Assembly (NCBI GenBank): GCA_963840935.1
Contig: CAWJAS010000001.1
Span: 512,875-576,874, forward strand
DNA: 64,000 nt
Direction of reading: 5' to 3'
Origin: Candidatus Magasanikiibacteriota bacterium
Lineage (GTDB): Bacteria > Patescibacteriota > Patescibacteriia > Magasanikbacterales > GWA2-37-8
Shown: piece by piece, positions 1 through 64,000 of the stretch
Position numbering within the stretch: the stretch's first letter is position 1
Layout of the letters: every line of letters starts with the position of its first letter
Notes under the pieces: model-generated
What the model saw: only the letters and a program-made list of their open reading frames with translations
What the model was told of the DNA's origin: nothing
Database searches by the model: none
Made by a program: the position numbers and the translations under genes

Positions 1-2
1 CA

Positions 3-473
3 AAGAAATCTATTTTCGCCTCGCAAAGAAATGATTTTGAATCCGCAAAAAAATTAATCAATCAGTCAGCCACTCTTCTAAAAAAAATCCAATTATTGGC
101 AAAAACCGACAGACGTCTTGAAAACGAAGGTTCATACAAAGCAGCGCTTGAAGAATACATTGAGTCGTTTATTTTTTTTCAATGCGTTAATAATAAAACA
201 ATATCCGATATAAAAGAAATTAATGTGGATGCGGATATTTATATAAGTGGAATTTGCGATGTGCCCGGTGAACTATATCGGTATGCCATAAAATCGGCCA
301 CAGACAAAAATTTTGACATGACGAGAAAATGTTATGAATTATGCGAAGAAATTATTTTGGAATTGGTCGATATGGATTTAACGGGATATAATCGACAAAA
401 ATTCGACCAAGCAAAGCAAGCCTTGCACAAGCTTGAGCAAGTGATTTATGAAGTTGGATTAAAAAGATTATGA
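3..473 (+). CDS. translin-family-like protein (5' end lies outside window)
   Basis: Reading frame is open from nt 3 (no stop upstream of the ttg at 96); Glu-rich helix LEEYIE and motif DVPGELYRYAI resemble the translin/TRAX catalytic helix pair; otherwise unrecognised. Confidence 0.35.
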   Translation, partial: KKSIFASQRNDFESAKKLINQSATLLKKIQLLAKTDRRLENEGSYKAALEEYIESFIFFQCVNNKTISDIKEINVDADIYISGICDVPGELYRYAIKSATDKNFDMTRKCYELCEEIILELVDMDLTGYNRQKFDQAKQALHKLEQVIYEVGLKRL

Positions 474-1756
474 ATTGGTTAAAAAAAATATTTCATTGGA
501 AAATTGCGTTATTGGCAAACATATTTTATGGTTTTCCTTCAACAAAATTAATAGTGATTGGTGTAACCGGAACAAAAGGAAAATCTTCCACCTGCAAATT
601 CATCGCTTCAATTTTGGAAAACGCCGGTTTTAAAGTCGGTCTTTTATCGACCATTGAAATCCAAATTAATAAAGAAAGAATTCTAAATGACAAAAAAATG
701 ACCATGCTCGGACGCGGGTTGATTCAAAAAATGCTAAAAAGAATGGTTAACGCCGGGTGCGAGTATGCCGTGATAGAAACTTCCTCCGAGGGTATAATGC
801 AATTCCGCCATTTAGGAATAAACTATGATGTTGTTGTTTTTACAAATTTGGGAGAAGAACACTCAGAAAGACACGGAGGTTTTGAAAATTTAAAAAAAGA
901 CAAAGGCAAAATATTTGCGAATTTAAAAAAATCATCAAATAAAATTATTAATGGAAAAAAGATCGACAAAATAATTATCGTAAACGTTGATGATGAAAAT
1001 TCCGATTATTTTTATAATTTTGAGGCGGATAAAAAGATTAAATATGGAATACAAAATAAAACCGCGAATTATGTCGGAAAAATTTTATCAAGCAATGAGA
1101 ACGGTTCGGTAATTGAAGTTGATGGCGAAGAATACACAATTTCTGTTGCCGGATTGTTTAACGCCCATAACGCACTGTCCGCACTTGCGGTAGCCCGCTC
1201 GCAATCGGTTGATAATTTAGCCATAAAAGAGGGAATAAGCAGTGTGCAAAATATTGAAGGTCGGATGGAGAAAATTAAAGGTTCACAGTCTTTTCAGGTA
1301 ATTGTTGACTATGCGCACGAACCGATGAGCATCCGAGGTTTGTTTGAATCGCTCAAAAATTTTAGTGATTTTCATGGAAAATTAATCGGGGTTATTGGTT
1401 CGGACGGAGGCGGAAGAGATAAAAAAAAGCGCCACAAAATCGGGTTGATAACCGCCGAGTATTGTGATTATGTGATAGTAACGGATGTAAATTGCTATGA
1501 CGAGGATCCGAATTCAATTGCCCAGGCGGTAGCCGACGGAGCGCGAGAAGGCGGAAAGTGCGACGAGAAATCACTTTTTGTTGAAATTGACCGTTTTAAG
1601 GCGATTGAAAAAGCTTTTCTACTCGCAAAAGCCGGAGACATTGTTGTTATTACGGCAAAAGGCAGTGAGCCGTTTATTGCCGTGGCCAAAGGAAAAAAAA
1701 TTCCATGGGATGACAGAAAAATAGCGAAAAATATTTTAGAAAAAATGGGGTACTAA
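470..1756 (+). CDS. Mur ligase family protein (MurE/MurT-like; no N-terminal UDP-binding domain evident)
   Basis: P-loop IGVTGTKGKSST near N-terminus, DYAHEP and GSDGGGRD..R Mur-ligase middle/C-terminal motifs. Confidence 0.7.
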   Translation: MNWLKKIFHWKIALLANIFYGFPSTKLIVIGVTGTKGKSSTCKFIASILENAGFKVGLLSTIEIQINKERILNDKKMTMLGRGLIQKMLKRMVNAGCEYAVIETSSEGIMQFRHLGINYDVVVFTNLGEEHSERHGGFENLKKDKGKIFANLKKSSNKIINGKKIDKIIIVNVDDENSDYFYNFEADKKIKYGIQNKTANYVGKILSSNENGSVIEVDGEEYTISVAGLFNAHNALSALAVARSQSVDNLAIKEGISSVQNIEGRMEKIKGSQSFQVIVDYAHEPMSIRGLFESLKNFSDFHGKLIGVIGSDGGGRDKKKRHKIGLITAEYCDYVIVTDVNCYDEDPNSIAQAVADGAREGGKCDEKSLFVEIDRFKAIEKAFLLAKAGDIVVITAKGSEPFIAVAKGKKIPWDDRKIAKNILEKMGY

Positions 1757-1757
1757 T

Positions 1758-2387
1758 ATGTCGATTTCTTCAAAAATAGAATTGCGCCAAGATGAGTCAA
1801 TAGCCTTTACCGTCAGGCCGTCTCATTTGAATTGTTTTTGGAGCTACTTACTCGCTTTAATAATAATTTTTGGCGCTTCATTTTTTGCTTTTTGGTTAAT
1901 ACTGCAGAATTGGTACGGTATTGCCGTTTTAGTTTCGTCCGGTTTGGCTTCTTTGGCTTTAATATTCAGAGCCAGATCAAAAATTAACAGTAATTATTGG
2001 GTCCTCACCAATAAACGTCTGGTCGATGTGGAAAAACACGGGTTTTTTAAAGACACGATTAGCAATGTTGAATTTAATCAGATTACCGATGTTCATGTTA
2101 AGCGTGGCGGTTTGCGATCTCTGTTGTTTGGGCTGGGCGATTTGGTAATTGACGCCGGGAATGAAGATTATGCCATATCAATCAATGGCATAAAAGACCC
2201 GCAGGTGATTTTGGATAGTATAATGAAATTAGCGGATAATGCCGACTATAACAGGTTTCTTAATGATTCAAAATCAGTAATAAAAAGCTTGTTTAAAATA
2301 TTGCCCACACTTACCATTGAAGAAATTCAGGAAATTATTAATCGTTTGAAAAATCGTTTAATAGAATACCAAGAAGATGATGAATAA
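1758..2387 (+). CDS. membrane protein with bacterial PH (YdbT/DUF304-like) domain
   Basis: Two N-terminal TM helices followed by LTNKRLVDVEKHGFF...ITDVHVKRGGLRSLLFGLGDLVI, typical bPH_2 pattern. Confidence 0.5.
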   Translation: MSISSKIELRQDESIAFTVRPSHLNCFWSYLLALIIIFGASFFAFWLILQNWYGIAVLVSSGLASLALIFRARSKINSNYWVLTNKRLVDVEKHGFFKDTISNVEFNQITDVHVKRGGLRSLLFGLGDLVIDAGNEDYAISINGIKDPQVILDSIMKLADNADYNRFLNDSKSVIKSLFKILPTLTIEEIQEIINRLKNRLIEYQEDDE

Positions 2388-2393
2388 CGAAGT

Positions 2394-2804
2394 ATGAATA
2401 AGAATCAAAATAGCTGGCTTGCCATATTTTGGTCCAAATGGTTTATATTAATCGTTTTGATTTGTTTATTTTTTGTTATTTTTGCGTTGGTCAGGTCGTA
2501 TTTTCAAGACCTTCAAGTTAAGCAAGAGATTGAAAGATTGAGAGCCGAAGCCACTGCATTGGAAGCCAAAAAGCTTGAGACAATCGAAATTTTACGATAT
2601 ATTAAATCGGACGAATTTGTTGAAGAGAAGGCAAGAACCGAGTTCAATATGCAAAAACCAGGCGAAAATGTGTATATTATTCAAGCAGAGAACGAGTTGG
2701 GTCAGGCGTCCATAAACAATGGACAAGTGGATAAAAATAATATAGAATTAATAAGCGTAAAAAATCCAATAAAATGGTTAAATTTATTCATCAAAGCAAA
2801 TTAA
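2394..2804 (+). CDS. ftsB: septum formation initiator FtsB/DivIC-like
   Basis: Single N-terminal TM, coiled coil LQVKQEIERLRAEATALEAKK, conserved EEKARTEFNMQKPGENVYI C-terminal signature. Confidence 0.65.
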   Translation: MNKNQNSWLAIFWSKWFILIVLICLFFVIFALVRSYFQDLQVKQEIERLRAEATALEAKKLETIEILRYIKSDEFVEEKARTEFNMQKPGENVYIIQAENELGQASINNGQVDKNNIELISVKNPIKWLNLFIKAN

Positions 2805-2826
2805 TAATATTTTTATGGAGAATAAC

Positions 2827-3852
2827 ATGGAACAAAAAAATACAGTTGAATCAGCCGGTGTCGAGGTAAAAGTTGGTAAAAAAGAAAACGTGAATATGAT
2901 GATGTTTGTTTACGGATTCGCGGGTTTTATAGGTATTTTCGCATTAATATTTGCATTATACGGAGTAGTAAGAGTTTACGCGCAAGGCGCGACTGACGGT
3001 GCCACAAAAGTTGTTTCTACCGTGCTTCGCTTGCCCCTGGCCAAGGTTGATGGCCATGTTATCAGGTATTCAGAATATTTGAGCGACTTAAAAGCCATTC
3101 ATACTTTGAATGATTATGAAAAAGAGAATGGGGGTTTGACGGTTGCTCTGGATGATACACAAATGAGCGACCAAGTTGTTTGGAGATTAGTTAATAATAT
3201 TATTGTGTCCGACCTTGGTAAAGCATACGGAATAACGGTTGCAAAAGAAGACGTGGAAACTTTAAAAACCCAAATGACCGACCAATTTGAGTCCGTGCAA
3301 GCGGCAGAGGAAGAATTAATGAAACGATACGGTTGGACAATGGAAGTTTATGAAAAAAAGGTTATTAAACCGTTTGTCCTTCAAAATAAAATTGCGGAAA
3401 AATTGGAATTAGACCAGACCTTGCGTGAAGATGTGTACAAGCGAGCGGAAAAGGTTTTGGGTGAAATTTTAGGAGGAGCGAATTTTGAAGAAATGGCGCA
3501 GAAATATGGAGAAGACGGAACGGCGGAAAGTGGAGGCGATTTGGGTTGGTTTGGAAAAGGGGATATGGTGCCACAATTTGAAACGGCTGTATTCGCGCTT
3601 GAAAAAGGAGAAGTTTCAAAAGAATTGGTTGAAACACCATTCGGTTATCATGTTATCAGGCTTGATGATAAAACGACAGAAAAAGAAAAAGACGCGGAAA
3701 CCGGAAAAAACGTTAGTGTTGAAAAGGTAAGCGCCCGGCACATCGTATTCTTATTCCCGTCCCTTGAAAGCGCGCTTGATAAAGCAATAAAAAATGTTCA
3801 GATTGGCTGGTATGTGAAAAAAATTCACAATCCGCTAAATGAAATAGAATAA
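2827..3852 (+). CDS. membrane-anchored parvulin-type peptidyl-prolyl isomerase (PrsA/PpiC-like foldase)
   Basis: N-terminal TM; PpiC domain GGDLGWFGKGDMVPQFETAVFAL...TPFGYHVIRL; GGAGA SD favours atg at 2827 over 2815. Confidence 0.75.
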   Translation: MEQKNTVESAGVEVKVGKKENVNMMMFVYGFAGFIGIFALIFALYGVVRVYAQGATDGATKVVSTVLRLPLAKVDGHVIRYSEYLSDLKAIHTLNDYEKENGGLTVALDDTQMSDQVVWRLVNNIIVSDLGKAYGITVAKEDVETLKTQMTDQFESVQAAEEELMKRYGWTMEVYEKKVIKPFVLQNKIAEKLELDQTLREDVYKRAEKVLGEILGGANFEEMAQKYGEDGTAESGGDLGWFGKGDMVPQFETAVFALEKGEVSKELVETPFGYHVIRLDDKTTEKEKDAETGKNVSVEKVSARHIVFLFPSLESALDKAIKNVQIGWYVKKIHNPLNEIE

Positions 3853-3865
3853 TAATATTAGATTA

Positions 3866-3892
3866 AAGGCGGGGTTAATCCCGCCTTTATCA
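3866..3892 (+). terminator. rho-independent terminator after ppiC-like gene
   Basis: aaaggcgggg-ttaat-ccccgccttt followed by T-rich tail. Confidence 0.6.
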
Positions 3893-3896
3893 AATC

Positions 3897-3969
3897 GCGA
3901 GTGTAGTACAATGGTAGTATACTTGCTTCCCAAGCAAGGGACGCGGGTTCGATTCCCGTCACTCGCTCA
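3897..3969 (+). tRNA. tRNA-Gly (anticodon CCC)
   Basis: Cloverleaf: acceptor gcgagtg/cactcgc, anticodon stem cttgc/gcaag with loop ttCCCaa, T-loop ttcgatt; no encoded CCA. Confidence 0.85.
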
Positions 3970-3990
3970 AGGCGAGATATTTTATTTTAT

Positions 3991-4063
<73 letters not shown>

Positions 4064-4067
4064 CGCA

Positions 4068-4095
4068 AGCGACCCAATAGTTTGGGTCGCTTTTT
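4068..4095 (+). terminator. rho-independent terminator after tRNA pair
   Basis: gcgaccca-atagtt-tgggtcgc + ttttt. Confidence 0.7.
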
Positions 4096-4134
4096 ATTTT
4101 GTAAAAATTATGTTATAATAATTTTGCCTTTTTT

Positions 4135-4815
4135 ATGATAAAGCTTGACCAATTAAGTAAAATTTATTCAAAAGATTCAATAGGGCTACGAGATATTAAC
4201 CTGCATATAGATGCCGGTGAATTTGTGTCTATTGTCGGTCAAAGCGGAACCGGAAAATCAACATTGGTAAAAATTTTAATTGCCGAAGAAAAACCGACAA
4301 AAGGCAGTGTAATGATCGGGGATTGGGATATTACTCGCATATCATCGGCTGATATTCCATATTTGCGACGTCAGATTGGCGTAATTTTTCAAGATTTTAA
4401 ACTTTTAAATAAAAAAACAGTCTACGAAAACGTGACTTTTGCTCTTGAGGTTGCCGGCGAGTCTTCAAGTAGAATTAAAAGTGTTGTGCCTCAAGTTCTT
4501 GATATTGTCGGTCTTTCCGAAAAAGGCAGACGGTATCCTATGCAACTATCAGGCGGAGAACAACAAAGGGTAGCCATCGCGCGGTCTTTGGTTCACAGGC
4601 CAAAAATCATGATAGCCGATGAACCGACCGGCAATCTTGATTCTTTGAACACCGTCGAAATAATAGAAATTCTCAAAAAAATAAATGAGTTTGGTACGAC
4701 AGTGTTGCTCGCGACTCATAACAGAGAAATTGTTAATAATTTACGTCGTCGGGTTATTACTTTGCGAGGCGGAGAAATAATTTCTGACGAGAAAGAAGGT
4801 AAATATCGTTTATGA
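4135..4815 (+). CDS. ftsE: cell division ABC transporter ATP-binding protein FtsE
   Basis: Walker A GQSGTGKST, ABC signature LSGGEQQRVAIARS, Walker B IMIADEPTGNLD; overlaps ftsX by 4 nt. Confidence 0.85.
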   Translation: MIKLDQLSKIYSKDSIGLRDINLHIDAGEFVSIVGQSGTGKSTLVKILIAEEKPTKGSVMIGDWDITRISSADIPYLRRQIGVIFQDFKLLNKKTVYENVTFALEVAGESSSRIKSVVPQVLDIVGLSEKGRRYPMQLSGGEQQRVAIARSLVHRPKIMIADEPTGNLDSLNTVEIIEILKKINEFGTTVLLATHNREIVNNLRRRVITLRGGEIISDEKEGKYRL

Positions 4816-5720
4816 GGTCATTTTGGAGAGTAATAAAATTCGCTTTTCAGGATTTGGGTCGCAATATCGGTCTATCATTCATGACTGTATTTATTTTGAT
4901 TTTAATGCTACTTTCCATCAATGTTTTGTGGTCGGTTGATGTATTAACAAAAGAAGCGGTCGGACTGGTAAAAAATCAGATTAATTTGAGCCTGTATTTT
5001 AAACCGGAAACAACTGATAAAGAAGTGCAATTATTAGCCGAGTATTTAATTCAATATTCTCAGGTTGAGAAATTAGAAATAGTATCTCAGGAAGAAGTGT
5101 TAAAAACTTTTCAAGAAAGACACGCGCTAAATGAAGAAATTTTGACGGCGTTGGATGAATTGAACGCAAATCCGTTTGGTTCAACAATAATTGTTAAAAC
5201 AAATGAACCGGAAGATTTTAAAATTATTTTATCGGCTCTTGATGTGCCCGAATATGAAAACATGATTGAAACCAAAAGTTTTGAGGGTCACGAGGAAGGC
5301 ATTGATAAAATACAAAATATAACAAATAGAGTAGAAAAAATGGGCTTCAGTTTGACGATATTATTCGCAATTATTTCTTTTTTAATTATTTTTAATACGG
5401 TCAGAGTGGCTATCTTTACCCATCGAGTTGAAATCAGCATCAAAAGATTGGTGGGGGCCTCCAGCTGGTTTATCAGGGGGCCATATATTGTTGAGTCAAT
5501 TATATTCACCATATTAAGCGTAGCATCAACAATGGCATTGGTTTTTATCGGCTTAGGTCTTGTCGACCCATATATTTCTATTGTTTTCCCGAATGGTTTT
5601 AGCTTGACAAATTACTATAATTCCAATATTCTTATGCTGTTCGGTTTGCAAGCGTTTGCCGTACTCGTCCTTACAACTATCTCCAGTTTATTAGCCATGA
5701 GGCGTCAATTGAAGATTTAG
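4812..5720 (+). CDS. ftsX: cell division permease FtsX
   Basis: Four-TM topology with large extracytoplasmic loop after TM1, immediately downstream of ftsE. Confidence 0.75.
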   Translation: MRSFWRVIKFAFQDLGRNIGLSFMTVFILILMLLSINVLWSVDVLTKEAVGLVKNQINLSLYFKPETTDKEVQLLAEYLIQYSQVEKLEIVSQEEVLKTFQERHALNEEILTALDELNANPFGSTIIVKTNEPEDFKIILSALDVPEYENMIETKSFEGHEEGIDKIQNITNRVEKMGFSLTILFAIISFLIIFNTVRVAIFTHRVEISIKRLVGASSWFIRGPYIVESIIFTILSVASTMALVFIGLGLVDPYISIVFPNGFSLTNYYNSNILMLFGLQAFAVLVLTTISSLLAMRRQLKI

Positions 5721-5724
5721 CTGA

Positions 5725-5798
5725 TCCGGGGTCGTCTAAAGGTAGGACGACAGCCTTTGAAGCTGTTTATCTTGGTTCGATTCCAAGCCCCGGAACCA
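5725..5798 (+). tRNA. tRNA-Gln (anticodon UUG), CCA encoded
   Basis: Acceptor tccgggg/ccccgga, anticodon stem acagc/gctgt with loop ctTTGaa, T-arm cttggttcgattccaag, a-cca 3' end. Confidence 0.8.
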
Positions 5799-5848
5799 CG
5801 GCGTTTTACTGCCGTTTTTTGTTTCAAAATCAAAAAAGGAGGAGGGTG

Positions 5849-6277
5849 ATGCCAGTAGCGGAAATGATGGAAAAAGGCACCAAAAAAATGAGGCTGTCCG
5901 TTCTTTTGGGGGTTTTAAAGACCATGAAAGGCTTCTTTGAATTATGCAGACGCCGTATTAATAATACGTCGCCTGTGATTGCTGTTCCGGTGTCTTTTAT
6001 TGATCGTTTGGATTCTGTCGATGATGATATCCAAATTTTGATTATTTCAGTTAAAGAAGCGATAGATAAGCGCGGAAAAAAAATCGACGCTCCTTCGCTT
6101 GACGCGGTTATGGATTCAGTGATGGCAATTCACTGCCTCTCGGAGATGTGTTATGATCCCGATGGTAATCAAACAATATTCAAAGAAACCATCTGTGAGA
6201 TTGAGCAAGAATCCAAAAAATACACGCGTTGGCTCAATCGGAGTTATCGTTATTTGAGCGAGTACATCACTCCTTGA
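5849..6277 (+). CDS. hypothetical protein
   Basis: Strong SD aggagg 6 nt upstream of atg 5849; followed by hairpin terminator 6300-6337. Confidence 0.5.
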   Translation: MPVAEMMEKGTKKMRLSVLLGVLKTMKGFFELCRRRINNTSPVIAVPVSFIDRLDSVDDDIQILIISVKEAIDKRGKKIDAPSLDAVMDSVMAIHCLSEMCYDPDGNQTIFKETICEIEQESKKYTRWLNRSYRYLSEYITP

Positions 6278-6299
6278 ACAACGATACCTCCTTTCTTTT

Positions 6300-6337
6300 A
6301 CCGGTCTGAAAATGACCGGTTTTCTTTTTAAAAAGAT
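6300..6337 (+). terminator. rho-independent terminator
   Basis: accggtc-tgaaaatg-accggt + tttcttttt. Confidence 0.6.
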
Positions 6338-6352
6338 TTTTGATATAATATA

Positions 6353-7072
6353 GTGAATAAGATTATGAAAGAAGCGGTTATAAAATTTAAACAATCAATA
6401 TTTACCGTTGACACTTGCGATGAAGCCGGCCAGAGCGTGCTCGCGGAAATATTTAAATATCGCGAATATCGCAGGGCGGATGAGGCTATTATATCGGCTT
6501 CAGACGACGAATATATTGTTGACGCGGGAGCGCATTTTGGTTTCTTTGCGCTTTACGCGCGTGCCCTCAATCCCGATGTTCAAATAATTTGCCTTGAACC
6601 GAACGAGAAAAATTTTTTGATTTTGCAAAACAATATCAGTAAAAATAAAATAAAAAAAATTAACGCTTTAAATATCGGTCTATCATCAAAATCCGGCAAA
6701 CGAAAGTTCACTGTTTCAAATGACAGCCATGATAGTAAAATGGTAGGGGATAACGAGGAATTTGAAGGTGGGTTTTATTCAAAACAAACCGAATCTTTGG
6801 CAAATTTGGTAGTTGATAATAAAATTAAAAAAATCGCTTTATTAAAAATGGATATAGAAGGAGCGGAATTTGAAATAATTAAAAATGCCCATGACAATGA
6901 CTTTGATTCCGTGTTAAATATTGTTATGGAGTATCATAATTGTGAAAAAGATTCTTACAGAATTATCGAGCAAAATTTACGTCAAAAAGGTTTTAGTGTG
7001 GAAATTTTTCCTTCAAAATTTGATAATAAGCTCGGTTTTATTTTTGCGAGGAATAAAAGAATAAAAAAATAA
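6353..7072 (+). CDS. FkbM-family SAM-dependent methyltransferase
   Basis: DAGAHFGFFALYARAL...IICLEPNEKNF and MDIEGAEFEI motifs typical of FkbM family; alternative atg start at 6365. Confidence 0.6.
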   Translation: MNKIMKEAVIKFKQSIFTVDTCDEAGQSVLAEIFKYREYRRADEAIISASDDEYIVDAGAHFGFFALYARALNPDVQIICLEPNEKNFLILQNNISKNKIKKINALNIGLSSKSGKRKFTVSNDSHDSKMVGDNEEFEGGFYSKQTESLANLVVDNKIKKIALLKMDIEGAEFEIIKNAHDNDFDSVLNIVMEYHNCEKDSYRIIEQNLRQKGFSVEIFPSKFDNKLGFIFARNKRIKK

Positions 7073-7083
7073 ACGATTATTTT

Positions 7084-8415
7084 ATGGAAGACAAAGCATG
7101 GGTCGTGGCGGTGGACATGGGTTACGGCCATCAAAGAGCCGCTTATCCTTTACGTCGTTTTTCACCCGATGGAAAAGTTATTAATGCCAACAATTATCCC
7201 GGAATTCCGGCAAGTGATTTGCGTGTCTGGAAAAATTCACGCTATTTTTATGAATTTGTTTCCCGACTGACAAATATCCCGCTCATTGGTGGGTACATTT
7301 TTAATTTGTACGATAAATTGCAACGAATTCCCGAATATTATCCCCGTCGTGATTTAACAAAACCCTCTCTTCAGGTAAGAACGCAATATAGCTGGATAAG
7401 GCGGGGGTGGGGAAAAGATTTGGTTGAGTATTTAAATCAACAAGATATTCCGCTTATCACAACCTTTTTTACGGTTGCATTTTTGGCAGAAGAACATGGT
7501 TTTAAAAATGATATATATTTGGTAGTATGCGATTCGGATATTAGCCGAGCTTGGGTGGCGCTTGATTCATCACGAAGCAGAATTAAATATTTGGCTCCTT
7601 GCCGAAGGGTGGTCGACAGGTTAAAAGAATACGGGGTTAAACAGAGTAATATTTTTTTAACCGGGTTTCCTTTACCGGAAGAAAATTTGGGTGGATCATC
7701 TCTTAAAATTCTTAAATCCGATTTAGCCGAGAGATTGATTAATTTGGACCCGGAAAAAAGATATAGAAAAAAATATGCGGAAACCATTAAACATTTTATA
7801 AGAGACATAAAAATTGACGCTCGCCATCGCCATCCATTGACTGTCACTTTTGCGGTCGGAGGTGCCGGCGCGCAAAAAACACTGGCTGAAGATATTTTGA
7901 TGAGTTTAAAAAAGAAAATTTTAGGCGGTGAAATTAATTTTAATTTGGTTGCCGGCGTGCGAAACGACGTGTTCAAATATTTTCACAAAAAAATAATATC
8001 TTCCGGATTAAATAAAGCGTATGGAAAGAATTTGAATATTATTTATGAGTTGCACAAAGAAGACTATTTTAAAAAATTCAGCGCCGTTTTGCGTAATACC
8101 GATATTTTGTGGACCAAGCCGAGCGAACTTGTTTTTTATTCAGCGCTCGGTCTTCCAATAATCACCGCGCCTCCCATCGGGTCACAAGAGAAATTTAACA
8201 AAACTTGGTTAAAAACAATAGGCGCGGGAATATTTCAAGACAATCCAAAATATACGCACGAATGGCTTTTTGATTGGGTTGAGTCAGGTTGGCTGGCTGA
8301 GGCGGCAATGTCCGGGTTTTTGGATGGACGACAATTTGGTGTTTTGAATGTTGAAGATGTTGTATTTAGGGGCGCGGAAAGACCGGATGAAGACGATATT
8401 CTTACCGAATTTTAA
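7084..8415 (+). CDS. GT28-like (MurG/MGDG-synthase-like) GT-B glycosyltransferase
   Basis: N-terminal VVAVDMGYGHQRAA (G-x-GH motif of MGDG synthase/UgtP N-domain) and C-terminal DILWTKPSELVFYSALGLPIITAPPIGSQEKFN resembling MurG/MGDG C-domain. Confidence 0.5.
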   Translation: MEDKAWVVAVDMGYGHQRAAYPLRRFSPDGKVINANNYPGIPASDLRVWKNSRYFYEFVSRLTNIPLIGGYIFNLYDKLQRIPEYYPRRDLTKPSLQVRTQYSWIRRGWGKDLVEYLNQQDIPLITTFFTVAFLAEEHGFKNDIYLVVCDSDISRAWVALDSSRSRIKYLAPCRRVVDRLKEYGVKQSNIFLTGFPLPEENLGGSSLKILKSDLAERLINLDPEKRYRKKYAETIKHFIRDIKIDARHRHPLTVTFAVGGAGAQKTLAEDILMSLKKKILGGEINFNLVAGVRNDVFKYFHKKIISSGLNKAYGKNLNIIYELHKEDYFKKFSAVLRNTDILWTKPSELVFYSALGLPIITAPPIGSQEKFNKTWLKTIGAGIFQDNPKYTHEWLFDWVESGWLAEAAMSGFLDGRQFGVLNVEDVVFRGAERPDEDDILTEF

Positions 8416-8438
8416 CCTTTTTGGGTTTTTATTCTCGC

Positions 8439-8467
8439 TTGACAGGGCAGGTTATTTATTATATAAT
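8439..8467 (+). promoter_or_regulatory. consensus sigma70-type promoter TTGACA-17-TATAAT
   Basis: ttgaca 8439-8444, 17-nt spacer, tataat 8462-8467; followed 25 nt later by 5' fragment of tRNA-Asn. Confidence 0.6.
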
Positions 8468-8488
8468 TTAGGCCGTAAATTCATTGAA

Positions 8489-8508
8489 AATTTATTCCGG
8501 GGTAGCGC
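8489..8508 (+). repeat. 20-bp direct repeat copy 1 (aatttattccggggtagcgc = 7 nt leader + first 13 nt of tRNA-Asn)
   Basis: Identical 20-mer at 8789-8808, exactly 300 bp downstream. Confidence 0.9.
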
Positions 8509-8525
8509 TCCGCCAGCTGGCGGAG
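8508..8525. repeat. perfect 18-bp palindrome ctccgccagctggcggag (copy 1 of 3)
   Basis: Self-complementary; flanked by gtagcgc on both sides; variants at 8946-8963 and 9113-9131. Confidence 0.85.
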
Positions 8526-8544
8526 GTAGCGCCAAAATTAATAT

Positions 8545-8805
8545 ATGTATCAAAAAAAATTTTATATTTATGCCATATATAATTCCAAATGCGGTAAAAT
8601 ATATATTGGGCAAACAATAAATTTAAATGACCGTTTAAATTTACATAATTGTAAAATATTCAGAGGTTACACTTCTAAATTTGAGGGTTCTTGGATAATA
8701 ATTTACAAGGAGGAAGTAAATACTAGGCAAGAGGCTTTAAAAAGAGAAAAGCAGTTAAAAAGTTATAGGGGTCGTGAATTTATTAAACAATTTATTCCGG
8801 GGTAG
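8545..8805 (+). CDS. GIY-YIG nuclease family protein (small stand-alone catalytic domain)
   Basis: FYIYAIY...GKIYIGQTINLNDRLNLHN (GIY...YIG...R...H..N core); stop codon overlaps 5' end of tRNA-Asn; bracketed by 20-bp direct repeats. Confidence 0.7.
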   Translation: MYQKKFYIYAIYNSKCGKIYIGQTINLNDRLNLHNCKIFRGYTSKFEGSWIIIYKEEVNTRQEALKREKQLKSYRGREFIKQFIPG

Positions 8806-8808
8806 CGC
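8789..8808 (+). repeat. 20-bp direct repeat copy 2
   Basis: Identical to 8489-8508. Confidence 0.9.
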
Positions 8809-8867
8809 AGCGGTAGCGCAGTTGACTGTTAATCAATTGGTCGTGGGTTCGAATCCCACCCCCGGAG
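8796..8867 (+). tRNA. tRNA-Asn (anticodon GUU)
   Basis: Acceptor tccgggg/ccccgga, D-arm gcgcagcggtagcgc, anticodon loop ctGTTaa, T-arm gtgggttcgaatcccac, discriminator g. Confidence 0.8.
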
Positions 8868-8873
8868 CATAAT

Positions 8874-8905
8874 AAACATACCACCGATAAGGTGGTATGT
8901 TTATT
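8874..8905 (+). terminator. rho-independent terminator after tRNA-Asn
   Basis: aaacataccacc-gataa-ggtggtatgttt + att. Confidence 0.7.
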
Positions 8906-8945
8906 AAATTTGAGGTGAAAGGATTCGAAGTTTATGCCCCGAGAA

Positions 8946-8990
8946 CTCCGCCAACTGGCGGAGTGAAGGGGTAAATCCCACCCCCGGAGC
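8946..8990 (+). repeat. palindrome ctccgccaactggcggag + decayed copy of tRNA-Asn 3' end (..ggggtaaatcccacccccggagc)
   Basis: Last 17 nt identical to tRNA-Asn 3' end; T-stem/loop mutated so not a functional tRNA. Confidence 0.75.
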
Positions 8991-9021
8991 GAAAAAAAAT
9001 GGCCTGAAGGCCATTTTTTTG
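8991..9021. terminator. bidirectional hairpin terminator
   Basis: gaaaaaaaa-tggcct-gaa-ggcca-tttttttg. Confidence 0.6.
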
Positions 9022-9112
9022 TAGCAACGGGGAGCGACCCAACTGCTTGGGTCGCGAGTGGTATGAGAACGCCGGAGCGATGTTTGGTGAGCTTGCGAGC
9101 GAACCAAACCGC

Positions 9113-9191
9113 GATCCGCCAACTGGCGGAGGTGGCCAGACAAAATTTTCGGAAGAAAATTTTAGTCGAGACCGAATCCCGCCCCCGGAGC
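9113..9191 (+). repeat. palindrome atccgccaactggcggag + internal hairpin + second decayed copy of tRNA-Asn 3' end (agtcgagaccgaatcccgcccccggagc)
   Basis: Aligns to ggtcgtgggttcgaatcccacccccggagc of the intact tRNA with point changes and a 1-nt deletion. Confidence 0.7.
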
Positions 9192-9297
9192 TTTGATATT
9201 TAACCCATTTCTATTGGGTTATTTTTTTCAAAGGTGAATGTAGTAGGATGATGAGGCTTGTGGTATAATTTAGGTATAAATTTTTAAAGTAAAAAAT

Positions 9298-9855
9298 ATG
9301 AGAAAAAAAATTATAATTTCGCTATTTATTATTTTCTCCGTTTTTGCGTTTTCCGGTTGTGGAAAAAAAGCAGAAAAAAATGATAGTGTAGAAAAATCTA
9401 TGGGAACTGTAACAGCGGATAAGAGTTCTGAAGCATCGGCGGAAGGCATCTGCGGAATTTTTACCAAAGATTTTGTTGCTTTGGCTACTGGCTTAAATAT
9501 TACGACAGCCGAAACATATACGATAGAAGGAGTGGAAAGTTCCAATTGCCGTTATTATGTCGATGGTAAAAAAATTGCGCCGGTTATCACTATCGGGAAA
9601 TTTAAAAATGATTTGGAAAAGGAAAAAAAGAAATATTTGGAACACCCACTTTTTAAGGGATGGAGAGTGTTAAAGAATGACGCGATTTCCATGGATAATC
9701 TTGTTACCTATAATGAGGTTGGGCAGTTGAGTGACATTTTTTTGATCACAGGAATAAATGAATATTATCGTTTGACCCTCTATTCTTATACAACCATTGG
9801 TATCAAAGAGATGCTTATATTAGCTTCGCAAGTGGAGAAGGAAATTGGCAAATAA
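9298..9855 (+). CDS. lipoprotein, function unknown
   Basis: Signal peptide ending in lipobox-like AFSGC; tgn-tataat extended -10 at 9262-9270 upstream. Confidence 0.55.
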   Translation: MRKKIIISLFIIFSVFAFSGCGKKAEKNDSVEKSMGTVTADKSSEASAEGICGIFTKDFVALATGLNITTAETYTIEGVESSNCRYYVDGKKIAPVITIGKFKNDLEKEKKKYLEHPLFKGWRVLKNDAISMDNLVTYNEVGQLSDIFLITGINEYYRLTLYSYTTIGIKEMLILASQVEKEIGK

Positions 9856-9948
9856 TGATAATTTTGCTACCATAAATAATGGTTGCGGCAGTAGTCGTTG
9901 TTTGTTTTATGCCAAAAATTGTAGAGTAAAAAAAATTTTTAATAAACT

Positions 9949-10533
9949 ATGAGTAATTTGAACAAAGAAAATATTGTTAAAAAAACGTCTGTTTTTTTTA
10001 GATTCTTTCGTCAAAATCCCAAGCGACAAGACAAAGTTTATGAGCAAATAAAAAATAACGCAAAATGTGACTATGATTTTTATGTCCTCACAATATTTGC
10101 TGCTATAATTATAACTCTTGGAATATTAATTAATTCGACGGCGGTTGTAATCGGCGGAATGCTTATAGCGCCATTAGTTTGGCCGATCATGGCAATGTCT
10201 GTGGGGATTGCCATGGGCAGAACCGCATTACTGCAAAAATCATTATTTGCTTTATTAAAAAGCATTTTAGTAATTATAGCGGTGTCAATAGTTTTTGGAT
10301 TTATAGTTCCGGAATTAGTTTTGGAAAATAACGAATTACTTGAAAGAACTTCGCCAACCATTCTCGAATTAGTAGTCGGTTTAGCGGCCGGTTTTATTGG
10401 GGCTTTTATTATTGCTTATCCAAAATTGGGTTCGGCCATTGCCGGAGTTGTGGTTGCGGCTGCGATTGTGCCACCGGTTTCAATCGTGGGCATTTCGCTG
10501 GCCAGAGGCGATTTCAATTCAGCCACGGGATAA
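9949..10533 (+). CDS. DUF389-like hydrophobic-domain protein, N-terminal part (ends at in-frame TAA)
   Basis: VIGGMLIAPLVWPIMAMSVGIAMG resembles DUF389/TIGR00341 core; same frame as 10540..11235. Confidence 0.45.
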   Translation: MSNLNKENIVKKTSVFFRFFRQNPKRQDKVYEQIKNNAKCDYDFYVLTIFAAIIITLGILINSTAVVIGGMLIAPLVWPIMAMSVGIAMGRTALLQKSLFALLKSILVIIAVSIVFGFIVPELVLENNELLERTSPTILELVVGLAAGFIGAFIIAYPKLGSAIAGVVVAAAIVPPVSIVGISLARGDFNSATG

Positions 10534-10539
10534 TTTCTA

Positions 10540-11235
10540 TTGTTTTTATCAAATTTAATTGCTATTATTTTTGGGGCTGTTATTTTATTTTTGATATCTA
10601 ATTTTAGTACCAGAACCGAGAGAGCTGAAGAAGCGAGGGTCTCTGGTTTTAGATGGACAATGTTTTTATTGTTAATTATTATCATTCCTCTATTTTTTAT
10701 TACAAAACAAGCTGCTTTTGAGATAAAAACACACAATGTTTCAAAGGATGTTGTCGAATCTATTTTGGAAAACTCTGTTGTTAGCGATATCAAAACTCAA
10801 TTTAAAAATGAAATTTTGACGATTTGGTTAACAATACAATACAAAGAAAATATTTCCACATCGCAAGTCCAGGCGCTTGAAAGCATTATTTCCAAGAGGT
10901 TAGACACAGAAATAATTTTAAAAATTAAAGTAATACCGATAATTGATGCCGGTCAAGTTGTGCCAGATATATCAAACGATAATGTGTCGCCTTTATTTAT
11001 TGAATGCCCGGTAATAGTGAATGACTTATCAATTCAGCGTTATTACCCGAAAGAAATCGGTTGCCCCGCTTGTTTGAAAATTCTTTTGTGCGAAGATGGC
11101 AGAGAATATCCGGCAGAATTTTTTAACCAACAAACCGGTTATTGTGAAAAAATTATATATAAAGAGAATGCTCCCTGCGGAATTTTAGACAATACAAGTT
11201 CATCTACATCAGAAATAATTGATTCGGAGCAGTAA
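10540..11235 (+). CDS. membrane protein, probable C-terminal continuation of the DUF389-like gene
   Basis: Same reading frame as upstream ORF, separated only by TAA(10531-10533)+2 codons; starts with TM helices. Confidence 0.4.
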   Translation: MFLSNLIAIIFGAVILFLISNFSTRTERAEEARVSGFRWTMFLLLIIIIPLFFITKQAAFEIKTHNVSKDVVESILENSVVSDIKTQFKNEILTIWLTIQYKENISTSQVQALESIISKRLDTEIILKIKVIPIIDAGQVVPDISNDNVSPLFIECPVIVNDLSIQRYYPKEIGCPACLKILLCEDGREYPAEFFNQQTGYCEKIIYKENAPCGILDNTSSSTSEIIDSEQ

Positions 11236-11247
11236 TTCTAAAAATAA

Positions 11248-12444
11248 ATGAAAAAAATATTTTTTATAATTATTATAATAATTCTTGCCGGAATTGGCAT
11301 TTGGTTTGGTGCCAAAGGCATTATTTGGTATAAGGATTTTTCGGCGGAAAGAGCCTTTAATAAGGAACGGAACGAGGCGGTAGATAATTTAATCAACACA
11401 CGCATTGAAGAACAAAACAAAAATAGCGATTCCGACCCTTTTGGCGAAGATAATAAAATAAATATTTTATTGATTGGACTTGATAAAAGAATCGGCACAA
11501 CCAGTTCCGGTCATTGCGATGCAATTCAAATGGTTCAAATAGATAAAAACTCGCAAACCGTAACTTTGACCGCGGTTCCTCGCGGGACTTATTCACCACT
11601 GCCTCCGGGCAAGGGAACCACATCGTCCGACTATTATGTGTCTAACGCTTGCGATTTGGGAGGTTTGGAGTATGGCATTAATCAAATAGAAAAAATTCTT
11701 CGTCAAAAAGCCGACTATTTGGCTATTGTCGGGTTTTCCGAAACATTGGGAATACTTCGTAATTTAAAATTACCGACCACGGAAACTTTACAGTGGCTTC
11801 GCCATCGCCAAAGCTATCAAATCGGTGAACCGCAAAGAGCGCACAATCACTCAACATTCATCAAGCAAATGATGCTTGAACATATTCCGAAAGAGAGGTC
11901 GAGCTTTGACACAACATTGCAGTATTTGATTTATAGAAGATTAAAAACAGACCTGTCTTTCGCGCAAGTAAAAATTATAATTGATGACTTGTCGCAAATG
12001 AATTTGAGCGAGAATCCGGATAAAATTATTTTATCCATAAATCCGCCGTATCCGGTTGAAGACATTGCTTACGATAAAGACGCTTTACCGGACTATTTAA
12101 AAAATCGAATTGAACCGATTAAACATTTGCTTTCAAAGGATGATTTTTCCGGCATTGACAATGAAACCGCTCAAATAAAATTGATGGAAATGATAGAAAA
12201 GAATATTGATAATGATGAATTTTCTATTTGGGCTTTTGAAAATTATCTTTGGCTTCAAATCGATGATGACGAAAGGCGACTAGAGGCACAATATGATTTC
12301 TTGGTTAAATACATGTCAACGATTGATGATATTAAACAACGAGAGGTTTTGATTGCCGATTATATTCTGGAGATGGAGCATTATGAAGAATTATATTGGG
12401 CGCAGGAAGGAAGAATTTTAATGGAAAAAGAACTGGGCTATTAA
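11248..12444 (+). CDS. LytR-CpsA-Psr (LCP) family cell-wall glycopolymer transferase
   Basis: N-terminal TM then NILLIGLDKR...SGHCDAIQMVQIDKNSQTVTLTAVPRGTY matching LCP core (R, D, SxPRD motifs). Confidence 0.65.
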   Translation: MKKIFFIIIIIILAGIGIWFGAKGIIWYKDFSAERAFNKERNEAVDNLINTRIEEQNKNSDSDPFGEDNKINILLIGLDKRIGTTSSGHCDAIQMVQIDKNSQTVTLTAVPRGTYSPLPPGKGTTSSDYYVSNACDLGGLEYGINQIEKILRQKADYLAIVGFSETLGILRNLKLPTTETLQWLRHRQSYQIGEPQRAHNHSTFIKQMMLEHIPKERSSFDTTLQYLIYRRLKTDLSFAQVKIIIDDLSQMNLSENPDKIILSINPPYPVEDIAYDKDALPDYLKNRIEPIKHLLSKDDFSGIDNETAQIKLMEMIEKNIDNDEFSIWAFENYLWLQIDDDERRLEAQYDFLVKYMSTIDDIKQREVLIADYILEMEHYEELYWAQEGRILMEKELGY

Positions 12445-12469
12445 AAACATATATATTTAAATATAGAAA

Positions 12470-12499
12470 CAAAAAACAGACCATTGAGGTCTGTTTTTT
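12470..12499. terminator. bidirectional rho-independent terminator
   Basis: aaaaaacagacc-attgag-gtctgtttttt between convergent genes. Confidence 0.7.
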
Positions 12500-12562
12500 A
12501 GAATTATTTTTTCTTCTTGGCTGTCGCTTTTTTTGCGACGGGTTTGGCTTTAGAAATTGTTT

Positions 12563-13123
12563 TTACTGGTTTTTCTTTTTTGGCGGTTTTTTTATCTGTT
12601 GCCGCAAAACTGGTTTTGCTATTTTTACCGGTTTTTCTTCAACTAATTTTACCGTTTGAGTTGCCGGTGCGTTTGGAGAAAGCAGTTTAATCAATTTATC
12701 CAGCTTCTCGTTCAACATTTTGAATTGAGCGGAATTATCGGAGCTACCTTTGGCGCTCACACCGCCTTTATCAAAACATTTGTCGCAGAAAACTTGCTTA
12801 CCGTGAGTCGGTCGAAACGGCACTTGGCATTTTGCTCCACATTTGGAACAAACCGCGTCGTGCATTTGTTTGTTTTCAAAGCTCGGTCGATCACGTCTTT
12901 GATCTCTGCCACCAAATCTACTTGGTCTGTCACTGCCTCCGCCTTGTTTTTTGAAACAGTCGTTGCAAAACACCGGTCGGTCGCCTGTTGGCTTAAACGG
13001 CAATTCGCATTCACGTCCGCAATCACTGCAAACGGCTTTAAATGTGCCTTGTCTGCCACCGTCTCGGTCTCCGCCGAAGCTTCTGCCACCACCAAATCTC
13101 TTTCCCTTGTTGAATCTGTCCAT
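12563..13123 (-). CDS. Arg/Gly-rich protein with two C-x2-C-x3-C...C-x2-C zinc-ribbon modules and Lys-rich tail
   Basis: CSDCGRECELPFKPTGDRPVFCNDCF and CSKCGAKCQVPFRPTHGKQVFCDKCF internal duplication; start taken at MDRFNKGK (atg 13123) rather than upstream AT-rich low-complexity extension. Confidence 0.55.
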   Translation of the reverse strand: MDRFNKGKRFGGGRSFGGDRDGGRQGTFKAVCSDCGRECELPFKPTGDRPVFCNDCFKKQGGGSDRPSRFGGRDQRRDRPSFENKQMHDAVCSKCGAKCQVPFRPTHGKQVFCDKCFDKGGVSAKGSSDNSAQFKMLNEKLDKLIKLLSPNAPATQTVKLVEEKPVKIAKPVLRQQIKKPPKKKNQ

Positions 13124-13228
13124 ATATTGGGTTTTAATTAGCAATACCTTTAATCGATGGATTATAGCATAGTTATGGGTAAAAAGCAATAGTGGCGATA
13201 GAAAATTCAAATTTGAGCCAAAAACAAC

Positions 13229-14104
13229 TTGAAAGTTATCCACATCTGTGCTAGGGTTTATCTAGGTTATTTATTAATTAATATAAATATAAATCAAGTC
13301 ATAGACGCAAAAAGATTGGAAGATTGGAATAAAGTTAAGAAAAATCTTCCGATTGTGCTGATTATTTTAGTGATTGCCGTTGGAATTTTTAACGCGGTCG
13401 GAACTATTGGCGCCGGTGAAAGGGGAGTACTTTTGCAATTCGGCGCGGTTAAAGACAAGGTGTTTGGCGAGGGATTATATTTTAAAATTCCATTCGTGCA
13501 GGAAGTTCATACAATGGATGTTAAAATTCAAAAAGATGAAGTACCGGCGAGCGCTTCATCAAAAGATTTGCAGATTGTCACATCAAAAATCGCCATCAAC
13601 TATCACTTGGATCCGGAAAAGGTTAATAGAATCTGGCAAGAAGTCGGTAAGGATTACAATGACAGAATTATCGCTCCGGCTATTCAAGAGGCGATAAAAG
13701 CGACCACGGCCAAATTCACGGCTGAAGAATTGATAGTAAAGCGAGAAGATGTTAAAGAACAGATAAAATTAAATTTGCTTGAAAGATTGCGCGACAACTA
13801 TATTACCGTTGATGAAATTAACATTACTTCGTTTGATTTTTCCAAAGCGTTTAATGACGCGATTGAAGCGAAAGTGACGGCCGAACAATTAAAATTAAAA
13901 TCAGAGCGAGATTTGGAAAGAATAAGAATTGAAGCAGACCAAAGAGTGGTGGAAGCGGAAGGCAAAGCAAAGGCCATCAAAACCGAAGCCCAAGCATTGT
14001 CCGCCAACGCCAAAGTGGTTGAACTTAGATGGATTGAAAAATGGGACGGCAAAACTCCAATGTATTGGGGCGGTGCCACTCCGTTTATTGGCATTAATAA
14101 TTAA
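13229..14104 (+). CDS. SPFH/band-7 (prohibitin/HflC-like) membrane protein
   Basis: TM helix then GERGVLLQFGAVKDKVFGEGLYFKIPFVQEVHTMDVKIQ... SPFH domain and C-terminal coiled coil; true start probably downstream (e.g. ttg 13316) because 13229-13300 is promoter-like AT-rich sequence. Confidence 0.7.
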   Translation: MKVIHICARVYLGYLLINININQVIDAKRLEDWNKVKKNLPIVLIILVIAVGIFNAVGTIGAGERGVLLQFGAVKDKVFGEGLYFKIPFVQEVHTMDVKIQKDEVPASASSKDLQIVTSKIAINYHLDPEKVNRIWQEVGKDYNDRIIAPAIQEAIKATTAKFTAEELIVKREDVKEQIKLNLLERLRDNYITVDEINITSFDFSKAFNDAIEAKVTAEQLKLKSERDLERIRIEADQRVVEAEGKAKAIKTEAQALSANAKVVELRWIEKWDGKTPMYWGGATPFIGINN

Positions 14105-14117
14105 ACTGACAACCAGA

Positions 14118-14152
14118 TTAAAAAACCCCGTTTTGAACGGGGTTTTTTTTAA
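14118..14152. terminator. bidirectional rho-independent terminator
   Basis: aaaaaaccccgtt-ttgaa-cggggtttttttt between convergent genes. Confidence 0.75.
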
Positions 14153-15816
14153 TATCTTTTTTTATTTTGTTGTTGCCGTAACTCCGCGAACAAACGCGAC
14201 GTTAATCTTTTTCTTTTTATTATTTCCGCTATCCAATCTCCACCAATCACATGGGGCATCATGGTGTAATCAGCGCCCGCCCTGTAAAGAGTTTCAGCGT
14301 CTTCTGCCTGATAGGCGCTCGCGATAATTTGAGCTCGCGGGTTAATTTTACGCACATGATTTATTAAATTAAGCTGGTCGTCGGCAGAGGGAATGGTCAT
14401 GATAATCAGGTCGGCTCCGCCCATGTGCAGATTTTCCAAAAATTCCACATCAGAAATATCGCCAAAAATAGCGTGGATTTTTTTTCTTTTCAAATGCTCG
14501 ATTACTTTCGGGTCAAAATCAATAACGCAAAATTTTGATTTGTTTTCTTTCAGCGCGTCGCATACTTTGGCGCCAATACGATGGCATCCAACGAGCCATA
14601 TATCGTAATTTGATGGCAATTTATTTATTTGTCTGTATTTATCAGGCCCAAATAAATTGAAAAAAGGTAAAAGAAAATTGTATATTTTTTCGCTGTTAAT
14701 TATTAAATAGGACGAAACAAAAATGGTTAAAATCGCCACCATGGTAAAAATCGGCACAACCTCGGAATTCAAATGACCGATTTGGCGACCGGTGAAAAGT
14801 ATGACAAAACCAAATTCACTCACTTGGGCGGCGGTCAGTCCGGCCAAAAAGCTGTTCCGCCTGGTGAATTTGAGCATCCGGAAAAGAAAATATAATATGA
14901 GCGGATTGCCGATTAAAATAAATAAAGAAAGAGCAACTCCCGGCAACCAAATATCACTGATTGAAGCTAGCGTCATTTCACTGCCAAGCAAAATAAAAAA
15001 CATTATCAAAAAGAAATCGCGCAAAGGCTTTATTCGGCTGGCAATTTCCGGTTGATAGGGCGATGAACTTAATGTGATACCAGCAATTATTGCGCCAATT
15101 TCGATGGAAAATCCGGCCAAATACAGAGCGCTTGCCATACCAAAACACCAGCTGATGGTGAAAATAAATAAAAGTTCGCTTGAATAAGAAATTTTATTCA
15201 AAAACCAAGGCAAAGCGTATTTGGTTGCCACCAAAAGAAAAGCCATGATCAAGGCAATTTTTGCAATTAGCAAAGAGACGGAATTAATTGCCCCGTGCCC
15301 GCTCACAAACACGCCAATTCCGACCATTAATAATACGGCGATAATGTCTTGGACTATCATTAAACCGATGGTGTGACGGCCATAAACCGTTTCAGTGTCT
15401 TTTTTATCCATCAACAACTTCATTATAATAATGGTGCTGGAAAAAGTGATTGCCACGGCCAAATAGACCGCGCTCATTACGGGCATTTTTAAAACCATTA
15501 AAAGCAAGAAACCAACAACTGAAGTGAAAATCACTTGGCCGATTCCGGTAAAAAAAGATGCTTTGCCAATGCTTTTTAAATGACGAAAATTAAGATTCAA
15601 TCCGATAATAAAAAGCAAAAGAACAATGCCGAATTGGGCAAAGGCCTCGTACATAGCGTGCTCGCCGTGCAAAATATTAAAAAACATCGGCCCAACGGTG
15701 ATGCCCGCGATGATATAGCCGACTATTAACGGTTGTTTGAGAAGGCGAATAACAAAAGCAATCACTACGGCCACGGCAAGAATGGCGCTGATTTGCAAAA
15801 AAATATTATCAAACAT
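14149..15816 (-). CDS. CPA2-family K+/H+ antiporter (KefB-like) with C-terminal TrkA-N/RCK domain
   Basis: ~11 TM helices followed by Rossmann-like IWLVGCHRIGAKVCDAL...ADLIIMTIP segment. Confidence 0.75.
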   Translation of the reverse strand: MFDNIFLQISAILAVAVVIAFVIRLLKQPLIVGYIIAGITVGPMFFNILHGEHAMYEAFAQFGIVLLLFIIGLNLNFRHLKSIGKASFFTGIGQVIFTSVVGFLLLMVLKMPVMSAVYLAVAITFSSTIIIMKLLMDKKDTETVYGRHTIGLMIVQDIIAVLLMVGIGVFVSGHGAINSVSLLIAKIALIMAFLLVATKYALPWFLNKISYSSELLFIFTISWCFGMASALYLAGFSIEIGAIIAGITLSSSPYQPEIASRIKPLRDFFLIMFFILLGSEMTLASISDIWLPGVALSLFILIGNPLILYFLFRMLKFTRRNSFLAGLTAAQVSEFGFVILFTGRQIGHLNSEVVPIFTMVAILTIFVSSYLIINSEKIYNFLLPFFNLFGPDKYRQINKLPSNYDIWLVGCHRIGAKVCDALKENKSKFCVIDFDPKVIEHLKRKKIHAIFGDISDVEFLENLHMGGADLIIMTIPSADDQLNLINHVRKINPRAQIIASAYQAEDAETLYRAGADYTMMPHVIGGDWIAEIIKRKRLTSRLFAELRQQQNKKRY

Positions 15817-15893
15817 GTTTATTAATTATTGAGTGAATATATTATACCAAAAAATAATAATTTTTCATATATTCAATCCTTGTGTATATTTCT

Positions 15894-15921
15894 TTGACTT
15901 TTAACGCGGATTTGATACTAT
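15894..15921 (+). promoter_or_regulatory. sigma70-like promoter ttgact-16-tactat
   Basis: Positioned ~40 nt upstream of atg 15959. Confidence 0.4.
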
Positions 15922-15958
15922 TAAATATGGTGGATTAATTCATTTAATCGCAAACAAT

Positions 15959-17641
15959 ATGGAAGAAAAACAAACAGCAAGTAATAACATGGTTGGCAGG
16001 ATAATTTTTTTCGTTTTCATTGCCGTAATTCTGGGTTTATTTTGGTATTTTAGCCGTGGCGAAAAAACAGATATTGCCAGCCAAAACGAAGAAAGCACGG
16101 CCATCAGGGGTAGTATTGTGTATGTTGATGGGGCTGTGGAATACAAAGAAAAGGACGGGGATTGGAAAAGAGCGGAATTGAATACAGATATAAAAGAAGG
16201 GAATTCAGTAGAAATTGTGGGCGAGGGGAAAGCAATCATTAATCTTGACGACGGTTCCGCGGTTCGCATGGACAGCGATTCACTAGTCGAATTTACATCA
16301 CTTGAACCGAATCACATATTAATCACGAATAACAACGGCCAAGTTTATACTCGCGTAGCAAAATTAACCGACAGAGTTTTCGAGGTGTCGGCAGGCGATG
16401 TTATTTATGAGTCAATGGGAACAGCGTACAAAACAATCAATAAAGAAAAAATAAAAGGGGTGGAAGTTTATCAAAGTAAAGTTAAAATAAAAGGAGCGAC
16501 TGAAGATGAGGTGGTGGTTGAAGAGGGGAATAAATATTTGGTACAAAACGACGCGGACAAAAAAATTGAAAAAACAATAGTTAAAATTGCCGTGGCGGAC
16601 ACGGAAAAAGATGAGTTTGTAAAATGGAATATGGCGGAAGATGAAAAAATGACGCAAAGCGATGGTGATGAAACCGCCGAGTCGGCATCGACAAGCGAAA
16701 CCACGCTTGAAGAAGAAACTGCGGTTGTGGTCGAAAATACCGAGGCAACATCCGATGGAATAGTGCTGGTTGGCAAACAAGTTTCCGATGGAGTAAGTTT
16801 GACTTGGACAGTAAACGGACTCGAAACACCCGACGGATTCAAAGTTGTGAGAAGTTTAACCACAGACCCTGTTTACCCGGGTGATAATTATTACTATTTA
16901 TCTTCACCCGACGCGCGAGCGCATAAATGGGCGGTTAAAGACGGAAAAACATATTATTTTCGAGTTTGCCAATATATTGACGGTAAATGCGTGTTATACA
17001 GCAATAACGTAAAAGTGACCGCGCCGAAAACGACCGAAACAACAACCTCAAACAGCGGGGATGTTACATCTCTTTCAATCAGTCATGTTGGTAGTGGAAA
17101 AGTATCTTGGACTTTAAAGGGTTATTCAGACCAAGGTTTTAAAGTGGTTTGGTCAAAGAATTCCGGTCCGACCTATCCAACCAGAAGCGGAGACAAATAT
17201 TTGTATTATTCGGACCCGGCGCAAAGAAACGCTGTGGTTACCGCTTTTGACGGTTACGGAACATATTATGTGCGCGTCTGTGAGTATTTGGGCGGAAAAT
17301 GCGGAGTTTATTCCAATCAGATTACCGTAACACTGGGCACTCCGGAAGAGACATCCGGTGGAGATGTGTCCTCAATTTCTTTAACATCGCTTGGTGGCGG
17401 AGATGTGCGCTGGAAAACAAGCGGTTATTCTGAAAGCGGATATAAGTTGGTTTGGTCCAAGAATTCAAGTCCGACTTACCCGTGCCGAAGCGGGGACAAA
17501 TATGCTTATTACAGCGACCCAGAAACAGTAACCGGCGAAATTAGCGCTTTTGATGGAGAGGGCAAATATTATGTGAGAGTTTGCGAATATTTGGGCGGAA
17601 AATGCGGTGTTTATTCAAATCAAATTGAAATTACATTATAA
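15959..17641 (+). CDS. membrane-anchored surface protein with three ~100-aa tandem repeats (beta-sandwich-like), FecR-like N-region
   Basis: N-terminal TM; repeats each ending ...YYVRVCEYLGGKCGVYSNQI.VTL; repeats 2 and 3 near-identical at nucleotide level. Confidence 0.6.
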   Translation: MEEKQTASNNMVGRIIFFVFIAVILGLFWYFSRGEKTDIASQNEESTAIRGSIVYVDGAVEYKEKDGDWKRAELNTDIKEGNSVEIVGEGKAIINLDDGSAVRMDSDSLVEFTSLEPNHILITNNNGQVYTRVAKLTDRVFEVSAGDVIYESMGTAYKTINKEKIKGVEVYQSKVKIKGATEDEVVVEEGNKYLVQNDADKKIEKTIVKIAVADTEKDEFVKWNMAEDEKMTQSDGDETAESASTSETTLEEETAVVVENTEATSDGIVLVGKQVSDGVSLTWTVNGLETPDGFKVVRSLTTDPVYPGDNYYYLSSPDARAHKWAVKDGKTYYFRVCQYIDGKCVLYSNNVKVTAPKTTETTTSNSGDVTSLSISHVGSGKVSWTLKGYSDQGFKVVWSKNSGPTYPTRSGDKYLYYSDPAQRNAVVTAFDGYGTYYVRVCEYLGGKCGVYSNQITVTLGTPEETSGGDVSSISLTSLGGGDVRWKTSGYSESGYKLVWSKNSSPTYPCRSGDKYAYYSDPETVTGEISAFDGEGKYYVRVCEYLGGKCGVYSNQIEITL

Positions 17642-17645
17642 ATAT

Positions 17646-18179
17646 ATGAATAGAGATAAGATTTTCGCCATTGCCACCATCGCTCTTGCCATTTGCGTGT
17701 TTGCATTTTTCGTCATTTCCGGACGACCGGTAAATAACGGGGATAATAACGCTGATTTGGCCTCAGAAAACCAAGAAGTTTTGACAGAGGAATCTGTTGC
17801 TACCGATGAAACGGCAACAACCACCCCAACGAGCACTCCGGAAGAAACAACAGTGAAAAAAACAACACCGGTTAAAACAACAACGCCGGCGCCCGGGGCG
17901 ATTACACAGTCTTACGCGGACGCGTTAAAAATTTACAGCACGAGCGGATATAGATTTCAATTTGTGAACTGCAAGGCAACTCCCGGAAAATTTACTATTA
18001 AGAAAGGCGCCAAATTCATGCTTGATAACCGCGATAATGTGGCACACAAAATCAAAGTCGGGTCTGTTAATTACAATATTGGCGCCTATGGCTTTGCCAT
18101 AGCGACAGCCAAGACTTTGGGATTGAATTACATCACTTGCGATGGCGGAGGAGCGGCTCAAATTCAAGTTGAACCGTAA
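17646..18179 (+). CDS. membrane-anchored secreted protein with Thr-rich linker, unknown function
   Basis: atg 17646 (MNRDKIF) preferred over 17607 which overlaps upstream gene; TM then ETATTTPTSTPEETTVKKTTPVKTTTPAPG linker. Confidence 0.5.
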   Translation: MNRDKIFAIATIALAICVFAFFVISGRPVNNGDNNADLASENQEVLTEESVATDETATTTPTSTPEETTVKKTTPVKTTTPAPGAITQSYADALKIYSTSGYRFQFVNCKATPGKFTIKKGAKFMLDNRDNVAHKIKVGSVNYNIGAYGFAIATAKTLGLNYITCDGGGAAQIQVEP

Positions 18180-18197
18180 AAATTTGCGATAATATAC

Positions 18198-18227
18198 AAA
18201 AAAACCCTGTTTTGCAGGGTTTTTTTG
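18198..18227. terminator. bidirectional rho-independent terminator
   Basis: aaaaaaccctg-ttttg-cagggttttttt. Confidence 0.75.
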
Positions 18228-18233
18228 GTGTTT

Positions 18234-18347
18234 TTAGTAATTGACTTTTCGCTTTTCGCGAAGTTTTTTTGTTTGAGAAGCAAGTTTTTTGCCCATTTTG
18301 GTGTTTTTTCTGGCGTGCTTGATTCTGCTTTTTAAGGCGCTATTCAT
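18234..18347 (-). CDS. small basic protein (37 aa, MNSALKSRIKHARKNTKMGKKLASQTKKLREKRKVNY), not in supplied ORF track
   Basis: atg 18347..18345 preceded on minus strand by perfect TTGACA-17-TATAAT promoter and followed by the bidirectional terminator at 18198-18227. Confidence 0.4.
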   Translation of the reverse strand: MNSALKSRIKHARKNTKMGKKLASQTKKLREKRKVNY

Positions 18348-18376
18348 AATTTATGGATTATTTGAACACAATATTT

Positions 18377-18405
18377 ATTATATCACATTTTTTGGGTTTT
18401 GTCAA
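18377..18405 (-). promoter_or_regulatory. consensus sigma70-type promoter (minus strand) TTGACA-17-TATAAT
   Basis: Reverse complement of 18377-18405 reads ttgaca-aaacccaaaaaatgtga-tataat; 29 nt upstream of small ORF atg. Confidence 0.55.
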
Positions 18406-18438
18406 CCCTATGTAGTGTAGCAATTACTACATAGGGTC
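18406..18438. promoter_or_regulatory. perfect 11-bp inverted repeat ccctatgtagt-N9-actacataggg
   Basis: Abuts the -35 of the minus-strand promoter; candidate operator/UP-site or transcript-insulating hairpin. Confidence 0.4.
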
Positions 18439-18683
18439 AAGATGGAATAATTTGCGGTTTTTTTCAACGGGTGGGTTATCCACAGCCCGAGCCAAACAAT
18501 CCTTTTATATAGCAAAATAACTTGCTATAATATACATAAGATTTATTAATTATTTATATGGCGCAAGCATGCTTGTGAGCGTCAATCAGGTCGAATAAAC
18601 AATTGATATTTCTTGCAAAAAGGTAGTGGGTCCGTCGATAATTTGCTACCTTATTAATTTACATTTAATTATATATATTAATT

Positions 18684-19286
18684 ATGAAAAAGATTTTAGC
18701 AATAGTGGCTGCGTTCGCAGTTGTTGGCTTCAATGGGTTTATGCTCATGGAAGGCGCTGTGACACAAGCACAAGATTCCGATGCCTGGAATGTAACATTA
18801 TCAGTCACCTCAGAAATAGCAGTAACATGTGATGATGTCGGTGGTGATTTAGCACTTGCTCCGGCAATCCCAGGTATGACCGGTGGTTCTGCTACCGCAG
18901 AAACAACATGTAATGTTGAAACAAGTAATGATGATGGGTGGACATTATCAATCATAGATGATAATGGTGATTTTGGTGCAATGATTGATGGTGGAAATTC
19001 AATAGACGCATACCCGACTTCGACGCCGGCCGCATGGGTATTAGACAGCACATCAGCTGCCTATTACGGTTATTTTGCCTCCAGCTCATTCGCAACAGGT
19101 GGTCATGGGTATAACTTATATCGCGATCTTGATAACGCCGGTGACGATGTAGCTACTGATTCAGAAGAAACTGGCCCTACCGGTGTAGATGTTGTTTTCG
19201 GTTTTAGAGCCGAGATTGGCAATACTGCCAACCAACCGAGTGGTGACTATGTTTCTAACGTTACTGTAACTGCTACGGAAAACTAG
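18684..19286 (+). CDS. secreted surface protein, WxL-domain-like (paralog A)
   Basis: Sec signal peptide; GWTLSI motif and C-terminal ..PSGDYVSNVTVTATEN resembling WxL-domain termini; paralogous to 20362..21141 (IPGMTGGSATAET vs IPGLSGGTATGSTEA). Confidence 0.35.
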   Translation: MKKILAIVAAFAVVGFNGFMLMEGAVTQAQDSDAWNVTLSVTSEIAVTCDDVGGDLALAPAIPGMTGGSATAETTCNVETSNDDGWTLSIIDDNGDFGAMIDGGNSIDAYPTSTPAAWVLDSTSAAYYGYFASSSFATGGHGYNLYRDLDNAGDDVATDSEETGPTGVDVVFGFRAEIGNTANQPSGDYVSNVTVTATEN

Positions 19287-19347
19287 ATTGTTTATTGACT
19301 GAATGCCGTAATTGCGGCATTCAGATGAATTAATAATTTAATAATAT

Positions 19348-20355
19348 ATGAAAAAAAATATTTTTAGGGGAGGTATTTTGGCTTTTATTGTATGTCTTTT
19401 CATAGGAATGAACGTTAGTGCTTTTAATATTGAAAGTTTAGAAAACCCAAGGATTGATAATGATTTTGTGGTTGGGCCCGGTAAAACAGAAATAAGAATA
19501 AATCCGGGCGAGACATCGGTCAAATCAATTACAGTAACTAATCGATACGCGACAGAAAGATTATTTAATATTGAAATAGAGGATTTTACATCTCCTGATG
19601 AAGGCGACAGCTCAGGGGTAATTAAATTACTTGGCGAAGAAAAAGGCCCTTATTCATTGCGCGATTATTTAAAACCGGATGAAACATCTTTTGTGTTACA
19701 AAGCGGTGATAGGGCGACAATTAGAGTTGAAATTAATATCCCGGAAGACGCAACTCCGGGTGGTTTATACGGTGCCGTTATTGTTTCGCACGAATCAACG
19801 GATCCGCTTGAAGTTGCCCGTGAAAACGAGGTCGCTGGTGGTATTAAGCTTAAAAATAGAATTGCTTCATTGTATTTTGTCAGAATAAACGGCGATGTTT
19901 TTGAAAATGGTGAATTAACCAGTTTTGATTCTGACAAATCTATTTACAAAAACGGACCGATAAAATTTGATTTTAAGTACAAAAACACGGGTTCAATCTA
20001 TGTAAATCCATACGGCGTTATTGAAATAAAAAATCTTTACGGTACCCTTGTTGAAAAAATTAATGTTCTGCCATATTATGTGATGCCTGGCGCAGAAAGA
20101 TTAACCACAAAGGTGTTTGACCGTGAATTCACCATGGGCAGATACAAGGCGACTCTCAAATTAAATCGCGGATACGGTGATATAATTGACGAAAAAACAG
20201 TTGTTTTCTGGGTTTTGCCGATCAAAATGGTCGCCGGAATTCTTATCGGATTATTCCTTTTGCTCGTCATTATCCGCGCTATTAGAAATTGGTTCAAGAA
20301 AAACTTTGAATATAAAGGCGGGAAAAACAAAAATCAAGCACCGCCACAAGAATAA
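19348..20355 (+). CDS. cell-surface protein with C-terminal TM anchor, DUF916/DUF3324-like two-domain architecture
   Basis: Signal peptide, two Ig-like beta-rich domains, C-terminal hydrophobic anchor VVFWVLPIKMVAGILIGLFLLLVII followed by basic tail; same arrangement as the membrane-anchored partner in Firmicute WxL/csc loci. Confidence 0.35.
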   Translation: MKKNIFRGGILAFIVCLFIGMNVSAFNIESLENPRIDNDFVVGPGKTEIRINPGETSVKSITVTNRYATERLFNIEIEDFTSPDEGDSSGVIKLLGEEKGPYSLRDYLKPDETSFVLQSGDRATIRVEINIPEDATPGGLYGAVIVSHESTDPLEVARENEVAGGIKLKNRIASLYFVRINGDVFENGELTSFDSDKSIYKNGPIKFDFKYKNTGSIYVNPYGVIEIKNLYGTLVEKINVLPYYVMPGAERLTTKVFDREFTMGRYKATLKLNRGYGDIIDEKTVVFWVLPIKMVAGILIGLFLLLVIIRAIRNWFKKNFEYKGGKNKNQAPPQE

Positions 20356-20361
20356 AGAATT

Positions 20362-21141
20362 ATGGATTTAATGCGGAGCGCGATTCAATCAATAATTTTT
20401 ACTGGACTCATCCTAATTACCGGCGTTTTTATAACGCCGGTTTTTGGGCAAGTAATGGAAAGCAGTAATTGGAAAATCAGCCAGGATTCAATTAATTTTG
20501 GCGGTGGCTGGAGCGCGAGCACAAGCTATTCAATGGAAGACACCTACGGAGAAATCGCTACCGGATGGTCGTATTCGGATGAATACTCGCTTCACGCAGG
20601 TTATCAGCAAATGGACCAGGAAACCTATATTAGTTTGACTATGGCAACCGCAACAACCATGTTGCCTTCAATTCCAGGATTGAGTGGGGGAACAGCAACC
20701 GGTTCAACCGAAGCAGTGATCAAAACAAATAATGTTATTGGATACACGCTCGAAATCAACGCTTCAACAACGCCCGCCATGCAAAAAGCCGATTTATCAA
20801 AATATTTTTCCGATTATACCCCGGCCGGAGCAAATCCGGATTTTAATTGGCAAATTTTGAGCACCACCTCAGAATTCGGATTTTCACCAAAAGGCGATGA
20901 TGTGGTGCAAAAATATTTGGATAATGGAACAAGTGAATGTAATGAACCGGGTGGGTCTAATACGCCAGACAAATGTTGGGATAACTTTGCTTTAACAGCC
21001 AAAGTTTTGAGTATGTCCGCATCCGCAAATGAAACCGGCGCGACCACCACAATTAATTTACAAGCCGAATCAGGAAATGAAAATGTTCAAGTATCGGGTT
21101 CTTATTACGCCAATCTAACTGTAACCGCTTATGTCAATTAA
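20362..21141 (+). CDS. secreted surface protein, WxL-domain-like (paralog B)
   Basis: Signal peptide; GYTLEI and C-terminal SGSYYANLTVTAYVN matching paralog A. Confidence 0.35.
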   Translation: MDLMRSAIQSIIFTGLILITGVFITPVFGQVMESSNWKISQDSINFGGGWSASTSYSMEDTYGEIATGWSYSDEYSLHAGYQQMDQETYISLTMATATTMLPSIPGLSGGTATGSTEAVIKTNNVIGYTLEINASTTPAMQKADLSKYFSDYTPAGANPDFNWQILSTTSEFGFSPKGDDVVQKYLDNGTSECNEPGGSNTPDKCWDNFALTAKVLSMSASANETGATTTINLQAESGNENVQVSGSYYANLTVTAYVN

Positions 21142-21808
21142 AATAAATTGCCATATTAATAAAAAAATACTGTTTGGCTCGCTGTTTGCGTTGTTATCGG
21201 CCGGGGCGGTTTTTGCGGCGACTAATAGTTGGATAGTTTCTCTCCAAGTAACTTCACCTGTTGCAGGCACTGTTCGCTGGGCGATTCCCGAGGGTAGAGT
21301 GGGGGCTTCAAGCACAAATTGGGATACGACTTTTTATTTGGCGGTGAGACCGGCTGATGACGCTGATACATCAATAATTTTTGCCATGGATACACTTGCT
21401 TCAACCACAGTGGCGGGTGAATACACGACGCCGATTACTTTTACAGGCGTAACGAACAGTTCAACATATGACGTGGCTTTTAAAAGCCACCAACATATCA
21501 GTTCCAAGCTTAATAATGTATTTTTGGATGCCGGCAATAACTCCTTGAATTTTACACAACCCGATAATTCGATTTTTGTTGGTCCTCTTCGATTGTTTGC
21601 GGGCGATATTAACGGAGCGGGTGATTCACCTGCAACTTTGGGTGATAACTCAATAAATTCAGTTGATTTATCCATTCTTTTGGGCAATCTTGATTATGAT
21701 GACCCAACCACACGCGGTATTAGAGCGAATTTGAATCAAGACACTATTATTAATTCTGTTGATTTAGGCATGTTGATTGATAATCTTGATAAAGAAGGGG
21801 ATATATAA
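21131..21808 (+). CDS. secreted protein with C-terminal dockerin-like Ca-binding repeat pair
   Basis: Signal peptide; GDINGAGDSPATLGDNSINSVDLSILLGNL and NLNQDTIINSVDLGMLIDNL duplicated dockerin-type segments. Confidence 0.5.
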   Translation: MSIKINCHINKKILFGSLFALLSAGAVFAATNSWIVSLQVTSPVAGTVRWAIPEGRVGASSTNWDTTFYLAVRPADDADTSIIFAMDTLASTTVAGEYTTPITFTGVTNSSTYDVAFKSHQHISSKLNNVFLDAGNNSLNFTQPDNSIFVGPLRLFAGDINGAGDSPATLGDNSINSVDLSILLGNLDYDDPTTRGIRANLNQDTIINSVDLGMLIDNLDKEGDI

Positions 21809-21827
21809 TAATTTAAAATAATAAGTA

Positions 21828-21862
21828 AAAATCCCGTCAGCCCAGGCTGACGGGATTTTATT
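21828..21862. terminator. bidirectional rho-independent terminator
   Basis: aaaaatcccgtcagcc-cag-gctgacgggatttta between convergent genes. Confidence 0.75.
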
Positions 21863-21916
21863 TAGATTGCTTCGTCGTCCCTTTGGGACTCCTCGCAATG
21901 ACAAGTATGAAATTAT

Positions 21917-23008
21917 TTAATTTAATAAGTACCATTTGCCGTCAATGTATTCAAACGGATAAACAAGTTCGTGGCCATTGACAAGCACTGTAATTATCAC
22001 CGCTTTATCAATAAGCAATGAATATTTATTGAGATTAAATTTATCAACCACGACAACGCTTTTTATTATTAATTCCTGGTCATTTACGTTTTCCGGTTTT
22101 ATCCCGCTTGAATACGCGCTAATAAAATCGCTTTCCGCCACTTTTGCTTTAATAGTCGGTGAAATATTATTCAAATATATATCCGAATATCGTCCTCGCG
22201 CTTCGGCATCAATAATTTTTATCAAATTATTAAACAAAGCCACATCAAACAATATGTTCATTTCTTCAGTTTTTTGTTTGGCCGGAGGTAAAAACACGAG
22301 CGGGCGTAAAAGTTCATTGTGAGTCGCTTTTATACCCTCATTCACGGCAATATTATTGAATATATAATGACCCGAACCGGAAGTGCGGATGGATGTGTTG
22401 TTGTAAACCAAATCAATATTCGCCACTCCTGTTTTATCGAGCGGATGAAGAACTTGCCCTTTAATTTCATCAACAACAGTAATTTTTGGTGTATTATTGA
22501 ATAATCCCGATAAAAAGTTGGTTTTTCGATTCAAATATAAGCCCGCAACGACTGTTGCCACCCAGGCAAGCGCGCAAATAAGCAGGGCATATCGCAAATA
22601 ATGATGCGCAGTATTTTTTGGCTGAATTTCAACCGGTCCATCAGCTGAGCCGGGTAAATTAACTAAACTTCTTTCTCGCTTACTCGCTTTTCTGGCAAAT
22701 AATAATAAAAATGTGGATAAAAACAAAATTACGCCTGTAAGCAAAAGTAACGGCCAAATCAAATAACCGGGCACCGCATCATTCATTTTTTGAATAAATA
22801 CAGGCTCTGTTTTTATTGATTCTGTTTTTGGCGTATCTTTAACAACATACATTATGGCTTGGTCCATATTGCCGTATTCATCCTCAACCGACACAATGTG
22901 CGCTCCGGCAGGCAAGTTATTATCAATAACAATGTTCCAATCACCCGTGTTATTGCTTTCCAAATTGTATGTTTTCGGCGCCTGGGCCAAATGGGTTATT
23001 TGATTCAT
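21917..23008 (-). CDS. hypothetical single-pass membrane protein
   Basis: Central TM helix; 1-nt gap to upstream large surface-protein gene (operon). Confidence 0.5.
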   Translation of the reverse strand: MNQITHLAQAPKTYNLESNNTGDWNIVIDNNLPAGAHIVSVEDEYGNMDQAIMYVVKDTPKTESIKTEPVFIQKMNDAVPGYLIWPLLLLTGVILFLSTFLLLFARKASKRERSLVNLPGSADGPVEIQPKNTAHHYLRYALLICALAWVATVVAGLYLNRKTNFLSGLFNNTPKITVVDEIKGQVLHPLDKTGVANIDLVYNNTSIRTSGSGHYIFNNIAVNEGIKATHNELLRPLVFLPPAKQKTEEMNILFDVALFNNLIKIIDAEARGRYSDIYLNNISPTIKAKVAESDFISAYSSGIKPENVNDQELIIKSVVVVDKFNLNKYSLLIDKAVIITVLVNGHELVYPFEYIDGKWYLLN

Positions 23009-23009
23009 A

Positions 23010-25481
23010 TTAATAAATGGTCATTAATAATTTTGTGGATGGTTCGGCGGTGCCGTTAATTGAAATCACGCTATCGTCATCGCTAACATTTTGAATTTGA
23101 ATATTCAATATTTTTACAAGCTTTTCAAGCAATGATTCAGGCGCGGGCGGAGAAATTACCGGTGGAATAACGGATGTTGCCGGGGGCGCAGTTGGAGTTG
23201 TCGGACGAATCGTTGTGGCTGGAACGGTTGGGCACACTGGGCAAGCGGGGCAGGCCGGGCAAGCTTCACATTCCGGCTCAGGGCCCGTGAATGATGTTTT
23301 GAAAACAGGAGCCATGCTCATTTCTGTGCCCAAAACCACATTGCCGGCCATGTTTGAAACAGGTTTAAAGTAATATAAATTTCCTGGTTCTAAACCGTTC
23401 ACCACCACGCTGTGATAGGTTGAATTATCGGCGTATGTAACAGTTGAATAATCATAATTATAATTTGGTTCACTGCCCATGGTTAGGGGTGAATCAGTGC
23501 CATAAATTACTCTGGCGTCGCCCGGCATGCTTGTGTACCATGTAACCAAAACCGAATTCTCATCAATTTGCGCGACACTCGCGTTCAAAGTATTAATTGA
23601 CGCCACAGGTGATGACCCACCGCCACTTGGGGGAGTTACAGAGCCCCCACCACCGGTACCGATACAAAGAAGCAAAGAATCACTCCAAGAAGTGTTTGAA
23701 CCGCAGTATGCTGAACCCGATGGACAACCGGCACCACTAACAACAAGCCCATAAACATACCGCTCCATTAAATTGTTTGTAGTATCTCGTGAATAAATTA
23801 TCACGGGAACTGACTCGCCGACGGCAAAATTCACCGGCGGGTCAATTGTGATGGTGTAATCATTCGCCGTGCCACTCACGCCAAAAGTTTGGCTTGATGC
23901 ATAGGTAATTCTTGTGCCGTTTGTGGTAACGGTTCCGGCGCCACCGGCACTTGTGTAATATGTGCCGTTTACATAAACCACAGTATTTGCCAAATCAACT
24001 CCGGTTCCATCATCTTTTATGTGAAAAACAATATTATCCGCCTGGGCTATAACCGCGTCATTTGCCGGGTTTAATCCATCAACATACGGAGTACCTGAAT
24101 CAACGGTAGAAAATGTGTAATTATCGGTTGTCATTGTATTTGCCGGGCTAGCCAAGTCCGTGCAATCATAAACACTAATGGACACGGTTTCGTTTTGGCC
24201 AAAATCAGTGGTTGGATTGATATCAAATGAATATCCATAATTTATGGCGCTCACAGTCACACCGGCGTCGCCTTGGGCAAATACAGTATTGCCAAAAGTG
24301 GCGGATTGAACCCGAATTTTGCAAGTAGCCGGGTTTACTCCGGTGCCTGAAGGACCGCTAGGATATGATTTTCTGTCTGTAATTTGAACAGTGACATTCG
24401 TATTGACGGCAACTCCACTACTGCCTCGCGCCGGTGATTCGGCCTGCACTCTTGGGGCGACAGTGTCGGATTCTGTGGTAAATGTCCATGTTTTTGTGTC
24501 TACTGTATTTGGCCCGTTCGTGTCACCCAATTGATCTTGATTTGTTGAGGCGCGATCCTCATAATTACTTATTTGCACCGAATATGTAGTATTGTAATCC
24601 CAATTTCTGGTGTCTCCGGGAATTCCTGAAGGACTTGTTGGATTGACGGTTGTAACACACAAATTCGTGCCCCAAATACCCGAACATGAATAGCTTGCGA
24701 AGGGTAAATAATTTACAGAATTAAAAGTAATTGCTCCGGTCGCCGTGTTTACACCCGTTCCCACTCCACTATCATCGCCTTCGCCATTCTTGGAATCCCT
24801 CAAATCAAAGGTGTAATTCCCATCAATAGTGAATCCCGAACCGCCGTTAGTCGGACTTGGATTTTGAGCGTATGGAATTTTTGTATCCGCCCAAATGTGA
24901 ATTTCAAAATCCTCGGCATCTTCCAAAATATCATTGCCCAAGTATGAAATATTTGACTCGGTGGTATTGCCAATCGTACCTATATTAATATTGATTGTTT
25001 GAGGAGAGGTTGTTCCGTAACTGGCCACAGTTGGATAAAAAGCCGTGGTTTGAAACGAACCGAATGTGCCAAGCCCGCTTGAATAACCTTCGGTTCTGTA
25101 GCCGGTCATTCGCATTCTATAATTAGATCCGCTGACCAGAGTCGTTGTGACACCGGACCAAGTGGGGAAATATGTGCCGGTAGACAATCCGGTTGTGGAG
25201 ACATATTGCCCGTCATAATCAACCCAGATGTTTGAAGCATTGGTGTGGTCGGAAGTGATCTGAATGGTTTCGGTCCATGTTTGGCCGACATAATAGTAAT
25301 TCAAATCATCGGCCGAGCCGGTCCCGCCGTCTCCTGTATTGTCACTGCCGGTGTAGGGAGAAGCCGTGAGTTGAAACCAATTTGTTCCACTTGGAGTCGC
25401 CGCTATGGCAATTGTCACAAATAATAACGATAAACAGACAATTATCCCGGCGGATAAAGCCATTTTTTTGGTAAATTGCAT
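23010..25481 (-). CDS. large secreted Thr/Gly/Ser-rich surface protein (adhesin-like, FN3-like segment, Pro-rich and Cys-Pro-Ala-Cys-Pro C-terminal region)
   Basis: Signal peptide MALSAGIIVCLSLLFVTIAIAATP; FN3-like LVTWYTSMPGDARVIYGT...LEPGNLYYFKP; CEACPACPACPVCP; visibly GC-richer than flanks. Confidence 0.55.
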   Translation of the reverse strand: MQFTKKMALSAGIIVCLSLLFVTIAIAATPSGTNWFQLTASPYTGSDNTGDGGTGSADDLNYYYVGQTWTETIQITSDHTNASNIWVDYDGQYVSTTGLSTGTYFPTWSGVTTTLVSGSNYRMRMTGYRTEGYSSGLGTFGSFQTTAFYPTVASYGTTSPQTININIGTIGNTTESNISYLGNDILEDAEDFEIHIWADTKIPYAQNPSPTNGGSGFTIDGNYTFDLRDSKNGEGDDSGVGTGVNTATGAITFNSVNYLPFASYSCSGIWGTNLCVTTVNPTSPSGIPGDTRNWDYNTTYSVQISNYEDRASTNQDQLGDTNGPNTVDTKTWTFTTESDTVAPRVQAESPARGSSGVAVNTNVTVQITDRKSYPSGPSGTGVNPATCKIRVQSATFGNTVFAQGDAGVTVSAINYGYSFDINPTTDFGQNETVSISVYDCTDLASPANTMTTDNYTFSTVDSGTPYVDGLNPANDAVIAQADNIVFHIKDDGTGVDLANTVVYVNGTYYTSAGGAGTVTTNGTRITYASSQTFGVSGTANDYTITIDPPVNFAVGESVPVIIYSRDTTNNLMERYVYGLVVSGAGCPSGSAYCGSNTSWSDSLLLCIGTGGGGSVTPPSGGGSSPVASINTLNASVAQIDENSVLVTWYTSMPGDARVIYGTDSPLTMGSEPNYNYDYSTVTYADNSTYHSVVVNGLEPGNLYYFKPVSNMAGNVVLGTEMSMAPVFKTSFTGPEPECEACPACPACPVCPTVPATTIRPTTPTAPPATSVIPPVISPPAPESLLEKLVKILNIQIQNVSDDDSVISINGTAEPSTKLLMTIY

Positions 25482-25592
25482 AATTAATTGTTATTTTTTA
25501 TTGATTTTATTATATCATAAATTTTCACATAATACAGCAAAAAATCAAACCTGCCTGTGAATATCTTTTTTGCTGTGATATAATTATTCAAT

Positions 25593-26363
25593 ATGGATAT
25601 TATTCACGCTATTATATTGGGCATAGTTGAGGGGATTACCGAGTTTTTGCCCATTTCATCAACCGGGCATTTAATTTTGGCTTCTGATTTGCTAAACATC
25701 CAAAAAACGAATTTTTTATCCAGTTTTGAAATCAGCATACAGCTCGGCGCCATCATGTCTGTGGTTTTTATTTATTGGCGAAAAATTTTTGATAATAAAA
25801 TATTGTTCAAAACCGTGGCTGTTGCTTTTTTGCCGGCAGCGATTCTGGGTTTAATTTTTTACAAACTGATTAAATCCTATTTATTCGGCAATCTTTATGT
25901 AGTTTTAGTTTCATTGTTTGTCGGCGGAATCCTGCTTATTATTTTTGAGTATTTTTATAAAGAAAAGACTACGGCCATTGACGCGCCGGAAAAAGTGACA
26001 GTTAAACAAGCTTTTGTTATCGGTTTATTTCAATGTTTGGCGATGGTGCCGGGAGTTTCCAGGGCCGCGTCCACCATAATTGGCGGTTTAATAATCGGAC
26101 TTAAAAGAAAAACGATTGTCGAATTTTCATTCTTGTTGGCAATTCCTACCATGTTCGCGGCTACCGGCTGGGACTTGCTTAAAACCGGAATTGATTTCAA
26201 TGTCAATGAATGGTTGTTGATTTTATCGGGTTTCGTCGTTTCATTTATTGTCGCGTGGTTTAGCGTAAAATGGCTCTTAAAATTCATCCAAAAAAATTCT
26301 TTTATAGCTTTTGGCATTTACAGAATCGCTATCGCCGTCCTTTTTTGGCTAATGGTATTGTAA
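25593..26363 (+). CDS. uppP: undecaprenyl-diphosphatase UppP/BacA
   Basis: EGITEFLPISSTGHLIL and 8-TM topology. Confidence 0.85.
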   Translation: MDIIHAIILGIVEGITEFLPISSTGHLILASDLLNIQKTNFLSSFEISIQLGAIMSVVFIYWRKIFDNKILFKTVAVAFLPAAILGLIFYKLIKSYLFGNLYVVLVSLFVGGILLIIFEYFYKEKTTAIDAPEKVTVKQAFVIGLFQCLAMVPGVSRAASTIIGGLIIGLKRKTIVEFSFLLAIPTMFAATGWDLLKTGIDFNVNEWLLILSGFVVSFIVAWFSVKWLLKFIQKNSFIAFGIYRIAIAVLFWLMVL

Positions 26364-26412
26364 AATTTACGAAAATTTGATAAATTAAATAATAATAACT
26401 AATTATAAAAAT

Positions 26413-26871
26413 ATGAAAGTCAAAGAAATAATGGACACAAAATTCATTTCATTAAAAAAAGGGGCGACCTACGAAGAGGTGTTTAAAACATTATATACAA
26501 ATAATATAAGCGGGGCGCCGGTGGTTGATGAGAATAACAAAATAATCGGAATTGTTTCCGAAAAAGATTTGTTTCGTGTACTTTTTCCGTTTTATACAAG
26601 TTATTACAACAATCCGGAGCTTTATGTTGACTATGAAGCGCGCGAAAGCAAAATTGATGAAATAAAAAATCACAAAATTGAAATATTTATGAGCCGTGAT
26701 TTTGTTCACATTCATCCGGACGACCCGGTGCTCCGAGCCGGGGCTTTAATGCTTGCCAAAAATATCAGTCGCTTGCCGGTGGTTGAAAATGGCGAATTTG
26801 TGGGCATGATTTGGCGACGCGATATTTATAAAACCATTTTAAAAAAATCATTGTTAAAAGAAGAGGTATAA
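26413..26871 (+). CDS. CBS domain pair protein
   Basis: Two CBS motifs (GAPVVDENNKIIGIVSEKDL; SRLPVVENGEFVGMIWRRDI). Confidence 0.65.
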   Translation: MKVKEIMDTKFISLKKGATYEEVFKTLYTNNISGAPVVDENNKIIGIVSEKDLFRVLFPFYTSYYNNPELYVDYEARESKIDEIKNHKIEIFMSRDFVHIHPDDPVLRAGALMLAKNISRLPVVENGEFVGMIWRRDIYKTILKKSLLKEEV

Positions 26872-26874
26872 ATT

Positions 26875-28125
26875 ATGCGAATCACAAAATTATTCGGCAA
26901 AACAGCCAAGTCGGTTTCCGGTGACGAGGAAAGCGTTAACGCCCAATTTTTAATCAGGGGCGGTTTTATTTCAAAGCAAATTTCCGGCATATACAACTAT
27001 TTGCCGCTCGGACTGCGAGTGCTCACAAAGATTCAAAATATAATTCGCGAAGAAATGAACGCGATCGGGGGGAATGAAATCCTGATGCCCGCGATTACAC
27101 AAGAAGATTCGTATGTGAAAACAGGAAGAAATGAAATGGATGTGCTTTTTAAATTTTTGGGCCAAGGCGACGCGCGGTTAGTGCTTAATCCGACCCACGA
27201 AGAAGTCGTTACCCCATTGGTTCAAAAATATGTTTTTTCATATGCTGATTTGCCGGTCGCGGTTTATCAAATTCAAAACAAATTCAGGAATGAACCCCGG
27301 GCCAAATCCGGCCTCTTGCGAGGAAGGGAATTTTCCATGAAAGACTTGTATTCATTCCATGCCGATGAAAACGATTTGGACGAATATTACGAAGTTGTGA
27401 AATCCGCTTATTTTAAAATCTTTGAACGCCTCGGCCTGGGTAACGGAAGAACTGTTTTGACATACGCGTCAGGCTCCACTTTTTGCAAATTTTCGCATGA
27501 ATTTCAGACTTTGTCTGACATCGGCGAGGATGAAATTTATTTATGCAAAAAATGCAATGTAGCAATAAATAAAGAGATTATCGACGACCAAAAATCTTGC
27601 CCGGTTTGCGATTCATCTGATTTGGAAAAAAAGATGGGTATAGAAGTCGGTAATATTTTTAAACTGAAAACAAAATTCACCGATGCCTTTGAATTTAAAT
27701 ATAAAAGTGAAAACGGGGAAGACAAGCAAGTGACTATGGGGTGCTATGGGATGGGGCCGTCTCGTTTGATGGGAACTATTGTGGAAGTTTTTCATGATGC
27801 CAAAGGAATGATATGGCCAAAAAATATCGCGCCATACCTTGTTCATTTGACCTTTTTGGGCAAAGATCCGGCCACAAAAAAACAAGCGGAAAAATTATAT
27901 GAAGAATTGACGGAAAATAATATTGAAGTTTTGTTTGATGACCGAGAAAAACCGTCTGCCGGAGAAAAGTTGGGTGATGCTGACTTGATTGGCTTGCCCG
28001 CGCGAATAATATTATCCGACAAAACACTAGCTAAAAAATCCGCTGAAATTAAATTAAGAAACAGCGAAGAAATACAAATGGTTCCGCTTAATAAAATTAT
28101 AAAAACTTTACAAGAGCTCAAATAG
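26875..28125 (+). CDS. proS: prolyl-tRNA synthetase, short form (editing INS domain replaced by Cys4 segment)
   Basis: N-terminus aligns with bacterial ProRS (AQFLIRGGFISKQISGIYNYLPLGLRVL), motif 2 FRNEPRAKSGLLRGREFSMKDLYSFH, motif 3 region GCYGMGPSRL; CKKCN...CPVCD where INS normally sits. Confidence 0.8.
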   Translation: MRITKLFGKTAKSVSGDEESVNAQFLIRGGFISKQISGIYNYLPLGLRVLTKIQNIIREEMNAIGGNEILMPAITQEDSYVKTGRNEMDVLFKFLGQGDARLVLNPTHEEVVTPLVQKYVFSYADLPVAVYQIQNKFRNEPRAKSGLLRGREFSMKDLYSFHADENDLDEYYEVVKSAYFKIFERLGLGNGRTVLTYASGSTFCKFSHEFQTLSDIGEDEIYLCKKCNVAINKEIIDDQKSCPVCDSSDLEKKMGIEVGNIFKLKTKFTDAFEFKYKSENGEDKQVTMGCYGMGPSRLMGTIVEVFHDAKGMIWPKNIAPYLVHLTFLGKDPATKKQAEKLYEELTENNIEVLFDDREKPSAGEKLGDADLIGLPARIILSDKTLAKKSAEIKLRNSEEIQMVPLNKIIKTLQELK

Positions 28126-28130
28126 CGCCT

Positions 28131-29258
28131 ATGAAAGTAGTGGTTCATTTTGATGAAATTTTTTTGAAAGGAAAAAACCAAGGTTTGTTTGTTAAAAAGC
28201 TGGCAGAAAACATACGCCGGCTTTTTGTTGGCGCTGTAGTCAGGCGAGTTGAAGGGGGATTAATACTCGATAATATTAGCGAGAAATATTTGGACCGGTT
28301 GGCCAATACGCCGGGAATTGCCAAATTCGCGCCGATTGTGGAATGCGACCCGACAATTATGGCTATACAAAAAACTGTGGGGCAAATTGAAATACCAAAT
28401 AACGCAAAAACATTTCGTATTTCCGCCTCGCGCTCGAATAAGAAATTTGAAAAAACATCCGAGCAGATGAACCGTGAGTTGGGCGCTTTTTTTGAAAATC
28501 ATTCAGGATTGAAAGTTGATTTAAAAAATCCCGACATAAATATTAAAGTCGATGTGGCAAAAAACAGAGCATTGATTTATTGGAAGGAATTTGAAGGTGC
28601 CGGAGGATTGCCTGTAGGAACGGCCGGTAAAGTATTATCTTTAATATCCGGGGGAATTGATAGCCCTGTCGCCTCGTATCAAATGCAAAGAAGGGGAGCG
28701 GAAATTGTAATAATTCATTTTCAAAACGAAACAAGCGTAACCGATGATGTATCGGCAAAAATATTGGACATCGCAAAGACTCTCGCGAATTACCAAAAAT
28801 CAATTGATGTTATAATCGTCCCGTTTGCCGAATTTCAAAAAAAAATAATCATGAATACGCCGGCTGATTATCGCATGATAATTTCCAGGCGTTTTATGAT
28901 GAAAATTGCCGAACAGTACGCCGTAAAACACAAAATATTGGCTTTGGTTACCGGTGATTCGCTTGGCCAAGTAGCTTCACAAACGCTAGAAAATATGAAC
29001 GCGGTCTATGAATCGGTCAAAATACTGACGCTCGCGCCATTAATGGGGACAAATAAAAACGAAATTATTAAAATGGCGGAAAAAATCAAAACATTTGATA
29101 TTTCAAAACGTCCCTACGAGGATTGCTGTTCTTTGTTTGTTTCCAAACACCCCAAAACAAAAGCAAAAATAAACGAGGTAAAAAAGATAGAAGAATCAAT
29201 GGGGGATTTGGCTCTTGACAAAGCCGAATATATATCATACCATATAAGTCTAAATTAA
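28131..29258 (+). CDS. thiI: tRNA 4-thiouridine synthase ThiI
   Basis: THUMP-like N-region and PP-loop SLISGGIDSPVASY. Confidence 0.75.
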   Translation: MKVVVHFDEIFLKGKNQGLFVKKLAENIRRLFVGAVVRRVEGGLILDNISEKYLDRLANTPGIAKFAPIVECDPTIMAIQKTVGQIEIPNNAKTFRISASRSNKKFEKTSEQMNRELGAFFENHSGLKVDLKNPDINIKVDVAKNRALIYWKEFEGAGGLPVGTAGKVLSLISGGIDSPVASYQMQRRGAEIVIIHFQNETSVTDDVSAKILDIAKTLANYQKSIDVIIVPFAEFQKKIIMNTPADYRMIISRRFMMKIAEQYAVKHKILALVTGDSLGQVASQTLENMNAVYESVKILTLAPLMGTNKNEIIKMAEKIKTFDISKRPYEDCCSLFVSKHPKTKAKINEVKKIEESMGDLALDKAEYISYHISLN

Positions 29259-29266
29259 CATGCTTT

Positions 29267-29845
29267 ATGATAAACGAGATTGTTTTTGACATTGAAACAC
29301 AAAATACTTTTGCCCAAGTGGATAACGACATGAAGAAATTTAAAATTTCGGTTGTGTCGATTTACCGCTATGAAACGGATTCTTTTGAAAGTTTTACCGA
29401 AAGCGAACTTAGTCGCCTCTGGCCGATTCTTGAAAAAGCAGACCGGCTTATCGGTTATAACAGCGAACATTTTGATTTGCCGATTTTAATGAATTATTAT
29501 TTGGGTGATTTAACCAAAATACCGCACCTTGATTTGCTCAAAGAAATAAAAAATAGCTTGGGAATAAGATTAAAACTTGATGACGTGGCCAAAGCCACTC
29601 TCGATAACGTGCAAAAAAGCGCGGACGGTTTGCAAGCGATTAAATGGTGGCAGGAAGGCAAAATTGATGAAATAAAGAAATATTGCGAGCAAGACGTGCT
29701 CGTAACAAAACAAGTTTACGAATTCGGTCGGGATAATAGGCAATTATTTTATAAAAATCTTACCGGTGATGTGATACCATTCGCTGTTAATTTTTCCATT
29801 CCACAAAAAAATGAAAGTAAAATTAATCTAACCTTACCATTCTAA
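29267..29845 (+). CDS. DEDDy-type 3'-5' exonuclease (RNase H-like fold, PolB-exo-like)
   Basis: Exo I FDIET, Exo II GYNSEHFDLPIL, Exo III YCEQDVLVTKQVY. Confidence 0.6.
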   Translation: MINEIVFDIETQNTFAQVDNDMKKFKISVVSIYRYETDSFESFTESELSRLWPILEKADRLIGYNSEHFDLPILMNYYLGDLTKIPHLDLLKEIKNSLGIRLKLDDVAKATLDNVQKSADGLQAIKWWQEGKIDEIKKYCEQDVLVTKQVYEFGRDNRQLFYKNLTGDVIPFAVNFSIPQKNESKINLTLPF

Positions 29846-29848
29846 AAT

Positions 29849-30253
29849 ATGATTACTTTGCGAAGAGAAACCGATTACGCCATTCACATGCTTGTTTTTT
29901 TAAAAAATTCCAAGCTCGATTTTGTGAGCTTAAAAACTTTGGCCGTGGCAACCGGAATTTCCTTTTTATTTTTACAAAAAATCGCTCGTAAATTAAGACA
30001 ATCAGGTTTAATTAACGCGGGCAAAGGAGTGAGCGGGGGTTATGGATTAAACAAGGACCCCAAAAAAATTACATTAAAAATGATAATAGAAGCGACCGAA
30101 GGAACAACCGATATGTTGCCATGTTTGTGTAAATCGACCAGAATTAGAAATTGCGCGAATTCCGATATACGGTGTTCATTAAGCAAAAAATTGGCCAAGA
30201 CAAATTTTAAAATAGGCCAAGTTCTCAAAAATGTAAGGCTGTCGGATTTATAA
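29849..30253 (+). CDS. iscR: Rrf2-family transcriptional regulator (IscR-like)
   Basis: wHTH DYAIHMLVFL...GLINAGKGVSGGYGLNKDP; Cys residues CLC..C; directly upstream of iscS. Confidence 0.7.
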   Translation: MITLRRETDYAIHMLVFLKNSKLDFVSLKTLAVATGISFLFLQKIARKLRQSGLINAGKGVSGGYGLNKDPKKITLKMIIEATEGTTDMLPCLCKSTRIRNCANSDIRCSLSKKLAKTNFKIGQVLKNVRLSDL

Positions 30254-30257
30254 AATT

Positions 30258-31466
30258 ATGATGCTCAAAAAACCCAAAAAAATTAAAAGCATATATATGG
30301 ACCATTCCGCTACCGCGCCGGTAGAAAAGCGGGTTTTTTTGGCGATGAAACCATATTTTATTGATGATTTTGGCAATCCATCCGCTTTGTACGCCATTGG
30401 ACGCAGGGCGTCAAAAGCAATAAACGAAGCAAGAAAATCAATTGCAGGTTTAGTTGGAGCTTTACCGGAAAATATAATTTTTACCGGTGGCGGGTCAGAG
30501 GCGAATAATTTGGCTATTTTTGGCGTTGCCAAAGCGAACAGTCATAAGGGCAAGCACATAATTTCCATCGGTATTGAACACCATTCTGTTCTTCATCCTT
30601 TGCGCGAACTCAAAAAACAAGGCTTTGATATCACATTTATTCCGGTTAATACTCAGGGTATTGTTTCGGCGGAAAATGTTGCAAAAGCAATCCGACCCGA
30701 CACAATCCTTGTATCCATCATGTTTGCTAACAATGAAACCGGCTCCATTCAGCCTATTGCCGATATTGGTCGGGAGATTTTGAAGTACAGAAAAAATAAC
30801 AGCGCAAATTTTCCTCTTTTTCACAGCGACGCCTGCCAAGTCGGAGGTTATTTAAACATTGATGTTGAGAAAAATCATTTGGACTTGATGACTGTTAACG
30901 GCAGTAAAATATATGGACCAAAAGGTGTTGGATTTTTATATTGTCGACGTGGAATAAAAATAGAACCCATTATCTTTGGCGGAAGTCAAGAAAAAGGCAA
31001 GCGCGCCGGCACAGAAAATGTGCCTGGAATTATGGGGCTGGCAAAAGCGTTAGAATTGGCGCAAACAAATAAAGAAAAAGAATCAAAAAGATTGCGTGAA
31101 CTGTGCGCCTATTTTTGGGAAAAAATTCAAAAAAATATCGAAGGCGTAATTTTAAACGGTCCTCCGATAGGTTCGGAACGCTTACCCGGCAATCTTAATG
31201 TGACCTTTAAAAATATTGAGGGCGAGGCAATGCTTTTGTATCTGGATGAATATGGTATAATGTGTTCCACGGGTTCGGCCTGCACGTCAGAATCGCTCGA
31301 ACCATCGCATGTGCTTTTGGCGATGGGAATAAAACACGAAATGGCTCATGGCAGTTTACGTTTTACGCTTGGCCACGGCAACAACAAAGCTGATATTGAT
31401 TACATAATCAAATATCTGCCTGCCATAGTCGAGCAATTACGTGAAATGAGCCCAATGAAACATTAG
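30258..31466 (+). CDS. iscS: cysteine desulfurase IscS/NifS
   Basis: GGGSEANNLAI, PLP-lysine region SGSKIYGPKGVG, active-site STGSACTS. Confidence 0.85.
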   Translation: MMLKKPKKIKSIYMDHSATAPVEKRVFLAMKPYFIDDFGNPSALYAIGRRASKAINEARKSIAGLVGALPENIIFTGGGSEANNLAIFGVAKANSHKGKHIISIGIEHHSVLHPLRELKKQGFDITFIPVNTQGIVSAENVAKAIRPDTILVSIMFANNETGSIQPIADIGREILKYRKNNSANFPLFHSDACQVGGYLNIDVEKNHLDLMTVNGSKIYGPKGVGFLYCRRGIKIEPIIFGGSQEKGKRAGTENVPGIMGLAKALELAQTNKEKESKRLRELCAYFWEKIQKNIEGVILNGPPIGSERLPGNLNVTFKNIEGEAMLLYLDEYGIMCSTGSACTSESLEPSHVLLAMGIKHEMAHGSLRFTLGHGNNKADIDYIIKYLPAIVEQLREMSPMKH

Positions 31467-31496
31467 ACATAGGCGTAATCAAAAAAAATAACTTTT

Positions 31497-31970
31497 ATGA
31501 AAAAAGAAGCGTCAAAAAAAAGTAAAACGAATAAAACAGTTGATGTCAAATCATACGATGGTTCTGATTGGATTTATTCGGATATTGTGAAGGAACATTT
31601 TTTTAATCCCAAAAATTTTATGCGTTATGGCGAAGAAAAAAAATTTAAATACAACGCCATGGGCAGAGCGGGATCACCGGCATGCGGAGATGAGATGGTA
31701 ATGTGGCTTATTGTTAATCCGAAAACACAAAAAATAACCGATTGTCGATGGCGAACTTTCGGTTGTGGTTCGGCCATAGCCTCAACTTCGGTTTTGAGTG
31801 AAATGATAAAAGAAAAAGGTGGAATGCCGATTGATAAGGCGGTAAAAATAAAGCCGGCCGAAATTTTAAAACGCCTTGGCGGATTACCGGCAAGAAAAAT
31901 TCATTGTTCAATTTTGGGCGATAAAGCCTTGCAGTCGGCAATAGACGATTGGAATAAAAATAAAAAATAA
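31497..31970 (+). CDS. iscU: Fe-S cluster scaffold IscU/NifU-like
   Basis: GSPACGDEM...GCGSAIASTSVLSEM...HCSILG three-Cys scaffold motifs. Confidence 0.8.
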   Translation: MKKEASKKSKTNKTVDVKSYDGSDWIYSDIVKEHFFNPKNFMRYGEEKKFKYNAMGRAGSPACGDEMVMWLIVNPKTQKITDCRWRTFGCGSAIASTSVLSEMIKEKGGMPIDKAVKIKPAEILKRLGGLPARKIHCSILGDKALQSAIDDWNKNKK

Positions 31971-32007
31971 TAAACGCCGAAATTAACGGCGATAATTATA
32001 TATTCAT

Positions 32008-32190
32008 ATGCCTTTAAACGTTGACAAAGAAAAATGCATTGGTTGCGGAGCGTGCGCTTCAATTGCGCCAAATACATTTAAAATGGGGGATGACGGAAAA
32101 TCGGAAGTGATTAACGAATCAGGTGACGCGAGCGATGTGATTCAACAGGCCGTTGACTCCTGCCCGGTTCAAGCAATCAGTTTGGAATAG
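32008..32190 (+). CDS. small [4Fe-4S] ferredoxin
   Basis: CIGCGACASIAP...CPVQAI. Confidence 0.7.
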   Translation: MPLNVDKEKCIGCGACASIAPNTFKMGDDGKSEVINESGDASDVIQQAVDSCPVQAISLE

Positions 32191-32403
32191 ATTTTTTGCT
32201 AAATTGAGCATAAAATTAATCCACATTCTTTCCACATTTAATTCACCGTTTTGGCTCGACAATTCATTGGTTTGATTATAAAATATAACAATCAAACGAC
32301 ATTTATGTCGACTGAAAATTACTGGCCAAAAAGCCGGTAGTTTTTATTAAAGAGTTTTTTTATTTTTGCTTATTTTCGCGATATTTGATAATATATCAAT
32401 CAT

Positions 32404-33075
32404 ATGAATTCAGGAATCTTATATATTGTTGCCACTCCGATTGGCAATTTTCAAGACATTACACTAAGGGCGCTTGAAACACTAAAAAGCGTTGATTGTA
32501 TTTTGGCCGAAGACACCAGAGTAACCAAAAATTTGTTGAATCATTATCAAATAAAAACGTCCCTAATCAGCTATCACCACCACAGCCAAGCGCAAAAAAT
32601 AAATCAAATTGTCGAACTATTAAACGAAGGCAAAAATTTGGCTCTGGTCACCGATGCCGGAACACCCGGAATTTCCGACCCGGGCAATATTTTGGTTTCG
32701 GAAATAATCAAAAAAACATCTGCAAATGTAATTCCCATTCCGGGCGCCTGCGCCGCGATTAGCGCGCTTTCGGTGTCGGGATTCCCGACGGATAATTTCT
32801 TGTTTAAAGGATTTCCTCCGCACAAAAATAAAAGACAAAAATTTTTCAAAGAATTGGCGGAACAAAACCAAACTGTTGTTTTTTACGAATCAGGCCACAG
32901 AATAATTAAATGCCTGAATGAACTTAAAGTTTACTTGCCAAAAAACCGTCAACTGATTGTCTGTCGGGAACTTACCAAAATCCACGAAACAATATACCGC
33001 GGTACAATAGACAATGTTATTGAATTAATGACGGAAAGCCGTGGTGAATTTGTAATCGTAATTAATCAAAAATAA
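32404..33075 (+). CDS. rsmI: 16S rRNA (cytidine1402-2'-O)-methyltransferase RsmI
   Basis: LYIVATPIGNFQDITLRALETLKSVDCILAEDTR tetrapyrrole-methylase fold signature. Confidence 0.8.
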   Translation: MNSGILYIVATPIGNFQDITLRALETLKSVDCILAEDTRVTKNLLNHYQIKTSLISYHHHSQAQKINQIVELLNEGKNLALVTDAGTPGISDPGNILVSEIIKKTSANVIPIPGACAAISALSVSGFPTDNFLFKGFPPHKNKRQKFFKELAEQNQTVVFYESGHRIIKCLNELKVYLPKNRQLIVCRELTKIHETIYRGTIDNVIELMTESRGEFVIVINQK

Positions 33076-33082
33076 TAAAACT

Positions 33083-34612
33083 ATGCAAAAAAAATATTAC
33101 GTAACAACCGCTATTCCATATGCCAATGATAACCCCCACATTGGCCACGCGCTTTTGTTTTTATATGCCGATGTTATTGCCCGTTATCAAAGACTGATTG
33201 GAAAAGATGTTTATTTTTTGATTGGAACAGACGAGCACGGTCAAAAAATGCTTCGTTCAGCCGATAAAAAGGGGATTGAAGTCGCCAAATATTGCGATGA
33301 AAAATCAGCCGTATTTCAAAACCTGGCTGACCAATGGGATATTTCCAATAATGATTTCATTCGAACTACCGATAAAAAACATATAATTGCGGCCCAAAAA
33401 ATCTGGCTTTCCGCGGAAAAATCCGGTGATATTTATAAAAAGAAATATTCCGGTCTTTATTGCGTTGGTTGTGAATCTTTCAAAACAGAAAAAGATTTGG
33501 TTGACGGAAAATGTCCGGACCACCAAAAAGAACCGGAATTGCTTGAAGAAGAAAATTATTTTTTTCGCTTATCAAAATATCAAGAAAAATTGGAAAAATT
33601 ATTTAAAAAAAATCCAGATTTTGTTTATCCGAAAAATCGCTATAATGAAATGTTGAATATTTTAAAAAACGGATTGGAGGATATCAGTATTTCCCGTTCA
33701 ACCGATAAACTCGCCTGGGGAGTTCCCGTACCGAATGACCCAAGCCAAGTAATGTATGTTTGGTTTGATGCTCTGACAAATTATGTAACCGCCCTTGGAT
33801 ACGGCACGGAAGATGAATTATTGTTCAAAAAATACTGGCCGGCCGACGCGCACGTGCTTGGCAAAGAAATAAACAGGTTTCATTCTTTGCTTTGGCCGGC
33901 AATGCTAATGTCCGCCGGACTAGAACTGCCAAAAATGATTGCGGCGCACGGCTGGATAACCGTAAACGGGCAAAAAATGAGCAAGAGCGTAGGCAATGTG
34001 ATTGACCCGATAAAAATGGCGAATGATTATCCGATTGAATTGATCCGCTACTTTTTTATGCGAGAATTGCCTTTTGACAGCGACGGAGATTATTCGGACG
34101 AAAAATTTTTGGCGCGCTATAATGGCGATTTGGCGAACGGAATCGGAAATTTGGTAAATCGTGTCGCTGTAATGATAGAGAAATACAGTGATAACTTAAC
34201 GTCAAAAATTCATCATCCCAATAAAATTATTTCAAATTCCACATCCGAAGCTTGGAAAAATTATTCACGCCACATGGACGAGTTCTATTTTAATCGCGCT
34301 TTGGATTCTGTTTGGAAATTAATTACCGACTGTGATGTTCAAATTTCTGAATTAAAACCATGGACTATGGCAAAAAATGGTGAATTTGAAGAAGTTAATG
34401 ATTTGCTTGGCTCATTGTCGGAGGCCTTACGAAACATCGCGATTATGATATATCCGGTTATGCCTGAAACATCGCGAAAAATACTTTGCCAAATCGGTCT
34501 TTCATCGGAAAATGAATTGGCAAAATCCATTCACGAACTGAGCAAATGGCAGAGTAATTACGCTATAAAAATAAATTCACCGGAGCCGTTGTTTATGCGA
34601 CTAGAAAAATAA
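33083..34612 (+). CDS. metG: methionyl-tRNA synthetase
   Basis: HIGH-type PYANDNPHIGHAL, zinc knuckle CVGCESF...CPDH, KMSKS. Confidence 0.9.
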   Translation: MQKKYYVTTAIPYANDNPHIGHALLFLYADVIARYQRLIGKDVYFLIGTDEHGQKMLRSADKKGIEVAKYCDEKSAVFQNLADQWDISNNDFIRTTDKKHIIAAQKIWLSAEKSGDIYKKKYSGLYCVGCESFKTEKDLVDGKCPDHQKEPELLEEENYFFRLSKYQEKLEKLFKKNPDFVYPKNRYNEMLNILKNGLEDISISRSTDKLAWGVPVPNDPSQVMYVWFDALTNYVTALGYGTEDELLFKKYWPADAHVLGKEINRFHSLLWPAMLMSAGLELPKMIAAHGWITVNGQKMSKSVGNVIDPIKMANDYPIELIRYFFMRELPFDSDGDYSDEKFLARYNGDLANGIGNLVNRVAVMIEKYSDNLTSKIHHPNKIISNSTSEAWKNYSRHMDEFYFNRALDSVWKLITDCDVQISELKPWTMAKNGEFEEVNDLLGSLSEALRNIAIMIYPVMPETSRKILCQIGLSSENELAKSIHELSKWQSNYAIKINSPEPLFMRLEK

Positions 34613-34613
34613 T

Positions 34614-35138
34614 ATGTCTTTTTTTGACATTACGGTAATAATAATAATAGTCGGATTCGGCCTAGCCGGGTTATGGCTTGGTTTTGTTCAATCAATCGGT
34701 TCCTTGCTTGGCACGGTTGTTGGCGTTTTTTTTGCTTTTCGCGAATATAGTCACATTGCCGATTGGCTTGCTTCGTTTACCGGCTGGCAGGGGAATGGAG
34801 CTAAAATAATAATTTTCTTGCTTTTATTTTTAGTTACCAGCCACGCTATCGGTTTGGTTTTTACTTTGCTTAACAAAGTTCTTGACGTGATTACCAGCAT
34901 CCCTTTTATCTCAACCATCAACCGTCTGCTTGGACTTGCTTTGGGGTTGGCGCAAGGAATTATTGTGGTCGCGGTGACAATGTATTTTATTGCCAGATTC
35001 CCGATAGATGAAAAATTCATGCTCGCTTTGCAAGATTCAAAATTAGCACCATATCTTGACGCGGTCACCAACATATTTAAGCCATTTATTCCGGAAGCGA
35101 TAAAAACAATAAAAAGCACGCTTGACGGCTTATTTTAA
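34614..35138 (+). CDS. CvpA-family membrane protein
   Basis: Four TM helices, N-terminal FDITVIIIIVGFGLAGLWLGF typical of CvpA. Confidence 0.5.
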   Translation: MSFFDITVIIIIVGFGLAGLWLGFVQSIGSLLGTVVGVFFAFREYSHIADWLASFTGWQGNGAKIIIFLLLFLVTSHAIGLVFTLLNKVLDVITSIPFISTINRLLGLALGLAQGIIVVAVTMYFIARFPIDEKFMLALQDSKLAPYLDAVTNIFKPFIPEAIKTIKSTLDGLF

Positions 35139-35146
35139 TCATAACT

Positions 35147-35989
35147 ATGCTTATTGATACTCATTGTCATCTGCAATTCAACGCCTATAAAGACGACGGG
35201 GATTTGGTTATAAATAAATGTGAACAGCAAAAAATGATTTTGAATGTGGTCGGGTCGCAGTGCGATACTTCAAAAAGAGCGGTTGAATTGGCAGAAAAAT
35301 ATCCGTTTATTTTTGCCACCGTCGGATTGCATCCGATTCATTCAATTTCCACCGAAGTTGACGAGGAAGAAATCCAATTTAAATCTCGCGAAGAAATTTT
35401 CGATTACGAATTTTATAAAGATTTGGCGCTTCACCAAAAAACAATCGCCATTGGCGAATGCGGTTTGGAACTTTACCATCTGCCAAAAGAAATGAACGAA
35501 GAAACCGCATTAAAAAAACAAAAAGAAATTTTTTTGGCTCAATATAAATTGGCAGAGGAATTAGACCTGCCTTTGGTCATTCATGTGAGGAACGCTCACT
35601 CGCAAATGATAGAAACGCTACAAGCGTTGCCCAAATTAAAAGGAGTTGTTCATTGCTACACAGATAATTGGAGCACGGCAGAGAAATACCTTGATTTGGG
35701 CTTATACATCGGCTTTACCGGAGTTATTACTTTTCCGGCAAAAAAAACTTGCCCGGAAATACAAAATAATTTGATTGAAGTAGTCAAAAATTGTCCAATG
35801 GACCGAATTTTAATCGAGACCGACGCGCCATATTTGGCACCGCAAAAATTCAGAGGTGAAAGATGCGAACCATGGATGGTTGCCGAGGTTGCCGAGAAAA
35901 TCGCTGAAATAAAGAAAATTCCTTTTAAAGAGGTTGTCCAAATGACCGGTAATAACGCTCTAAAACTTTTTTCAAAGATCAAGATTTAA
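35147..35989 (+). CDS. tatD: TatD-family metal-dependent DNase/hydrolase
   Basis: MLIDTHCHL, GECGLE, HCYTD, ETDAPY motifs. Confidence 0.85.
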   Translation: MLIDTHCHLQFNAYKDDGDLVINKCEQQKMILNVVGSQCDTSKRAVELAEKYPFIFATVGLHPIHSISTEVDEEEIQFKSREEIFDYEFYKDLALHQKTIAIGECGLELYHLPKEMNEETALKKQKEIFLAQYKLAEELDLPLVIHVRNAHSQMIETLQALPKLKGVVHCYTDNWSTAEKYLDLGLYIGFTGVITFPAKKTCPEIQNNLIEVVKNCPMDRILIETDAPYLAPQKFRGERCEPWMVAEVAEKIAEIKKIPFKEVVQMTGNNALKLFSKIKI

Positions 35990-36026
35990 CCGATTTAAAG
36001 TTATCCCCAAAAAAAAATTTATAGCA

Positions 36027-36055
36027 TTGACTTTTTCGCGTTTCATTAGTAAAAT
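36027..36055 (+). promoter_or_regulatory. sigma70-type promoter ttgact-17-taaaat for atp operon
   Basis: ttgact 36027-36032, taaaat 36050-36055, 30 nt upstream of atpI-like start. Confidence 0.5.
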
Positions 36056-36085
36056 ATTGTCGCGTCAAAAAGTGATAAATCGCCT

Positions 36086-36334
36086 ATGAACTCAACAGAC
36101 CGCAAATACTATATATTTGCTTTAAAAATTATGCTGGATTTTGGCGCCACCATTGCGGTACCGGCTGTTATATTTTCACTAGCCGGCCAGTACTTTGACG
36201 CCAAATACGATAAAGCCCCGTTGTTTTTAATATTATTTCTTGTCACCGCTTTATTAATTACAATGAGTGTACTATTTAAAAAAGCAAAAATTTACGGTAA
36301 TTTATATCAAGAAATTGATAAAAAAGACGAATAA
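36086..36334 (+). CDS. small membrane protein at head of atp operon (AtpI/AtpZ-like)
   Basis: Two TM helices, position immediately upstream of atpB. Confidence 0.4.
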   Translation: MNSTDRKYYIFALKIMLDFGATIAVPAVIFSLAGQYFDAKYDKAPLFLILFLVTALLITMSVLFKKAKIYGNLYQEIDKKDE

Positions 36335-36336
36335 TT

Positions 36337-37116
36337 ATGCATATTCCCGGATTGGCTCCAGATATCTTGTTCCATATCGGCTCAACGCCGATAACAAACA
36401 CAATGATAAATACATGGCTCGCGCTGATAATATTTATTGATTATCGGCTTTTTTATTCGTAAAAATGTCGCCATTCGCCCGGGGAAATTTCAAAATGCTT
36501 TTGAATTTTTTTTGGAGGCAATTCTCGGACTCTTTGACCAAGTAACGGGGGACCGCAAAAAAACAATGAAATTTTTTCCTTTAGTCGGCTCAATTTTTTT
36601 CTTTATTTTACTTTCAAATTGGCTTGGGCTTTTACCCGGAACCGGCAGTATTACCTTTAACCACAGTCCGCTTTTGCGTCCGGCCAACACTGATTTGAAT
36701 TTGGTTTTAGGCATGACACTCGTCGTCGCTCATCGCTTCGCACGTACTTGGTCTTTTTGCGGTTGGATTTTTTCGCTTATTTTGGAAAATTTATTCAAAT
36801 CAAACCTTTTATATTGAGTTTTAAAAAGGGGCCAATCGCCGTTTTTACGGCATTTGTCGAAATGTTTGTCGGTGTGTTAGAAATAATCAGTGAAATGGCA
36901 AAAGCGTTGTCGCTCACTTTTCGTTTATTCGGAAACATTTTCGCCGGTGAAGTATTGATTGTGGTCATGACCTCGCTTGTGGCATTTTTGGTTCCGACCC
37001 CTTTCATGCTTTTGGAACTTTTGGTCGGATTAATTCAAGCCGGAGTATTTTCTATTTTAACGCTAGTCTATCTTACCGTCGCCACCACCGAACCGCACGG
37101 AGCGGAAAGTCATTAA
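36337..37116 (+). pseudogene. atpB: F0F1 ATP synthase subunit a (atpB) read through three frames: two apparent compensating frameshifts
   Basis: N-terminus MHIPGLAPDILFHIGSTPITNTMINTWLALIIFI in frame 1 stops at 36460; middle (..FFPLVGSIFFFILLSNWLGLLPG..LLRPANTDLNLVLGMTLVV) in frame 2 (36437-36817); C-terminus (..LSLTFRLFGNIFAGEVL..) back in frame 1 (36748-37116). Confidence 0.7.
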
Positions 37117-37152
37117 ATACAAAATTAATTAATTATTAAATAATTTAATTGT

Positions 37153-37374
37153 ATGGAGCACGAATCAATCGTAGTTCTCGCCAAAGCGATTATTATGGCG
37201 GTTTCAGGAATGGGCCCGGGTCTCGCCATTGGTATTTTGGTCGCCAGAGCGATGGAAGCAATCGGCAGAAATCCGGAAGCTAGCGGAAAAGTTTTTGTCC
37301 CAATGCTTTTGGGCGCGGCTTTTGCGGAGGCTATCGCCATTTACGCGTTGGTAGTCGTTTTTACGCTTAAATAA
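37153..37374 (+). CDS. atpE: F0F1 ATP synthase subunit c
   Basis: GIGPGLAIGI..ARAMEAIGRNPEA...AFAEAIAIYALVV hairpin proteolipid. Confidence 0.9.
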   Translation: MEHESIVVLAKAIIMAVSGMGPGLAIGILVARAMEAIGRNPEASGKVFVPMLLGAAFAEAIAIYALVVVFTLK

Positions 37375-37434
37375 TCTTTTAGGGCGAAACTGCGACGCAG
37401 GTTCGCTCAATAAATATTATTTAATATTCGATTT

Positions 37435-37992
37435 ATGAATTTTGTGCAAACAGCTTACGCCACATCACACGAAACGGCCGAGGTCGTCGTCGAACAAGGC
37501 TTGCTCGGCTCAATGGGTATTGATTTAAAAATGTTCATCCTTCAATTGGTAAACTTGGCCATTGTTTTTATTATTCTTTGGTTTTTGATATTAAAACCGC
37601 TGACTAAAAAAATGGCGGAACGTCAAAAAACAATCGACGAAAGTCTTGAAAATTCAAAAAAGATAGAGCAGATGCTCCAAAAATCCGAGGATGATTACAA
37701 AGACCAAATGCATACGGCAAAGACTGAGGCAAATCAAATTTTAGAAAAAGCAAAATTGGACGCCGAACTGACCGCGGAATCAATTAAAAAAAATACAAAA
37801 AACGATATTGACCAAATGGCGCTTACGGCCAAAAAAAACATAGATGATGAAAAACAAAAAATGGTCGCGAACTTTAAAAATGAGGCGGCTGATATTGTGG
37901 TACTCGCCCTTAAAAAAATCGTTTCCAACAATTTTGACACAAGCAAAGATAAAAAGGAGATTGATGACGCTCTTGAGATGATAAATAAATAA
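37435..37992 (+). CDS. atpF: F0F1 ATP synthase subunit b
   Basis: Single TM then long charged helix; operon position. Confidence 0.8.
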   Translation: MNFVQTAYATSHETAEVVVEQGLLGSMGIDLKMFILQLVNLAIVFIILWFLILKPLTKKMAERQKTIDESLENSKKIEQMLQKSEDDYKDQMHTAKTEANQILEKAKLDAELTAESIKKNTKNDIDQMALTAKKNIDDEKQKMVANFKNEAADIVVLALKKIVSNNFDTSKDKKEIDDALEMINK

Positions 37993-37995
37993 ATT

Positions 37996-38385
37996 ATGAA
38001 AAAAAATAGCGTCAAACAATACGCCGTGGCTTTGCACCAAGCGCTCGGCCTGGTAAAAAAAGAAAGCGACACCAGCGCTATTTTAAAAAATTTTAGCGCT
38101 TTGTTGGCCCGTGAAAAATTGTTAAAAAAATCACCGGCTATAATCAAAGAATTCGTCAAATATTCCAATGAAAAAGAGGGTATCGAAAGCGTAGAGGTCA
38201 AATCCGCTCGTCCGCTTGATAAAAAATCCATTGAAGCGATAAAAAAATATTTTGGCAACAAAATTATTTTGACCGAAAAAATCGACACGGAACTTATCGG
38301 TGGAGCGGTAATTAAAACAAAAGATTATATTATTGACGGCAGTATTCTAAAACATATTAATAATTTAAAACAACAGTTAATATAA
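37996..38385 (+). CDS. atpH: F0F1 ATP synthase subunit delta (short form)
   Basis: C-terminal ELIGGAVIKTKDYIIDGSI OSCP-like signature; operon position. Confidence 0.7.
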   Translation: MKKNSVKQYAVALHQALGLVKKESDTSAILKNFSALLAREKLLKKSPAIIKEFVKYSNEKEGIESVEVKSARPLDKKSIEAIKKYFGNKIILTEKIDTELIGGAVIKTKDYIIDGSILKHINNLKQQLI

Positions 38386-38391
38386 ATCACT

Positions 38392-39888
38392 ATGTCCATA
38401 AACAGTATTTTGGAAGAATTAAAAAAGAATATATCTTCTTTTGAAAAAAAAGTGGAAACCGAAGAGGTTGGCGAAATAATTGACGTGGGCGATAACATAG
38501 CGCACATCAGCGGGCTGAGAAATTGCCAATCAAGTGAGATGCTTGAGTTCCCGGGTAACTCATTCGGAGTGGCGCTTAACCTTGAAGACGAGACCATCGG
38601 CGCGGTTCTTCTTGGCGAGTCAAAACACTTGAAAGAAGGGGATACTGTGAAAAGAACCGGAAGAATATTGTCTGTTCCGGTGGGCGAGGAATTAATTGGC
38701 CGTGTGGTTAACCCTCTTGGTTCGGCAATTGACGGAGGAAGTGAAATAAATACAAAAACTTTTTATCCGATTGAAAAAATCGCGCCGGGCGTCATGACAA
38801 GAGAACCGGTGGCTGAACCATTGCAAACCGGCATCAAAGCTATTGATTCAATGATTCCGATTGGACGCGGTCAACGCGAATTAATTATCGGAGACAGACA
38901 AACCGGTAAAACGGCCGTGGCAATTGACACTATCATAAACCAAAAAGGCAAAAACATGATTTGTGTTTATGTGGCAATCGGCCAAAAAGAATCAAAAATC
39001 GCAAGAATTGTCACCAAACTCAAAGAATCGGGAGCAATGGACTATACAATCGTTGTTGTGGCCGGCGCCTCGGACCCCGCTTCGACCTTATATTTGGCTC
39101 CATACGCCGGAGTGGCGATGGCCGAGTATTTTATGGACAAGGGCAAAGACGTGCTTTGCGTTTACGACGATTTATCAAAACAAGCTTGGGCTTACAGAGA
39201 AATATCACTATTATTACGACGCCCGCCGGGAAGAGAAGCTTATCCGGGCGATGTTTTTTATCTTCACTCAAGATTGCTTGAACGAGCTTGTCGCAGAAAT
39301 AAAGAAGCCGGCGGAGGTTCAATTACCGCTCTGCCTATCATAGAAACTCAATCCGGCGATGTAACGGCCTACATTCCAACCAATGTTATTTCGATTACCG
39401 ACGGCCAAATTTATCTTGAATCTGATTTATTTTACCGTGGAATCAGACCGGCTTTAAACGTCGGCTTGTCGGTATCGCGCGTCGGTTCGGCGGCGCAAAT
39501 AAAACCAATGAAAAAAGTGGCCGGTAAATTAAAATTATCAATGGCGCAATTCAGAGAGTTAGAAGCTTTTGCGCAATTCGCCAGTGATTTGGACCCGGAA
39601 ACGAAAAAACAAATAAATTTGGGTCAAAGATTGGTTGAAATATTAAAACAACCGCAATACACCCCAATGTCCGTTGCCAATCAAGTGGCTATAATTTATG
39701 CAGTATCGAACGGGTACGCAGAAAATATCGACGTTAAAAACATTGACCGTTGGGAAACAAAATTTCATCAATTCATCAATAATTCAAAATCTTTATTGCT
39801 CGAAAAAATTGAAGGTGGCGATTGGAATGAAGAAATAGAAAATGAATTAAAATCTGCTTGCGAAGAATTCGCACAAATGGCGGAATAA
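38392..39888 (+). CDS. atpA: F0F1 ATP synthase subunit alpha
   Basis: GDRQTGKT Walker A, full-length alpha. Confidence 0.95.
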
Positions 39889-39894
39889 TCAACT

Positions 39895-40794
39895 ATGGCT
39901 TTAAACACAAAAATAATTAAGCGCAGAATCAAATCCGTTGGTTCAACAAAGAAAATCACCAAAGCGATGGAGATGATTTCTGCGGTCAAAATGAGGCGCG
40001 CTGTGGCCAATGTTTTGGCTACTCGAAACTACGCCTCGCTAGCCTGGCAAATGCTTGTTGATGTGGCCGGAAAAACAAACGTCAATTTGCACCCACTGCT
40101 CGTCAAAAGACCAATTTCAAAAATTGCGCTAATTTTAATCGCTTCAAACCGTGGTTTGGCCGGCGGTTTTAATAGCAGGGTTTTAATGGAAGCAAACTCA
40201 TTTTTAAAAAAATTTCAAGACACGGCGCAAAACATTGATATATTTATTAACGGAAAAAAAGCCAGAAAAATATATCATCAATTTGGATATAATATTGCCG
40301 CAGAATTCGAAAAATTGGATTTAACTCTTAACATTAATGAAATATATCCGATTTCAAAAATGATAATTTCCGATTACAATGAAAACAAATACGACGCCGT
40401 ATTTTTATGCTACACCGATTACATATCAGCGATAAAACAAATTCCGAAAATTAAAAAACTATTACCGCTTGGGCAGGAACCGGATTCAACGCTCGGGGGG
40501 ATCGGGGAATCGGAAGCAACCAAATTAAAAAAAGATGAAATTGAATTTTTATTTGAACCGAACCCGGTTGAAGTACTAGACACTTTACTGCCCAAATTAA
40601 TTGAAATGCAAATTTATCAAGCGGCTCTTGAATCCGATGCTTCAGAACACAGCGCGAGAATGATGGCAATGCGAAACGCTTCCGATGCCGCCGAAGAAAT
40701 GATTAACGAATTAAATTATAATTTTAATAAAGCCCGCCAAGCTGCGATTACGCAAGAAATTTCCGAGATCGTAAGTGGCGCCGCGGCCTTATGA
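39895..40794 (+). CDS. atpG: F0F1 ATP synthase subunit gamma
   Basis: IKRRIKSVGSTKKITKAMEMISAVKMRRA N-terminus, C-terminal ITQEISEIV. Confidence 0.9.
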   Translation: MALNTKIIKRRIKSVGSTKKITKAMEMISAVKMRRAVANVLATRNYASLAWQMLVDVAGKTNVNLHPLLVKRPISKIALILIASNRGLAGGFNSRVLMEANSFLKKFQDTAQNIDIFINGKKARKIYHQFGYNIAAEFEKLDLTLNINEIYPISKMIISDYNENKYDAVFLCYTDYISAIKQIPKIKKLLPLGQEPDSTLGGIGESEATKLKKDEIEFLFEPNPVEVLDTLLPKLIEMQIYQAALESDASEHSARMMAMRNASDAAEEMINELNYNFNKARQAAITQEISEIVSGAAAL

Positions 40795-40797
40795 TAA

Positions 40798-42183
<1,386 letters not shown>

Positions 42184-42197
42184 AAATCCTCGTAAAT

Positions 42198-42635
42198 ATG
42201 CAAAAAAAAATAAAATTTCAAATCATAACCCCCGAACGAGTTGTATTTGCCGATGAAATCGACCAAGTTTCAGTTATGACAAAGGATGGTGAAATAACAA
42301 TTCTACCGAACCATTTGCCGATTATATCTGTTTTACAAATTGGCGAATTAAGATGTAAAAAAGATGAAAAAGAATATTCAATGGCCGTAACCGGAGGGTT
42401 TGTTGAAGTTAAACCCGACAGTTCGGTTGTCATCTTGGCTGATGTGGCAGAAAAAGCAGAAGAAATTAATATTGAAGAAGCCGAGCTAGCCAGAAAAAAA
42501 GCTTTAGAAACAATGAAAGAACAAAGGACAATGGACAGCCTGGAATACGCAGCTCTTCAAGCGACACTTAACAAAGCGCTTATGCGCCTAAAAGTAGGGA
42601 ATAAATACAAAAATATTAAACCGGGCATCAGATAA
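42198..42635 (+). CDS. atpC: F0F1 ATP synthase subunit epsilon
   Basis: Operon position, beta-sandwich + helical hairpin length. Confidence 0.8.
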   Translation: MQKKIKFQIITPERVVFADEIDQVSVMTKDGEITILPNHLPIISVLQIGELRCKKDEKEYSMAVTGGFVEVKPDSSVVILADVAEKAEEINIEEAELARKKALETMKEQRTMDSLEYAALQATLNKALMRLKVGNKYKNIKPGIR

Positions 42636-42668
42636 ATGAAAGTTAAATTACAAAATAAAACGATTAAT

Positions 42669-42694
42669 AAATACCGCCTTGTGCGGTATTTTTG
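42669..42694 (+). terminator. rho-independent terminator after atp operon
   Basis: aataccgc-cttgt-gcggtatt + tttg. Confidence 0.6.
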
Positions 42695-42718
42695 TATTTG
42701 TTATACTACCGCACACAC

Positions 42719-45667
42719 ATGATAAAAACAGTTTCAAAGCTAAATTCCGCCCAAAAACAGGCCGTTGAACATATTCAAGGGCCTTTGATTATTGTTGCCG
42801 GAGCAGGTACCGGAAAAACTACGGTTATCACCCAAAAAATCAAATTTTTAATTGACAACAAATTAGCCGAGCCGGAAGAAATTTTGGCTTTGACTTTTAA
42901 TGAAAAGGCCGCGGCCGAAATGCAAAACCGCATAGATGAAACAATAGAAATCGGATATTTAAATACGAACATACACACTTTTCACGCTTTTTGCGAGCGT
43001 CTTTTGGAAAGACACGCAATTGATATCGGTTTGCCGGCGCATTTTAAAATGCTTAGCCCCTCCGACGCTTGGATCTTAATCAGAAAACATTTGGATAAAT
43101 TCGAGCTTGATTATTACCGTCCGATTGGAAACCCGACAAAAAATATACACGAATTGATTAAGCATTTTTCCAAGTGCAAAGACGAAATGATTAGCCCTGA
43201 TGATTATTTGGAATACGCGGAAAATATTCAATTGAACAAAGACAGCGCGCAGATTGAAGAAAAAAGCAGGCTTACGGAAATCAGCCGAGCTTATCACGCA
43301 TACAATCAATTACTGCTAAAAAATTCTTGCTTGGATTTTGGCGACCTTATATATTACGCCAACATTTTGTTGTCAAAACGTCCAAATATATTAAAAGAAA
43401 TCCATGAACAATTCAAATATATTTTGGTTGATGAATTTCAAGATGTAAATTGGTCACAATATGAACTGATTAAAAAATTAACCGGTGAATCCACGCAATT
43501 AACTGTTGTGGGCGATGACGACCAAAGTATTTATGCGTTTAGAGGCGCTTCGGTGTCAAATATATTAAAATTCAAAGTAGATTATCCTAATGCCACCGAA
43601 ATTATTCTCACGGAAAATTATCGGTCAGGCCAACAAATTTTAGACAAAGCATATGAACTAATTCAAAATAACAATCCCGACCGTTTGGAAATCAAATTAA
43701 ATATTAACAAAAAATTAAACAGTAACTCCCGTGAAAAAGGCAACGTTATTCACTCTTATGCAAACAACATGGAGGAAGAGGCCAATTTTGTCGGCGAAGA
43801 AATCATTAAAATCAAAGAAGCAAATCCCGATACTTTATGGGATGATTTTGCGATTTTAATCAGAGCGAACAGTCATGCCGACGCATTTATGTCCAAATTG
43901 GAACAGATGAGAATTCCCTATGAATTTTTGGCTTCCGCGGGGCTTTATCGCCAACCAATCGTTCTTGATTGTATTAATTATTTCAAGGTCATTGATAATT
44001 ACCACGAATCGGCGTCAATTTACAGATTGTTAAGAATGCCACCTGTTGGTTTAGACGAAAACGATATTCAAAAAATACTATTTTTTGCCAAAAAAATTAA
44101 ATCGATTTCTTATTATGAAGCGTTAAACCGCAGAGCGGAAATTGATTTATCAGATGAGGGAAAAATAAAAATTGATAAATTGTTTTCTGCCTTGAAAGAA
44201 GGAATAAACGGCGCAAAAAATAACAAACCCACGGCCTTGTTATATAAATTTCTGGAATCGAGCGGTTATTTAAAATATCTTCTTGAGGGGGAAACCTGCG
44301 GAGAGAAAAATACTATCAGGCAAATTTTTCAACTAAGCCAATTTTTTGAATACATTGCCAACTATGAAAAAATAACTCCCGACCCGGCGGTTGCCGATTT
44401 TATGGATCACTTTTCGCAAATTTTAGAATCCGGAGATTTGGGAATAATTAAACAACCGGAAGATACTCCCGACTCAGTAAATATATTAACCGTGCACACG
44501 GCAAAAGGGCTTGAATATAAATATGTTTTTATGGTTAATTTGGTTGAGGAAAGATTTCCAACCAGACGGAGAGGGGAGATGATTGAAATGCCGGTTGAAT
44601 TAATCAAAGAGCAATTACCCGAAGGAGACAGTCATGAGCAAGAAGAACGGCGTTTGTTTTATGTGGCGATGACGCGCGCCAAAGAGCGACTATATTTGGT
44701 GAGTGCCGATAATTACGGGGGAGCCAGAACAAAAAAAATCAGTCGTTTCTTGGCGGAAATTGGATACAACGCCACGAGTACAGAAAATAAAGAAACAAAA
44801 TCAAAATTATCAAATTTTGACAATTCTTTGCGCAAGCAAAATGACAATTCGGATTTTAAATACGAAATTCCAAATTATTTTTCTTTTACGGACTTGCAAA
44901 CATATAATTCCTGCCCATACAAATATAAACTTGGAAGAATTTTAAAATTGCCGACACAAGGAAGTCCAAGTATGACATTCGGTTCGGTCATGCATGCAAC
45001 GCTTGAAGAATTTTATAAATTGCTCATGGAGATTAATTCGATAAAGCAAAACGCGCTATTTAATGAACCGACCGAGCCGAATACAGGTAGCAAAATAAAA
45101 GCGCCCCCGATTGAAAAACTATATGAGTTATTTGACGCTTTTTGGCGCTCTGATTCCTATTTGGATACAAGGCAGAGAGAAGATTTTTATCAAAAAGGAA
45201 AAAATATACTGGCCGATTTTTATAAAAAAAATAATAATAGCGGATGGACAATGCCGGTCGCTCTAGAAACAAAATTTTCCGTTAAAATTGGTGATGGGAT
45301 AATTACCGGAAGAATAGACCGTGTTGATATGTCTGCCCCCGGCAAATTGGAAATTATTGATTACAAAACCGGCAAAAGCAAAGACAAGCTTGATAGCGAA
45401 AGCAAGGAACAATTATTGATTTACCAAATTGTTCTCGAACAGCTTCCTCAATTCAAAGCCATTGGAAACTGTGAAAAACTAACTTATTATTATTTAGACG
45501 ATAATTCCAAATTGTCTTTTCTTGGAAATGAAAAAGATGTCGAAAAAATGAATGATAAAATTTCCGAGGCGATAAAAAATATTCGCAAAGGCGATTTTCC
45601 GCCAAAACCCGAAAAATATTATTGCGGACACTGTGATTTCCGCGATATCTGTGATTATCGACAATAA
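42719..45667 (+). CDS. UvrD/PcrA-family helicase fused to C-terminal PD-(D/E)XK (RecB/Cas4-like, Cys4) nuclease domain
   Basis: Walker A AGAGTGKTT, DEFQDVN, VGDDDQSIYAFRGA helicase motifs; C-terminal CPYKYK, EIIDYKTGK, CGHCDFRDICD; atg 42719 (MIKTV) preferred. Confidence 0.8.
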   Translation: MIKTVSKLNSAQKQAVEHIQGPLIIVAGAGTGKTTVITQKIKFLIDNKLAEPEEILALTFNEKAAAEMQNRIDETIEIGYLNTNIHTFHAFCERLLERHAIDIGLPAHFKMLSPSDAWILIRKHLDKFELDYYRPIGNPTKNIHELIKHFSKCKDEMISPDDYLEYAENIQLNKDSAQIEEKSRLTEISRAYHAYNQLLLKNSCLDFGDLIYYANILLSKRPNILKEIHEQFKYILVDEFQDVNWSQYELIKKLTGESTQLTVVGDDDQSIYAFRGASVSNILKFKVDYPNATEIILTENYRSGQQILDKAYELIQNNNPDRLEIKLNINKKLNSNSREKGNVIHSYANNMEEEANFVGEEIIKIKEANPDTLWDDFAILIRANSHADAFMSKLEQMRIPYEFLASAGLYRQPIVLDCINYFKVIDNYHESASIYRLLRMPPVGLDENDIQKILFFAKKIKSISYYEALNRRAEIDLSDEGKIKIDKLFSALKEGINGAKNNKPTALLYKFLESSGYLKYLLEGETCGEKNTIRQIFQLSQFFEYIANYEKITPDPAVADFMDHFSQILESGDLGIIKQPEDTPDSVNILTVHTAKGLEYKYVFMVNLVEERFPTRRRGEMIEMPVELIKEQLPEGDSHEQEERRLFYVAMTRAKERLYLVSADNYGGARTKKISRFLAEIGYNATSTENKETKSKLSNFDNSLRKQNDNSDFKYEIPNYFSFTDLQTYNSCPYKYKLGRILKLPTQGSPSMTFGSVMHATLEEFYKLLMEINSIKQNALFNEPTEPNTGSKIKAPPIEKLYELFDAFWRSDSYLDTRQREDFYQKGKNILADFYKKNNNSGWTMPVALETKFSVKIGDGIITGRIDRVDMSAPGKLEIIDYKTGKSKDKLDSESKEQLLIYQIVLEQLPQFKAIGNCEKLTYYYLDDNSKLSFLGNEKDVEKMNDKISEAIKNIRKGDFPPKPEKYYCGHCDFRDICDYRQ

Positions 45668-45673
45668 AATAAT

Positions 45674-45964
45674 ATGAAATCATTGTTAAATTTATTAAAA
45701 TCCAGAAAAAACGAATCGACAGTTATGAGGGGGGCGCATGCAGCGCTCACTGTTGAGTCGGCTAATAAAATAATCCAAGATATATTCGGCCCTGACAGCG
45801 CCAAATATATTGAGGTGATATATTACAAAAACGGGATTCTCGGTGTGCGCTGTAACGGGTCAAGCGCTAATCTGGAGGTAAAAATGCACGAAAATGAAAT
45901 TTTGGCTAAAATTAAACAAGAATTTGAAGGAATAAACCTGCAAAAAATAAAAATTATTTTCTAA
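45674..45964 (+). CDS. DUF721-like (DciA-type) small protein
   Basis: Pattern GILGVRCNGSSANLEVKMHENEILAKIKQEFEGINLQKIKI resembles DUF721 core. Confidence 0.35.
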   Translation: MKSLLNLLKSRKNESTVMRGAHAALTVESANKIIQDIFGPDSAKYIEVIYYKNGILGVRCNGSSANLEVKMHENEILAKIKQEFEGINLQKIKIIF

Positions 45965-46013
45965 TACTCAGCTTGCCAAAACCATAAACATTTGCTAAAA
46001 TAAAGCAAAACTT

Positions 46014-46415
46014 ATGACTTTGAAGCAATATTTGTTAATAATGAGCTTAGCCACATTAATCTGTTGGCTTGTTTGGGTAATGATAATTTTTGCTTATGAC
46101 CCGAATACCGCTGGTATAATTGGATTTATTTTTTTCTATGTCAGTCTGTATTTGTCCATTCTTGGAACTTTTTCTATTATTGTTTTTTTAATCAGGTCAA
46201 AAATCACAAAAAACGACGAAATTATTTTTCGACACATAAAAAGAACATTCAGACAGGGAATTTTCTTTGCCTGCTTGGTAATCGCAATTTTATTATTAGC
46301 GCAATTCAAACTATTAAATTGGTGGACCTTCGCCCTACTGTTTACTTGCTATGTTTTTTTGGAAAGTTTAATTTTCACCAGCAGAAAATATCAAAACAGA
46401 AATTATGTTAAATAA
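46014..46415 (+). CDS. hypothetical membrane protein (3-4 TM)
   Basis: Hydrophobic segments; upstream of mreB. Confidence 0.4.
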   Translation: MTLKQYLLIMSLATLICWLVWVMIIFAYDPNTAGIIGFIFFYVSLYLSILGTFSIIVFLIRSKITKNDEIIFRHIKRTFRQGIFFACLVIAILLLAQFKLLNWWTFALLFTCYVFLESLIFTSRKYQNRNYVK

Positions 46416-47457
46416 TATATTCAATAAATTCAGAAAAGATTTGGGCATTGACCTTGGGACGGCCAATACTTTAATTTATGTTAAAGGAAAGGGGATAATT
46501 ATAAACGAACCAAGCGTGGTTTCGATAAATTCTCGAACCGAACAAATTCTTGCCGTCGGGAATGAAGCCAAAGAAATGCTTGGCAAAACTCCCCCGCATA
46601 TTATTACAACACGGCCGTTATCCGGTGGCATTATTTCTGATTTTGAAGTGACCGAAAAAATGTTAAAACATTTTATCGATAAAATCAGCGAGGGAACCTT
46701 TTCTTTTATGGCCAGACCGAGAGTTGTTGTTGGCGCGCCGATTGATATTACCGAAGTCGAAAGAAAAGCCGTAAGCGATGCCGTGCTGAATGCCGGAGCG
46801 AGCGAAGTATGGATTGTTGAAGAGCCCATGTCCGCGGCAATCGGTTCAAGAATGCCAATACAAGAACCGATAGGCAATTTTATAGTTGACATTGGAGGCG
46901 GTACTACGGAAATTGCCGTCATCTCACTAAGTGGAATAGTCAAGTGGAAATCCATAAAAATCGCCGGCGACGAATTAAATTACAACATTTCACAATACGC
47001 CCGTGAAACTTTTAATCTTTTGGTGGGCGAACGACAAGCGGAAGAAATCAAAATTAAAATTGGTTCGGCCGTAGAAATGTCCGAAAAAATGGTTTACCCG
47101 ATGAGAGGACGCGATATGGTAACCGGCCTTCCCAAAGAAGTAATGATAAGCGACAGTGAAGTAAGAGAGGCCATTTCCAAATCTCTTCGAGCGATTGTGG
47201 ATAATATCAAAGCGACCCTTGAAGTCACTCCGCCGGAATTAGTGGCCGACATTCATGAAAGAGGACTGCTTTTAACCGGAGGAGGCGCTCTTTTGCGCGG
47301 AATTGACCACTTAATTATGAGAGCGACTCAAATTCCCGTGCGCATAGCGGACGACCCCTTAACCGCAGTGGCCAGAGGCGCCTCAATTTTACTTGATGAC
47401 CGCGAGCTTTTGCGCGAGGTCGCCGTTTTTCCGGCCAGAAATGACCGGCATAATTAA
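46405..47457 (+). CDS. mreB: rod shape-determining actin homolog MreB
   Basis: DLGTANTLIYVKGKGII, DIGGGTTEIAV actin-fold motifs. Confidence 0.95.
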   Translation: MLNNIFNKFRKDLGIDLGTANTLIYVKGKGIIINEPSVVSINSRTEQILAVGNEAKEMLGKTPPHIITTRPLSGGIISDFEVTEKMLKHFIDKISEGTFSFMARPRVVVGAPIDITEVERKAVSDAVLNAGASEVWIVEEPMSAAIGSRMPIQEPIGNFIVDIGGGTTEIAVISLSGIVKWKSIKIAGDELNYNISQYARETFNLLVGERQAEEIKIKIGSAVEMSEKMVYPMRGRDMVTGLPKEVMISDSEVREAISKSLRAIVDNIKATLEVTPPELVADIHERGLLLTGGGALLRGIDHLIMRATQIPVRIADDPLTAVARGASILLDDRELLREVAVFPARNDRHN

Positions 47458-47460
47458 TAT

Positions 47461-48273
47461 ATGAAAATACAATTTCTCAAAAAAACCTACGTGGTCATAG
47501 GAGCAATACTTGTATTGCTCGTTTTTTTAAACTATTTCGGCTTTCTCGATTATTTTAAATATAATATAAGAAATTTATTTGAACCGATATTCGGAAAAGT
47601 AAACAGCATAAGCATTATGGCCGGCGATAATTATGAATTTTTTAAGGATCGAGAAAGTTTTTTTTCATCATATCGAGAGTGTCGCTCTTCTTTGGAGGAA
47701 ATGGCTGTGTTACAGGCAAATATAAAAATTCTTACGGAAGAAAACGCTCTTTTAAAAAAAACCATAAATTTTGTTGAACAAAAAGAATTTTCTCCAATTA
47801 CAGCCCGAGTTATTGGCCAGAATGTGGAAAAAACCGACCAAACAATTCTAATTAACGTCGGACTGGAAAATAACGTAAATATCGACCAACCGGTAATTGA
47901 GGGTAGTGGTATTTTGGTCGGAAAAATCGTTAAGTCAGAAAAAGGCTTATCAGTCGTTCGATTGTTAAACGATAATCAATCAAAAATCGCGGCAACGGTA
48001 TTGAACAATGATAAAAGTTTGGGAATAGTCGAAGGCGGTTATGGATTAAGCATTAAGATGAATTTTATTCCTCGCAACGAAATAGTTCGCATAGGTGATA
48101 TTATCGTCACTTCCGGTTTGGAAGACAATATACCAAGAGGACTTGTTATAGGCACTGTTTCAGCGATAGAAAATGAAACATACAGACCTTTTCAATCAGC
48201 TATTCTTACTCCGGCAACTGATTTATCAAAACTATATTTGATTACTGTATTAACGAATAATCAAAATGATTAA
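47461..48273 (+). CDS. mreC: rod shape-determining protein MreC
   Basis: N-terminal TM, coiled coil, beta domains; follows mreB. Confidence 0.75.
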   Translation: MKIQFLKKTYVVIGAILVLLVFLNYFGFLDYFKYNIRNLFEPIFGKVNSISIMAGDNYEFFKDRESFFSSYRECRSSLEEMAVLQANIKILTEENALLKKTINFVEQKEFSPITARVIGQNVEKTDQTILINVGLENNVNIDQPVIEGSGILVGKIVKSEKGLSVVRLLNDNQSKIAATVLNNDKSLGIVEGGYGLSIKMNFIPRNEIVRIGDIIVTSGLEDNIPRGLVIGTVSAIENETYRPFQSAILTPATDLSKLYLITVLTNNQND

Positions 48274-48802
48274 AAAGAATATTATCACAAATATATCTTT
48301 GTTTATTTTGGCTTTGGTTTTGTTTGTTTTACATATAATTATTTCCAACTTATTTCCGGAGCCATGGAACAGATTAAATGTAATATTTATTTCGGCAATG
48401 TGCGCGCTTTTATTCCAAAAAAAAACAAAATTTATTTGGCATATTTTTATTTTAGCTCTCATTACCGAGCTTTTTCTGGCCTCGCCTTTTGGACTTGCGA
48501 CAGGTACATTATTTATCGCGATCGCCGTGATGGATTGGATACTTTTAAACTTACTGACCAATCGTTTTTTTCTTATTATTTTTATTGCCGGATTTTTGGG
48601 AATGCTTATTTATAGACTTTCGTATTTGATTTTATACACGGCACTTCATTATATTGCCGGCCTGTCTTTTTCCGTAAGCCGAGCCGTTATATATGATTTT
48701 TTTATCGAGGCTCTGATCAACGCTTTGGTTCTAACATTTATATTTTTACTTTCTACATTAATGATTAAAAAATTCAATCCTAAATATTTAATCGACCGTT
48801 AA
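48266..48802 (+). CDS. mreD: rod shape-determining protein MreD (membrane)
   Basis: Polytopic membrane protein immediately after mreC and before PBP2. Confidence 0.55.
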   Translation: MIKKNIITNISLFILALVLFVLHIIISNLFPEPWNRLNVIFISAMCALLFQKKTKFIWHIFILALITELFLASPFGLATGTLFIAIAVMDWILLNLLTNRFFLIIFIAGFLGMLIYRLSYLILYTALHYIAGLSFSVSRAVIYDFFIEALINALVLTFIFLLSTLMIKKFNPKYLIDR

Positions 48803-48804
48803 CC

Positions 48805-50793
48805 ATGGCAACCAATGATTTTTTTGAATACGAACCAAAAGACCCGGTAAATGATTCTAATCTGACCGGTCGTTATCGTCATGGGTGGGTTGAAGAAAAC
48901 CTTCCTCATTTTAATGCTAACGGGAGAAACAACAACATTCCGCGCACTAATAATTTTATTGGCGCGAGCATATCACCAAAAAGAATGCTACTGTTTTTAA
49001 TTCTTTCGCTGATAGGAACTGTCGTCGTCGCTTCCAGAGTTTTTTATTTGCAAGTAATAAAAGGGGACTACTACTTTAATTTGGCGGAAAATAACCGAAT
49101 TCGAATCAAACCGATATCATCGGAAAGGGGTCTTATTTACGACAGATACGGCATGCAAATTGTGGAAAATATTCCGAGCTTTTCTCTTTCAATTGTTCCT
49201 TATGACCTTCCAAGAAATAATGAGGAAAGATCTAATCTTATTTCAAAAATATCGACAATCAGCAATGTAAGCGTGGAAGAAATTGAAAATTTAATAAAAA
49301 AATATAGCGACTATAGCTATGAATCGCTAATAATCAAGGAAAACTTGGATTATAAATCAGCTTTGCGTTTATATGTGCAGAGTTCGGAATTAAACGGGAT
49401 AGTCATTGAAAAAGGAACAAAAAGATTATATGGCGCTGTTAATGCCGATGAAAATACAGATAGCAAACCTTCTTCTTTATCGCATATTATCGGCTACCTC
49501 GGAAAAATCGACATTAATGAATTATCCGATAAAAAATCCCTGGGCTACTATTCCTCCGATTATTTGGGAAAGGCCGGAATAGAAAAACAATATGAATCTA
49601 ATCTTAGAGGAATATTTGGCAGAAAAAGAGTGGAAGTTAATGCTTTGGGAAGGGAACAAAACATTTTGGCCGAGGAACCGCCTATCCCGGGAAAGAATAT
49701 TTATTTGAGCATTGATTTGGAAGCACAAAACTATTTAGAAAATTTGCTTCTTGACTCAATGGAAAAGAATTCTTTTACTCGCGTGGCGGGAATAGCGCTA
49801 AACCCAAATAATGGTGAAATTTTGGCGCTCGTAAGTTTGCCATCGTTTGATAACAATGATTTTTCCGGTGGAATCAGTGAAACAAAATATTCCGCTTATT
49901 TAAATAATGAAAATAATCCGTTGTTTAATCGCGCTATTGCCGGCACATATCCTTCCGGTTCAACAGTTAAACCTCTTATTACCGCCGCCGCATTGCAGGA
50001 AAAAATAATTACAAAAAACACTTCTGTGTTAAGCACCGGCGGTATTGAAATTGACAAGTGGTTCTTTCCCGATTGGAAAGCGGGTGGCCACGGCTATACA
50101 AATGCCACAAAAGCTATTGCTTGGTCAGTAAACACATTTTTTTATTATATAGGAGGAGGTTATAAAAGCTTCGTCGGACTTGGAGTTGATAAAATTATCA
50201 GTTATCTGAAGCAATTTGGATTAGCGGAAAAAACCGGTATTGATTTGCCGGGTGAAAGCGCCGGTTTTTTGCCGTCCAAAGCTTGGAAGGAAGAAACGAA
50301 AAATGAAATGTGGTATATCGGCGACACATACAACCTTTCAATTGGCCAAGGAGATTTGCTGGTAACCCCCTTGCAAGTGGCTGTTTGGACCGCCACAATC
50401 GCTAACGGCGGAAAGGTGATTCAACCAAGGCTGGCAATAAAAATTGAAGACCCGCTTAATAAAACCGAGGAAATTTTGCCGACGATAATAAAAAATGAAA
50501 ATTTTATTTCATCGGCAAACATAAACATATCAAGACAAGGAATGCGAGAGTGCGTTATTTATGGCTCATGCGAAATGCTTGGCTCACTTAATTTTTCTTC
50601 CGCCGGAAAAACCGGCACCGCTCAATGGAGCCAAAGCAAAGAAAATCACGCTTGGTTCACCTCTTTTGCTCCATTTGATAATCCCCAAATAGTGGTAACC
50701 ATTTTGATTGAAGAAGGGGAGGAAGGCAGTACTGCGGCTCAACCGATAGCTCTTGATTTTTTGCGCTGGTGGGGTAAAAAATATTTAAAATAG
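48805..50793 (+). CDS. mrdA: penicillin-binding protein 2 (peptidoglycan D,D-transpeptidase)
   Basis: TM anchor; SGSTVKP (SxxK), SIGQGD (SxN-like), KTGTAQ (KTG) motifs. Confidence 0.9.
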   Translation: MATNDFFEYEPKDPVNDSNLTGRYRHGWVEENLPHFNANGRNNNIPRTNNFIGASISPKRMLLFLILSLIGTVVVASRVFYLQVIKGDYYFNLAENNRIRIKPISSERGLIYDRYGMQIVENIPSFSLSIVPYDLPRNNEERSNLISKISTISNVSVEEIENLIKKYSDYSYESLIIKENLDYKSALRLYVQSSELNGIVIEKGTKRLYGAVNADENTDSKPSSLSHIIGYLGKIDINELSDKKSLGYYSSDYLGKAGIEKQYESNLRGIFGRKRVEVNALGREQNILAEEPPIPGKNIYLSIDLEAQNYLENLLLDSMEKNSFTRVAGIALNPNNGEILALVSLPSFDNNDFSGGISETKYSAYLNNENNPLFNRAIAGTYPSGSTVKPLITAAALQEKIITKNTSVLSTGGIEIDKWFFPDWKAGGHGYTNATKAIAWSVNTFFYYIGGGYKSFVGLGVDKIISYLKQFGLAEKTGIDLPGESAGFLPSKAWKEETKNEMWYIGDTYNLSIGQGDLLVTPLQVAVWTATIANGGKVIQPRLAIKIEDPLNKTEEILPTIIKNENFISSANINISRQGMRECVIYGSCEMLGSLNFSSAGKTGTAQWSQSKENHAWFTSFAPFDNPQIVVTILIEEGEEGSTAAQPIALDFLRWWGKKYLK

Positions 50794-50862
50794 GCCTATT
50801 TCTGCGTCTGGGGATAAATAAATTGACTTAATTACCTTATAATTGATACTATAAATAAAGAT

Positions 50863-50900
50863 TAATACCCTGATAATTTGCAAAGGGTATTTATATTTTT
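50863..50900 (+). terminator. rho-independent terminator
   Basis: aataccct-gataatttgca-aagggtatt + T-rich. Confidence 0.6.
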
Positions 50901-50909
50901 ATAAAACAT

Positions 50910-51377
50910 ATGGATGATAAAATAAATTATTTAACCGAGGAAAGCCACGCCAATTTAATTGTTGAATTGGAGAACCTAAAAAACAAGTTAATCCCCGATA
51001 TTGCCAACCGTATTGATGAGGCGAAACAGCAGGGTGACTTGTCAGAAAACGCGGAATATCACCAAGCGAAAGAAGATATGGCGTGGGCGCAAGGACGACT
51101 AATGTCAATTGAACATATTTTGGGAAACGCCGAAATAATACAAAAAAGTAAAAGTGGCAATAAAATTGTGGAAATAGGCAATAAAATAACGGTTGAGGCA
51201 AATGGTAAAACAAAAGAATATTTAATTGTCGGACCCCAAGAAGCAGACCCGTTTGCGGGCAAAATATCTAATGAATCTCCTTTGGGACAGTCATTTCTTG
51301 GCAACAAGATTGATGATATTGTTGAAGTTGTTACTCCGGCGGGAGAACAAAAATACAAAATTCTAAAAATTGAGTAG
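50910..51377 (+). CDS. greA: transcription elongation factor GreA
   Basis: N-terminal coiled coil with DLSENAEYHQAKE, C-terminal FKBP-like ISNESPLGQSFLG. Confidence 0.9.
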   Translation: MDDKINYLTEESHANLIVELENLKNKLIPDIANRIDEAKQQGDLSENAEYHQAKEDMAWAQGRLMSIEHILGNAEIIQKSKSGNKIVEIGNKITVEANGKTKEYLIVGPQEADPFAGKISNESPLGQSFLGNKIDDIVEVVTPAGEQKYKILKIE

Positions 51378-51399
51378 AAAAAGTTAGACCGGATTTATT

Positions 51400-51427
51400 A
51401 AAAAGCCCAAAAATTGGGCTTTTTTTG
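51400..51427 (+). terminator. rho-independent terminator
   Basis: aaaaagcccaa-aaa-ttgggcttttttt. Confidence 0.75.
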
Positions 51428-51478
51428 ACTTAAAAGGCAAAACATTATATAATATTGTCAATACTTATAACATAAAAT

Positions 51479-52957
51479 ATGAACAAAAATCCTGAGACCA
51501 AAAACGAGGAACAAATTAGACTGGAAAGATTAAGCAGTTTGCGCGCGCAAAATATCAATCCCTATCCATCCAAAACCCCAAAAAAAATCGCAATAAGCGA
51601 AGCCAGGACGTTAAAAGAGGGGCAAACAGCGTCGGTTGCGGGCAGAATTATGTCGATGAGAGAAATGGGGAAACTGTGCTTTCTTAATTTAAAAGATTTT
51701 TCCGGAGCAATTCAAATTGCTTTATCCGAAAAAGAATTAGGGAAGGATAGCTATAAATTTTTTACTAAACATTTTGACCTGGGTGATTTTGTTAATTTTC
51801 AAGGTGATATTTTTGTTACTCATAAAGGCGAATTATCCATACTGGTTAAGAGCTACCAAATATTATGCAAATCGCTTTTGCCTTTGCCAGAAAAATTTCA
51901 CGGATTGTCCAACGTCGAAACAAGATACCGCCAAAGATATTTGGATTTATTATCAAATGAACGCTCAATGGAAATAGCCGTGGTAAGAAGCAAACTGGTC
52001 AAAGAAATCAGAAATTATTTTGATAATCTTGGTTTCTTTGAGGTGGAGACACCGATACTGCAATCATTGTACGGCGGAGCAAACGCAAAACCTTTTGTCA
52101 CTCATCACAATGCTTTAGATATAGATCTTTTTTTGCGAATTGCGCCGGAATTGTATTTGAAAAGATTGTTGGTCGGAGGTTTTGAAAGGATATACGAAAT
52201 TTCCAAATGCTTTAGGAACGAAGGAATAGACAATAATCACAATCCTGAATTTACGCAAATTGAAGCATACTGGGCATACGCCGATTATACTGACTTGATG
52301 AATTTATTTGAAGACTTACTGCCAAAATTAATTCAAGGCGCGGGTTTGCCTCTCAAATTTTCCACACTGGGATCTGAAGTGGATTTTACTCCTCCTTATC
52401 CGAGAAAAACGATGCGTGAACTGATGATTGAACACGCTGATGTGGATATTGAAAAATATCCGGACCAAAAATCAATGTTTGAATTGGCCAAAAAATTGCG
52501 CGTAGAAGATATAGATAAAAATACCGGACGAGGAAAACTAATTGACGAAATCTATAAATTATTAGTCAGGCCCAAAATTATCAATCCGATATTTATGATT
52601 GACCACCCCTTGGAATTGTCGCCCTTGGCCAAAAAACACGCCGATAGACCCGATTATGTGGAAAGATTTCAATTGTTATGCGTGGGAGGGAATGAGCTAT
52701 GCAATGCGTTCTCGGAGTTAAACGACCCGATTGACCAGGAAGAACGCTTGACTGAGCAAGAAAAATTAAGGGATTTGGGAGATGACGAAAGCATGAAAAT
52801 GGACGAGGATTTTATTATCGCTCTAAAACACGGAATGCCACCGTGCGCGGGACTCGGAATGGGTATCGACCGCCTTGTTAAGCTTCTCATGGACGCCGAT
52901 AATTTAAAAGAAGTGATTCTTTTTCCGACCCTAAAACCCGTAGCGACAAATGAATAA
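51479..52957 (+). CDS. lysS: lysyl-tRNA synthetase (class II)
   Basis: OB-fold N-domain, class II motifs FRNEGID, GLGMGIDRL. Confidence 0.9.
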   Translation: MNKNPETKNEEQIRLERLSSLRAQNINPYPSKTPKKIAISEARTLKEGQTASVAGRIMSMREMGKLCFLNLKDFSGAIQIALSEKELGKDSYKFFTKHFDLGDFVNFQGDIFVTHKGELSILVKSYQILCKSLLPLPEKFHGLSNVETRYRQRYLDLLSNERSMEIAVVRSKLVKEIRNYFDNLGFFEVETPILQSLYGGANAKPFVTHHNALDIDLFLRIAPELYLKRLLVGGFERIYEISKCFRNEGIDNNHNPEFTQIEAYWAYADYTDLMNLFEDLLPKLIQGAGLPLKFSTLGSEVDFTPPYPRKTMRELMIEHADVDIEKYPDQKSMFELAKKLRVEDIDKNTGRGKLIDEIYKLLVRPKIINPIFMIDHPLELSPLAKKHADRPDYVERFQLLCVGGNELCNAFSELNDPIDQEERLTEQEKLRDLGDDESMKMDEDFIIALKHGMPPCAGLGMGIDRLVKLLMDADNLKEVILFPTLKPVATNE

Positions 52958-52969
52958 TATACTAAATAT

Positions 52970-54226
52970 ATGCTAGACATTAAATTTATCAAAGAAAACG
53001 AAAAGTTAATTCAAGAAAATTGCTCTAACAGGCGAGTTGATGTTGATATAAAAAAATTATTACTAGTTAACGAAGAACGAACTGATAAAATAAAAAAAAT
53101 AGAGGAGTTAAGGGCTTTAAGAAATAAAAAATCTAAAGGCAAGCCCAGCGATGAAGAAATAATTAAAATGCGCGCTTTGGGCGATGATATTGGCAGACTT
53201 GAAAATGAATTAAAAATAATTGAAACGGAATTTGAAAACTTACTGATGGCTGTACCCAACATGACTCATCCGGAAAGTCCGATCGGAGGCGAAAATGATT
53301 ACAAGGTAATTTTTGAATCCAAAATTCCCAAAAAACCAAAATTCAAACAAAAAAATCACGAAGAATTAATGGTGGCAAACGATTTGATAGATTTTGAAAG
53401 AGGCGCAAAAGTGGCGGCTTCAAAATTTTATTTTTTAAAGAATAACGCGGTCCGGTTAAACATGGCTTTAATCAATTACGCCGTAGATATAATTTCTAAA
53501 CACGGATATGTATTAATGGAAACTCCGGATATGGCCAAGGATGAAATTTTATCCGGTATTGGTTTTAACCCTCGTGGCAAAGAAACTCAAGTATATTCCA
53601 TTGAAAACCAAGACTTAAGCTTAGTCGGAACCGCCGAAATTACCATGGGAGGCTATCACGCCGACGAGATTTTGGATTTATCAGACGGACCGAAAAAATA
53701 TATGGCACTCTCTCATTGCTATAGAACAGAGGCTGGAGCGTACGGCAAAACCAGTAAAGGATTATACCGGGTTCATCAATTTACAAAATTGGAAATGTTT
53801 ATTTTTTGCAAACCAAATGAAAGCGAAAAATATCATCAAGAAATTCTTGAAATCGAGAAAAAAATTGTTTGCGGTCTAAAATTACCATACAGAGTTATAG
53901 ATATAGCAAGTGGAGACCTTGGCGGACCGGCATACAAAAAATTCGATATTGAGGCGTGGATGACAATGAACGAAAGTGAAAACAATCCTCAAGGCGGATG
54001 GGGTGAAATTACCAGTTGCAGTAATTGTACCGACTATCAGGCTCGCAGATTAAATATCAAATATCGCGACGAAAACGGAGAATTAAAATATGTGCACACT
54101 TTAAACGGCACCGGCATGGTAATGTCCAGATTTCCTATCGCTATTGTTGAGAATTATCAGCGCGAAGACGGCAAAATTCAAGTACCCAAGGCTTTAAAAA
54201 AATACTGCAATTTAAAAATTCTTTAA
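52970..54226 (+). CDS. serS: seryl-tRNA synthetase
   Basis: N-terminal coiled-coil arm, class II core RTEAGAYGKTSKGLYRVHQF, motif 3 GTGMV. Confidence 0.9.
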   Translation: MLDIKFIKENEKLIQENCSNRRVDVDIKKLLLVNEERTDKIKKIEELRALRNKKSKGKPSDEEIIKMRALGDDIGRLENELKIIETEFENLLMAVPNMTHPESPIGGENDYKVIFESKIPKKPKFKQKNHEELMVANDLIDFERGAKVAASKFYFLKNNAVRLNMALINYAVDIISKHGYVLMETPDMAKDEILSGIGFNPRGKETQVYSIENQDLSLVGTAEITMGGYHADEILDLSDGPKKYMALSHCYRTEAGAYGKTSKGLYRVHQFTKLEMFIFCKPNESEKYHQEILEIEKKIVCGLKLPYRVIDIASGDLGGPAYKKFDIEAWMTMNESENNPQGGWGEITSCSNCTDYQARRLNIKYRDENGELKYVHTLNGTGMVMSRFPIAIVENYQREDGKIQVPKALKKYCNLKIL

Positions 54227-54272
54227 TCGCCGTATTTGCTATTGATTTTTTAATATTTTTTAAGGGTTTATT

Positions 54273-55385
54273 ATGTTCAGCTGGATTGAGGTTGATTCAA
54301 GCGCGATAAAGCATAATTTAAAGGAGTTCAAAAAACTGTTCGGAAAAAATATTTTGCTCATGCCTGTAGTAAAAGGAAACGCCTACGGGCACGGTTTATC
54401 GCAAATGGCTCAAATTTGCGATAAGGCACCAGAGGTAAACAGGATTTGCGTAGTTAACGATGAAGAAGCGGAAATTTTGATTCAAAATAATATCAAAAAA
54501 CCTATAATGATCATTGGTTTTTTTGAATTAAATAAAAAAAAATTGCTAAGATTAGCCAAAAATAATGTTATTTTTCCTGTTTTTTCGCTTAAACAAGCCA
54601 AATTTCTAAATAGGGTAGGGGATAAACTTAAAAAAAACATAAGAATTCACATTAAATTTGATATTGGCACTTCCAGGCTTGGTTTTCTTTTTCCAACTCA
54701 AATAAATGAAATTCGCAAGATATCACAGCTAAAATGGCTGACAATTGAAGGTATTTACAGTCATTTGGCCTCAAGCGAGAGTAGTGTCGCATATACCAAC
54801 AAACAAATACATAAATTTCAACTAATTGAAGCTCGGCTAAAAAAGCTTAACATCAACCCAGGAATTCAGCACATTAGCTGTACGGCTGCATCCGTTTTAT
54901 TCCCAAGCGCTCAATTAAACGCAGTAAGGCTTGGCCTTGGTTTGTATGGGTTGTATTCGTCGCAAAAAATGACTAAAAAAATCAATTTAAAACCGGCCTT
55001 GTCGCTATATACAAAAATTCTGCAAATTAAACGAATTAAAAAGGGTACAAAAATAGGCTACGGAGGCACATATACCGCAAAAAAAGATTTTGACCTGGCT
55101 ATTTTGCCAATCGGATATTGGGACGGCTATGATCGACGATTATCAAATAATTCCCACGTTTTAATCAACGGAAATAAATGTTTTGTGCGCGGGAAAATAT
55201 GCATGAATCTGACAATGGTTGAACTTCCGAACAAACATAAAGCAAAAGAAGGGGACACGGCCATTCTCATAGGCAAACAATCAAAACAAGTAATATCCAT
55301 TGACGCGTTGGCCGACAAATGCAAAACGATTAATTATGAGTTTGTGGATAGGTTAAACCCGATGCTACCCCGAATATACGTCTAA
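54273..55385 (+). CDS. alr: alanine racemase
   Basis: PLP-lysine motif PVVKGNAYGHG, C-terminal beta domain. Confidence 0.85.
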   Translation: MFSWIEVDSSAIKHNLKEFKKLFGKNILLMPVVKGNAYGHGLSQMAQICDKAPEVNRICVVNDEEAEILIQNNIKKPIMIIGFFELNKKKLLRLAKNNVIFPVFSLKQAKFLNRVGDKLKKNIRIHIKFDIGTSRLGFLFPTQINEIRKISQLKWLTIEGIYSHLASSESSVAYTNKQIHKFQLIEARLKKLNINPGIQHISCTAASVLFPSAQLNAVRLGLGLYGLYSSQKMTKKINLKPALSLYTKILQIKRIKKGTKIGYGGTYTAKKDFDLAILPIGYWDGYDRRLSNNSHVLINGNKCFVRGKICMNLTMVELPNKHKAKEGDTAILIGKQSKQVISIDALADKCKTINYEFVDRLNPMLPRIYV

Positions 55386-55501
55386 ATATTATGAATTGAT
55401 ACATCAAATCATACGGCTCGCTCAGCCTGAATAAACCGATTAAAAAAAGACGTAATTTTTTTATTTTTAACATATTCAAAAAAAAAGAAAGCCGGACAAT
55501 T

Positions 55502-56530
55502 ATGCGAGAACCGAATAGAATATTAAATGTTAATAATGCTCATGTCCATTCTCAATACAAATATCAAAAAAAACATGTCTCACGTAATTGGAAAAAAATA
55601 ATTATTTATTCTTTATTATTTATTCTGCTAACCGCCTGGCTCATATTAATGCTATACTTGCCATATTTTAGAATCAAAAACGTTGAATACAAAGGCCTAA
55701 AAATTATTGAAATTAACGAAATAAGCGAATATGTTAACAATGAATTTTTGAAAGGAGTAATAGTGCCAAGAAACAACTATTTTTTGTTAAGTGCAAAAAA
55801 AATAGAACGCGACCTGCTTCAAAAATACGGAGTTGAAGAAATAAAAGTCACCAAAATATTTCCGGAAAAATTACTAATAGAAATCAAAGAAAAAATTTCA
55901 ACAATAATTTATTATAATGGGAGCAATTATTATCTGCTTGACAGAAATGGAGAAATAATCAAAAAAATTACTTTGCTAAATGGCATCCAAACCGAAGTAT
56001 ACGAGGACGAAGATATTATTAACATTGATACTGAATCAGAAAATAACCAAGCAACAACAAGCATGGCAAATGTGGTCATGACTTCGTCTTCAACCGAACC
56101 GTTTAATTCACGCACCACACCGGGGCAAATAACTATCGCGTCGTCTTCAACTTCTACGGCTGTAATGAACACACCGGAATGGCGAAAATTAACCAGGGAT
56201 TACGAAGATATCCCGATTTTTTGGGATAAGAGCAATTTATCTGAAGACGGCGAAAAAGAATTTATTTTGAAAAATGAAATAATAGAATTTATTATTGAAT
56301 GGGATAAAATCCTAAAAGAGGAGGGGATAGGGGACGCGCGCTACTTTGAAACAGAAAATTTAACCTCCGGCTTGGCGCTTTCTCTTGATAAGCCTTGGAA
56401 GATTTATATCCAGCCAAATAATTCTCTGGAAAATCAAATTGCTAATTTAAAAATTATTTTGTCCAGCCGTAATACGTCTCCGAAAGAGTATATTGATTTG
56501 AGATTTAATGAACGAGTGTTTTGGAAGTAG
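55502..56530 (+). CDS. FtsQ/DivIB-like cell division protein (TM + POTRA-like domain)
   Basis: Basic cytoplasmic N-tail, one TM, then FRIKNVEYKGLKII...KVTKIFPEKLLIEIKEK POTRA-like pattern. Confidence 0.5.
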   Translation: MREPNRILNVNNAHVHSQYKYQKKHVSRNWKKIIIYSLLFILLTAWLILMLYLPYFRIKNVEYKGLKIIEINEISEYVNNEFLKGVIVPRNNYFLLSAKKIERDLLQKYGVEEIKVTKIFPEKLLIEIKEKISTIIYYNGSNYYLLDRNGEIIKKITLLNGIQTEVYEDEDIINIDTESENNQATTSMANVVMTSSSTEPFNSRTTPGQITIASSSTSTAVMNTPEWRKLTRDYEDIPIFWDKSNLSEDGEKEFILKNEIIEFIIEWDKILKEEGIGDARYFETENLTSGLALSLDKPWKIYIQPNNSLENQIANLKIILSSRNTSPKEYIDLRFNERVFWK

Positions 56531-56647
56531 TGAATGAGTGGAAGGGGGAACGGCAAAACATAATACTTGCGTTATTTAGAGTTGTATTATACTATATATC
56601 TAACGTCGTATAACATAGATTAAGAGACGTTAATAACATCTATTTAT

Positions 56648-57610
56648 ATGGATAAGTCCAATAAAGCCGTTATTGCGCATATTCCCGACTTTCTTGACTA
56701 TTGCGAAATTGAGAAGGGTTTAAGCCCGATTACCACGCGTAATTACCATAACTTTTTAAAAATGTTTGTGGCGTGGATTCGTGACCATAATCTTACGTCA
56801 TTAAAGCCTCACGAGCTCACACCTAAACATATTTGGGACTACAGGCTATATTTGTCGCGTAAAGCCGATTCCCATGGCAAATATATCAAAAAAACGACTC
56901 AGAACTACTACCTGATAGCGCTTCGTAATTTGGTTACATATTTTGCCACCAAAGATATAATTTCCATTCCGGCTGATAAAATTTCTTTGCCTAAGTTAAC
57001 TGATAAAGATAAAAAAATAAAATTTTTAAATTTCGACCAGGTTGAAAAACTGATGTCCATGCCTGACTTGTCAAAACCGGACGGATTAAGAGATAGGGCT
57101 ATTCTTGAGACCCTCTTCTCTACCGGCATGCGGGTATCGGAATTAACGTCGCTTAATATACGTCTATTCAATATTAAAAATATTGTCGAAAAAAAAATTG
57201 ATGATTTGGAAATTACTATTTCCGGTAAAGGCGGATCAAGCCGAACCGTATATTTTTCCAAGCGAGCTCTTGAATGGCTCGGGAAATACCTAAAAATCAG
57301 AAATGATATGTTCCCTCCCCTGTTTATTAACTATCGACTTGATGAAAATGACGACGAACACAGATTAACATCGCGTTCTGTCGAGCGATTGGTAAAAAAA
57401 TACACCACAATGGCCGGTTTGCCGGTGGATGCGACACCACATACATTGCGCCACAGTTTTGCCACTGATTTACTTGAGCAAGGAGCGGACATGCGCTCCG
57501 TTCAAGAAATGCTCGGCCATAAAAATATTGTTACCACGCAAATATACACTCACGTAACCAATCCCCGTCTGCGGGAAATTCATCGTAAATTTCATTCCAG
57601 AAAAAAGTAA
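56648..57610 (+). CDS. tyrosine recombinase XerC/XerD family
   Basis: Catalytic R...HTLRHSFAT...GHKNIVTTQIYTHV (R-H-R-Y) motifs. Confidence 0.85.
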   Translation: MDKSNKAVIAHIPDFLDYCEIEKGLSPITTRNYHNFLKMFVAWIRDHNLTSLKPHELTPKHIWDYRLYLSRKADSHGKYIKKTTQNYYLIALRNLVTYFATKDIISIPADKISLPKLTDKDKKIKFLNFDQVEKLMSMPDLSKPDGLRDRAILETLFSTGMRVSELTSLNIRLFNIKNIVEKKIDDLEITISGKGGSSRTVYFSKRALEWLGKYLKIRNDMFPPLFINYRLDENDDEHRLTSRSVERLVKKYTTMAGLPVDATPHTLRHSFATDLLEQGADMRSVQEMLGHKNIVTTQIYTHVTNPRLREIHRKFHSRKK

Positions 57611-57613
57611 ATA

Positions 57614-57648
57614 AAAAAACGCCCGATTCCCTCGGGCGTTTATATATT
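57614..57648. terminator. bidirectional rho-independent terminator
   Basis: aaaaaaacgcccg-attccct-cgggcgtttatat. Confidence 0.75.
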
Positions 57649-57654
57649 TGATTA

Positions 57655-58905
57655 CTAAAAATAATTCATCGGGTTTACCGGAATTCCGTTTAACCTCACT
57701 TCAAAATGCAAATGCGGTCCGGTCACAAACGGTCCGGCCCCGACAGTTCCGGGCGTACCGCCGGAATAACCAATTATATCACCCTTGGCCACAAATTGGT
57801 CTTCCTGCACGCTTATAGAGCTCATATGACCATAAACGGTTGATAAATTATCCGTATGAACCAGTAAAATATAGCTATAACAAGTGCTTACCGAGCACCT
57901 TCTGGCTCTGGCGACGTACCCAGAACTAGCCGCTTTTATGGGTGTTCCCTGCGAAGCCCTTATATCAATCCCACTGTGTTCAAAAACATGCCGGTACGGA
58001 TATTCAGGGTCATGAAAAATTGATGTGACATATTTGCTCACAGCCGGCCAATAGAAATTACCGGAATCACTGCTTAAACTGCTAAATTTTTCCAGTTCCT
58101 CTAGCTTTTTTCTTACCTGAGTTTCAAACGAACGAACCTCGCCCTCGATCGCTTGATATTGGGCTCGCAAATTTTCTACCAATGTTTTAAAACGCATTTC
58201 CGAAGCCTGGGAATTGGCTAATAAATTTTGCCTAACATTGGCCTCTGAACTCAAATCATATTTTTTATTATCCAAATCGATTTTCAAATTTTCATAAACT
58301 TGTTTACGATTTTCTACTTGAGATTTTTTTGTATCAAGCTCTTCTTTGGCAAATCGCAGTTGTTTGACCGATTTGCCCAAATCAGTATAAACATTTTCCA
58401 AATATTTTACCTGATCATAAAATTCCGCAAAATCTTCGCTGGTTAACAAAACTTCCAAATAATTCTTTTGATCTTCAGCGTTTATATTACGAACAATTTT
58501 TGCAATAATAAGTTTTTGCTTTTCTATCGCGGTCTCTTTGTCTTCAATGCTCAGGTTTAAAGCTTCTATTTCTAGCGAGGCTTCTTTAATCATTTCTTCA
58601 GTCAATTGAATATCTGTTTCGATCTGAATTAGGCGGTTGTCAATAATGCTCAACTGATTCTTTAAGGACATTGATTCCAGCCTTTTTTCTTCAATGCTTT
58701 TTTTGTAATTATTAATTGTGTTTTCCAGTTCCTGAATTTTTGACTTTCTTTCGGCAATTTGGCGATTTAGGTCATCTATTTCTTCCTTATTACCGCCGGA
58801 AGCCTGAGTGCCCGATGATTTGGTAAAAACAAAACTCGCGCCAAACACAAACAGCGCGACGGATAATATGATAGCAAACAGTATATAAAATCGCATTTTC
58901 TTCAT
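57655..58905 (-). CDS. M23-family peptidoglycan endopeptidase with N-terminal coiled coil (EnvC-like)
   Basis: Signal/TM anchor, long coiled coil, C-terminal GPHLHFEVRLNGIPVNP LytM motif; start at MKKMRFYIL. Confidence 0.85.
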   Translation of the reverse strand: MKKMRFYILFAIILSVALFVFGASFVFTKSSGTQASGGNKEEIDDLNRQIAERKSKIQELENTINNYKKSIEEKRLESMSLKNQLSIIDNRLIQIETDIQLTEEMIKEASLEIEALNLSIEDKETAIEKQKLIIAKIVRNINAEDQKNYLEVLLTSEDFAEFYDQVKYLENVYTDLGKSVKQLRFAKEELDTKKSQVENRKQVYENLKIDLDNKKYDLSSEANVRQNLLANSQASEMRFKTLVENLRAQYQAIEGEVRSFETQVRKKLEELEKFSSLSSDSGNFYWPAVSKYVTSIFHDPEYPYRHVFEHSGIDIRASQGTPIKAASSGYVARARRCSVSTCYSYILLVHTDNLSTVYGHMSSISVQEDQFVAKGDIIGYSGGTPGTVGAGPFVTGPHLHFEVRLNGIPVNPMNYF

Positions 58906-58936
58906 ACCTGAATTATACCACAATAACAGTGAACAG

Positions 58937-60412
58937 TTAAGACAATTTCTTTATTGCTGAATTGATTCTGCTCAAAACTTCTTTTTGGCCCAATACTTCT
59001 GCTATTTCAAACGGTCCCGGTGAATTTTCTTGCCCGGAAAGCGCCACGCGCAATGGCCAAAGAACCACTCCATTTGAATAACCGCTATTCTTAATCCACT
59101 CCCCCACTCTTTCTTGCAAATATTGACTATCCCATGATTGAACACTAATTGTGTTCAGTAACTCAATTAATTCTGACAGCACTTTTTTTGCTTCATCAAC
59201 CGAACTTTTCTTCCAAACAAGTAAGGTGGAATCATACTCCGGCAAATCAAAAACAAATTTCACCGCTTGTGGTAATTCGGCCAAAGTGGTTATTCTTTCA
59301 CGTTCAAGCGAAATCGCGCCCACTAATTTTTCTTTTTCTGTATTCACGCCAACTCCCTCTTCGTCAAAAAATATTTTAGATAATTCAAATATTTTTTCAT
59401 CAGACAGGCGCTTAATATATTCCTTATTGTACCAATCGAGCTTTTGTTGGTTAAAGACGGCTCCTGATTTACCCACATTCTGCAAACTAAATTCATTTAT
59501 CAATTCTTCCAATGTAAATAATTCACGCTCTCCACCCGGATTCCAACCCAAAAAGGCAATGAAATTTATTAAAGCTTCTTTAAGATACCCTTTTTTTATG
59601 TAATCCTCGACCGCCACATCACCTTGTCTTTTACTCAATTTTGATTTATCAGGATTTAAAATTAAAGGCAAATGAGCCATTCTTGGCACATCCCAGCCAA
59701 AATATTCATAAAGCATCAGATGTTTTGGCACGCTCGGCAACCACTCCTCACCGCGAATAATATCAGTAATCCCCATATAATGGTCGTCAATCACAACCGC
59801 CAAATGATAGGTTGGAAAACCGTCTGACTTAACAATCACTTGGTCGTCCACTAGTTCATTTTTAATTTTAACTTCCCCTCGAATAAGGTCGTTAAACACC
59901 GTTTCACCGGTTTTAGGCATTTTCATGCGTATTGTGTGTTTCTCTCCATTTTCAACCCTTTTTTGAGCTTCTACAGGGTCCAGGTCGCGACAATGGCCAT
60001 CATATCCGGTCGGTAATTTGCTCAATTGGCGCGATTCGCGTATTTCATCCAAACGTTCCGGCGTACAAAAACAATAATATGCCTTGCCGGCATCTACAAG
60101 TTCACGAGCGTGTTTTTTGTAAATTTCCAATCTCTCCGATTGAATATATGAACCTCCGCAATCTCCCGTTTGTGACAATTGATTATTTTTATCAAAAACA
60201 ACTCCTTCGTCGGGAATAATTCCCGCCCAATAAAGCGTTTTGAGTAAATTTTCCATTGCGCCATCAACAAGACGTTTTTGGTCGGTGTCTTCAATACGCA
60301 ACACAAACTTGCCATTACTTTTTTTGGCAACGCAATATGCGTACAGTGCCGTCCGCAAACCGCCCACATGCAAATATCCTGTTGGTGATGGAGCAAAACG
60401 AGTTCGAATCAT
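58937..60412 (-). CDS. gltX: glutamyl-tRNA synthetase
   Basis: RFAPSPTGYLHVGG (HIGH), KLSKRQG (KMSKS). Confidence 0.9.
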   Translation of the reverse strand: MIRTRFAPSPTGYLHVGGLRTALYAYCVAKKSNGKFVLRIEDTDQKRLVDGAMENLLKTLYWAGIIPDEGVVFDKNNQLSQTGDCGGSYIQSERLEIYKKHARELVDAGKAYYCFCTPERLDEIRESRQLSKLPTGYDGHCRDLDPVEAQKRVENGEKHTIRMKMPKTGETVFNDLIRGEVKIKNELVDDQVIVKSDGFPTYHLAVVIDDHYMGITDIIRGEEWLPSVPKHLMLYEYFGWDVPRMAHLPLILNPDKSKLSKRQGDVAVEDYIKKGYLKEALINFIAFLGWNPGGERELFTLEELINEFSLQNVGKSGAVFNQQKLDWYNKEYIKRLSDEKIFELSKIFFDEEGVGVNTEKEKLVGAISLERERITTLAELPQAVKFVFDLPEYDSTLLVWKKSSVDEAKKVLSELIELLNTISVQSWDSQYLQERVGEWIKNSGYSNGVVLWPLRVALSGQENSPGPFEIAEVLGQKEVLSRINSAIKKLS

Positions 60413-60423
60413 AAATAAATAAA

Positions 60424-61176
60424 TTATTGTATTTTTTCTTTAATTGCCAAAATACTAAAAATTAATACGGCGTTCACAATTCTCAAAAATCTTTTTGGCT
60501 GTTTAAATAATCTATACAGCCATTCTAAACCGATTTTGCGCATTGAGCAAGGCGCCCTCTGAACCAAGCCGGAAATAAAATCAAAAGACCCGCCAACACC
60601 AACGGCAATTTTAACCGACGGCATTTTATGCAAATTTTTGTCAATCCATTTTTCCTGCTTACCCATGCCAAAAGCGACAAATAATATATCGGGCGATGCT
60701 TTAATAATGTTTTGCAAAGTCTCACTCCCCTCTTCACTGATAATTTTTGACTCGTGAATATCGGGCCCCTTGTCAAATCCAGCAATAATAATTTTTGGAA
60801 ATTTTTCTCGCAATTTATCAATTGTTTTTGCCACCACAAAATCACTGCCCGAACCCAACAGATAAATGCTTCTCCCCTCTTTTTCCGCTAAATGACAAAG
60901 TTCGAGCATAAAATCCACACCCGAAAAACGCGGAGCGCCGGAAAACAAACTTAAACCAAAACCATCGCACAAATTTATATCAGAGCCATTAAGAATATTT
61001 TTGAAATCTTCATCTTTGTGCGCTTTAACCAGCATTTCCGGATTTGGCGTGTATATTTTAAAAGACTTATCAGAGCATAAAAAAAATTCGGCCTTTTCCA
61101 AGACTTCAGCCTTCGACAAATCATCCACTCGCACACCAAGCACCGTTTTATTCATAAATACATTGATTGACAGCAA
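60424..61176 (-). CDS. WecB/TagA/CpsF-family glycosyltransferase
   Basis: Family-typical length and motifs (..NPEMLVKA..DG.GL...S...R..G.D..). Confidence 0.7.
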   Translation of the reverse strand: MLSINVFMNKTVLGVRVDDLSKAEVLEKAEFFLCSDKSFKIYTPNPEMLVKAHKDEDFKNILNGSDINLCDGFGLSLFSGAPRFSGVDFMLELCHLAEKEGRSIYLLGSGSDFVVAKTIDKLREKFPKIIIAGFDKGPDIHESKIISEEGSETLQNIIKASPDILFVAFGMGKQEKWIDKNLHKMPSVKIAVGVGGSFDFISGLVQRAPCSMRKIGLEWLYRLFKQPKRFLRIVNAVLIFSILAIKEKIQ

Positions 61177-61250
61177 TGTTTAAAATAAATATAATAAGTA
61201 AAATTATACATATATTTTGTCATTTTGACAAATATTTATAAACGATTTTT

Positions 61251-61766
61251 ATGCAAAAAAAAGCAATGTTTTCGGCTATAATATTACCAGTGGCAATTAT
61301 TCTCATTTTTTCGGGATGCGGTAAAACCCCTATCAATCAAAGCACGAGTAAATCAAATGATTTGAACATTGCCCAAAATACCCTGCTTGCTTTTTTTGAC
61401 TCTTTAAAAAATGAAGAATTTGATAAGGCGGTGGAATTATTTGAACCGGTGGGATTAGACTCATGGGAATGGCTTGAAAATTTTAGTCCGGCCGAAGAAA
61501 GAAATAACAAGGCTTTGGTATTGAAAAACTATTGCCGAGCTACGGGCACTTGCCTTGAAGCAAATATTCTCAAGGTCGAGCAAAATAACGAAAACGAATT
61601 TATTTTATCTGTTGAATTTTTGCATGATGACGGGGAGGTATTTGTGCTCGGTCCGTGTTGTGGCGCCACAGAGGAAGAAATGCCTCCAGTAAGTAAATTT
61701 GACTTTCGTATTCACAAAAACGGCGATTTGTTTAAAGTATCCACTCCGCCTGTCTACGTTCCATAA
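61251..61766 (+). CDS. lipoprotein, function unknown
   Basis: Signal peptide with lipobox-like IFSGC. Confidence 0.5.
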   Translation: MQKKAMFSAIILPVAIILIFSGCGKTPINQSTSKSNDLNIAQNTLLAFFDSLKNEEFDKAVELFEPVGLDSWEWLENFSPAEERNNKALVLKNYCRATGTCLEANILKVEQNNENEFILSVEFLHDDGEVFVLGPCCGATEEEMPPVSKFDFRIHKNGDLFKVSTPPVYVP

Positions 61767-61768
61767 AA

Positions 61769-61800
61769 AAAGACCCCGGCATTTGTCGGGGTCTTTTTTT
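61769..61800. terminator. bidirectional rho-independent terminator
   Basis: aaaaaaagaccccg-gcatttgt-cggggtctttttttt. Confidence 0.75.
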
Positions 61801-61803
61801 TAT

Positions 61804-62502
61804 TTATTTTCCAAATCTTCTCTGGCGACAATTGAATTCTTCTATCGCTTTATCAAGTTCCGCTTCATCAAAATCCGGCCAATAAACTTTCGGAAAATAT
61901 AGTTCGCTGTATGCCGAATGCCAAGGCAGAAAACCCGACAATCTTTGTTCGCCGGAAGTGCGTATAATCAAATCCGGATCCGGTTGCCCGGCTAAATCCA
62001 AATTTTTTTCTATCAGTTCTTCGTTTATTAATTCCGGTGGAATTTTTTGGTCGGCAATTTTTTGCATCGCTCTCGTTAGCTCATCTCGTCCGCCGTAATT
62101 AAAAGCAAAATTCAAAATCAAAGCCTTATTTCCAAAAGTCTCTTTTTCTACCTGGTCAATCTTACTTAATACTTTTTCCGGAATACCAATTCGATTACCG
62201 ATCAATCTGAAACATATATTTTTTTCTTTCATTTCTGCGAGTTGTGAGTCAAGCCAATCAATAAATAAATCCATTAAATAATCGACTTCTTCTTTTGGAC
62301 GGTTATGATTTTCAGTTGAAAAAGCAAAGGCGGTGACAATTTTTACGCCAATATTGGCCGAGTAATTAACTACTCTTTTAAACATTTCCGCTCCTTTTTT
62401 ATGCCCCAAAATAACGGGCATCCCCTTTTCTTTTGCCCACCTGCGATTACCGTCCATTATAAAGGCAATATGGGTTGGAATAATTTGATTTTTGTTATTC
62501 AT
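61804..62502 (-). CDS. uppS: undecaprenyl diphosphate synthase
   Basis: HIAFIMDGNRRWAK, ALILNFAFNYGGRDEL cis-prenyltransferase motifs. Confidence 0.9.
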   Translation of the reverse strand: MNNKNQIIPTHIAFIMDGNRRWAKEKGMPVILGHKKGAEMFKRVVNYSANIGVKIVTAFAFSTENHNRPKEEVDYLMDLFIDWLDSQLAEMKEKNICFRLIGNRIGIPEKVLSKIDQVEKETFGNKALILNFAFNYGGRDELTRAMQKIADQKIPPELINEELIEKNLDLAGQPDPDLIIRTSGEQRLSGFLPWHSAYSELYFPKVYWPDFDEAELDKAIEEFNCRQRRFGK

Positions 62503-62555
62503 AGTTTCATCATATTATCAAATATTATTTAATTTGGCAACCCAAAAAAAGCATC

Positions 62556-62583
62556 TTGACACGCTATATAACTGTGGTATAGT
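62556..62583 (+). promoter_or_regulatory. sigma70-type promoter TTGACA-16-TATAGT upstream of clpB
   Basis: ttgaca 62556-62561, tatagt 62578-62583. Confidence 0.55.
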
Positions 62584-62585
62584 AT

Positions 62586-62610
62586 TATCACTCTCCATAC
62601 GAGAGTGATA
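62586..62610. promoter_or_regulatory. perfect inverted repeat tatcactctc-N5-gagagtgata overlapping transcription start (candidate heat-shock repressor operator)
   Basis: 10-bp arms, 5-nt spacer, starts 3 nt after -10. Confidence 0.45.
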
Positions 62611-62630
62611 AAAAGTAATAACTTCAATCT

Positions 62631-64000
62631 ATGATAAACCCTCAAAATTTTACGCAAAAATCGCAAGAAGCAATTCAATTAGCAAGCCAAATTGCCGCTG
62701 AAAACGGCCTACCTCAAATTGAGCCACCTCATTTATTTTTGGCCATGCTTCAGGACGAAGAAAACATTGTTGTTTCGGTGTTGCGCAAAATGAGCGTCAA
62801 TTTACCCTCTTTATTGGCCGAAATCGACGCATTAGTCAAGCGACTGCCAAAACAATTCGGAAGCTCGCCCATGGGCGCCGGAGGCCAAATAATGCTTTCC
62901 CCTCATGCCATGAATGTATTTCAAAATGCTTTGATTGAAGCAAAAAAAATGGGTGATGAATATATCAGCTTGGAACATTTATTACTCGCGTATTTGAGCA
63001 ATGTTAATCCGGTTAGCGATATATTATCAAAACAAAAAATTAATTATGATGAAACTCTAAAAGCTTTGGCCTCGATTCGAGGTACTCAAAAAGTTGACTC
63101 CCCCAACCCGGAGACAAAATATAACGCGCTGGAAAAGTACGGAAAAAATTTGACTGAACTCGCGCGTAAAGAAAAAATCGACCCTGTTATCGGCCGAGAT
63201 GATGAAATTCGTCGTGTGATGCAAATTTTATCAAGACGAACAAAAAATAATCCCGTTTTAATTGGGGAACCGGGCACCGGAAAAACCGCCATTGTGGAGG
63301 GTTTGGCGCAAAGAATTGTTAACGGAGATGTGCCTGAAATGTTACTTAATAAAGAAATAATCGGCTTGGACATTGGCGCTCTTCTTGCCGGAGCAAAATT
63401 TAGAGGAGAATTTGAAGAGCGTTTGAAAGCGGTATTAAAGGAAATCGATTCAGCAGCCGGAAAAATTATTTTATTTATTGATGAACTGCACACGATTATC
63501 GGCGCCGGCGCTTCGGAAGGCGCTATTGATGCCGCTAATATGCTCAAACCGATGCTCGCGCGCGGTGAACTGCACACAATCGGCGCCACTACCATAAAAG
63601 AATATCAAAAACATATCGAAAAAGACGCTGCTTTGGAAAGACGTTTTCAACCAGTGCTCGTGAACGAACCGTCAGAAAGCGACGCCATCGCCATACTTAG
63701 GGGTATCAAAGAAAAATATGAAGTTCATCACGGGGTTCGCATTACGGACTCGGCAATTGTGTCTGCCGTCAAATTATCCATGCGATATATTACAGACCGT
63801 TTCTTGCCGGACAAAGCGATTGATTTGATCGATGAATCCGCTTCCGCGCTTCGTCTTGAAATTGCCTCAATGCCCGACGAACTTGATAAATACAAAAGAA
63901 CGATGGTCAAATTAGAAATTGAAAAAAGAGCTTTGATGAATGAAAAAACAGCGGATGCAAAAGAGCACCTCAAAAAATTAGAAAAAGAATTGTCGGGAAT
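62631..64000 (+). CDS. clpB: ClpB-type AAA+ chaperone (3' end beyond window; absent from supplied ORF track because no stop inside window)
   Basis: Clp N-domain, Walker [16 protein letters not shown], Walker B ILFIDELH, start of M-domain coiled coil ([19 protein letters not shown]). Confidence 0.85.

What the first reader, a model, noticed from the sequence alone, without database searches (positions are those of the whole stretch)
8439..9195. tRNA-Asn locus is a rearrangement hot spot with a GIY-YIG cassette, a 20-bp direct repeat, a recurring palindrome and decayed tRNA 3'-end copies
A perfect TTGACA-17-TATAAT promoter (8439-8467) is followed by only the first 13 nt of tRNA-Asn. The intact tRNA-Asn(GUU) lies exactly 300 bp further on (8796-8867). 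The 20-mer aatttattccggggtagcgc occurs at 8489-8508 and 8789-8808 and brackets an 86-aa GIY-YIG nuclease ORF whose stop codon overlaps the tRNA 5' end. In the upstream copy the tRNA fragment is interrupted by the perfect palindrome ctccgccagctggcggag (8508-8525), flanked on both sides by gtagcgc, like a tiny insertion with a 7-bp target duplication. The same palindrome recurs at 8946-8963 and 9113-9131. Each downstream copy sits just 5' of a decayed copy of the last ~30 nt of tRNA-Asn (8964-8990; 9160-9191), with the second copy separated from its palindrome by a ~29-nt internal hairpin (ccagacaaaattttcggaagaaaattttagtcgagacc). Tandem attR-like tRNA 3' remnants plus a nuclease cassette with a target duplication suggest repeated integration or excision at this tRNA. 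The GIY-YIG gene may be a mobile or selfish cassette rather than a housekeeping gene. The palindrome could instead be a REP-like element or a recombinase binding site.
Basis: seen in the sequence. Interest (0 to 1): 0.75.

Follow-up and report, generated by a model that had tools for sequence, protein, structure and literature searches.

The report
Nuclease cassette plus tRNA-mimic RNAs
A tRNA-Asn gene of an ultra-small (Patescibacteria) bacterium has, upstream, a small selfish-looking nuclease gene that brings a spare copy of the tRNA's front half, and, downstream, two folded RNAs of apparently undescribed families that each end in a copy of the tRNA's tail.

Summary

(1) Upstream module: promoter, pseudo-5' part of tRNA-Asn whose D-loop is replaced by the palindrome TCCGCCAGCTGGCGGA, an 86-aa GIY-YIG-only nuclease ORF, then the intact tRNA. 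The ORF's stop codon is tRNA U8-A9-G10. The same module sits at tRNA-Asn in 10 independent Patescibacteria contexts. The pseudo-copy never extends past the anticodon loop, the phylum's known group I intron site (35/36). Related genomes have empty sites. Against the closest relative the ORF has dS 0.12 while flanking genes have 0.74-1.09. This favours a homing-type mobile cassette. The "7-bp target duplication" is simply the native D-stem.

(2) Downstream module: the "decayed tRNA 3' ends" are the termini of E3 (9016-9191) and E2 (8921-8990). E3 belongs to a structured-RNA family that lies just downstream of at least 15 different tRNA types and ends in a 19-22-nt copy of that tRNA's 3' end. Covariation is strong (30 of 40 pairs compensatory). 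The family is absent from Rfam 15.

Cleavage specificity, the palindrome's role and the RNAs' function remain inferred or unknown.

The parts
8439..8467 (+). Sigma-70-type promoter of the tRNA-Asn transcription unit. It now drives pseudo-exon, GIY-YIG ORF and tRNA.
   Evidence: 12/12 consensus match. A promoter at the same position precedes tRNA-Asn directly in the cassette-free relatives L005, L015 and L017 and precedes the cassette in L142 and L143.
8471..8495 (+). Leader. Positions 8471-8488 are a diverged copy of the ORF's 3' end (8770-8787), probably a remnant of an earlier tandem cassette.
   Evidence: Repeat families D4/D5. The same ORF-3'-like leader occurs in L143, which carries two tandem cassettes.
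8496..8533 (+). Pseudo 5' part of tRNA-Asn: positions 1-13, the palindrome in place of D-loop nt 14-17, then positions 18-25.
   Evidence: Direct reading against 8796-8820. Equivalent pseudo-copies reaching at most position 35/36 occur in 10 contexts.
8509..8524 (.). Palindrome copy 1 (TCCGCCAGCTGGCGGA), the conserved cassette hairpin.
   Evidence: Arms are invariant in all cassettes although tRNA and protein sequences differ.
8545..8805 (+). 86-aa GIY-YIG-only nuclease ORF. The stop codon is tRNA nucleotides U8-A9-G10.
   Evidence: PF01541 E 2.6e-16. 193 homologues; those named by a source are all Patescibacteria lineages. Motif residues are invariant. dN/dS is 0.08 against L143.
8796..8868 (+). 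Intact tRNA-Asn(GUU).
   Evidence: ARAGORN; Rfam RF00005, 74 bits.
8870..8906 (+). 16-bp hairpin after the tRNA (terminator-like).
   Evidence: Inverted repeat I5, 100% complementary.
8921..8990 (+). E2, a mini tRNA-tail RNA element. Order: T-stem-5'-like GGATT, TCGAAGTTTA, CCCC...GGGG hairpin (with palindrome copy 2 in its loop), then the tail AAATCCCACCCCCGGAGC.
   Evidence: Homologues lie downstream of tRNA-Asn in L002 and L162/L163. MFE fold z = -5.8. Only three sequences, so structural support is weak.
8947..8962 (.). Palindrome copy 2 (CAACTG centre), inserted in the E2 loop.
   Evidence: Absent from the E2 homologues in L002 and L163.
8993..9020 (.). Bidirectional terminator-like hairpin (A-run, 13-nt arms, T-run).
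   Evidence: Inverted repeat I12.
9016..9191 (+). E3, a member of the roughly 155-nt structured RNA family. Parts: acceptor-like 5' strand CGGGG (9028-9032); P0 hairpin (9034-9055); T-stem-5'-like GTGGTAT (9058-9064); conserved block GAGAACGCCGGAGCGATG (9065-9082); P3 hairpin; P2; P4 hairpin (9136-9172); tail CGAATCCCGCCCCCGGAGC (9173-9191).
   Evidence: Covariance model R1: 117 bits, E 7e-31. Family alignment and RNAalifold. Covariation controls.
9115..9130 (.). Palindrome copy 3, an insertion found in none of the other 32 aligned family members. It competes with helix P2.
   Evidence: Alignment A1, columns 113-125.
9201..9228 (+). Intrinsic terminator after E3.

Best explanation
The locus combines two independent tRNA-linked modules that are each conserved in Patescibacteria.

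(A) 5' module. This is a free-standing, domain-only GIY-YIG nuclease gene that occupies the anticodon-loop position of tRNA-Asn, the same place as the phylum's group I introns. It is followed by a second copy of the tRNA's 5' part fused to the rest of the gene, so the tRNA stays intact. The displaced original 5' part remains upstream as a pseudo-exon attached to the promoter. One transcript therefore carries pseudo-exon, ORF and tRNA, and the ORF ends on tRNA nucleotides U8-A9-G10. The cassette most likely persists and spreads as a homing-type element. In this model the nuclease breaks tRNA-Asn loci and repair from a cassette-bearing copy uses the tRNA halves as homology arms. The same process would explain tandem cassettes and extra tRNA fragments. 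The 16-nt palindrome that replaces the pseudo-exon's D-loop is a sequence-constrained part of the cassette. It is probably the protein's recognition or operator site. It also disables the pseudo-exon and interrupts its homology to the real tRNA.

(B) 3' module. E3 and E2 are genes, or selfish hitch-hikers, for structured RNAs. They imitate the acceptor/T-stem 'top half' of the neighbouring tRNA and end in a copy of its last ~20 nt. They are most likely co-transcribed with the tRNA and processed by the tRNA-end machinery.

In the window's lineage, copies of the cassette palindrome were also inserted into E2 and E3.

Shown: the architecture, its conservation, empty sites, low dS, purifying selection and RNA covariation.
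Inferred: cleavage and homing, the palindrome's role, and transcription, processing and function of the E RNAs.
For: Module A:
- The same order (pseudo-exon with TCCGCCAGCTGGCGGA, then an ORF of about 83 aa, then tRNA-Asn) is found in the window, L142, L143, L144/145, L146-151, L152-157, L158, L160 (Saccharibacteria), L163 and L165.
- The pseudo-copy-to-tRNA spacing is 292-304 nt in seven contexts and 372 nt in L144, which carries an extra fragment.
- The pseudo-copy ends at or before position 36, and the ORF stop is always the tRNA's UAG.
- Introns at 35/36 interrupt the real tRNA in L143, L160 and L165. This matches PMC13011429.
- Cassette-free tRNA-Asn sites occur in related Magasanikbacteria L005, L012, L015 and L017, and no palindrome occurs in L001-L021.
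- L143 carries tandem cassettes.
- Against L142 the ORF has dS 0.116, while three flanking genes have 0.74-1.09.
- dN/dS is 0.08 against L143, and the motif residues are invariant.

Module B:
- Of 65 E3-type hits, about 50 lie downstream of a co-oriented tRNA (most within 100 nt), covering at least 15 identities.
- The tail is a 19-22-nt copy from T-loop C56 to the discriminator, plus CCA where the gene encodes it.
- 40 pairs are predicted and 30 show compensatory changes. 93.4% of cells are paired against 70.8% in shuffles. The covariation score is 0.597 against 0.178 (0 of 500 shuffles reach it). Slid controls reach at most 0.168.
- G-U pairs outnumber A-C pairs about 38 to 14 on the tRNA strand (my tally from the pair table).
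- An acceptor-like helix with the tail averages 4.85 bp against 3.98 +/- 0.15 bp for mismatched partners.
- 36 of 55 elements have no T-run between the tRNA and the element.
- No Rfam family matches.

Precedent: the phage GIY-YIG endonuclease SegB sits among tRNA genes and recognises the T-psi-C loop motif. It drives homing and segmental amplification of tRNA plus segB (PMC2330249, PMC13096335).
Against: - The protein has no DNA-binding domain (82-88 aa; Pfam covers residues 5-73). How it would achieve site specificity is unexplained.
- In 7 of 10 contexts the real tRNA has no intron and is identical to the pseudo-copy. A nuclease that targets tRNA-Asn itself would then also cut its own host copy.
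- GIY-YIG identity tracks housekeeping identity across three relatives (95/96% and 77/79%). The protein is highly conserved phylum-wide. Both are compatible with a long-resident, possibly domesticated gene.
- The low-dS signal rests on one genome pair and 86 codons.
- No close relative and no palindrome were found in viral contigs.
- For E RNAs, 19 of 55 have a T-run, and the window has strong terminator-like hairpins, between the tRNA and the element. No promoter was detected for E2 or E3.
- The window's E3 carries a disruptive insertion and scores lower than its relatives (117 against 137-144 bits).
- The conserved 18-mer used for the metagenome scan makes that block invariant by construction.
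Confidence: 0.55

Rival explanations
1. Domesticated operon rather than a mobile element. The small GIY-YIG protein is a host accessory factor. Its expression is coupled to tRNA-Asn through a tRNA-like leader. The pseudo-exon plus hairpin acts as a cis-regulatory or autoregulatory element. RNase P cleavage at the tRNA 5' end would remove the ORF's stop codon and so limit expression.
For: The protein is strongly conserved across classes of the phylum (57% mean identity). dN/dS is 0.08. Identity tracks housekeeping genes in three relatives. The reading-frame relation to tRNA U8-A9-G10 is fixed in all contexts. The palindrome arms are invariant, as expected for a protein-binding operator.
Against: Distribution is patchy among close relatives: absent in L001, L002, L005, L012, L015 and L017. 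dS is 7-9 times lower than in flanking genes against L142. Tandem and fragmentary copies occur. The breakpoint coincides with an intron homing site.
Confidence: 0.22
2. The tRNA 3'-end copies are attR-type scars of repeated integrase-mediated integration and excision of genomic islands at tRNA-Asn. The palindrome is a recombinase site or a REP-like element.
For: Direct repeats of the tRNA's last ~20 nt, starting in the T-loop, are what T-loop-type integrases leave (own knowledge; tRNA gene fragments are reviewed in PMC9897764). Tandem units exist in other loci: L041, L104, L117 and L133.
Against: Only 100-200 nt lie between the repeats, with no cargo and no integrase. No protein family recurs next to 63 such loci. 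The intervening sequence is a conserved RNA fold with 30 compensatory pairs. Its 5' segments co-vary with the tail. The palindrome is missing from all other E3 members and from L001-L021. Instead it is a fixed part of the GIY-YIG cassette.
Confidence: 0.05
3. E elements are non-autonomous mobile DNA, not functional RNAs. They insert at tRNA T-loops after nuclease breaks (SegB-like) or by recombination at the conserved TTCGAA motif. They bring a replacement tRNA 3' end and displace the original as the tail. The RNA-like fold reflects requirements of the mobility intermediate.
For: E elements sit at 15 or more tRNA identities with nearly the same core. Tandem arrays occur. The window has the elements and L142 does not. 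Variants carry GGATTCGAAC at the left junction and CGAATCC at the right, which resembles the SegB motif RAWTSGAAC (PMC13096335). A pseudo-tRNA-Lys in L047 is truncated at the T-loop.
Against: The excess of G-U over A-C pairs points to RNA of the tRNA strand. No nuclease or recombinase is linked to the elements. E3-type elements are not found in the other GIY-YIG contexts. The three tRNA-specific segments would have to be re-adapted at each new tRNA.
Confidence: 0.2
4. Assembly artefact or chance repeats.
For: Repeats of 300 bp can confuse assemblers. L143 contains a run of N inside its tandem cassettes.
Against: The same architecture appears in independent assemblies from NCBI, JGI, ENA and Logan, including a complete Saccharibacteria genome, CP065013.1. 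Chance expectations are 0 to 0.01.
Confidence: 0.01

Closest known systems
Phage T4/T6 SegB, a free-standing GIY-YIG homing endonuclease in a tRNA gene cluster (PMC2330249, PMC13096335)
   Same: Both are GIY-YIG nuclease genes embedded among tRNA genes and absent from related genomes. SegB cuts inside tRNA genes at the T-psi-C loop motif. It promotes its own inheritance and segmental (tandem) amplification of tRNA plus nuclease units. Here there are tandem cassettes, partial tRNA duplications and breakpoints in tRNA loops.
   Different: SegB has a DNA-binding part in addition to the catalytic domain and is a phage gene. The protein here is 82-88 aa (catalytic domain only) and chromosomal in Patescibacteria. 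It is always at tRNA-Asn, overlaps the tRNA, and is preceded by a pseudo-5' exon with a conserved palindrome. Cleavage was not tested here.
Collaborative homing of a free-standing endonuclease with an ORF-less group I intron (F-CphI / psbA; PMC6083498, PMC3984707)
   Same: The nuclease gene lies next to, not inside, a gene that carries a group I intron at the site concerned. In L143, L160 and L165 the tRNA-Asn next to the GIY-YIG gene has an intron at 35/36, and the pseudo-exon ends at that site.
   Different: Seven of 10 contexts, including the window, have no intron. The nuclease family differs. The duplicated 5' exon has no counterpart in that system.
Group I introns at position 35/36 of Patescibacteria tRNA-Asn/Asp (PMC13011429)
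   Same: Same gene, same phylum and same position in the anticodon loop. L014 and L016 carry such an intron with an HNH-type ORF.
   Different: The window has no ribozyme. At most 11 nt lie between pseudo-exon and ORF, and the ORF runs into the tRNA. No Rfam intron hit was found. The tRNA is kept intact by duplication instead of splicing.
Integrative elements that target tRNA 3' ends (attL/attR repeats starting in the T-loop). Own knowledge: Williams 2002, Nucleic Acids Res 30:866. tRNA fragments are discussed in PMC9897764.
   Same: There is a direct repeat of the tRNA from the T-loop to the 3' end. Tandem units occur.
   Different: There is no integrase and no cargo. The repeat-bounded unit is a roughly 150-200-nt structured RNA whose 5' segments pair with the repeat.
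tRNA-like non-coding RNAs: the tmRNA tRNA-like domain (PMC3929946) and bacterial Y RNAs / YrlA (PMC4201824)
   Same: There is an acceptor-like helix stacked on a T-stem-like helix, with no anticodon arm and extra domains inserted.
   Different: The E RNAs' helices copy whichever tRNA lies upstream. The T-loop is replaced by a three-way junction. No hit to the tmRNA or Y RNA models was found.

Membership tests
GIY-YIG nuclease superfamily (PF01541) | Profile match above the curated threshold | tested here: met
   60.1 bits against a cut-off of 22.6; residues 5-73.
GIY-YIG nuclease superfamily (PF01541) | Conserved motif residues (two Tyr-containing motifs, Arg, His, Glu) | tested here: met
   Y9, Y12, Y20, G22, R30, H34, E56 and E68 are invariant in 16 sequences. 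The roles of these residues are taken from established knowledge of the family.
GIY-YIG nuclease superfamily (PF01541) | Three-dimensional fold | not tested
   No structure prediction was run. The nearest solved relative by sequence is 1YWL, a UPF0213 protein (E 0.004).
Free-standing homing endonuclease gene | Presence/absence polymorphism at the same site in related genomes | tested here: met
   The promoter leads directly to tRNA-Asn in L005, L012, L015 and L017. The cassette is present in the window, L142 and L143.
Free-standing homing endonuclease gene | Element more similar between genomes than its flanks (recent lateral copying) | tested here: met
   dS 0.116 against 0.74-1.09; nucleotide identity 96.5% against 80-87%, window versus L142. 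This is one pair only.
Free-standing homing endonuclease gene | Site-specific cleavage of the element-free allele followed by gene conversion | not testable with these tools
   Requires biochemistry or genetic crosses.
Free-standing homing endonuclease gene | DNA-binding domain linked to the catalytic domain (as in I-TevI and SegB) | tested here: not met
   Homologues are 81-118 aa, those in the 10 examined contexts mostly 82-88 aa, and consist of the catalytic domain alone.
Intron-encoded homing endonuclease (group I intron) | ORF embedded in a self-splicing ribozyme | tested here: not met
   No intron model hit in 8300-9400. No sequence room exists on either side of the ORF.
Integrase-type genomic island at a tRNA gene | Integrase gene and cargo between attL and attR | tested here: not met
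   Only 100-200 nt lie between the repeats. No recurrent neighbouring protein was found in 63 loci.
Integrase-type genomic island at a tRNA gene | Direct repeat identical to the tRNA 3' end | tested here: met
tRNA / tmRNA | Scores as tRNA or tmRNA with covariance or heuristic models | tested here: not met
   Only 8796-8867 scores. The pseudo-exon, E2 and E3 do not.
REP/BIME-like dispersed palindromes | Many copies dispersed in intergenic regions of the genome | tested here: not met
   There are three copies in 64 kb, all at this locus. In 950 kb of other loci the 4-nt-spacer form with an AGCT, AACT or AGTT centre occurs only in tRNA-derived contexts.
E3-type structured RNA family (defined here) | Match to the family covariance model | tested here: met
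   117 bits, E 7e-31, full length. The window sequence was itself part of the seed alignment, so this match is partly by construction.
E3-type structured RNA family (defined here) | Conserved secondary structure supported by compensatory changes | tested here: met
   30 of 40 pairs are compensatory. No shuffle out of 500 reaches the observed score. Slid controls are far lower. The alignment was made by MAFFT without reference to structure.
E3-type structured RNA family (defined here) | Transcription and defined RNA ends | not testable with these tools
   Requires RNA-seq or end mapping.

The most novel reading that the evidence does not exclude
The E2/E3-type elements are a new class of expressed, anticodon-less tRNA mimics. 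Their acceptor-like and T-like helices are copied from, and kept matched to, whichever tRNA gene lies upstream. They would enter the tRNA processing pathway (RNase P, 3' trimming, CCA addition) and act on enzymes or toxins that recognise the tRNA top half. Together with a domain-only GIY-YIG cassette that keeps an essential tRNA intact by carrying a spare 5' exon, this would make Patescibacteria tRNA genes platforms for a previously unrecognised layer of tRNA-templated RNA and DNA parasites or regulators.
Probability: 0.35. Interest if true: 0.85.

Novelty: new variant of a known kind. Interest (0 to 1): 0.8.

Why it matters
Patescibacteria have tiny genomes, yet they keep these elements at tRNA genes.

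If the cassette is a homing element, it shows a way to invade an essential RNA gene without a self-splicing intron: it carries a duplicate of the displaced 5' exon. It would also show that an 86-aa catalytic domain alone can sustain such an element. That raises the question of what gives it specificity; the invariant 16-nt palindrome is an obvious candidate that can be tested directly.

The E RNAs add two structured-RNA families with strong (E3) or preliminary (E2) comparative support that are missing from Rfam. Their ends are templated by the neighbouring tRNA, an unusual property for an RNA family. This makes testable predictions about processing by the tRNA machinery and about possible roles as decoys or mobile units.

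For annotation, the result explains a class of 'tRNA fragments' and helps avoid calling them integration scars.

Tried and rejected
- A small ORF over E3 (9063-9203, 46 aa) was rejected. Its length and frame are not conserved in L001 and L002, and the variable hairpin changes by compensatory substitutions.
- E2, E3 or the pseudo-exon as tRNA, tmRNA or any Rfam family: no hit.
- Resemblance of the core to hammerhead or T-box motifs, recalled from memory, found no support from Rfam.
- The GGAGG that follows the palindrome cannot be the ORF's Shine-Dalgarno sequence. My reading of the sequences puts it 15-29 nt from the start codon.
- No conserved neighbouring protein was found for E elements. 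An all-against-all BLAST of 160 flanking ORFs gave only small clusters from duplicate contigs.
- Phage or plasmid origin was not supported. There were no BLAST hits for an E3-type element. The E3 block and the palindrome are absent from viral contigs. Only distant N-terminal GIY-YIG matches occur in viral contigs.
- A link between E3-type RNAs and the GIY-YIG cassette was not supported. Model R1 finds no E3-type element in the nine other cassette contexts.
- Literature searches found no description of the cassette architecture or of the E RNAs. The library does not cover all subscription journals.
- Not used: structure prediction, fold search and the exhaustive protein-representative search.
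Full report
OBSERVATION.
- The promoter at 8439-8467 is a 12/12 consensus match.
- The only tRNA is tRNA-Asn(GUU) at 8796-8867.
- The 20-mer occurs only at 8489 and 8789.
- The ORF at 8545-8805 is a GIY-YIG domain protein (PF01541, E 2.6e-16). Its stop codon lies inside the tRNA.
- The palindrome core TCCGCCARCTGGCGGA occurs three times, all here, against 0.01 expected.
- Copies of the tRNA 3' end lie at 8973-8990 and 9173-9191.

Two details needed correction. First, the upstream tRNA fragment continues after the palindrome with GGTAGCGC (tRNA positions 18-25). Second, the 'flanking GTAGCGC' repeat already exists in the intact tRNA, where it forms the two halves of the D-stem. It is not a target duplication.

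ORGANISM AND COMPARATORS. The upstream 443-aa DUF6938 gene retrieved 21 loci, largely from Magasanikbacteria and other Patescibacteria MAGs. In L005, L012, L015 and L017 the conserved promoter is followed directly by tRNA-Asn. These are empty sites with no ORF, no fragment and no palindrome. L014 and L016 carry a group I intron with an HNH-type ORF in the anticodon loop. This is the 35/36 insertion described for Patescibacteria tRNA-Asn (PMC13011429).

THE 5' MODULE IS A CONSERVED CASSETTE. A protein search found 193 small (81-118 aa) GIY-YIG-only homologues; those named by a source are all Patescibacteria lineages. I fetched nine further genomic contexts:
- L142: 95% identical protein, same synteny as the window.
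- L143.
- L144/145.
- L146-151.
- L152-157.
- L158.
- L160: a complete Saccharibacteria genome.
- L163: Curtissbacteria-like.
- L165.

All nine show the same order. A pseudo-copy of the 5' part of tRNA-Asn comes first, with D-loop nucleotides 14-17 replaced by TCCGCCAGCTGGCGGA. The ORF follows, then the complete tRNA-Asn. The ORF terminates on the tRNA's U8-A9-G10 (UAG). The distance from pseudo-copy to real tRNA is 292-304 nt in seven contexts and 372 nt in L144. The pseudo-copy extends at most to position 35/36 of the anticodon loop: L152 ends at CTGT|, L158 at CTGTT|, L146 at position 33. In the window it is cut back to position 25. In L143, L160 and L165 the real tRNA additionally carries a group I intron at 35/36. 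L143 has two tandem cassettes. L144 and L165 have extra palindrome-bearing tRNA fragments.

SELECTION AND MOBILITY. The protein is under purifying selection: dN/dS is 0.08 against L143 and the motif residues are invariant. Against L142 the three flanking genes have dS 0.74-1.09 and 80-87% nucleotide identity. The GIY-YIG ORF has dS 0.116 and 96.5% identity. A sliding identity profile jumps to 97-98% exactly over the ORF and tRNA. Synonymous sites are saturated against L143 (dS 1.68), so the low value is not a general constraint on the ORF. It indicates recent copying between lineages. Against it, or at least complicating it: the protein lacks any DNA-binding domain; its identity otherwise tracks housekeeping genes; and the low-dS result rests on a single pair.

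THE PALINDROME. Its arms TCCGCC/GGCGGA are invariant in all cassettes. This holds although the adjoining tRNA sequences differ (tccggggtagcgc, tccgacgtagctc, tccgggatagctc, cccctgtagctca, tcgggagtagcgc) and the proteins are only 56-70% identical. Only the central 4 nt vary (AGCT, AACT, GGCC). In L142 the arms are doubled. A purely structural hairpin would show compensatory changes, so the sequence itself appears constrained. The most economical reading is recognition by a protein, and the cassette's own nuclease is the obvious candidate. This is inference.

The palindrome is not REP-like. It is absent from the rest of the window and from L001-L021. Outside cassettes I found it only in tRNA-derived contexts:
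- It replaces the anticodon-stem 5' strand of a pseudo-tRNA-Lys that is truncated at the T-loop and sits directly upstream of the real tRNA-Lys (L047).
- It forms the tip of helix P4 of an E element (L034).
- It occurs in the window's E2 and E3.

THE 3' MODULE. The closest relatives with E elements, L002 and L001, showed that the two 'decayed tRNA tails' belong to conserved, terminator-bounded units. An 18-mer conserved in the longer unit (GAGAACGCCGGAGCGATG) was used to scan metagenome contigs and gave more than 120 stretches. Of the hits in the loci held, including L001 and L002, 65 are true homologues. About 50 of them lie downstream of a co-oriented tRNA, most within 19-100 nt. The tRNA identities are Leu, Ser, Asn, Gln, Lys, Asp, Arg, Thr, Cys, Met, Tyr, Val, Gly and Ala, plus Glu. 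Each element ends in a 19-22-nt copy of that tRNA from T-loop C56 to the discriminator, and includes CCA where the gene encodes it.

A structure-blind MAFFT alignment of 33 members gives an RNAalifold consensus of 40 pairs, 30 of them with compensatory changes. The controls are clear:
- 93.4% of cells are paired, against 70.8% in shuffles.
- The covariation score is 0.597 against 0.178, and no shuffle out of 500 reaches it.
- Slid controls reach at most 0.168.

G-U pairs exceed A-C pairs about 38 to 14 (my tally), which points to an RNA of the tRNA strand.

The architecture, from 5' to 3', is as follows. An acceptor-like 5' strand pairs with the tail (mean 4.85 bp against 3.98 +/- 0.15 bp with mismatched partners). 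Next comes hairpin P0 with loop AAYWGYUU, then a T-stem-5'-like strand that pairs with the tail (P1). Next is GAGAAC, which in variants is TTCGAAC, that is, T-loop-like. Then follows a three-way junction with P2/P3 and P4, and finally the tail. Topologically this is the acceptor/T-stem 'top half' of the neighbouring tRNA, without an anticodon arm and with the T-loop replaced by a conserved domain.

Model R1 finds one copy in the window (9016-9191, 117 bits). It also finds copies in L001 and L002 (144 and 137 bits), 61 hits in L022-L121 and 17 more in L122-L141. No Rfam family matches. There is no plasmid, phage or viral-contig match. No protein family recurs beside the elements. Host contigs have 36-55% GC, and the most GC-rich locus is from Kaiserbacteria. 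With Magasanikbacteria (L001, L002), the anchored hosts are therefore all Patescibacteria.

In the window's E3 the palindrome is a 13-nt insertion absent from all 32 other members. It competes with helix P2, and P1 has a mismatch. This copy may be decaying.

E2 (8921-8990) is a shorter type. Its order is T-stem-5'-like strand, (G/T)(A/C)GAAGTTTA, a CCCC...GGGG hairpin, AATCC and the tail. It also occurs downstream of tRNA-Asn in L002 and in the distant L162/L163. With only three sequences its fold is not established.

The block 8877-9849 (E2, E3 and a lipoprotein ORF) is absent from L142. The 3' module is therefore also variable between close relatives.

HOW IT MOST LIKELY WORKS.
Shown: the architecture of both modules and their conservation; the empty sites; the cassette's low divergence and purifying selection; the RNA covariation.
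Inferred (about 0.55-0.6): the GIY-YIG cassette is a homing-type element inserted at the anticodon loop. It keeps the essential tRNA intact by carrying a second 5' exon, uses the tRNA promoter, and has expression tied to the unprocessed precursor, because RNase P cleavage would remove its stop codon. Nuclease-induced breaks and recombination would explain tandem cassettes and stray tRNA pieces. This is what the phage GIY-YIG enzyme SegB does in tRNA clusters (PMC2330249, PMC13096335).
Inferred (about 0.5): the E RNAs are co-transcribed with the tRNA, since 36 of 55 have no T-run in between, and are processed like tRNAs. Whether they are useful mimics or hitch-hiking selfish units is open.
Unknown: how the palindrome reached E2 and E3. 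The flanks of the E3 and pseudo-exon sites are similar (GCGN_GGTRGC), but those of E2 are not.

COMPARISON WITH KNOWN SYSTEMS. The cassette works like a free-standing homing endonuclease gene (SegB; collaborative homing, PMC6083498 and PMC3984707). It fails one usual family feature, the DNA-binding domain, and cleavage is untested. I therefore file it as a new variant, not a member. It is not an intron-encoded endonuclease, because there is no ribozyme. The tails are not integrase scars. The E RNAs resemble tmRNA and Y-RNA tRNA-like domains in principle only.

LIMITS.
- The metagenome scan used an exact 18-mer, so that block is invariant by construction and the sample is biased.
- Taxonomy of most contigs is unknown.
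- The collection scans were capped, so E2-type and TTCGAAC-type variants could not be surveyed.
- Nothing about transcription or enzyme activity can be shown here.

Noticed in passing
window 4067-4092: Directly after tRNA-Thr (3991-4064) lies a hairpin AAGCGACCCA-atagtt-TGGGTCGCTT followed by a T-run. It has the same stem and loop type as the P0 hairpin of E3 (9034-9055). These are the only two such hairpins in 64 kb. It may be a solo remnant of an E element, or the P0 type may derive from tRNA terminators.
   Followed up: partly
L014:5396-6008, L016:5380-5993; also L143:3252-3610, L160 and L165: tRNA-Asn is interrupted in the anticodon loop (after CTGT) by a group I intron. In L014 and L016 the intron holds an HNH-type ORF. 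This matches the 35/36 site reported in PMC13011429. ARAGORN misses these genes.
   Followed up: partly
L047:440-530 (minus strand): A pseudo-tRNA-Lys sits directly upstream of the real tRNA-Lys. It is a copy of positions 1 to about 58. The palindrome TCCGCCAGTTGGCGGA replaces the anticodon-stem 5' strand, and the copy is truncated in the T-loop. No ORF is present, and an E3-type element follows the real tRNA.
   Followed up: partly
L001:9190-9240 (minus strand): tRNA-Asn is internally deleted: tccggggtagcgcagcgg joins directly to agcg plus a terminator. This looks like a deletion between the D-loop GCGG and the 3'-terminal CCGG. It leaves only the E3 homologue, so the functional tRNA-Asn of that genome must be elsewhere.
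   Followed up: no
L142:2946-2982: In the closest relative both palindrome arms are doubled (TCCGCCATCCGCCAACTGGCGGAGGCGGA), giving a longer hairpin. This suggests the hairpin forms in vivo and grows by slippage.
   Followed up: no
L004:5340-5610 and L007:5375-5615: A different, unrelated small ORF (about 76-80 aa, no tRNA fragment, no palindrome) lies between the conserved promoter and tRNA-Asn in two other Magasanikbacteria-like genomes.
   Followed up: no
window 8877-9849 versus L142:3333-3370: A 973-bp block (tRNA-proximal hairpin, E2, E3, promoter and a 185-aa lipoprotein-like ORF at 9298-9855) is present in the window but replaced by a 38-bp terminator in L142. No repeats were seen at the boundaries.
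   Followed up: partly
L029, L096, L103, L104, L121 and others, about 54 nt upstream of the E3 conserved block: A linker motif GAACGAAGTGA lies between the tRNA 3' end and the acceptor-like strand in 11 of 55 E3-type elements (0.8 expected). It sits at a nearly fixed distance. Its meaning is unknown.
   Followed up: partly
L165:2097-2360 and 1900-2090: A second GIY-YIG gene of a different subfamily (87 aa) and several roughly 60-nt direct repeats lie about 600 nt downstream of the cassette-bearing, intron-containing tRNA-Asn.
   Followed up: no
window 9061-9079 and all E3 members: The conserved block ACGAGAACGCCGGAGCG matches the 23S rRNA sarcin-ricin loop sequence ACGAGAGGACCGGAGUG (recalled from memory) at 13 of 17 positions. 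It is predicted to fold differently, so this is probably coincidence.
   Followed up: no
L144:771-927: A sub-threshold SAM riboswitch match (30.8 bits against a gathering score of 44.4) lies upstream of the S-adenosylmethionine synthetase gene.
   Followed up: no

Follow-up and report, generated by a model that had tools for sequence, protein, structure and literature searches.

A four-gene operon of a Candidatus Magasanikiibacteriota bacterium may encode a minimal, Pam-like chaperone/donor-strand surface-fiber system

INTRODUCTION

CPR bacteria are thought to be host-attached, and little is known about the molecules that make the contact. Among CPR-specific filaments, the first for which a structure is available is that of the saccharimonadial species Candidatus Mycosynbacter amalyticus, the Pam pilus, which was described in a 2026 preprint (bioRxiv 10.64898/2026.03.03.709456). 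According to that work, the major pilins PamA and PamB are two-domain proteins with an N-terminal sandwich followed by a strand that acts as linker and by a truncated Ig domain at the C-terminus; PamC and PamD are described as PapD-like chaperones with a C-terminal transmembrane (TM) helix; and the products of the operon that includes pamT form filaments, which are helical and assembled by donor-strand exchange. Pam pilins come mainly from Saccharimonadia and Microgenomatia, and the evolutionary origin of the pilus is stated to be open (bioRxiv 10.64898/2026.03.03.709456).

Two other described systems are relevant here. The WxL/Csc clusters of Lactobacillales and Bacillales combine small and large WxL proteins, at least two per cluster and each with two Trp-x-Leu motifs on adjacent strands, with a small LPXTG (CscD-type) protein and a WxLIP (DUF916-DUF3324-TM, the two domains being termed PGBD and HBD), and in the WxLIP paper, a strand of WxLIP was predicted by AlphaFold2 to complete the WxL sandwich. 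The chaperone-usher pili (Fim, Pap, Csu, and CFA/I) are characterized by an outer-membrane usher and by incomplete Ig subunits that have a conserved C-terminal strand (Gly at -14, fixed terminus), together with a PapD-like chaperone.

Here, we analyzed 64,000 nucleotides of DNA from a Candidatus Magasanikiibacteriota bacterium (the window), in which a reading of the sequence alone (the original prediction) had pointed to a WxL/Csc-like surface-protein cluster with a dockerin-repeat protein. Our analyses favor a thin "Pam"-type surface fiber as the most likely product over a WxL cell-wall complex.

RESULTS

Four secreted proteins are encoded in a single operon

The locus comprises four ORFs, all on the + strand, i.e., A (18684-19286, 200 aa), B (19348-20355, 335 aa), C (20362-21141, 259 aa), and D (21131-21808, 225 aa). 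Each of the four proteins has an N-terminal hydrophobic signal-like segment, in agreement with the co-directional cluster of secreted-protein genes described originally. The A-B and B-C gaps are 61 nt and 6 nt, respectively, and the C and D ORFs share 11 nt. A bidirectional terminator-like hairpin with a 14-bp stem (18197..18227) ends the upstream gene and delimits the operon region on its 5' side, and a second one (21828..21859; 14-bp stem with 7 GC pairs) is common to A-D and to a convergent unit comprising the genes p363 and p823. A, B, C, and D form a single operon of secreted proteins with terminators at both ends (18684-21808). In the ~460-nt region 5' of A, the top promoter-like site is TTTATA-16-TATAAT with TG (18504..18531, + strand); because such sites are no more numerous upstream of A than in shuffled sequence, we regard it as weak evidence. 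No riboswitch or leader scored above the Rfam thresholds in the 460 nt upstream of A, which gave generic terminator-hairpin matches only. An ATP synthase operon is located 16 kb from the A-D operon within the window.

The A-B-C triad is common among Patescibacteria

A, B, C, and D each belong to a conserved protein family. Most of the 86 Patescibacteria loci examined have the A-B-C triad in the same order, and the number of Patescibacteria species genomes with relatives of B is at least 165. An A-like gene is located upstream of B in 66 of 75 loci and a C-like gene downstream of B in 68 of 83 loci, with median intergenic gaps of 26 nt (A-like to B) and 10 nt (B to C-like). D, by comparison, is present in 7 of ~86 triad loci. 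The neighbors of the triad include an Fn3 protein ending in a TM segment (60 loci) and a Peptidase_S74 tail-fiber-like protein (47 loci), and an outer-membrane usher was found neither within the operon nor in the set of recurrent neighbors. The distribution in related CPR genomes had been proposed as a check of the original prediction, which considered such a complex unexpected in an ultra-small bacterium; with the triad this widespread in Patescibacteria and a related CPR pilus system already described, that view is not supported.

B is related to Firmicute WxLIPs and adopts a predicted chaperone-like fold

B comprises a signal peptide, a DUF916-like domain, a DUF3324-like domain, and a C-terminal TM helix. 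In an AlphaFold2 model (pLDDT 93.4), two Ig-like beta-sandwich domains are followed by the C-terminal TM helix, and the second hydrophobic segment of the protein (residues 283-317) is modeled as a helix spanning residues 292-319. PF06030 (Pfam) matches B of the window (E=1e-4) and 63 of the 105 members of the B family (best E=1.1e-7); the DUF3324 Pfam model did not match the B family. When the B-family profile was searched against the PDB, the solved EfmWxLIP1 was the sole significant sequence match (E=3e-5), and alignment of the B family with eight genuine Firmicute WxLIPs gave 97.4% in hhalign (E=1.5e-11) over 224 columns that include both domains. These profile comparisons support a genuine homology between B and Firmicute WxLIP, as had been proposed from its signal peptide, two beta-rich domains, and C-terminal TM anchor.

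In the predicted model, the two-domain fold of B superposes on the chaperones of chaperone-usher systems with a PapD/FimC-like domain arrangement, and its structure match list is enriched specifically for two-domain chaperones. The most conserved motif of B, KGPYSLKDYL, maps to a long loop in domain 1. The NCBIfam models of Pam chaperones gave no match to the B family, and the library may hold no such model. B is a candidate for a membrane-anchored chaperone.

A and C are paralogous subunits with a pilin-like predicted fold

The two proteins encoded on either side of B share 27% identity (BLASTP, E=1e-7), and their families align over 195 columns with a probability of 100% (hhalign, E=4.6e-62). 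The motifs IPG.(T/S)GG.AT, G(W/Y)TL.I, and SG.Y..N.TVTA, which had led to the proposal that A and C are paralogs, are conserved in both families, and this part of the prediction was corroborated. A is a secreted single-domain subunit with a pilin-like predicted fold and a Cys49/Cys76 pair; it lacks the first two N-terminal repeats of C, is the fastest evolving of the three triad proteins, and is duplicated in some relatives. C consists of a signal peptide, three conserved ~17-residue repeats (~32-84), and a pilin-like beta domain (90-259) with a Cys193/Cys205 pair. Conservation within C is highest in the N-terminal extension (53% vs 42.5% for the domain), the repeats of which have low pLDDT in the monomer model.

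The same motifs had been read as the two W-x-L motifs and the C-terminal signature of WxL domains. Only A has a W-T-L tripeptide, the Trp of which is not conserved across the A family, and the defining WxL Trp residues are conserved in neither family. Pfam WxL matched 0 of the 116 C-family members at E<=1, and hhalign against eight genuine small WxL proteins from Firmicute plasmids gave 1.2% for the C family and 2.1% for the A family; the PDB entries searched include no solved WxL structure. WxL proteins have variable tails of 6 to 31 residues, whereas the termini of A and C are fixed. On these grounds, we reject the identification of A and C as WxL domains.

Structure prediction pointed to pilins instead, an outcome that the first reading had itself named as refuting. 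The top Foldseek matches of the C domain are CfaB, CsuA/B, FimF/G/A, and PapE, and the match lists are enriched specifically for donor-strand subunits. The proteins end exactly 11 residues past a conserved Tyr in 113 of 116 C-family and 52 of 64 A-family members, and 99 of 116 C-family proteins have a Gly at -14, as do all five Fim subunits; together with an amphipathic last strand, the fixed end and this Gly make up a pilin-type C-terminal signature. The domain common to A and C resembles donor-strand-exchange pilins in its predicted fold. The combination of incomplete Ig subunits and a PapD-like chaperone is found here at the level of structure and C-terminal motif only, and sequence-profile comparison with Fim proteins revealed no relationship. 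PDB entry 9jdi ("BtpiA") gave a marginal match to the C family (E=0.026), and we found no literature on this entry.

C is a remote homolog of PamT

The NCBIfam model for PamT (NF058579) matches C of the window with E=4.4e-9 and 36 bits, at an equivalog cut-off of 240, and it matches 98 of the 116 C-family members (best E=1.8e-18) and 0 of 64 A-like proteins. These matches support that C is a remote homolog of PamT and not an equivalog. Matches to the Pam pilin C domain (NF058581) were weak only (2 of 116 C-family and 1 of 64 A-family members), and family HMMs uncovered no two-domain major pilins of the PamA/B type, either in the window or at related loci. The weakest C-family matches were considered as a route to real pam operons and proved to be ordinary A-like genes of A-B-C triads.

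D, p823, and p363 form an accessory module

D consists of a signal peptide, a beta domain of ~120 aa, and a duplicated dockerin-like Ca-loop module (~158-220), the two repeats of which, already singled out in the original prediction, show the highest conservation within the D family. Dockerin_1 matches 45 of 55 D-family members at E<=1 (best E=3.4e-5), and the top matches in a PDB profile search are dockerins aligned to residues 166-210. D of the window scores 11 bits against Dockerin_1, however, with a cut-off of 22.9. The predicted dockerin-like tail is upheld for the family, while D of the window itself is sub-threshold. Like type I dockerins, D has a duplicated segment of Ca-loop and helix; loop 2 has the canonical ligands N-x-N-x-D...N..D at positions 1, 3, 5, 9, and 12, whereas loop 1, the first Ca-loop, is interrupted by a 9-residue insertion.

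Docking of the cohesin-dockerin type, which had also been suggested, was not supported: Pfam identified no cohesin in p823, p363, p560, or p190, PDB profile searches identified none in p823 or p363, and no glycoside hydrolases or CBMs were found in the neighborhood. In the cohesin searches, the p823 "hits" were matches of Gly-rich linkers to scFv linkers.

On the - strand, p363 (21917..23008) encodes a membrane protein and p823 (23010..25481) a secreted multi-Ig/Fn3 surface protein with Big_5 and Pur_ac_phosph_N-type Fn3 domains. The similarity of the p363 N-terminus to an Ig (Big_13) domain is confined to the C-terminal half of that domain, and the missing first strands would be supplied by the C-terminus of p823. 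p823 lies directly upstream of p363 in every case, and the two accompany D in all 6 other D-containing loci. We considered that p823/p363 might be a frameshifted pseudogene and rejected this because the stop codon is kept in six genomes while spacing and frame vary. D, p823, and p363 constitute a module specific to the lineage. It takes the place of the "PamR-like" Fn3/TM protein of most relatives and probably docks or anchors extra surface domains.

DISCUSSION

The A-B-C locus shares properties with all three described systems. Like the Pam system, it is CPR-specific, all components are predicted to be Sec-exported, the subunits have paired cysteines, an usher is lacking, and there is a candidate PapD-like chaperone in which two Ig domains precede a C-terminal TM helix (PamC and PamD being compared by their description). 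The Pam system includes a PamT-type single-domain subunit, to which C is remotely homologous, and both have Fn3/TM proteins, tail-fiber-like proteins, and ATP synthase genes in the neighborhood. The two systems differ in that A-B-C lacks the two-domain PamA, PamB, and PamE and comprises two single-domain subunit types and one chaperone; that its host lineage is Parcubacteria/Magasanikbacteria-like, as opposed to mainly Saccharimonadia and Microgenomatia for Pam pilins; and that the window has D, p823, and p363 where the PamR-like protein would be. Moreover, the Pam pilus forms filaments, whereas the A-B-C system is a putative fiber system. With chaperone-usher pili, the locus shares the predicted subunit fold, a fixed subunit end with Gly at -14 and a last strand that is amphipathic, and the order of a candidate major-subunit gene followed by the chaperone gene; it differs in that the host is a monoderm CPR bacterium with neither outer membrane nor usher, in that B is membrane-anchored, and in that sequence-profile similarity is lacking. 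Firmicute WxL/Csc clusters have the same gene order (small subunit, WxLIP, second subunit) and the same 1:2 composition, a WxLIP that is homologous to B over both domains and likewise has a TM anchor, and a DUF916-domain strand that is predicted to complete the partner sandwich. In contrast to those clusters, no test identifies the partners A and C as WxL domains, and they have no Trp-x-Leu platforms, their C-termini are fixed, and A-D include neither a large multi-domain WxL adhesin nor an LPXTG CscD-like protein.

We suggest, with a probability of roughly 0.58, that A-B-C is a minimal, usher-less, Pam-like chaperone/donor-strand surface-fiber system. All four proteins would be exported by Sec, and B would remain in the membrane with both domains outside. 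The strand in the conserved KGPYSLKDYL loop of B would then cap the incomplete beta-sandwich of newly exported A or C by donor-strand complementation, for which the AlphaFold2 prediction for WxLIP/WxL serves as a model. N-terminal strands of incoming subunits would displace the chaperone strand to give a thin fiber, and the final subunit, kept on B, would tether the fiber to the membrane. C may be located at the tip or act as an adaptor, as it is PamT-like, conserved, and present in one copy and has an additional repeat module at its N-terminus, and A may form a variable shaft, being encoded first, the fastest evolving, and sometimes duplicated. We favor this order and also considered the reverse; both polymerization and order are inferred. 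The likely role of the fiber is attachment to a host cell or surface. Several points count against the fiber system: the PamT score of C is far below the equivalog cut-off, A-like proteins have no PamT match, two-domain major pilins were not found, and B matched no Pam chaperone model. In addition, the published reading of WxLIP, in which it serves as a static anchor and adhesin rather than as a chaperone for assembly, speaks against a chaperone function of B.

That published reading has its counterpart in a WxL/Csc-type non-covalent complex, in which B would permanently hold monomeric A and C by strand insertion with no polymerization, and A and C would be highly diverged WxL-equivalent wall-binding or adhesive modules. 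B as a true WxLIP homolog fits this well, as do the gene order and the composition of one WxLIP and two subunits, which is the commonest Firmicute cluster type, and the lack of a PamA/B-like major pilin; in addition, the top hhalign alignment between A/C and WxL, although non-significant, places the C-terminal strand on the one with the second WxL motif. We nevertheless consider it unlikely, given the negative Pfam and hhalign results for WxL, the unconserved Trp, and the fixed C-termini of A and C. Further, the structural neighbors of C are polymerizing pilins, C is related to PamT from a filament-forming operon, and the ends of A-D have no LPXTG with hydrophobic tail of the CscD type (D ends in ...DNLDKEGDI).

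Still less probable is a cellulosome-like cohesin-dockerin scaffold, in which docking of D on the cohesin of a neighbor, e.g., for polysaccharide attachment, would be the main function of the cluster. The family-level Dockerin_1 and PDB matches, the canonical loop 2, and the constant association of D with p823 and p363 agree with it, but D is accessory, as it is present in so few triad loci, D of the window is far under the Pfam threshold with an interrupted loop 1, and neither cohesins nor carbohydrate-active enzymes were found nearby. Finally, the proteins could be unrelated secreted proteins adjacent by chance, with similarities that reflect generic Ig-fold noise. The synteny, with order and tight spacing kept in dozens of genomes, and the B-WxLIP and A-C profile results effectively refute this idea, and noise would hardly enrich the match lists specifically for donor-strand subunits and two-domain chaperones.

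If the proposed fiber system is correct, A-B-C is a simpler, three-gene relative of the Pam pilus that is conserved across Parcubacteria-type lineages, to which much of the CPR diversity belongs. Three elements are new, namely the link to WxLIP, the minimal form with three genes, and the accessory module of the dockerin/split-Ig type. As a sequence-level homolog of a structure-solved Firmicute family, B would provide the first link of the Pam system to proteins outside CPR, and this suggests that Firmicute WxL clusters, which are important for colonization by Enterococcus and Listeria, may use the same chaperone-type strand insertion. A, B, and C also represent a small, tractable experimental target of three proteins. 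More tentatively, and with less than even odds, the CPR Pam pilus and Firmicute WxL/Csc could be two branches of one ancient monoderm system, with the A-B-C triad as its minimal form and p823/p363 as a natural split Ig domain. Such a system would have consisted of a membrane-anchored WxLIP/PapD-like chaperone and strand-complemented subunits, and in the triad, three genes would assemble a donor-strand-exchanged fiber without an usher or a dedicated anchor. In p823/p363, an Ig domain would be joined across two proteins by beta-strand complementation.

Genes A to D form a single operon

The four co-directional ORFs described in the original prediction were confirmed on the + strand: A (18684-19286; 200 aa), B (19348-20355; 335 aa), C (20362-21141; 259 aa), and D (21131-21808; 225 aa). 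A and B are separated by 61 nt and B and C by 6 nt, while C and D overlap by 11 nt. Strong, bidirectional terminator-like hairpins lie 5′ (18197-18227) and 3′ (21828-21859) of the four genes, and no comparable hairpin was found inside the A-D block. Based on the tight spacing and the flanking hairpins with none comparable within, A-D is a single operon. Each protein has one N-terminal hydrophobic signal-like segment, and B has a second hydrophobic segment at residues 283-317. We note that B in the public record (P0121) is 325 aa, its start lying 10 codons inside the 335-aa ORF (the longest possible) used here; its true start is uncertain, and the domains are unaffected.

B is a WxLIP-family protein

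B had been proposed to be a DUF916/DUF3324-type partner of WxL proteins, and three lines of analysis support that this is correct. First, B matched PF06030 (WxLIP_PGBD, formerly DUF916) below threshold (E=1e-4; 22.8 bits versus a cut-off of 27.3), and 63 of 105 B homologs matched this Pfam family, with a best E of 1.1e-7. Second, the sole significant sequence match of the B-family profile in the PDB was the solved WxL-interacting protein (WxLIP) of Enterococcus faecium (9i25 and 9i1y; E=3e-5). Third, as a reference profile, we aligned eight genuine WxLIPs from plasmid-borne WxL clusters of Firmicutes (Lactococcus, Lactiplantibacillus, Enterococcus, Listeria, and Vagococcus); in hhalign, the B family matched this profile with 97.4% probability (E=1.5e-11) over 224 columns spanning both domains.

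The architecture of B is exactly that of PamC/PamD of the Pam pilus system of Candidatus Mycosynbacter amalyticus, which are described as PapD/FimC-like with a C-terminal membrane anchor (bioRxiv 10.64898/2026.03.03.709456). The most conserved motif in B, KGPYSLKDYL, lies in domain 1, in a long loop (residues 79-107) with little defined structure. The parallel strand insertion predicted for WxLIPs has the geometry of chaperone donor-strand complementation, and the loop of B may be a counterpart of the WxLIP loop. By sequence profile, B had no detectable relation to FimC (0.1%).

A and C are paralogs with pilin-type features

The paralogy of A and C noticed previously was borne out by BLASTP (27% identity; E=1e-7) and by hhalign of the two families (100% probability; E=4.6e-62; 195 columns). 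Their assignment as WxL proteins was not. The two W-x-L motifs are absent, the tripeptide W-T-L being present in A only, where its Trp is not conserved in the A family. Neither A nor C matched Pfam WxL, nor did any of the 116 C-family members even at E<=1; in hhalign comparisons with eight genuine small WxL proteins, the probability was 1.2% for the C family and 2.1% for the A family, with the last β-strand alone aligned. We therefore rejected A and C as WxL domains based on the Pfam and hhalign results.

C matched the NCBIfam model NF058579 (CPR-type pilus protein PamT) with an E of 4.4e-9 and 36 bits, far under the equivalog cut-off of 240, and 98 of the 116 C-family members matched this model (best E=1.8e-18). 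In the AF2 model of C, a β-domain (residues 90-259) was predicted with confidence, and confidence was low for the N-terminal extension (residues 23-89). In Foldseek searches with this model, the top PDB matches were nearly all chaperone-usher pilins, i.e., CfaB (E=1.2e-3), CsuA/B, FimF/G/A, PapE, and CS17; other matches were TasA and cannula subunits. For this predicted structure, the scores are modest, but the specificity for pilins is striking. The original prediction had named a pilin fold among the results that would argue against a WxL reading. We also observed a marginal match (E=0.026) between the C-family profile and the undescribed solved protein BtpiA (PDB 9jdi_C) that spans the first strands of the domain in the C family, including the GYSLQL motif.

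Within C, conservation is highest in the N-terminal extension (median pairwise identity of 53% versus 42.5% for the domain). It is conserved yet unfolded by AF2 in the monomer, as would be expected if this segment folds onto a partner. Between the signal peptide and the domain, C has three repeats of ~17 residues (in order, S.NY.IQ.DS.N.GG, S.S..Y..EDT.GE.ATG, and S.S..Y.L.AGYQQM), of which A keeps only a counterpart of the last part.

In chaperone-usher systems, the chaperone recognizes the C-terminal strand and carboxylate of the subunit. The chain ends exactly 11 residues past a near-invariant Tyr in 113 of 116 C-family and 52 of 64 A-family members; the tails of genuine WxL proteins are 6-31 residues. 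A Gly is present at −14 in 99/116 C-family and 32/64 A-family members (42/64 counting −15), as well as in all five E. coli Fim subunits (K-12 sequences), and is followed in the A and C families by a strand in which hydrophobic residues and Thr strictly alternate. A pair of cysteines is also conserved in each family (A, 49/76; C, 193/205), and paired cysteines are reported for PamA and PamB (bioRxiv 10.64898/2026.03.03.709456). By sequence profile, C had no detectable relation to Fim pilins (0.5%), and the likeness of B and C to chaperone-usher systems is confined to structure and motifs.

Distribution and synteny of the operon

A scan of a genome collection with the B profile identified relatives in 165 species-level genomes, and we kept 80 loci. 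These represent Magasanik-, Buchanan-, Falkow-, Jackson-, Nealson-, Kaiser-, Campbell-, Zambryski-, and Nomurabacteria as well as Paceibacteria. In contrast to the original prediction, finding a cluster of this kind in an ultra-small bacterium is not unexpected. The closest match to B had 56% identity, implying that the species analyzed here is not among the representatives of the collection. In a search of 1.84 billion representative proteins, 10,454 clusters matched the B profile at E<=1e-3, including 1,464 at E<=1e-30. The titles "uncultured Gammaproteobacteria," "Nanoarchaeia archaeon," and "Azotimanducaceae" occur on several MAGs whose operon is typical of Patescibacteria (odd labels were seen for L017, L018, L019, L057, L067, and L078, and for many "uncultured Candidatus Saccharibacteria" loci); these records are probably mislabelled or mis-binned, making taxonomic counts based on titles unreliable.

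Using HMM searches over all ORFs in 86 loci, we found an A-like gene, never with the long extension, upstream of B in 66 of the 75 loci that could be judged, and a C-like gene downstream of B in 68 of 83 loci, 67 of these with the extension. The A-like, B, and C-like genes are on the same strand throughout and are separated by a median of 26 and 10 nt, respectively. Median pairwise identity is 35% for A versus 45% for both B and C, indicating that A evolves faster. A is occasionally duplicated, up to three copies; in the metagenomic locus L095 (4902-9096), three tandem A-like paralogs (232, 242, and 234 aa) precede the B homolog and one C-like gene follows it, which suggests diversification of a variable subunit. 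Other neighbors include an Fn3 protein of ~508 aa with a C-terminal TM anchor directly after C (60 loci), a "tail-fibre-like" Peptidase_S74 or LVIVD protein of ~1100 aa (47 loci), and an upstream HTH_17+TM protein (37 loci).

Comparison with the Pam system and a proposed model for fiber formation

In the Pam system, cryo-EM shows that PamA and PamB form donor-strand-exchanged filaments; PamC/D are proposed to be chaperones anchored in the membrane, PamT to be a tip subunit with a single domain, and PamR to be an Fn3/TM anchor; a tail-fibre-like protein is central to pam neighborhoods, and ATP synthase genes are conserved neighbors of pam operons (bioRxiv 10.64898/2026.03.03.709456). The reported PamR architecture is that of the Fn3/TM protein found in relatives of our operon, and the tail-fibre-like neighbor is likewise shared. 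The ATP synthase association is loosely matched by an F-type ATP synthase operon (37435-42635, +) 16 kb downstream of the cluster, of which the b, alpha, gamma, and beta subunits were confirmed using Pfam.

Altogether, this conserved CPR operon encodes a WxLIP-family, PapD-like, membrane-anchored two-domain protein (B) flanked by two paralogous subunits (A and C) with a pilin-like fold, one of them PamT-related and both with pilin-type C-terminal signatures. We suggest that B could act as a chaperone by strand insertion and that strand exchange would link A and C into a thin fiber tethered to B. C, which is PamT-like, conserved, and single copy with an extra N-terminal module, would be the tip or adaptor, and A, which is encoded by the first gene, variable, and sometimes duplicated, would be the shaft; the fiber may function in attachment. 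According to the main rival explanation, which is plausible but less probable, A, B, and C would form a static WxL-like surface complex without polymerization.

With respect to novelty, the cluster is not a new kind of system because Pam has already been described and NCBIfam models exist. The WxL system is described as almost entirely confined to Bacilli, and the text of the Pam preprint mentions neither WxL nor DUF916. Relative to this literature, what appears to be new is the sequence-level link between a CPR chaperone-like protein and Firmicute WxLIPs, the minimal three-gene form that lacks PamA/B-type pilins and is widespread in Parcubacteria-type CPR, and an accessory module comprising D and the neighboring ORFs p823 and p363.

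D, p823, and p363

D had been predicted to end in a dockerin-type segment, which held at the family level: 45 of 55 D-family members matched Dockerin_1 (best E=3.4e-5), and the best PDB sequence matches of the family were dockerins (residues 166-210; E 0.03 to 0.5). D itself remained far under the threshold (E=0.51), and its loop 1 has a nine-residue interruption; loop 2 (N-L-N-Q-D-x-V-V-N-S-V-D) fits calcium-ligand positions 1, 3, 5, 9, and 12. The cohesin-like partner that the dockerin reading called for was not detectable among the neighbors of D using Pfam and PDB profiles. Only 7 of ~86 loci have D, including the one analyzed here. In all six others with D, homologs of p823 and p363 follow D, adjacent and in that order, and are co-directional with the operon in two. 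D, p823, and p363 take the place of the usual Fn3/TM protein within this lineage.

An Ig-like domain is apparently split over p823 and p363 (21917-25481, −), and likewise in L057, L052, L015, L023, and L018. p823 ends with "...SVISINGTAEPSTKLLMTIY" followed by a stop codon, and the rest of the domain's strands are at the start of p363 ("...YNLESNNTGDWNIVIDNNLPAGAHIVSVEDEYGN"). Six genomes keep the stop codon, and in these the gaps between the two genes vary (1, 1, 1, 5, 6, and 4 nt), ruling out a frameshift or sequencing error. In artificial p823-p363 fusions, a Big_13 alignment crossed the junction in five of six cases (best E=4.1e-5, under the Pfam cut-off); in the fusion of the window's own proteins, Big_6 spanned the junction. 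Secreted p823 may be tethered to the membrane protein p363 by inter-protein strand complementation.

Sequences upstream of the operon

The "intergenic" region upstream of A contains a small, very basic ORF (MNSALKSRIKHARKNTKMGKKLASQTKKLREKRKVNY; ~18240-18352, −) that may encode an unannotated small ribosomal-type protein. The promoter that precedes it (18405-18377; TTGACA-17-TATAAT with TG) matches the sigma-70 consensus perfectly, unlike any other site in this region. A perfect 11-bp inverted repeat (CCCTATGTAGT...ACTACATAGGG; 18408-18440) separates the divergent promoters upstream of A; it had no above-threshold Rfam match and might serve as an operator or form a leader hairpin. Further upstream, p560 (15959-17641, +) combines a TM segment and a FecR domain with three tandem repeats of ~95 aa, each closing with a conserved "...YYVRVCEYLGGKCGVYSN" motif with a Cys pair. 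Together with p190 (17607-18179), p560 adjoins the operon in the closest relatives, L013 and L052, only.

Follow-up and report, generated by a model that had tools for sequence, protein, structure and literature searches.

Three extra bases interrupt atpB in an otherwise intact ATP synthase operon of a Candidatus Magasanikiibacteriota bacterium and probably reflect consensus errors from collapsed haplotypes

The gene for subunit a of the F-type ATP synthase, atpB, is broken by three single-base insertions in the window, that is, the whole stretch of 64,000 nucleotides of a Candidatus Magasanikiibacteriota contig that was analysed here, and these frameshifts are private to the window sequence. 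The three extra bases are probably consensus indel errors, introduced during assembly or polishing from collapsed haplotypes, and not mutations, and the ATP synthase of the organism is almost certainly normal. The disruption of atpB within an otherwise intact operon, with a split reading frame and a stop at position 36460, had been pointed out in an earlier note made from the letters alone, and on both counts that description was borne out by the ORF list, the translation and the comparison with relatives. The region 36337-37116 of the forward strand consists of three overlapping open reading frames (ORFs) in frames 1, 2 and 1 (Table 1), and translation of the gene as deposited stops after 41 residues. 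A 100-aa C-terminal fragment of atpB (P0121, start TTG at 36814) is recorded in NCBI/ENA on the 770,905-nt source contig, which by its length comes close to an entire CPR genome.

DNA alignments to every relative identify exactly three surplus single bases, a T at 36433, a G at 36725 and a C at 36774. Combined protein and DNA alignment takes the gene from frame 1 to frame 2 at the first of them, from frame 2 to frame 3 at the second and from frame 3 back to frame 1 at the third, with a net change of +3 nt from the three +1 shifts. A typical subunit a gene is a single uninterrupted ORF in one frame; atpB as deposited has its frame interrupted three times, and its three ORFs have to be read through four frame segments. 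The earlier note had proposed two compensating frameshifts, whereas alignment to intact homologues gives three insertions in the same direction; it had missed the 16-codon frame-3 segment 36726-36773. Frame 3 is the sole readable frame of LIASHVLGLFAVGFF (36729-36773), which lies in that segment, and the frame-3 translation of the segment is an exact match to P0001 and P0123, on which ground a two-shift model was rejected. The shift sites that the note had placed near 36436-36445 and at 36720-36750 turned out to be approximate, and it was the alignment to the atpB of relatives, as the note had recommended, that located the exact indels. Downstream of the last one, segment 4 contains the conserved LSLTFRLFGNIFAGE motif with its invariant arginine, and the Arg-helix motif LSLxFRLFGNIFAGE is invariant in the subunit a alignment.

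The exact placement of each extra base has some play. The first may lie anywhere in 36433-36435, within a T3 run; the second, inside TCGTCGTCG, could equally be scored as a C at 36724; and the third, a C directly after the T6 run 36768-36773, is equivalent to one T of that run. A homopolymer cause, which had been suggested before, fails at the second site and is weak at the first and third (a T3 run and a position after a T6 run), with no long homopolymers involved. An explanation by homopolymer sequencing error only was rejected since TCGTCGTCG holds no homopolymer, and an alternative genetic code was rejected as well, the frame-1 stop at 36460 being TAA with no TGA involved.

Table 1. Positions of atpB as deposited, of its frame segments and extra bases, of the divergent block and of the neighbouring atp genes. 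The last column gives the allele pair that would be written in tandem under the proposed consensus error.
Feature	Positions	Strand	Description	Proposed allele pair
atpI-like small membrane protein	36086-36334	+	82 aa, intact; PF09527 6.8e-07; relatives' length	
atpB ORF 1	36337-36462	+	Frame 1, TAA at 36460	
atpB ORF 2	36437-36817	+	Frame 2	
atpB ORF 3	36748-37116	+	Frame 1	
atpB segment 1	36337-36432	+	Codons 1-32, frame 1; translation and alignment to intact homologues	
Divergent haplotype block	36382-36774	+	393 nt; 90.8% identity to same-species contigs	
Extra base 1 (T)	36433	+	ATA ATA [T] TTA TTG; gap in all same-species/related contigs	Site 1, ATA + T: Ile ATA / ATT, L003-type allele first
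atpB segment 2	36434-36724	+	Codons 33-129, frame 2; translation and alignment	
Extra base 2 (G)	36725	+	CTC GTC [G] TCG CTC; gap in all same-species/related contigs	Site 2, GTC + G: Val GTC / GTG, L003-type allele first
atpB segment 3	36726-36773	+	Codons 130-145 (SLIASHVLGLFAVGFF), frame 3	
Extra base 3 (C)	36774	+	GGA TTT TTT [C] GCT TAT; gap in all same-species/related contigs	Site 3, TTT + C: Phe TTT / TTC, L003-type allele first
atpB segment 4	36775-37116	+	Codons 146-258 and stop, frame 1; translation and alignment	
atpE, atpF, atpH, atpA, atpG, atpD, atpC	37153-42635	+	All intact; ORF lengths identical to relatives	

Deletion of 36433, 36725 and 36774 yields a 777-nt ORF that encodes a 258-aa subunit a with no in-frame stops in the corrected frame. 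The note had named, as an outcome that would refute its reading, a full-length single-frame translation upon correction of one base at each of its two sites; such a translation is essentially obtained, by correcting three sites and not two. The corrected AtpB is 98% identical to the intact same-species protein P0123 (L003/L095 type) and 94-95% identical to P0001, P0122 and P0124; P0001, at 94% identity, is scored as the best homologue, and the homologues are 258-aa subunits a of Candidatus Magasanikbacteria / Patescibacteria. A stitched, near-identical reconstruction matches PF00119 (ATP-synt_A) at 8.5e-40, scores 137.4 bits where the cutoff is 33.9 and covers profile positions 2-216 of 217; these values belong to the frame-corrected sequence only. 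In length and in identity to the retrieved relatives (65-98%), the corrected sequence is like a typical subunit a (AtpB, PF00119) of these groups. In the corrected frame, comparison with the same-species copy yields 28 synonymous and 6 non-synonymous codon differences (22 and 4, respectively, within the out-of-frame stretch), a ratio indicating that atpB has evolved as a working gene.

The surroundings of atpB are those of a canonical atpI-B-E-F-H-A-G-D-C operon. The start of atpE lies 37 nt downstream of atpB and the full atp operon follows, with atpE, F, H, A, G, D and C encoding 73, 185, 129, 498, 299, 458 and 145 aa. The eight other atp genes, all of them at the lengths found in relatives, show the lowest SNP density of the region when compared with the same-species contig. 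When the 64 kb were tiled greedily with ORFs, long ORFs were found throughout and no gene other than atpB was visibly fragmented, the larger gaps containing tRNAs or AT-rich intergenic sequence, and no second atpB was found within the 64-kb window.

Comparison with relatives sets the window apart. The gene is full-length in one frame at 97 of 100 related loci, the other three being truncated by the end of their contigs; these loci comprise 80 from a scan of GTDB genomes, all of them intact, and further loci from public assemblies. Short contigs of the same species, from the runs SRR267867xx/SRR267868xx, share ~97.9% identity with the window. One of them, SRR26786800_162, was aligned over 20.78 kb and shows 424 SNPs and only four indels, of which three fall in atpB within 342 nt of each other (simulated p = 0.003). 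The fourth, at 30251, is an A4 run in the window against A5 in the relative and sits at a gene boundary. It coincides with the stop of an Rrf2-family gene, just upstream of the start of a cysteine desulfurase gene whose product is called 11 aa shorter in the relative (391 vs 402 aa).

Searches of large collections returned little that resembles the broken gene. A collection of 15 billion proteins held no frameshifted atpB fragment beyond the source's own 100-aa C-terminal call, and a homology search with the 126-aa frame-2 ORF, which includes an out-of-frame tail, gave no match covering that tail. Two DNA scans of JGI metagenomes, in which the extra bases were allowed to be present or absent, gave no matches, which implies that the species is not represented in the JGI metagenomes scanned. 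No intact copy of exactly the atpB haplotype of the window was found in the public collections searched.

The key to the likely cause is the strain-heterogeneous, recombinant-looking block that holds the indels, which was beyond the view of the earlier reader. All three extra bases lie inside this 393-nt block, which is the most divergent of the region: it differs from the same-species contigs at ~9% of positions, against 1-2% in the flanks and 1.3% (98.7% identity) in the rest of the gene. Of all positions in this block, only six are unique to the window, three of them being the insertions themselves, and most of the window alleles there are common to one or another relative, including the more distant L001 and L094. 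The appearance of the block is that of a genuine haplotype, either a short tract of homologous recombination or an old balanced one. Targeted mutagenesis of the kind driven by DGRs was considered and rejected, the substitutions being mostly synonymous and not adenine-specific.

Further indications on this block come from public runs containing the window strain. Its exact proteins (TatD-like, AtpI-like, AtpE and AtpC) were found in the Logan assemblies of ERR15459710 and ERR12035938 only and, besides those two runs, on one 0.2-1 Mb contig. In both runs the upstream Logan contig stops at 36381, one base short of the first SNP of the block, and its downstream counterpart begins at 36775, directly after the third extra base; the overlap between adjacent contigs is k-1 = 30 nt, which is what k = 31 would give. 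Other contig breaks in the two runs do not coincide with differences between the window and L003. Breaks that bracket 36382-36774 in both runs are indirect evidence, and imply that the samples with this strain contain no fewer than two haplotypes spanning precisely this block. The Logan contig of ERR12035938 that covers approximately 36775-41562 of the window splits atpA into pieces of 316 and 115 aa, while atpA is intact in the window; it is also 2 nt shorter than its counterpart from ERR15459710, which suggests noisy reads in ERR12035938.

These observations fit with a model in which the samples behind the assembly hold two strain variants that share their flanks and differ at ~10% of positions in 36382-36774. 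The assembly, probably a long-read metagenome-assembled genome (MAG) judging from the 771-kb contig, would have merged the two into a single sequence. Reads from both haplotypes would then have been misaligned at three variant positions, in such a way that the two alleles of a synonymous difference at the third codon position were written in tandem and one base was added per event (Table 1, last column). The real gene would in that case encode an ordinary functional F-type ATP synthase subunit a of 258 aa. The source contig, of 770,905 nt, contrasts with k-mer contigs of 1-5 kb from the same runs, and the combination of so long a contig with short and noisy k-mer contigs suggests error-prone long reads. 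The alleles ATT, GTG and TTC, which the model invokes as second members of the pairs, are common in relatives (L094 has ATT and GTG, and L001 has GTG). The pattern of two adjoining alleles fits all three sites; it would be expected by chance for 42% of random single insertions and for all three with a probability of 7.6%, and it thus lends weak support to an artefact. Since the last allelic difference would be the TTT/TTC site, the model also predicts a contig start at 36775, the position at which the downstream contigs begin. Against an artefact stand the facts that sites 1 and 2 are not classic homopolymer contexts of long-read error and that the public collections searched yielded no intact copy of exactly this haplotype.

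Errors of this kind have precedents. Collapsed alleles with nearby variants have been described to cause read misalignment, INDEL errors and truncated ORFs in the genome of Trypanosoma brucei Lister 427 (PMC8445201). As in atpB, conserved ORFs were truncated there by apparent frameshifts at places where the co-assembled alleles differ nearby, the shifts disappear when single bases are removed, and the remaining assembly is clean; the alleles of T. brucei belong to homologous chromosomes, whereas those proposed here would belong to co-occurring strains of a metagenome as the presumed cause. Frameshift artefacts are commonplace in genomes from Nanopore metagenomes, with ~5.9 frameshift events per genome (bioRxiv 10.64898/2026.05.13.725050), and that preprint cites Watson & Warr 2019 on frameshifts in long-read assemblies. 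A study on red algal mitochondria reports that organellar ATP synthase 'pseudogenes' described earlier were later shown to be sequencing errors (PMC5381584). The case likewise concerns an essential bioenergetic gene that is frameshifted in one deposit and intact in relatives, and it differs in organism and technology.

A reading that survives less well, and that we hold to be unlikely, takes the insertions as a real and very recent frameshift allele, in which three 1-nt insertions would have entered atpB in one lineage of the population. They might perhaps stem from a single event of error-prone repair or recombination that also imported the divergent 393-nt tract. Such an allele would inactivate the Fo proton channel, and the population would at the same time retain an intact one. 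The insertions are, after all, present in the deposited sequence and coincide with a recombinant-looking tract, and the k-mer graphs of two runs branch at 36774/36775, which is the picture that a mixture of alleles carrying the C and alleles lacking it would give; this branch is compatible both with the artefact and with a real segregating C-insertion allele. CPR bacteria are symbionts with a reduced metabolism, in which a loss of ATP synthase function is conceivable. On the other hand, three independent insertions in 342 nt are improbable when the remaining 20.8 kb holds one indel, at a gene boundary, and the frameshift is seen at none of the 97 relatives' loci with a full-length gene. The protein collection, in turn, returned nothing but the source's own fragment. 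Neither does the gene bear the marks of a decaying pseudogene: the 28:6 ratio gives no sign of relaxed selection, no extra stops are left after correction, and all eight partner subunits are intact and highly conserved, with no other sign of atpB decay. Should the insertions nevertheless be real, they would represent a loss-of-function allele that segregates in an uncultured symbiont whose ATP synthase is otherwise strongly conserved, which would be moderately interesting.

Programmed recoding, in which ribosomal +1 frameshifting or a correction of the transcript at the three sites would produce a full-length subunit a, is highly improbable. In its favour, the shifts are all +1 and jointly bring the frame back, purifying selection acts on the corrected frame, and a tRNA-Phe in the P site could slip from UUU onto UUC at site 3. 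The three sites have no motif in common, however, and at sites 1 (AUA to UAU) and 2 (GUC to UCG) the tRNA in the P site is unable to pair again in the +1 frame. Neither stops nor rare codons occupy the A site (the CGC of site 3 ranks second among the Arg codons by usage, with 8.8 per 1000), direct reading of the sequence upstream of the shift sites revealed no Shine-Dalgarno-like stimulator, and the T3 and T6 runs are too short for transcriptional slippage. The shifts are not conserved, the gene being in a single frame in every relative with a full-length copy, including the 98%-identical copies of the same species. For the +1 frameshift of bacterial prfB, stimulators have been defined and conservation extends across bacteria; the shifts of atpB have neither. 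Several +1 shifts in one conserved gene for a bioenergetic membrane protein are known from the mitochondrial cox1 of Perkinsus marinus, where programmed shifts occur at every AGG and CCC codon (PMC2952869), a fixed codon context that has no equivalent in atpB. Measured against the hallmarks of programmed +1 frameshifting, namely conservation in orthologues, a slippery P-site, a slow A-site and stimulators, atpB falls short, and such frameshifting is effectively excluded as a conserved mechanism. Just as improbable is the variant in which the insertions are real and a Patescibacteria lineage expresses atpB through three separate, context-independent +1 frameshifts or by mRNA correction; if true, this would amount to a kind of recoding that is not known from bacteria. 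The order in which the earlier note had ranked its candidates, with sequencing or assembly indels ahead of pseudogenisation and with programmed frameshifting as unlikely, agrees with this evidence.

Taking consensus errors from collapsed haplotypes as the preferred explanation, the break in atpB is probably of no biological consequence, and the gene is for now best treated as an ordinary functional one. The useful outcome is then a corrected atpB annotation. As deposited, the MAG would score as having no functional Fo a-subunit, which could lead to false inferences on the energy metabolism of CPR bacteria. The case also illustrates how strain-heterogeneous recombinant blocks can give rise to clusters of frameshift artefacts in assemblies that are clean elsewhere.

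Some minor observations concern other parts of the window. At 15959-18179, a 560-aa ORF with a FecR domain overlaps the next ORF on the same strand, of 190 aa and in a different frame, by 35 nt; the latter has no Pfam match, and the pair may be two genes or one frameshifted gene. It is followed by an AT-rich stretch of 504 nt (18180-18683) in which neither a tRNA nor an Rfam match was found and whose 3' edge carries only overlapping ORFs, of 68 aa (18626-18832, forward strand) and 128 aa (18665-19051, reverse strand). This stretch lies upstream of the gene for a 200-aa protein without Pfam match whose hydrophobic N-terminus makes it a possibly secreted product. Beyond the atp operon, the UvrD/AddB-like helicase-nuclease at 42692-45667 measures 991 aa when read from its first TTG, against 982 aa in all relatives, and its true start is probably 9 codons downstream.
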